Assembly: GCA_019057375.1 (NCBI GenBank)
Contig: DXJF01000138.1
Coordinates: 1 to 10,886, forward strand
Length of the DNA stretch: 10,886 bases
Reading direction: 5' to 3'
Origin: Candidatus Heimdallarchaeota archaeon
GTDB lineage: Archaea > Asgardarchaeota > Heimdallarchaeia > Heimdallarchaeales > Heimdallarchaeaceae
The notes beneath the pieces are model-generated. The model was given only the letters and a program-made list of their open reading frames with translations, was not told the origin of the DNA and did no database searches. The position numbers and the translations under genes were made by a program. Below, piece by piece: positions 1 to 10,886 of the stretch (position 1 is its first letter; each line of letters starts with the position of its first letter).

Positions 1-274
1 TATTTTTCCCCTCCTCAATAACTGTTCTCAAAGTTTGATAACCCATAAAACCAGGTAATGCTCCTATAACAAGATCATGATCTGCAATAATTACTTTAAT
101 CATCTCTTGATTAGACAAATCTGCTGTAACTGTTTGCAGATCAATTTTGTTACCAAGTTCATTTAGAACTTCTTGATTAATATCTGCAACAGTTACCTGT
201 ATCTCAGCATTTTCTGCTAGATCTTGAGCGATTACATTACCAACTAATCCCGCGCCTAAAACTATGACCTTCAA
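1..274 (-). CDS. Saccharopine dehydrogenase / lysine 6-dehydrogenase family protein, 5' portion only (continues off the left edge)
   Basis: Not in the ORF track. My translation of the minus strand from TTG at 274 (in-frame TAA two codons upstream) gives MKVIVLGAGLVGNVIAQDLAENAEIQVTVADINQEVLNELGNKIDLQTVTADLSNQEMIKVIIADHDLVIGALPGFMGYQTLRTVIEEGKN. It has an N-terminal GxGxxG Rossmann motif, VTVAD, and the 'DLVIGALPGFMG...TVIEEGKN' segment typical of this family. A GTGAT SD-like motif lies upstream. Confidence 0.85.
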   Translation of the reverse strand, partial: MKVIVLGAGLVGNVIAQDLAENAEIQVTVADINQEVLNELGNKIDLQTVTADLSNQEMIKVIIADHDLVIGALPGFMGYQTLRTVIEEGKN

Positions 275-451
275 CTCTTAATCACAAGTGCATAAAAGCA
301 ATCATATAATTAAAATTTTGCACAAATCAGTATTTTTGGAATAAAACATCTCTTTTTAGTTTTATATTTGCAAAATATCATAAACAATTCTGTCTTCTTA
401 TTCACATAAATGAAAGGCAAAACAGACTAAACAAAAGAAGAAAAAGAGAAC

Positions 452-1897
452 TTATTCTTCAGTAGAGCTGACAGCTGGAGATGGTTTAATCTGCTCAGCT
501 TCAGGTAATATTTTTTCCTTAAGATCAGGCGTTTGGAAATCTTCAGTATCTTGAACATGTTTCATATTTGTGAAGAACCATGAAATTGCTAAAACAGCAA
601 ATCCTCCAGCAATTGATCCCCAAAAGACCGGTCTAATAGCATCAGCTGTTTCAGCTATTACCCCAGCTAGTATCATCCCTAAAGGCGCAGAGAATTGGGC
701 AAGAGTCTGTCTAACTGACATAACCCTGCCCATTTTCTCACTAGGAACAACGGTCTGCCAAATGAATTGACTTGATAAATTAATCAGAGGTAAAGTTAAT
801 CCCATTATTAACGCTCCAATTCCCATGAACCAGAACAATTTAACGGGAGTTAAAGAAATCATTAGAAAACCTAGATAGCCTATGAATATTCCCCCTACAA
901 CTCCAATGACTTTTTTATCGAAACCCTTCCAAAAGATTAGTATCACTGAGGATATTATCATACCTGCTTGAAAGAAAGCCATTGTATATGCAAGATCAGT
1001 TACTTCACCTTGTAATGTAAAATCAACAAATAGATTCATCAGAGTAAACAAAGGTGTCATAAACAAGTTGGCGCCTGTGAAAACACTAAGTAAAGCTAAT
1101 AATCCTTTTTTATTTTTGATAAAACTTATTCCCTCTTTGAAATCATGCCAGAACTTCGTTTCTTTAACCTTCTTTTCAACTACTTTTACAATTTCTGGAA
1201 TTTTCACTAACAGAAGAGGAATTATAGCTAGAAGAAATGTACCTGCATCAATCCATAGAAGATCATCAATACTTACATTAGGAATAGCATATAATAATGC
1301 TGCAACAACAGGTCCAATTAGGAAAATTATACTATTAGTCAAGAAATTAACACTGTTAAACCGATTAAGATGCTTACGAGGTACCATTAAAGGTGTTATA
1401 GCTTGGATAGCTGGACCTTGAAATGCTTGAAATACTCCTCTAACTGCTAAAACGGCTAGTACTACCCAGACCAACTCGAAAGGACCTTTAGTAATTAGCA
1501 TTGTCGCAGGGTCAGATAGTCCCAAAAGTCTATTATACAAACTTAGATTTAAAGCATGGTTTGAAAATTGAAAAATCTCAAACTCAAACATAAAGACAAT
1601 AATCAATCCAACTGTAACTAAAGCTTGAAAAAAATCTACAGAGCCAATCAATTTCTTCCGTTTCCATCTATCTACAAAAACACCTGCTATTGGAGTGACA
1701 ATTATCATTGGAAGAAATCCTGCAAGATTTGCATATGCCAGATATAGCGCACTTTGTGTTCTAACAGTAATCCACCAGATGATAACAAATTGAACGATAG
1801 ATGAACCTAGAAGAGATCCAAGCTGTCCAGACCAGAATATTAGATATCCTTTGAGATTATATTCGCTATTGTTATCATTTTCAGCTAAACTAGTCAA
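452..1897 (-). CDS. MFS transporter, DHA3/MefA-like (MFS_3) efflux family
   Basis: 481 aa with about 12 hydrophobic segments. N-terminal 'FWSGQLGSLLGSSIVQF', MFS motif A 'AGVFVDRWKRKK', and C-terminal 'VPSEKMGRVMS...PLGMILAG' are typical of macrolide-efflux-like MFS proteins. TTG start with GGTG upstream. Substrate unknown. Confidence 0.9.
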   Translation of the reverse strand: MTSLAENDNNSEYNLKGYLIFWSGQLGSLLGSSIVQFVIIWWITVRTQSALYLAYANLAGFLPMIIVTPIAGVFVDRWKRKKLIGSVDFFQALVTVGLIIVFMFEFEIFQFSNHALNLSLYNRLLGLSDPATMLITKGPFELVWVVLAVLAVRGVFQAFQGPAIQAITPLMVPRKHLNRFNSVNFLTNSIIFLIGPVVAALLYAIPNVSIDDLLWIDAGTFLLAIIPLLLVKIPEIVKVVEKKVKETKFWHDFKEGISFIKNKKGLLALLSVFTGANLFMTPLFTLMNLFVDFTLQGEVTDLAYTMAFFQAGMIISSVILIFWKGFDKKVIGVVGGIFIGYLGFLMISLTPVKLFWFMGIGALIMGLTLPLINLSSQFIWQTVVPSEKMGRVMSVRQTLAQFSAPLGMILAGVIAETADAIRPVFWGSIAGGFAVLAISWFFTNMKHVQDTEDFQTPDLKEKILPEAEQIKPSPAVSSTEE

Positions 1898-1911
1898 TTA
1901 GAACACCAATT

Positions 1912-1982
1912 AAGTTTCTCTTATGTTGGAGAAACATTTGGCACCATATATTTAAAAGTTTCTCTGTGCTTGGAGAAACTTT
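1912..1982. promoter_or_regulatory. Two copies of the palindrome GTTTCTC-N8-GAGAAAC (1914-1935, 1958-1979) in a divergent promoter region; candidate operators overlapping back-to-back BRE/TATA elements
   Basis: aagtttctct-tatg-ttggagaaac (1912-1935) and aagtttctct-gtgc-ttggagaaac (1956-1979) match at 20/24 positions with a 44-bp period. The second site has 10-bp arms (AAAGTTTCTC/GAGAAACTTT). TATA-like sequences flank it: TTTTAAATATA on the minus strand (~1947-1957) and TTTAATAA on the plus strand (~1980-1987). Confidence 0.75.
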
Positions 1983-2023
1983 AATAAACTTGAATGGGAA
2001 TTATAACTAGGAATAAGTAAAGA

Positions 2024-2728
2024 GTGAATCTTATGAGTTTTGAAGATAAGCTTGATCCAAATTATGTTTGTGAAACTGTGGAAATAATCAAAGATGCTGA
2101 AAAGTATCAAATGTTAGAAGAACCGAATTTAGAGCCAGTTATTGTGGCTTTACGTAAAGGTCCTAAAACCGTTAATGAATTGGAATTAGAATATAATGCT
2201 ATTGTAAAAGAAAAGATACAAAAAATGAATCTTACTCGCAAGGAGGAAGAAGTTTTAGAGAAGAAGATGTTTAGACAATCTAAAACACTCTATAAATACA
2301 TTAAAATTCTTAAGGAAAACGGTTTCATAGTTGAAGCTGGAAAACGATATACAGTGAATCAAAGAGCTGCAGAAACTCTTTTTGGTAGAACAGCTAAACT
2401 TTTCTTTCATATAGGAGGAAAGCATACTTGGTTAGATTCTGAAGCAATCAAACCTTCCCTTGACTTTATGTCTAAATTATTAGGTATTATGAACCAATCA
2501 AAACAACCATCAGTAAAAAAACTGCGAGAAATTCTTATTTCAATTGAAACCAAAGTAAATCAGGATCTAGAGAATCTCTTCACCACTTTCTCTAAAGAAA
2601 TTGCTGATATCTCAGAGGATATTACCTATGAAGATTTAAAATTCCTCTTATTCGGTTTAAATCTTATACTTTTGATGAAGAATTATCCAGAATTTGAAGA
2701 CGATTTGAAAAAAAGTAAAATTATTTAA
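2024..2728 (+). CDS. Winged helix-turn-helix (ArsR-like) transcriptional regulator with C-terminal helical domain
   Basis: 'LEPVIVALRKGPKTVNEL...SKTLYKYIKILKENGFIVEAG...ETLFGRTAKLF' fits wHTH helices plus wing, with a long charged insert before the recognition helix. It is divergent from the MFS gene. The start is GTG 2024 or ATG 2033. Confidence 0.7.
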   Translation: MNLMSFEDKLDPNYVCETVEIIKDAEKYQMLEEPNLEPVIVALRKGPKTVNELELEYNAIVKEKIQKMNLTRKEEEVLEKKMFRQSKTLYKYIKILKENGFIVEAGKRYTVNQRAAETLFGRTAKLFFHIGGKHTWLDSEAIKPSLDFMSKLLGIMNQSKQPSVKKLREILISIETKVNQDLENLFTTFSKEIADISEDITYEDLKFLLFGLNLILLMKNYPEFEDDLKKSKII

Positions 2729-2752
2729 TTATCCTTGATAATCTTATTATTA

Positions 2753-3124
2753 ATGATAACTGGTGTGGATGTTGTCTTTATTCATGTTAAAGATCCAGTA
2801 AAAATGATGAAATGGTATCGAGATGTGCTTGAGTTAGAATCGGATTTTTCAACTCCTGACTTACATTGGCAAGAATTTACATTTCTTGAGAAAACACCTT
2901 CTAGATTCGCCTTAGACAGTGTAAGTGAGAATCCTTCAGAAGTAGAGCAACAGAAGTTAATGATCTCTTTTAAAGTAAAAAATCTGAAAGCATTCGTTGA
3001 GAAATTGGAATCTAAAGGAGTAAAATTCCGCGGTTCTTATAAAATAATTGATGTAGGACCAACACTATTTGCGACTATCCAAGATATTGAGGGTAATTGG
3101 ATACAAATTTCTCAAAGAAAGTAG
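2753..3124 (+). CDS. VOC (glyoxalase/bleomycin-resistance) family protein
   Basis: 'GVDVVFIHVKDPVKMMKWYRDVLEL', 'ISFKVKNLKAFVEKLESKGVKF' and 'FATIQDIEGNWIQISQ' give the paired beta-alpha-beta-beta-beta VOC pattern. ATG 2753 is a more plausible start than the ORF-track start at 2735. Confidence 0.85.
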   Translation: MITGVDVVFIHVKDPVKMMKWYRDVLELESDFSTPDLHWQEFTFLEKTPSRFALDSVSENPSEVEQQKLMISFKVKNLKAFVEKLESKGVKFRGSYKIIDVGPTLFATIQDIEGNWIQISQRK

Positions 3125-3231
3125 TGTATCCTTTTTCCAATTGAGTATAATTCTTTTTTGGAAATGTTGAAAATGGCACAAGAAGTATTTTAAATGAGTA
3201 ATCATAATAAACCAAAAAAAGAGAGATTAAA

Positions 3232-4359
3232 ATGGTTGATATTATAGATTATCTACTTTCTTTTGATGTCAATATATTCTTTATTACTCTTGGAATTTAC
3301 AGCGGTTTTCTAGTAGTAATGTTTCTTGGATCAAAATTTTTACCTGGAATCAAAACACAAGGAGAGCAGCTAAAAGATGGTTCAAGGAAAGACTACAAAC
3401 TGACAGGTTTGATGTTATTTATGGTCTCAACTTTAACAGCTGTATTAGTTTTTGTCCTAAATGAGACTGTTTCTCCAAAATGGAATTTAACATTTATAGC
3501 TAGAGCATTTTTTCCCTTACTAATCATTGCTACTATTTTCTCATTTATATGGAGTCTTTTACTATTCTTTTTGGGAAGAAGAAAACAAGGAGAGAGCAAA
3601 AGTAAAGGTGTAAAAGGGATTTTACATGATTTTTGGTTTGGTCCTGAGTTGAATCCAACCTTGTGGGGAGTAGACCTCAAGATGTTTACTTATCAACCAT
3701 CACTAATTGGTCTTTCATTTATCAATTGGAGTTTTCTCTTTCTGCAATTACAGGAATCAGGTTATATTTTACCGCAAATGTGGATGTATCAAGGATTCTG
3801 GTGGTTCTATCTGTTTACCCATTATATCCTTGAAGAATTCATGCTTACAACATGGGATATTATGGCAGAGAACTTTGGATTCATGTTAGTTTGGGGAGAT
3901 TTAGTTTATGTTCCATTTTTCTATTCTATTGCAGGGTGGTTTATTATAATTCAAACTGAAGTTTTCAGTATTTACGCGATTATTGTATTATGTCTAGCTT
4001 ATTTAGTCTCAATCTGGATTTTTAGAGGATCAAATATACAGAAATTTAGATTCAAAAGAAATCCTAAAGTCAAAATTTGGTTTAAACCAGCTAAAACCAT
4101 AGAGGGAAAAATACTCATCTCTGGATTCTGGGGAATAGGTAGAAAACTAAACTATTCAGGAGAAATACTCACTTATCTTATTATAACTTTAACAACAGGA
4201 ATATACTCACCAATTCCCTTTATTCTACCACTATCATTATTTATTCTTCTTGCTCATAGAGCATGGCGTGATGATCGGAGATGCAGGAAAAAATATGGAA
4301 AACTTTGGGATGAATATTGCTTAATTGCTAAATATAAGATGATACCTAAAATCTACTAG
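3232..4359 (+). CDS. ERG4/ERG24 family (Delta14-sterol reductase / LBR / DHCR7-like) integral-membrane NADPH-dependent reductase
   Basis: Family motifs occur in the correct order: DFWFGPELNP (cf. DFFMGRELNPR), DLKMF, TTWDIMAENFGFMLVWGDLVYVPFFYS (cf. TTMDI..DGFGFML.FGDL.WVPF.YS), IFRGSNIQKFRFKRNP (cf. IFRGANSQK..FRKNP), LISGFWGIGRKLNYSGE (cf. LLVSGWWG..RHPNYLGD), HRAWRDDRRCRKKYG..W.EYC and a terminal YKMIPKIY. Multiple TM segments. Which double bond it reduces cannot be assigned from sequence. Confidence 0.9.
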   Translation: MVDIIDYLLSFDVNIFFITLGIYSGFLVVMFLGSKFLPGIKTQGEQLKDGSRKDYKLTGLMLFMVSTLTAVLVFVLNETVSPKWNLTFIARAFFPLLIIATIFSFIWSLLLFFLGRRKQGESKSKGVKGILHDFWFGPELNPTLWGVDLKMFTYQPSLIGLSFINWSFLFLQLQESGYILPQMWMYQGFWWFYLFTHYILEEFMLTTWDIMAENFGFMLVWGDLVYVPFFYSIAGWFIIIQTEVFSIYAIIVLCLAYLVSIWIFRGSNIQKFRFKRNPKVKIWFKPAKTIEGKILISGFWGIGRKLNYSGEILTYLIITLTTGIYSPIPFILPLSLFILLAHRAWRDDRRCRKKYGKLWDEYCLIAKYKMIPKIY

Positions 4360-4409
4360 AAAAATTTAATAAAATTGTTAGCAATGTAAACTGATGAAAA
4401 ACACTTAAT

Positions 4410-5417
4410 GTGACTATTTCCAAGGTGATAGATTTGAGTGAAAAATCAGTAATAACACAACTACTAAATTCAAATGAACCTGCGATTAGATTGAAAACTT
4501 ATTTATGTCTCTTGGAACACGATTATGATACTTCAGAGGTAAAAAAGCTAAAAGTCAATTTAAAGAAAGAATCAACACTAATATCTAGTTTATTCTCTTG
4601 TCTGCCGAAAGACGAAACTAGTAAAATTTCTCATGTATATACAAAATGGCAGGGTGTTCACTGGATTTTATCACAGTTGGCAGATATGGGTTATCCTCCT
4701 GGTGATAGTGATTTAATTCTAAGTATAAATAGAGAAATGGAATGGTTACTTAGTAGTAAGCGCTGGGAATCTAAACCATTGATTAATGGTAGAAGACGCT
4801 TTTGTGCTTCTTATTCTGGAAATGGTCTTTATGCCGCTCTTTCTCTGGGCTTTTTTGATGAAAGATGTAAGATATTAGCTAATAGGTTAATTAAAAATCA
4901 ATGGAGTGATGGCGGTTGGAATTGTGATCGAAAACCAGCAGCAAGTAAGTCTTCTTATCATGAGAGTCTAATTCCTTTGAGATCTCTTAATCGTTATTTA
5001 CATATAGAAAAAACCCCACAATTAACAAACACTATAGATAAAGCCGCAGAGCTATTTCATAAAAGAAATCTCTACAAACGAATCAGCGACGGAGAGGTTA
5101 TTAACAAAAGATGGTTGTTACTTCATTATCCTCCTTATTGGCATTATGATATTCTCTTTGCTCTGAAGGTTCTAGCAGAAGCTAACAAGCTACAAAATAA
5201 ACGATGTAACGATGCACTAGATCTACTAGAAGCTAAAAGATTAGGTGATGGAGGATTTCCAAAGGAAGAAAAATATTGTCAGTCATCAAATCCAGAAACA
5301 AGATATTTTACTCCTGGTGATTGGAAGCCAGTTAATAAGGGTAAAATGAATGAATGGGTTACAATCGATGCTCTTTTTATTTTAAAGAAAGCGAAAAGAA
5401 TCGATATTGATTATTAG
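4410..5417 (+). CDS. Prenyltransferase/squalene-cyclase-repeat (QW motif, alpha-alpha toroid) protein of unknown function
   Basis: It has a QW-type repeat 'ILANRLIKNQWSDGGWNC', a degenerate second repeat 'ALDLLEAKRLGDGGFP', and aromatic blocks 'YTKWQGVHW' and 'HYPPYWHYDILFALKVL'. At ~330 aa it is a single barrel with no DXDD/DCTAE motif. The true start may be TTG 4434 (AGGTGAT SD at 4423-4429). Confidence 0.6.
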   Translation: MTISKVIDLSEKSVITQLLNSNEPAIRLKTYLCLLEHDYDTSEVKKLKVNLKKESTLISSLFSCLPKDETSKISHVYTKWQGVHWILSQLADMGYPPGDSDLILSINREMEWLLSSKRWESKPLINGRRRFCASYSGNGLYAALSLGFFDERCKILANRLIKNQWSDGGWNCDRKPAASKSSYHESLIPLRSLNRYLHIEKTPQLTNTIDKAAELFHKRNLYKRISDGEVINKRWLLLHYPPYWHYDILFALKVLAEANKLQNKRCNDALDLLEAKRLGDGGFPKEEKYCQSSNPETRYFTPGDWKPVNKGKMNEWVTIDALFILKKAKRIDIDY

Positions 5418-5429
5418 CTCATTCGATCT

Positions 5430-5456
5430 AATTCTAATCTTACTATTATTAGAATT
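5430..5456. terminator. AT-rich inverted repeat between convergent genes; possible bidirectional terminator
   Basis: AATTCTAAT (5430-5438) / ATTAGAATT (5448-5456) with a 9-nt loop, between stops at 5417 (+) and 5459 (-). The stem is weak because it is almost all A/T. Confidence 0.25.
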
Positions 5457-5458
5457 CA

Positions 5459-7165
5459 TTAGAAAATTATTCTATAGGGAGGATTCTTTGCCATTTCTTT
5501 CAGTTCTTCCTGTGAGGCAGTTGCCATAATATATGTCTTGATTCCTCCAATTAAGTTTCGAACATCAAAGTTCCTTTGCAGAAGATTCATTTGAGAGATA
5601 TAGGCTCTAAAGCCTTCTTGACAGAACGCATAAATTGGTTTATCTTCAGGTAATTCATCTATTCTTTGTCTCATCTCAAATTCTGAAATATGAACAGCGC
5701 TTTTTATTGTGATTATTTCAAACTCATCATCTCTTCTAACATCGACTAAGAATGAGCTATTCTCAACTAAATCATCAACATCATGCCAATGATAAGGTTT
5801 CATCTTACCTTTAACCATATTTGCGGCTATATGACCAGCCATATTAACAGGATCTCTAGCAGAACCAAATGGGGGAGCATAAGTTAATTCTAACTTCTCC
5901 AAATCAAAAACTGTTCCACCAAAATGAATAACTGTGGAAATAACATCTATTCTTTTTTCTGCTCCATCTCCTCCTAGCACTTGAGCTCCTAGAATTTTAC
6001 CGTTTTTCTTATCAAAAAGCAATTTAGGTGCTAATTTATTGCCTCCAGGATAGTAACTAGAATGGTTCATGGGGTGAAGGTATACTTTTTCGTATTCTAT
6101 ATCCATGTTTTTGAGCATCTTTTCATTTAATCCAACTTGAGCTACAGTTAGATCAAAAACCTTGACTACAGCTGCTGCAAGAACACCTTCATATTCTTCA
6201 GTTTCTCCAGCAATATTATTAGCAGCTATCCTCCCTTGTTTATTAGCTGGACCGGCTAATGGAACAGCTGTTCTCTCCTTTGTAATATAATTTGTAACTT
6301 GAACAACATCTCCAACAGCGTAAATGCTAGAATCACTTGTTTGCATTTTTTTATTGACAACTATATGTCCTCGGGAACTAATTTTTAGTCCATAATCTTT
6401 AGCTAACTCTGATTCTGGTTTAACACCAATAGCTAAAACTACCATATCAGTTTCAATTTTTTTACCACTCTGAGTGACAACTACAGCTCTGCCTTCATCA
6501 TTATTCTCAAAAGAATCGACACCATCTCCAAGAACTAAATCAACCCCATGTCTATAAAGCTCATAATGTACATATTGAGCCATTTCTCTATCAAGAGAAA
6601 TCATGACTTGATCCATAAGCTCTACAACAGTAACATCTAGACCTCTTTCTTTGAGATTTTCAGCCATCTCTAGACCAATAAAACCTCCTCCAATAACAAC
6701 TGCATTTTTTGGTTTATTAGTTCCAATAAAATCATCCATTCGTAAAGTATCTGGAATTGTTCGTAAAGTAAAAACAGGAACTTGGTCTAAGCCTTTGAAT
6801 GGTGGTTTAATGGGTTCAGCACCAGGAGAAAGAACAAGAATATCATAGTTAAGAAAATATTCTTCACTTGTGTTTAGATTCTTTATAGTAACTTTCTTTT
6901 CCTCTTTATCAATTGCAGTTGCTTCATTGTTGAGTCGAACATCGATATTAAAACGATCCAAAAAAACTTGAGGTGTAACAAGTTCTAGATTTTCTTTGTC
7001 TGTGATGATTCCACCTACATAATAGGGAAGTCCGCAATTTGCATAGGAAACATAAGCTCCTCGCTCTAAAATTATGATTTCTGCAGTTTCATCTAATCTT
7101 CTAAGTCTTGCTGCAGTCGAAGCTCCTCCTGCAACACCACCTACAATAACAACTTTCTTTGACAT
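5459..7165 (-). CDS. cdr: CoA-disulfide reductase with C-terminal rhodanese domain (CoADR-RHD / Npsr-like persulfide reductase)
   Basis: FAD motif VIVGGVAGGASTAARLRR, redox Cys in SYANCGLPY, NAD(P)H motif VIGGGFIGLEMAE, 'IYAVGDV', 'LAGPANKQGR', 'LELTYAPPFGSARDPVN', and a rhodanese domain 'VDVRRDDEF...YAFCQEGFRAY'. Confidence 0.9.
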   Translation of the reverse strand: MSKKVVIVGGVAGGASTAARLRRLDETAEIIILERGAYVSYANCGLPYYVGGIITDKENLELVTPQVFLDRFNIDVRLNNEATAIDKEEKKVTIKNLNTSEEYFLNYDILVLSPGAEPIKPPFKGLDQVPVFTLRTIPDTLRMDDFIGTNKPKNAVVIGGGFIGLEMAENLKERGLDVTVVELMDQVMISLDREMAQYVHYELYRHGVDLVLGDGVDSFENNDEGRAVVVTQSGKKIETDMVVLAIGVKPESELAKDYGLKISSRGHIVVNKKMQTSDSSIYAVGDVVQVTNYITKERTAVPLAGPANKQGRIAANNIAGETEEYEGVLAAAVVKVFDLTVAQVGLNEKMLKNMDIEYEKVYLHPMNHSSYYPGGNKLAPKLLFDKKNGKILGAQVLGGDGAEKRIDVISTVIHFGGTVFDLEKLELTYAPPFGSARDPVNMAGHIAANMVKGKMKPYHWHDVDDLVENSSFLVDVRRDDEFEIITIKSAVHISEFEMRQRIDELPEDKPIYAFCQEGFRAYISQMNLLQRNFDVRNLIGGIKTYIMATASQEELKEMAKNPPYRIIF

Positions 7166-7177
7166 GGTAATTCACTA

Positions 7178-7222
7178 TGTTCATAGATATTGAACAAAAT
7201 CGTGAGGTAGATTTTATTTAAA
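7178..7222 (-). promoter_or_regulatory. TATA-like box (TTTAAATA, ~7215-7222 on the minus strand) and palindrome TGTTCA-N7-TGAACA (7178-7196) upstream of cdr
   Basis: A perfect 6-bp inverted repeat sits at the expected transcription-start region, between the TATA-like box and the ATG at 7165. Confidence 0.4.
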
Positions 7223-7224
7223 AC

Positions 7225-8754
7225 TCAATCGTTTGTACGATTTTTTCTTCTAGAAATAATAGAATGAAATGTTAAGATACATAGTGAAAAGATAATAATT
7301 ACTGTTGAAAATGATATCTTGTTTGTTTTTGTTGGTTCAGAACCTAGGGGGTAGATATCAACTGATTGAGCAGTACCATCTATATAATAATCTCCTTCTC
7401 CTTCATAGTCCATCCACATATTTCCTTCCTTTAGAGTAGAATCAAACCAAGTGTTATTGGTTCCTGAATCATAAGCTTGGCTGTTTCCACCAAGGTTGTT
7501 ATTGTAAAATTCATTGTGATGAATAACATTATTAGATGATTGTACATCAAACTGGATACCATATCCAGTATTTTCATGTATATAATTGCTGACGAAGTTG
7601 GAATCATCTACATTGTCACAGAATATTCCTATTCCTTCAGTCCTAGCAATATAATTGTGACTCATGAAAATATCTAAACATGATGCAATATATACACCTT
7701 GAAAATGAGCACCTATAATATCGTTATTCATGAAAACGATTTTTGAAACAAAATGAAGTAGAACGCTTTGATATGTGCTATCAGAGAAGTTATTGTAAAT
7801 GCAAGTAAAATATTCACATGATTCAACAAATAAATTGTACTGAGAACTTGATGTACAAGTATTTTTAGAGAAAACATTATTGTTAGAATTTGATTCAAGC
7901 TTAATTCCTATATCTGTGATCGTTATGGTATTGTTGTAAATAAAATTATTAGAGCTCTCAGAAAAATAAATACTGTCTTCAGTTATAACTCCCTCAATAA
8001 TGTTTGATGTTATCTCTGAATAATCAGTTTCGTAAAAACTTACACCTCTCTGAACGTCCATATAATTGTTTGATATTGTTACGTATGTACATCCAAATAC
8101 GCATCTCACACCTTCAGTACTTTCAAGTATATTATCGTAGAAATCAATATAATCGGAACCTACACAAGCCAACCCAGTTAAACAAGCTTCAAGTTCATTG
8201 TCAGAAATCTCAATATCCTCACTCCACCAAATATCTATTGCAGGTTGGCAATAGCGAAGGATATTGTTTTTAATGACAATCCCGTCGGAATGTAATATTC
8301 TGATACCTCTGTTAAATTCATAATCGAAATCAATAGTAGTTTCTGTTATTTTTCCCGTTCCGCTTGCAATATCTTCCAATATTATACCATTGCTGTTATC
8401 TGAAGTTATGGTGATATTTGTAATCCTAAAATGCTTCGTAGTATTCTGAATGTAAATCGAAGCAGCTGTTGGAGATAATTCTGAAAAATTCATATCTTGT
8501 ATAAGGTAAGGATTCTCAGTTGTTCCATTTCCTAGGAATCCATAATCAACAAAATCAGAATCCTCATTGATATAGATATATGAAAAAGACGAAAGATTCA
8601 TTTCATATGTTAAAGCTTGAATATTATTTGGCAGGTTGGAGAAATTTTCAGAACTATGTAATAAAATTGAAAGAATCAAAACCAGAATCATAAGTTCTTT
8701 TTTCTTAAATCCCCTTGTTCTGTTCATTCTCTCATTAATAATATGATTGTTCAA
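7225..8754 (-). CDS. Secreted/surface right-handed parallel beta-helix (NosD/pectin-lyase-like) protein with C-terminal membrane anchor
   Basis: N-terminal basic residues followed by a hydrophobic signal ('KKKELMILVLILSILL'), 'GNGTTENPYLI' motif, many Asn/Ile-rich beta-helix rungs ('I.NN.I', 'GI.L'), and a C-terminal TM helix followed by RRKNR. The start is TTG 8754 or ATG 8727. Confidence 0.8.
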   Translation of the reverse strand: MNNHIINERMNRTRGFKKKELMILVLILSILLHSSENFSNLPNNIQALTYEMNLSSFSYIYINEDSDFVDYGFLGNGTTENPYLIQDMNFSELSPTAASIYIQNTTKHFRITNITITSDNSNGIILEDIASGTGKITETTIDFDYEFNRGIRILHSDGIVIKNNILRYCQPAIDIWWSEDIEISDNELEACLTGLACVGSDYIDFYDNILESTEGVRCVFGCTYVTISNNYMDVQRGVSFYETDYSEITSNIIEGVITEDSIYFSESSNNFIYNNTITITDIGIKLESNSNNNVFSKNTCTSSSQYNLFVESCEYFTCIYNNFSDSTYQSVLLHFVSKIVFMNNDIIGAHFQGVYIASCLDIFMSHNYIARTEGIGIFCDNVDDSNFVSNYIHENTGYGIQFDVQSSNNVIHHNEFYNNNLGGNSQAYDSGTNNTWFDSTLKEGNMWMDYEGEGDYYIDGTAQSVDIYPLGSEPTKTNKISFSTVIIIFSLCILTFHSIISRRKNRTND

Positions 8755-8782
8755 TTAATAAATCCTATTCACATTTTTTTAA

Positions 8783-9826
8783 CTATTCAGAAAGAAGCTC
8801 TTCAACAATTTTTCTCTCGAATTCATAAACTGGTTCGCTCTGCCAGATCTTATGTCCCAAAATTTCATTAATTCTATGCATGTATTTGTTACTCTGAGCA
8901 CTGCTTGTTCTCCAATACTTTGCTTTAGTTTCTTTCAGTAGAGTTAATAGTGATAGATATTTTATAGCCAATCCCAAACCATTTCCTCTGTGCTCAGGAA
9001 TTATCCCTGTTTCATCTTGCCATGCAATTGCAGGTTGATATTTGTTTATTGCAAATGTTGTATATCCAACTGGTTTCTCTGTCTCTTCATGCACTGCTAC
9101 AAACGAGATATACTTCTGTCCAGTTTTTTTATTTCTTTCCTGAATTGCTTGATAACGTTCTACAGTGATATTCATATCCTCTTCTGTTAGATCTTCTCTT
9201 GGCATGTCATTCCAAACTTGTTCAACAATTTTCACAAACCCCTCTTCATCAAAATGGGACTTGTAATCTCCATCATCAACTCGAACAATTCTATAACCAT
9301 TACTTAGTGCATGTTCTCTTTGCTTCTTCGCTTCTTTTTCAACATCCTTGAGAACAGCTTCTTCCAAATCAACTATTATAATGACTTCTTCATAGCTGTG
9401 TTTTTCATTAAATTTCTGTAGGAAATGTTCCCCTGGAGAATGCTTAGGTGAATCAGCTCCAACCTTCTTGATTTCTTTGGGTAAAACTTTTACCATTTCT
9501 TTGAGAATTCTTGAGCCTACTCCCTTCCTTCTTTCTTTTGGAATAACATATAATCTGAACCATGATCTGTCTAAATTCTCATACATAGTATTCCAAAATA
9601 TAACGCCAAAACCAATCACTAAGTTATTTTCATTAACCGCTATTGCTTTCATTTTAGCAGAACCCTTCTCACGAGGTATGATCCAAAAATTTCTGTAATA
9701 ATCTAATGAAGGTGCGAGAAAACCATTCCATTCTTCTTCACATTGTTGCCTTAAAGCGAAATACTGCTCATGAAATTTTTCAGGAATATCTTCGTTTTGT
9801 CCAATGTAAATCTGGATAGAAGGCAT
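8783..9826 (-). CDS. Tandem-domain GNAT family N-acetyltransferase
   Basis: Two acetyl-CoA-binding motif A copies, 'VIPKERRKGVGSRIL' and 'GIIPEHRGNGLGLAIK', plus C-terminal 'SNKYMHRINEILG'. Confidence 0.85.
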   Translation of the reverse strand: MPSIQIYIGQNEDIPEKFHEQYFALRQQCEEEWNGFLAPSLDYYRNFWIIPREKGSAKMKAIAVNENNLVIGFGVIFWNTMYENLDRSWFRLYVIPKERRKGVGSRILKEMVKVLPKEIKKVGADSPKHSPGEHFLQKFNEKHSYEEVIIIVDLEEAVLKDVEKEAKKQREHALSNGYRIVRVDDGDYKSHFDEEGFVKIVEQVWNDMPREDLTEEDMNITVERYQAIQERNKKTGQKYISFVAVHEETEKPVGYTTFAINKYQPAIAWQDETGIIPEHRGNGLGLAIKYLSLLTLLKETKAKYWRTSSAQSNKYMHRINEILGHKIWQSEPVYEFERKIVEELLSE

Positions 9827-9948
9827 AATATTTCACTTAAGAAGAAAACAGAATATTGGTATATTAAAATTTATGATTTAGAATAAAAACAATTCATTAA
9901 GACTAAAGAAAGAAATAAATTGGGATTCTTTTAGAATTTCTCTTATTT

Positions 9949-10740
9949 TCAATCTATTTTGAATCCATGTCTTCTTATCACATCAATCAAAGGCTCTCTT
10001 CCAAATCCTCTTCTAATCATCTTTCTAGATATATGTTCTGACCAAGAGTATTTATCATAGTCAATTTCGTCTTTATGTCCTTCAGGTAGAGGAATTTTTG
10101 CCTTGTTCTTGATGTAATAGCCTTGAGTAATATATCCTTCATCCATCTCCTTCATGCATTCTCCTAATTCAATTTCAGTAAGATCTTTGTAGGAATCCTC
10201 AAAAGCACTGTGTTTCAGCGGAAATCTTGGTCGTATTTCTGTCGCCTCTGAAGGATCTGGATATCCTAAGCATAAACCAACAACGGGAAAGACTCTTTGA
10301 GGTAAATTAAAGACTTCTGCAACTGAATCTGCTCTCTGAGGAATTACACCTAGTAAAACAGACCCCAAACCTAGTGAATCAGCCGTTAAGATGACATTTT
10401 CAATTACTAAAGTTACATCTTGCACTCCTAACCATAAAGCCATTGAATCATCAAATCCATATTCATGACCTCGAAGATTCATTATTTTTTCCATACGCTT
10501 TAAGTCAATTAAGAATATCATTAGAACTTTAGTTGTAGGATAAATTCCAACTCCCTTGATTTCCTTCATTTTAGTTTTATCCGAAGTATAAACAATACTA
10601 CAAACTTGAAAAGCAAAAGGAGCTCTAAAACCTGCTTTTAGAATTCTCTCCAGTTCCTCTTTTTGAATTTCTTTATCAGAGAATTTTCTGATAGACCTTC
10701 TCCGATGCATAACTTTGAAAATATCTGATTCTATTGCCAT
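9949..10740 (-). CDS. Nitroreductase family flavoprotein (NfsA/FRP-like)
   Basis: FMN-binding 'RRRSIRKF', 'ILKAGFRAP', 'DVTLVIENVILTADSLGLGSVLLG', 'PVVGLCLGYP' and 'RPRFP', plus the C-terminal extension seen in NfsA-type enzymes. Confidence 0.88.
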   Translation of the reverse strand: MAIESDIFKVMHRRRSIRKFSDKEIQKEELERILKAGFRAPFAFQVCSIVYTSDKTKMKEIKGVGIYPTTKVLMIFLIDLKRMEKIMNLRGHEYGFDDSMALWLGVQDVTLVIENVILTADSLGLGSVLLGVIPQRADSVAEVFNLPQRVFPVVGLCLGYPDPSEATEIRPRFPLKHSAFEDSYKDLTEIELGECMKEMDEGYITQGYYIKNKAKIPLPEGHKDEIDYDKYSWSEHISRKMIRRGFGREPLIDVIRRHGFKID

Positions 10741-10807
10741 ATTACAACCACAATTAACTTTTAAACAGTATTATAGTTATCAATTAAAAGATTTATGTGA
10801 GAGTTTT

Positions 10808-10886
10808 CAAAAAGATAGCAAGCAAAAAGATAGCAAGCAAAAAGATAGCAAGCAAAAAGATAGCAAGCAAAAAGATAGCAAGCAAA
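10808..10886. repeat. Perfect 15-bp tandem repeat (CAAAAAGATAGCAAG) x5 plus 4 nt, truncated by the window end
   Basis: Identical units start at 10808, 10823, 10838, 10853 and 10868, with a partial unit at 10883. There are no spacers. Confidence 0.97.

Follow-up and report, generated by a model that had tools for sequence, protein, structure and literature searches.

A bacterial-type, short-form ERG4/ERG24-family reductase carried without a sterol pathway by a subclade of Heimdallarchaeaceae

Sterols are a hallmark of eukaryotic membranes, and the presence of an intact gene of the ERG4/ERG24 sterol reductase family in an archaeal contig raises the question of where such a gene came from and which lipid its product might reduce. 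The window, i.e., the whole stretch of 10,886 bp analyzed here, is the entire contig C90 of a Heimdallarchaeaceae genome (G000; 3.47 Mb in 159 contigs, 89% complete, 4.95% contamination). The initial annotation had taken the gene for a eukaryote-type reductase in an archaeal, possibly Asgard, host. The second part of this description holds: the GC content of the contig is 32.9% compared with 33.1% for the genome, its tetranucleotide correlation lies at the median, and the base composition of the gene is fully adapted to the Heimdall host. Members of the 90%-identity protein clusters are listed in NCBI as Candidatus Heimdallarchaeota or Heimdallarchaeaceae archaeon, the loci from GTDB genomes agree, and the surroundings of the gene are syntenic in other species of the genus (see below). 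The protein, here P0001, is hypothetical in NCBI and carries the automatic name delta14-sterol reductase in IMG. Its ortholog in the AB_125 genome, through which the gene has been public for some years, is HeimAB125_17980 (OLS30822.1); a search of the literature, which also covered the protein accessions, did not turn up any paper on it.

The following features of the window are relevant here:

2735..3124, + strand: VOC/glyoxalase-superfamily gene, 129 aa (Pfam PF00903, E 4e-8)
3186..3195, + strand: TATA-like box TATTTTAAAT, 37-46 nt upstream of the reductase ATG (read from the sequence)
3232..4359, + strand: short-form ERG4/ERG24-family reductase gene, 375 aa (Pfam, AlphaFold2 model, dN/dS)
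4410..5417, + strand: gene of an (alpha/alpha)6-toroid protein, P0354, 335 aa (AlphaFold2 pLDDT 92.3; without Pfam match)
5459..7165, - strand: gene of a CoA-disulfide-reductase-like flavoprotein with a C-terminal rhodanese domain (Pfam Pyr_redox_2 3e-63, Rhodanese 2e-11)

The reading frame of the reductase gene starts with ATG, encodes 375 aa without internal stops, and is thus intact, as had been proposed, with the quoted family motifs located at residues 303-311 (GRKLNYSGE), 263-266 (IFRG) and 342-348 (HRAWRDD). P0001 matches the Pfam family PF01222 (ERG4_ERG24) with an E-value of 1.6e-70 and 238.5 bits (cut-off 27), the match spanning profile positions 72-432 of 432. This is the single Pfam domain in the 375 aa, and no extra domain (Tudor/RS or other) was found by Pfam, in agreement with the earlier remark that the N-terminal region of LBR is missing. 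The AlphaFold2 model, which drew on 79 homologs, has a pLDDT of 94.7 and a pTM of 0.92. A comparison of a structure model with the bacterial sterol reductase MaSR1 had been suggested as a check, and MaSR1 (PDB 4QUV) proved to be the sole strong structural match among PDB entries in Foldseek (TM 0.83-0.84; rmsd 2.4 A over 362 columns, 35% identity), followed at a distance by SRD5A and ICMT. The model shows about nine transmembrane helices; compared with the long form, which has 10 TM, it lacks the first one. P0001 is, therefore, confirmed as an ERG4/ERG24-family protein with a polytopic MaSR1-type fold. Two T-runs (3132-3136 and 3154-3159), which follow the stop of the VOC gene and precede the TATA-like box, suggest together with this box that the reductase may be transcribed from its own archaeal-type promoter.

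To locate the active site, residues of P0001 were matched to published residues of MaSR1 through a HMMER alignment of the two proteins. The predicted catalytic pair of the family, Tyr241/Asp363 in MaSR1 and Y257/D374 in yeast (PMC12489058), corresponds to Y193/E311 in P0001; the Tyr is kept and the Asp is replaced by Glu, a conservative change that is subfamily-wide, since Glu occupies this position in every short-form bacterial member as well. The NADPH-site residues N359/R395 of MaSR1, equivalent to N547/R583 of LBR (PMC4951196), correspond to N307/R343, both invariant in our alignments A1 and A2. In the model, Y193, N268, K271, N307, E311 and R343 are predicted to line the catalytic and NADPH site. 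The initial annotation had noted variant motifs and thought that they may indicate a different substrate. The variants are indeed present, however, K for H, E for D and the xIFRG motif are invariant across the subfamily. GRK(L/I)NY(T/S)GE and FRG, patterns that also served to retrieve the bacterial short-form loci, are invariant or nearly so throughout the short-form subfamily, including the copies located in sterol gene clusters. P0001 has the complete short-form signature, namely GRK[LI]NY[TS]GE, HRA[WA]RD and a length of about 365 aa. When ten Heimdall sequences were compared with 69 bacterial short-form proteins, 73 of the 76 positions with an identity of at least 95% in the bacterial set proved to be retained in the Heimdall clade, and the sole clade-wide change was G284F, which lies in a loop. 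Because the variant motifs are common to the whole bacterial subfamily, they give no indication of an archaeon-specific substrate.

Which organisms carry this short form? We scanned one genome per GTDB species and found 178 relatives, of which the best 80 were retrieved. The closest relatives of P0001 (67-95% identity) are all from Heimdall archaea; below these, identity falls to 45-54% in a large set of bacterial proteins of about 355-375 aa. The best 80 of the 178 comprise nine loci labeled Heimdall or 'uncultured archaeon' and 71 bacterial loci, and a congeneric MAG within this list provides a tenth Heimdall record (L023). Among these best 80, the bacterial loci belong mostly to Myxococcota of sterol-producing families (Enhygromyxa salina, Plesiocystis pacifica, Minicystis rosea, Nannocystis, Paraliomyxa, and Sandaracinaceae), accompanied by filamentous cyanobacteria (Rivularia, Hormoscilla, Nostoc, Calothrix, Coleofasciculus, and Cyanosarcina), one Gemmataceae genome and one Anaerolineales genome. 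The homolog of Nostoc sp. DSM 114161 (53% identity) opens a sterol cluster that continues with squalene epoxidase (SE), oxidosqualene cyclase (OSC), four Rieske/KshA-type oxygenases, ERG2, EBP and a GGR-like reductase. Within the same best 80 relatives, an OSC gene is located at most 10 kb from the reductase in 23 of the 71 bacterial loci and in nine of the ten cyanobacterial ones, and none of the sterol-synthesis genes SE, OSC, CYP51, SdmAB and ERG2 was found beside the reductase at the nine archaeal loci. The cluster genes of Calothrix (Calothrix sp. NIES-4105) and E. salina have been described as the putative 'C-14 reductase' of cholesterol producers, an assignment made by homology only (Lee et al. 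2023, PMC10202945). The short-form reductases of Calothrix and E. salina are 63% identical to each other, and sterol-producing myxobacteria have two or three family members each, the extra paralogs being 25-33% identical to the archaeal protein. We know of no short-form member that has been biochemically characterized.

We reconstructed two phylogenetic trees, a 132-row FastTree tree and a 60-row IQ-TREE tree (LG+C20+F+G4 PMSF, with ultrafast bootstrap/SH-aLRT support), which were concordant. The Heimdall sequences form a single clade (100/100 in IQ-TREE) within a clade of 31 tips (100/99) that also contains cyanobacterial, Nannocystaceae and other Myxococcota sequences, and this clade is itself nested in wider clades of bacterial short forms (99/95, 92/96). 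The immediate sister group of the Heimdall clade received a support of 56/20. All named eukaryotes in the tree (newt LBR, a Priapulus LBR-like protein, Coemansia ERG24, a plant delta14-reductase, two Amoebozoa and an apicomplexan) are located on the opposite side, together with the long-form bacterial proteins.

A survey of 400 Asgard genomes (85 genera, 33 families) showed that the reductase is confined to the genus of the host, where it occurs in 11 of 25 species; none was found in the family's four remaining genera, two closed genomes included. In a host tree of RpoB (a single marker analyzed by a quick method and rooted with the other genera of the family), the genus splits into two clades, with the reductase present in 11 of the 12 species of one and in none of the eight species of the other, and at least two changes are needed to explain the observed pattern of presence and absence. 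The 'absence' in G011 is an assembly gap, as one contig ends inside the MFS gene (at about window position 1809) and another starts at 9265. In the gene tree, the Heimdall orthologs fall into the same groups as their hosts in the RpoB tree. Unsaturated pairs give a dN/dS of 0.08-0.12, and older pairs, in which dS is saturated, give 0.04-0.06. Full-length open frames are present in nine species, and the ortholog of G016 is split into two reading frames, which may mean that some lineages can do without the gene.

Six further congeneric species share the syntenic neighborhood of the reductase, one of these loci being situated on a contig of 153 kb. This neighborhood comprises an MFS transporter, a winged-helix protein and a VOC protein on one side, and a CoA-disulfide-reductase-rhodanese protein, NosD-like proteins, a GNAT protein and a nitroreductase on the other. 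By synteny, the VOC gene precedes the reductase in G000, G009, G013 and G023, and partly so in G020; the flavoprotein gene is the usual convergent neighbor (G001, G009, G010, G023, and G024) and is deleted in G013. A clean empty site was sought in three species that lack ERG24 (G005, G008, and G012) and was not found, the best flavoprotein match there being 57-59% identical and its surroundings non-syntenic. The MFS transporter is of the efflux type and is accompanied by a winged-helix regulator under the control of a palindrome. As a guide to function, the neighboring genes (MFS, winged-helix, VOC, flavoprotein disulfide reductase, and nitroreductase) provide no decisive clue.

Several explanations for the presence of this gene have to be weighed against these data. 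That the host belongs to the Heimdallarchaeia, the group thought to be closest to eukaryotes, and that the family is best known from eukaryotes might suggest a vertically inherited Asgard precursor or sister of the eukaryotic ERG24/TM7SF2/LBR genes; we regard this as highly improbable, because, in addition to the separation of the named eukaryotes from the Heimdall clade in the tree, AU tests (LG+F+G4 with -fast searches) rejected the union of the Heimdall sequences with all eukaryotes (delta lnL 480, p 1e-41) and with the core ERG24/LBR (p 7e-21), the protein scores 213 bits against bacterial MaSR1 (4QUV) compared with 123 bits against a second solved chain, 9L5R, which bears the title 'Delta(14)-sterol reductase', and the gene is absent from 389 of the 400 Asgard genomes, other genera of the same family included. 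A placement of the Heimdall sequences outside the bacterial short-form clade was likewise rejected (delta lnL 80, p 0.004). The term 'eukaryote-type' must, therefore, be abandoned for this reductase. With the nearest non-archaeal homologs being bacterial and a contamination estimate of 4.95% for the genome, one could also think of a bacterial contig mis-binned into an archaeal MAG. However, both the GC content and the tetranucleotide usage of the contig are typical of the genome, the same gene and neighborhood recur in at least ten Heimdall MAGs that several studies assembled independently, the contigs reaching 153 kb, and the gene tree agrees with the RpoB tree of the hosts on the grouping of the Heimdall sequences; synteny and composition together exclude contamination for all practical purposes. 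A decaying, functionless relic of a transfer, to which the orphan state of the gene without a pathway and the split frame in G016 might point, is very improbable in view of the dN/dS values of 0.04-0.12 over the subclade, the invariant catalytic and cofactor residues, and the full-length frames in nine species. The nesting among bacterial sequences, the presence limited to one subclade, the matching trees and the low dN/dS show that the gene was acquired once, from a bacterium, by the ancestor of the 12-species subclade, and that it subsequently descended vertically under purifying selection. Horizontal acquisition had been one of the possibilities raised initially, and nesting inside a bacterial clade as a recent transfer had been named, jointly with a lack of activity on sterols or isoprenoids, as something that would refute the initial reading; the acquisition and the nesting are what we observed, the gene being nested in the bacterial short-form subfamily and found in one Asgard genus only. 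The suggestion that the gene is relevant to the origin of eukaryotic sterol and LBR genes is not upheld by the AU tests and by the restriction to a subclade of one genus: owing to its nesting in bacteria and its narrow range, this recent and lineage-restricted bacterial import says nothing about the origin of eukaryotic ERG24/LBR and is not evidence for an archaeal one.

Can the host produce a sterol? Searches of the 89% complete genome G000 with the profiles SQHop_cyclase_C, SE, SQS_PSY and p450 gave zero matches, and tblastn with the proteins of the Nostoc cluster detected no OSC, SE, Rieske demethylase or ERG2, in line with the earlier remark that an established sterol pathway is not known from archaea (OSC/SHC, SE, SQS and P450 were all not found in G000). 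Among the 25 genomes of the genus no true cyclase was found, just weak, partial matches to cyclase repeats (25-40 bits, in frames of 139 to 369 aa), which come from reductase-free species except G006. Given the 89% completeness of G000, the pathway genes are to be considered 'not found' rather than proven absent, the lack of a cyclase being repeated over 25 congeneric genomes. Asgard archaea have been reported to be without cyclases and squalene synthase (PMC7306690; PMC8237579), and according to a 2025 preprint, sterol metabolism is not yet identified in Asgardarchaeota, although an Asgard START protein was found to transfer sterol in vitro (PMC12139934).

Two further proteins were considered as possible partners of the reductase. 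The toroid protein P0354 has squalene-hopene cyclase as its best Foldseek match by E-value (2.5e-5), but with a TM of 0.46, and GH76 with a TM of about 0.5; a DxDD motif was not found in P0354. Its gene lies between the reductase and flavoprotein genes only in G000 and G024; in G005 and G021 it has a different genomic location. Members of the P0354 family are spread widely through Heimdall, Thor and Loki archaea and several bacterial candidate phyla. A conserved module of reductase and P0354 was, therefore, rejected, adjacency being restricted to two species and the P0354 family being common in reductase-free Asgard genomes. A double-EXPERA/EBP-family membrane protein is encoded on another contig of G000 (C92), beside DegV and SCP2 genes. 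As a partner, the EXPERA/EBP-like gene was also dismissed, since the distribution over the genus (both genes in five genomes, only the reductase in six, only EXPERA in three) does not show a tight link.

On balance, we lean toward an orphan short-form reductase, acquired from bacteria, that reduces a sterol or a very sterol-like polycyclic lipid originating outside the cell. Squalene synthase, squalene epoxidase, triterpene cyclase and P450 were all not found, so the canonical substrate is presumably not made by the host, and if the host is unable to make a sterol-like lipid, the substrate has to come from outside; in our judgment, an exogenous sterol is the most likely candidate. As far as sequence and model allow us to predict, P0001 would be a membrane-embedded, NADPH-dependent enzyme that reduces a carbon-carbon double bond. 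The sterol or sterol-like polycyclic lipid would enter the membrane from outside, derived from eukaryotic or bacterial detritus in the marine sediment or from a partner organism, and would be taken up by the enzyme from the membrane, with NADPH arriving from the cytoplasmic face. The double bond, be it delta14, delta7 or delta24(28), might then be protonated through Tyr193, held by Glu311, and receive a hydride from NADPH bound by Asn268, Lys271, Asn307 and Arg343. Delta14 sterols are short-lived biosynthetic intermediates that are unlikely to be abundant in sediments; if the substrate is external, the reductase may use a double bond other than delta14. We know of no sterol source or uptake route for the host.

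A less probable, though serious, alternative is that the active enzyme was recruited to an endogenous non-sterol isoprenoid, such as a polyprenol or dolichol, a quinone side chain, an unsaturated archaeol precursor or an unknown cyclic terpenoid. This would agree with the failure to find sterol-forming genes in the host, with the richness of archaea in isoprenoids, which is well established, with the polyprenol reductases known from the wider fold superfamily (SRD5A being next in the Foldseek ranking), and perhaps with the toroid protein of weak squalene-hopene cyclase similarity that adjoins the reductase in two species. However, the 73 of 76 invariant positions shared with the sterol-cluster enzymes, among them the catalytic and NADPH residues that we checked, argue against a change of substrate class, and the toroid gene is adjacent in only two of about eight informative loci, lacks the DxDD motif and belongs to a family present in reductase-free Asgard genomes. 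Going beyond the reduction of an external sterol or sterol-like lipid by the orphan enzyme, which we prefer, the Heimdallarchaeaceae lineage might take up sterols or sterol-like polycyclic lipids from the environment and remodel them in its own membrane by means of the acquired reductase, possibly together with other sterol-type components that occur sporadically in these genomes, namely the EXPERA/EBP-family protein and the START-type lipid-transfer proteins reported for AB_125; we consider this wider scenario rather doubtful. If it is true, sterol metabolism would be documented for the first time in Archaea, and an Asgard archaeon would offer a living case of a 'eukaryotic' membrane lipid adopted through bacterial genes. 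To our knowledge, P0001 is the sole sterol-type enzyme under selection in Asgard archaea, and as an intact and selected gene it provides a clonable handle on whether any Asgard archaeon handles sterol-like lipids. It also belongs to the short-form 'C-14 reductase' subfamily that is central to bacterial cholesterol synthesis.

Among known systems, P0001 adds an archaeal case to the orphan ERG4/ERG24 reductases that were acquired horizontally. It resembles the short forms of cyanobacteria (Calothrix sp. NIES-4105, Nostoc, Rivularia, and Hormoscilla) and Myxococcota (Enhygromyxa salina, Plesiocystis pacifica, Nannocystis, and Sandaracinaceae) in length, about 360-375 aa, in signature and in the missing first helix of MaSR1, with an identity of 45-53% across the entire protein, and the Heimdall clade differs from them by one clade-wide substitution, the G284F noted above. 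Whereas the bacterial genes are often part of sterol clusters, the archaeal gene stands alone, with no SE, OSC, CYP51, Rieske demethylase or ERG2 found nearby or in G000. With MaSR1 of Methylotuvimicrobium alcaliphilum (4QUV), P0001 shares the fold, the catalytic Tyr and the NADPH-binding Asn and Arg; however, MaSR1 is a long form of 427 aa with 10 TM from the eukaryote/long-form side of the family, and reads RHMNYFGD where the short-form P0001 reads RKLNYSGE. The eukaryotic ERG24, TM7SF2 and LBR C-terminal domain belong to the same Pfam family and are expected to perform the same chemistry, yet they are 28-37% identical to P0001 and form a separate clade, and P0001 has no Tudor/RS N-terminus. 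A family gene kept without the upstream pathway, as in the Heimdall host, is also found in other orphan cases. The delta24 sterol reductase of Coxiella burnetii is thought to have been acquired horizontally and to act on sterol from outside, and the cholesterol auxotrophs Drosophila and C. elegans reportedly retain conserved sterol-pathway genes. These organisms, however, live in or feed on eukaryotes, whereas the Heimdall host is a free-living or syntrophic archaeon of marine sediments.

The short-form subfamily of ERG4/ERG24 to which the reductase belongs also includes bacterial members. P0146 from the actinomycete Streptomyces eurocidicus (573 aa) is a short-form protein that carries about 210 extra residues at its C-terminus and is placed inside the short-form clade in the tree. 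Sterol-producing myxobacteria (E. salina, P. pacifica, M. rosea and N. punicea; L098-L107) each possess two or three ERG4/ERG24 paralogs, comprising the short form together with long or divergent forms, the latter grouping with eukaryotic or DHCR7-like sequences. Within the Heimdall archaea, the reductase ortholog of the congeneric genome G016 (locus L114 on contig G016:C36) was found in two pieces, 7031-7543 and 7561-8196, which lie in differing reading frames and show 57% identity for the N-terminal part and 78% for the C-terminal part; the split marks the gene as a frameshifted pseudogene or else stems from faulty assembly.

The genes surrounding the reductase in the window that are considered here are the following (coordinates, strand, description).

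452-1897, minus strand, MFS transporter gene
2024-2728, plus strand, winged-helix gene
4410-5417, plus strand, P0354, 335 aa, without a Pfam family
7225-8754, minus strand, NosD/beta-helix surface-protein gene, single copy

In the sister species G013 (locus L010, contig G013:C78, 9909-10178), the CoA-disulfide-reductase-rhodanese gene, the usual convergent neighbour of the reductase, is left as fragments matching residues 1-26 and 500-568. The gene has lost its interior by an internal deletion, which directly adjoins a reductase gene that is itself intact. In sister species (L010, L011 and L014) the NosD/beta-helix gene is repeated in tandem, and the two or three copies have diverged to 40-64% identity.

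P0354, encoded directly after the reductase, is confidently predicted by structure modelling to adopt an (alpha/alpha)6-toroid. Its sequence contains the QW-like motifs QWSDGGWNCD and GDGGFP as well as invariant Cys and His residues, and the family is kept throughout Heimdall, Thor and Loki archaea (including DSAG12_03765 in Promethearchaeum syntrophicum) and also occurs in some bacterial candidate phyla.

The MFS transporter and winged-helix genes are divergent, and in the intergenic region that separates them the palindrome GTTTCTC-N8-GAGAAAC occurs twice without mismatch (1914-1935 and 1958-1979; chance expectation 0), on either side of a TATA-like AT-rich stretch. The two palindromes probably serve as operators of the winged-helix regulator.

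Another contig of the same genome (G000:C92) encodes a membrane protein of the EXPERA/EBP superfamily.

10874-11983, minus strand, locus L120, membrane protein, 369 aa (PF05241, E 8e-20)

Its gene adjoins a DegV fatty-acid-binding gene, and an SCP2 lipid-transfer gene lies at 1.4 kb. EXPERA genes were detected in 16 of 400 Asgard genomes, representing six genera, and their distribution did not co-track with that of the reductase. The L120 protein contains two EXPERA/EBP-superfamily domains in tandem, a double-EXPERA layout that is reminiscent of TM6SF1/2.
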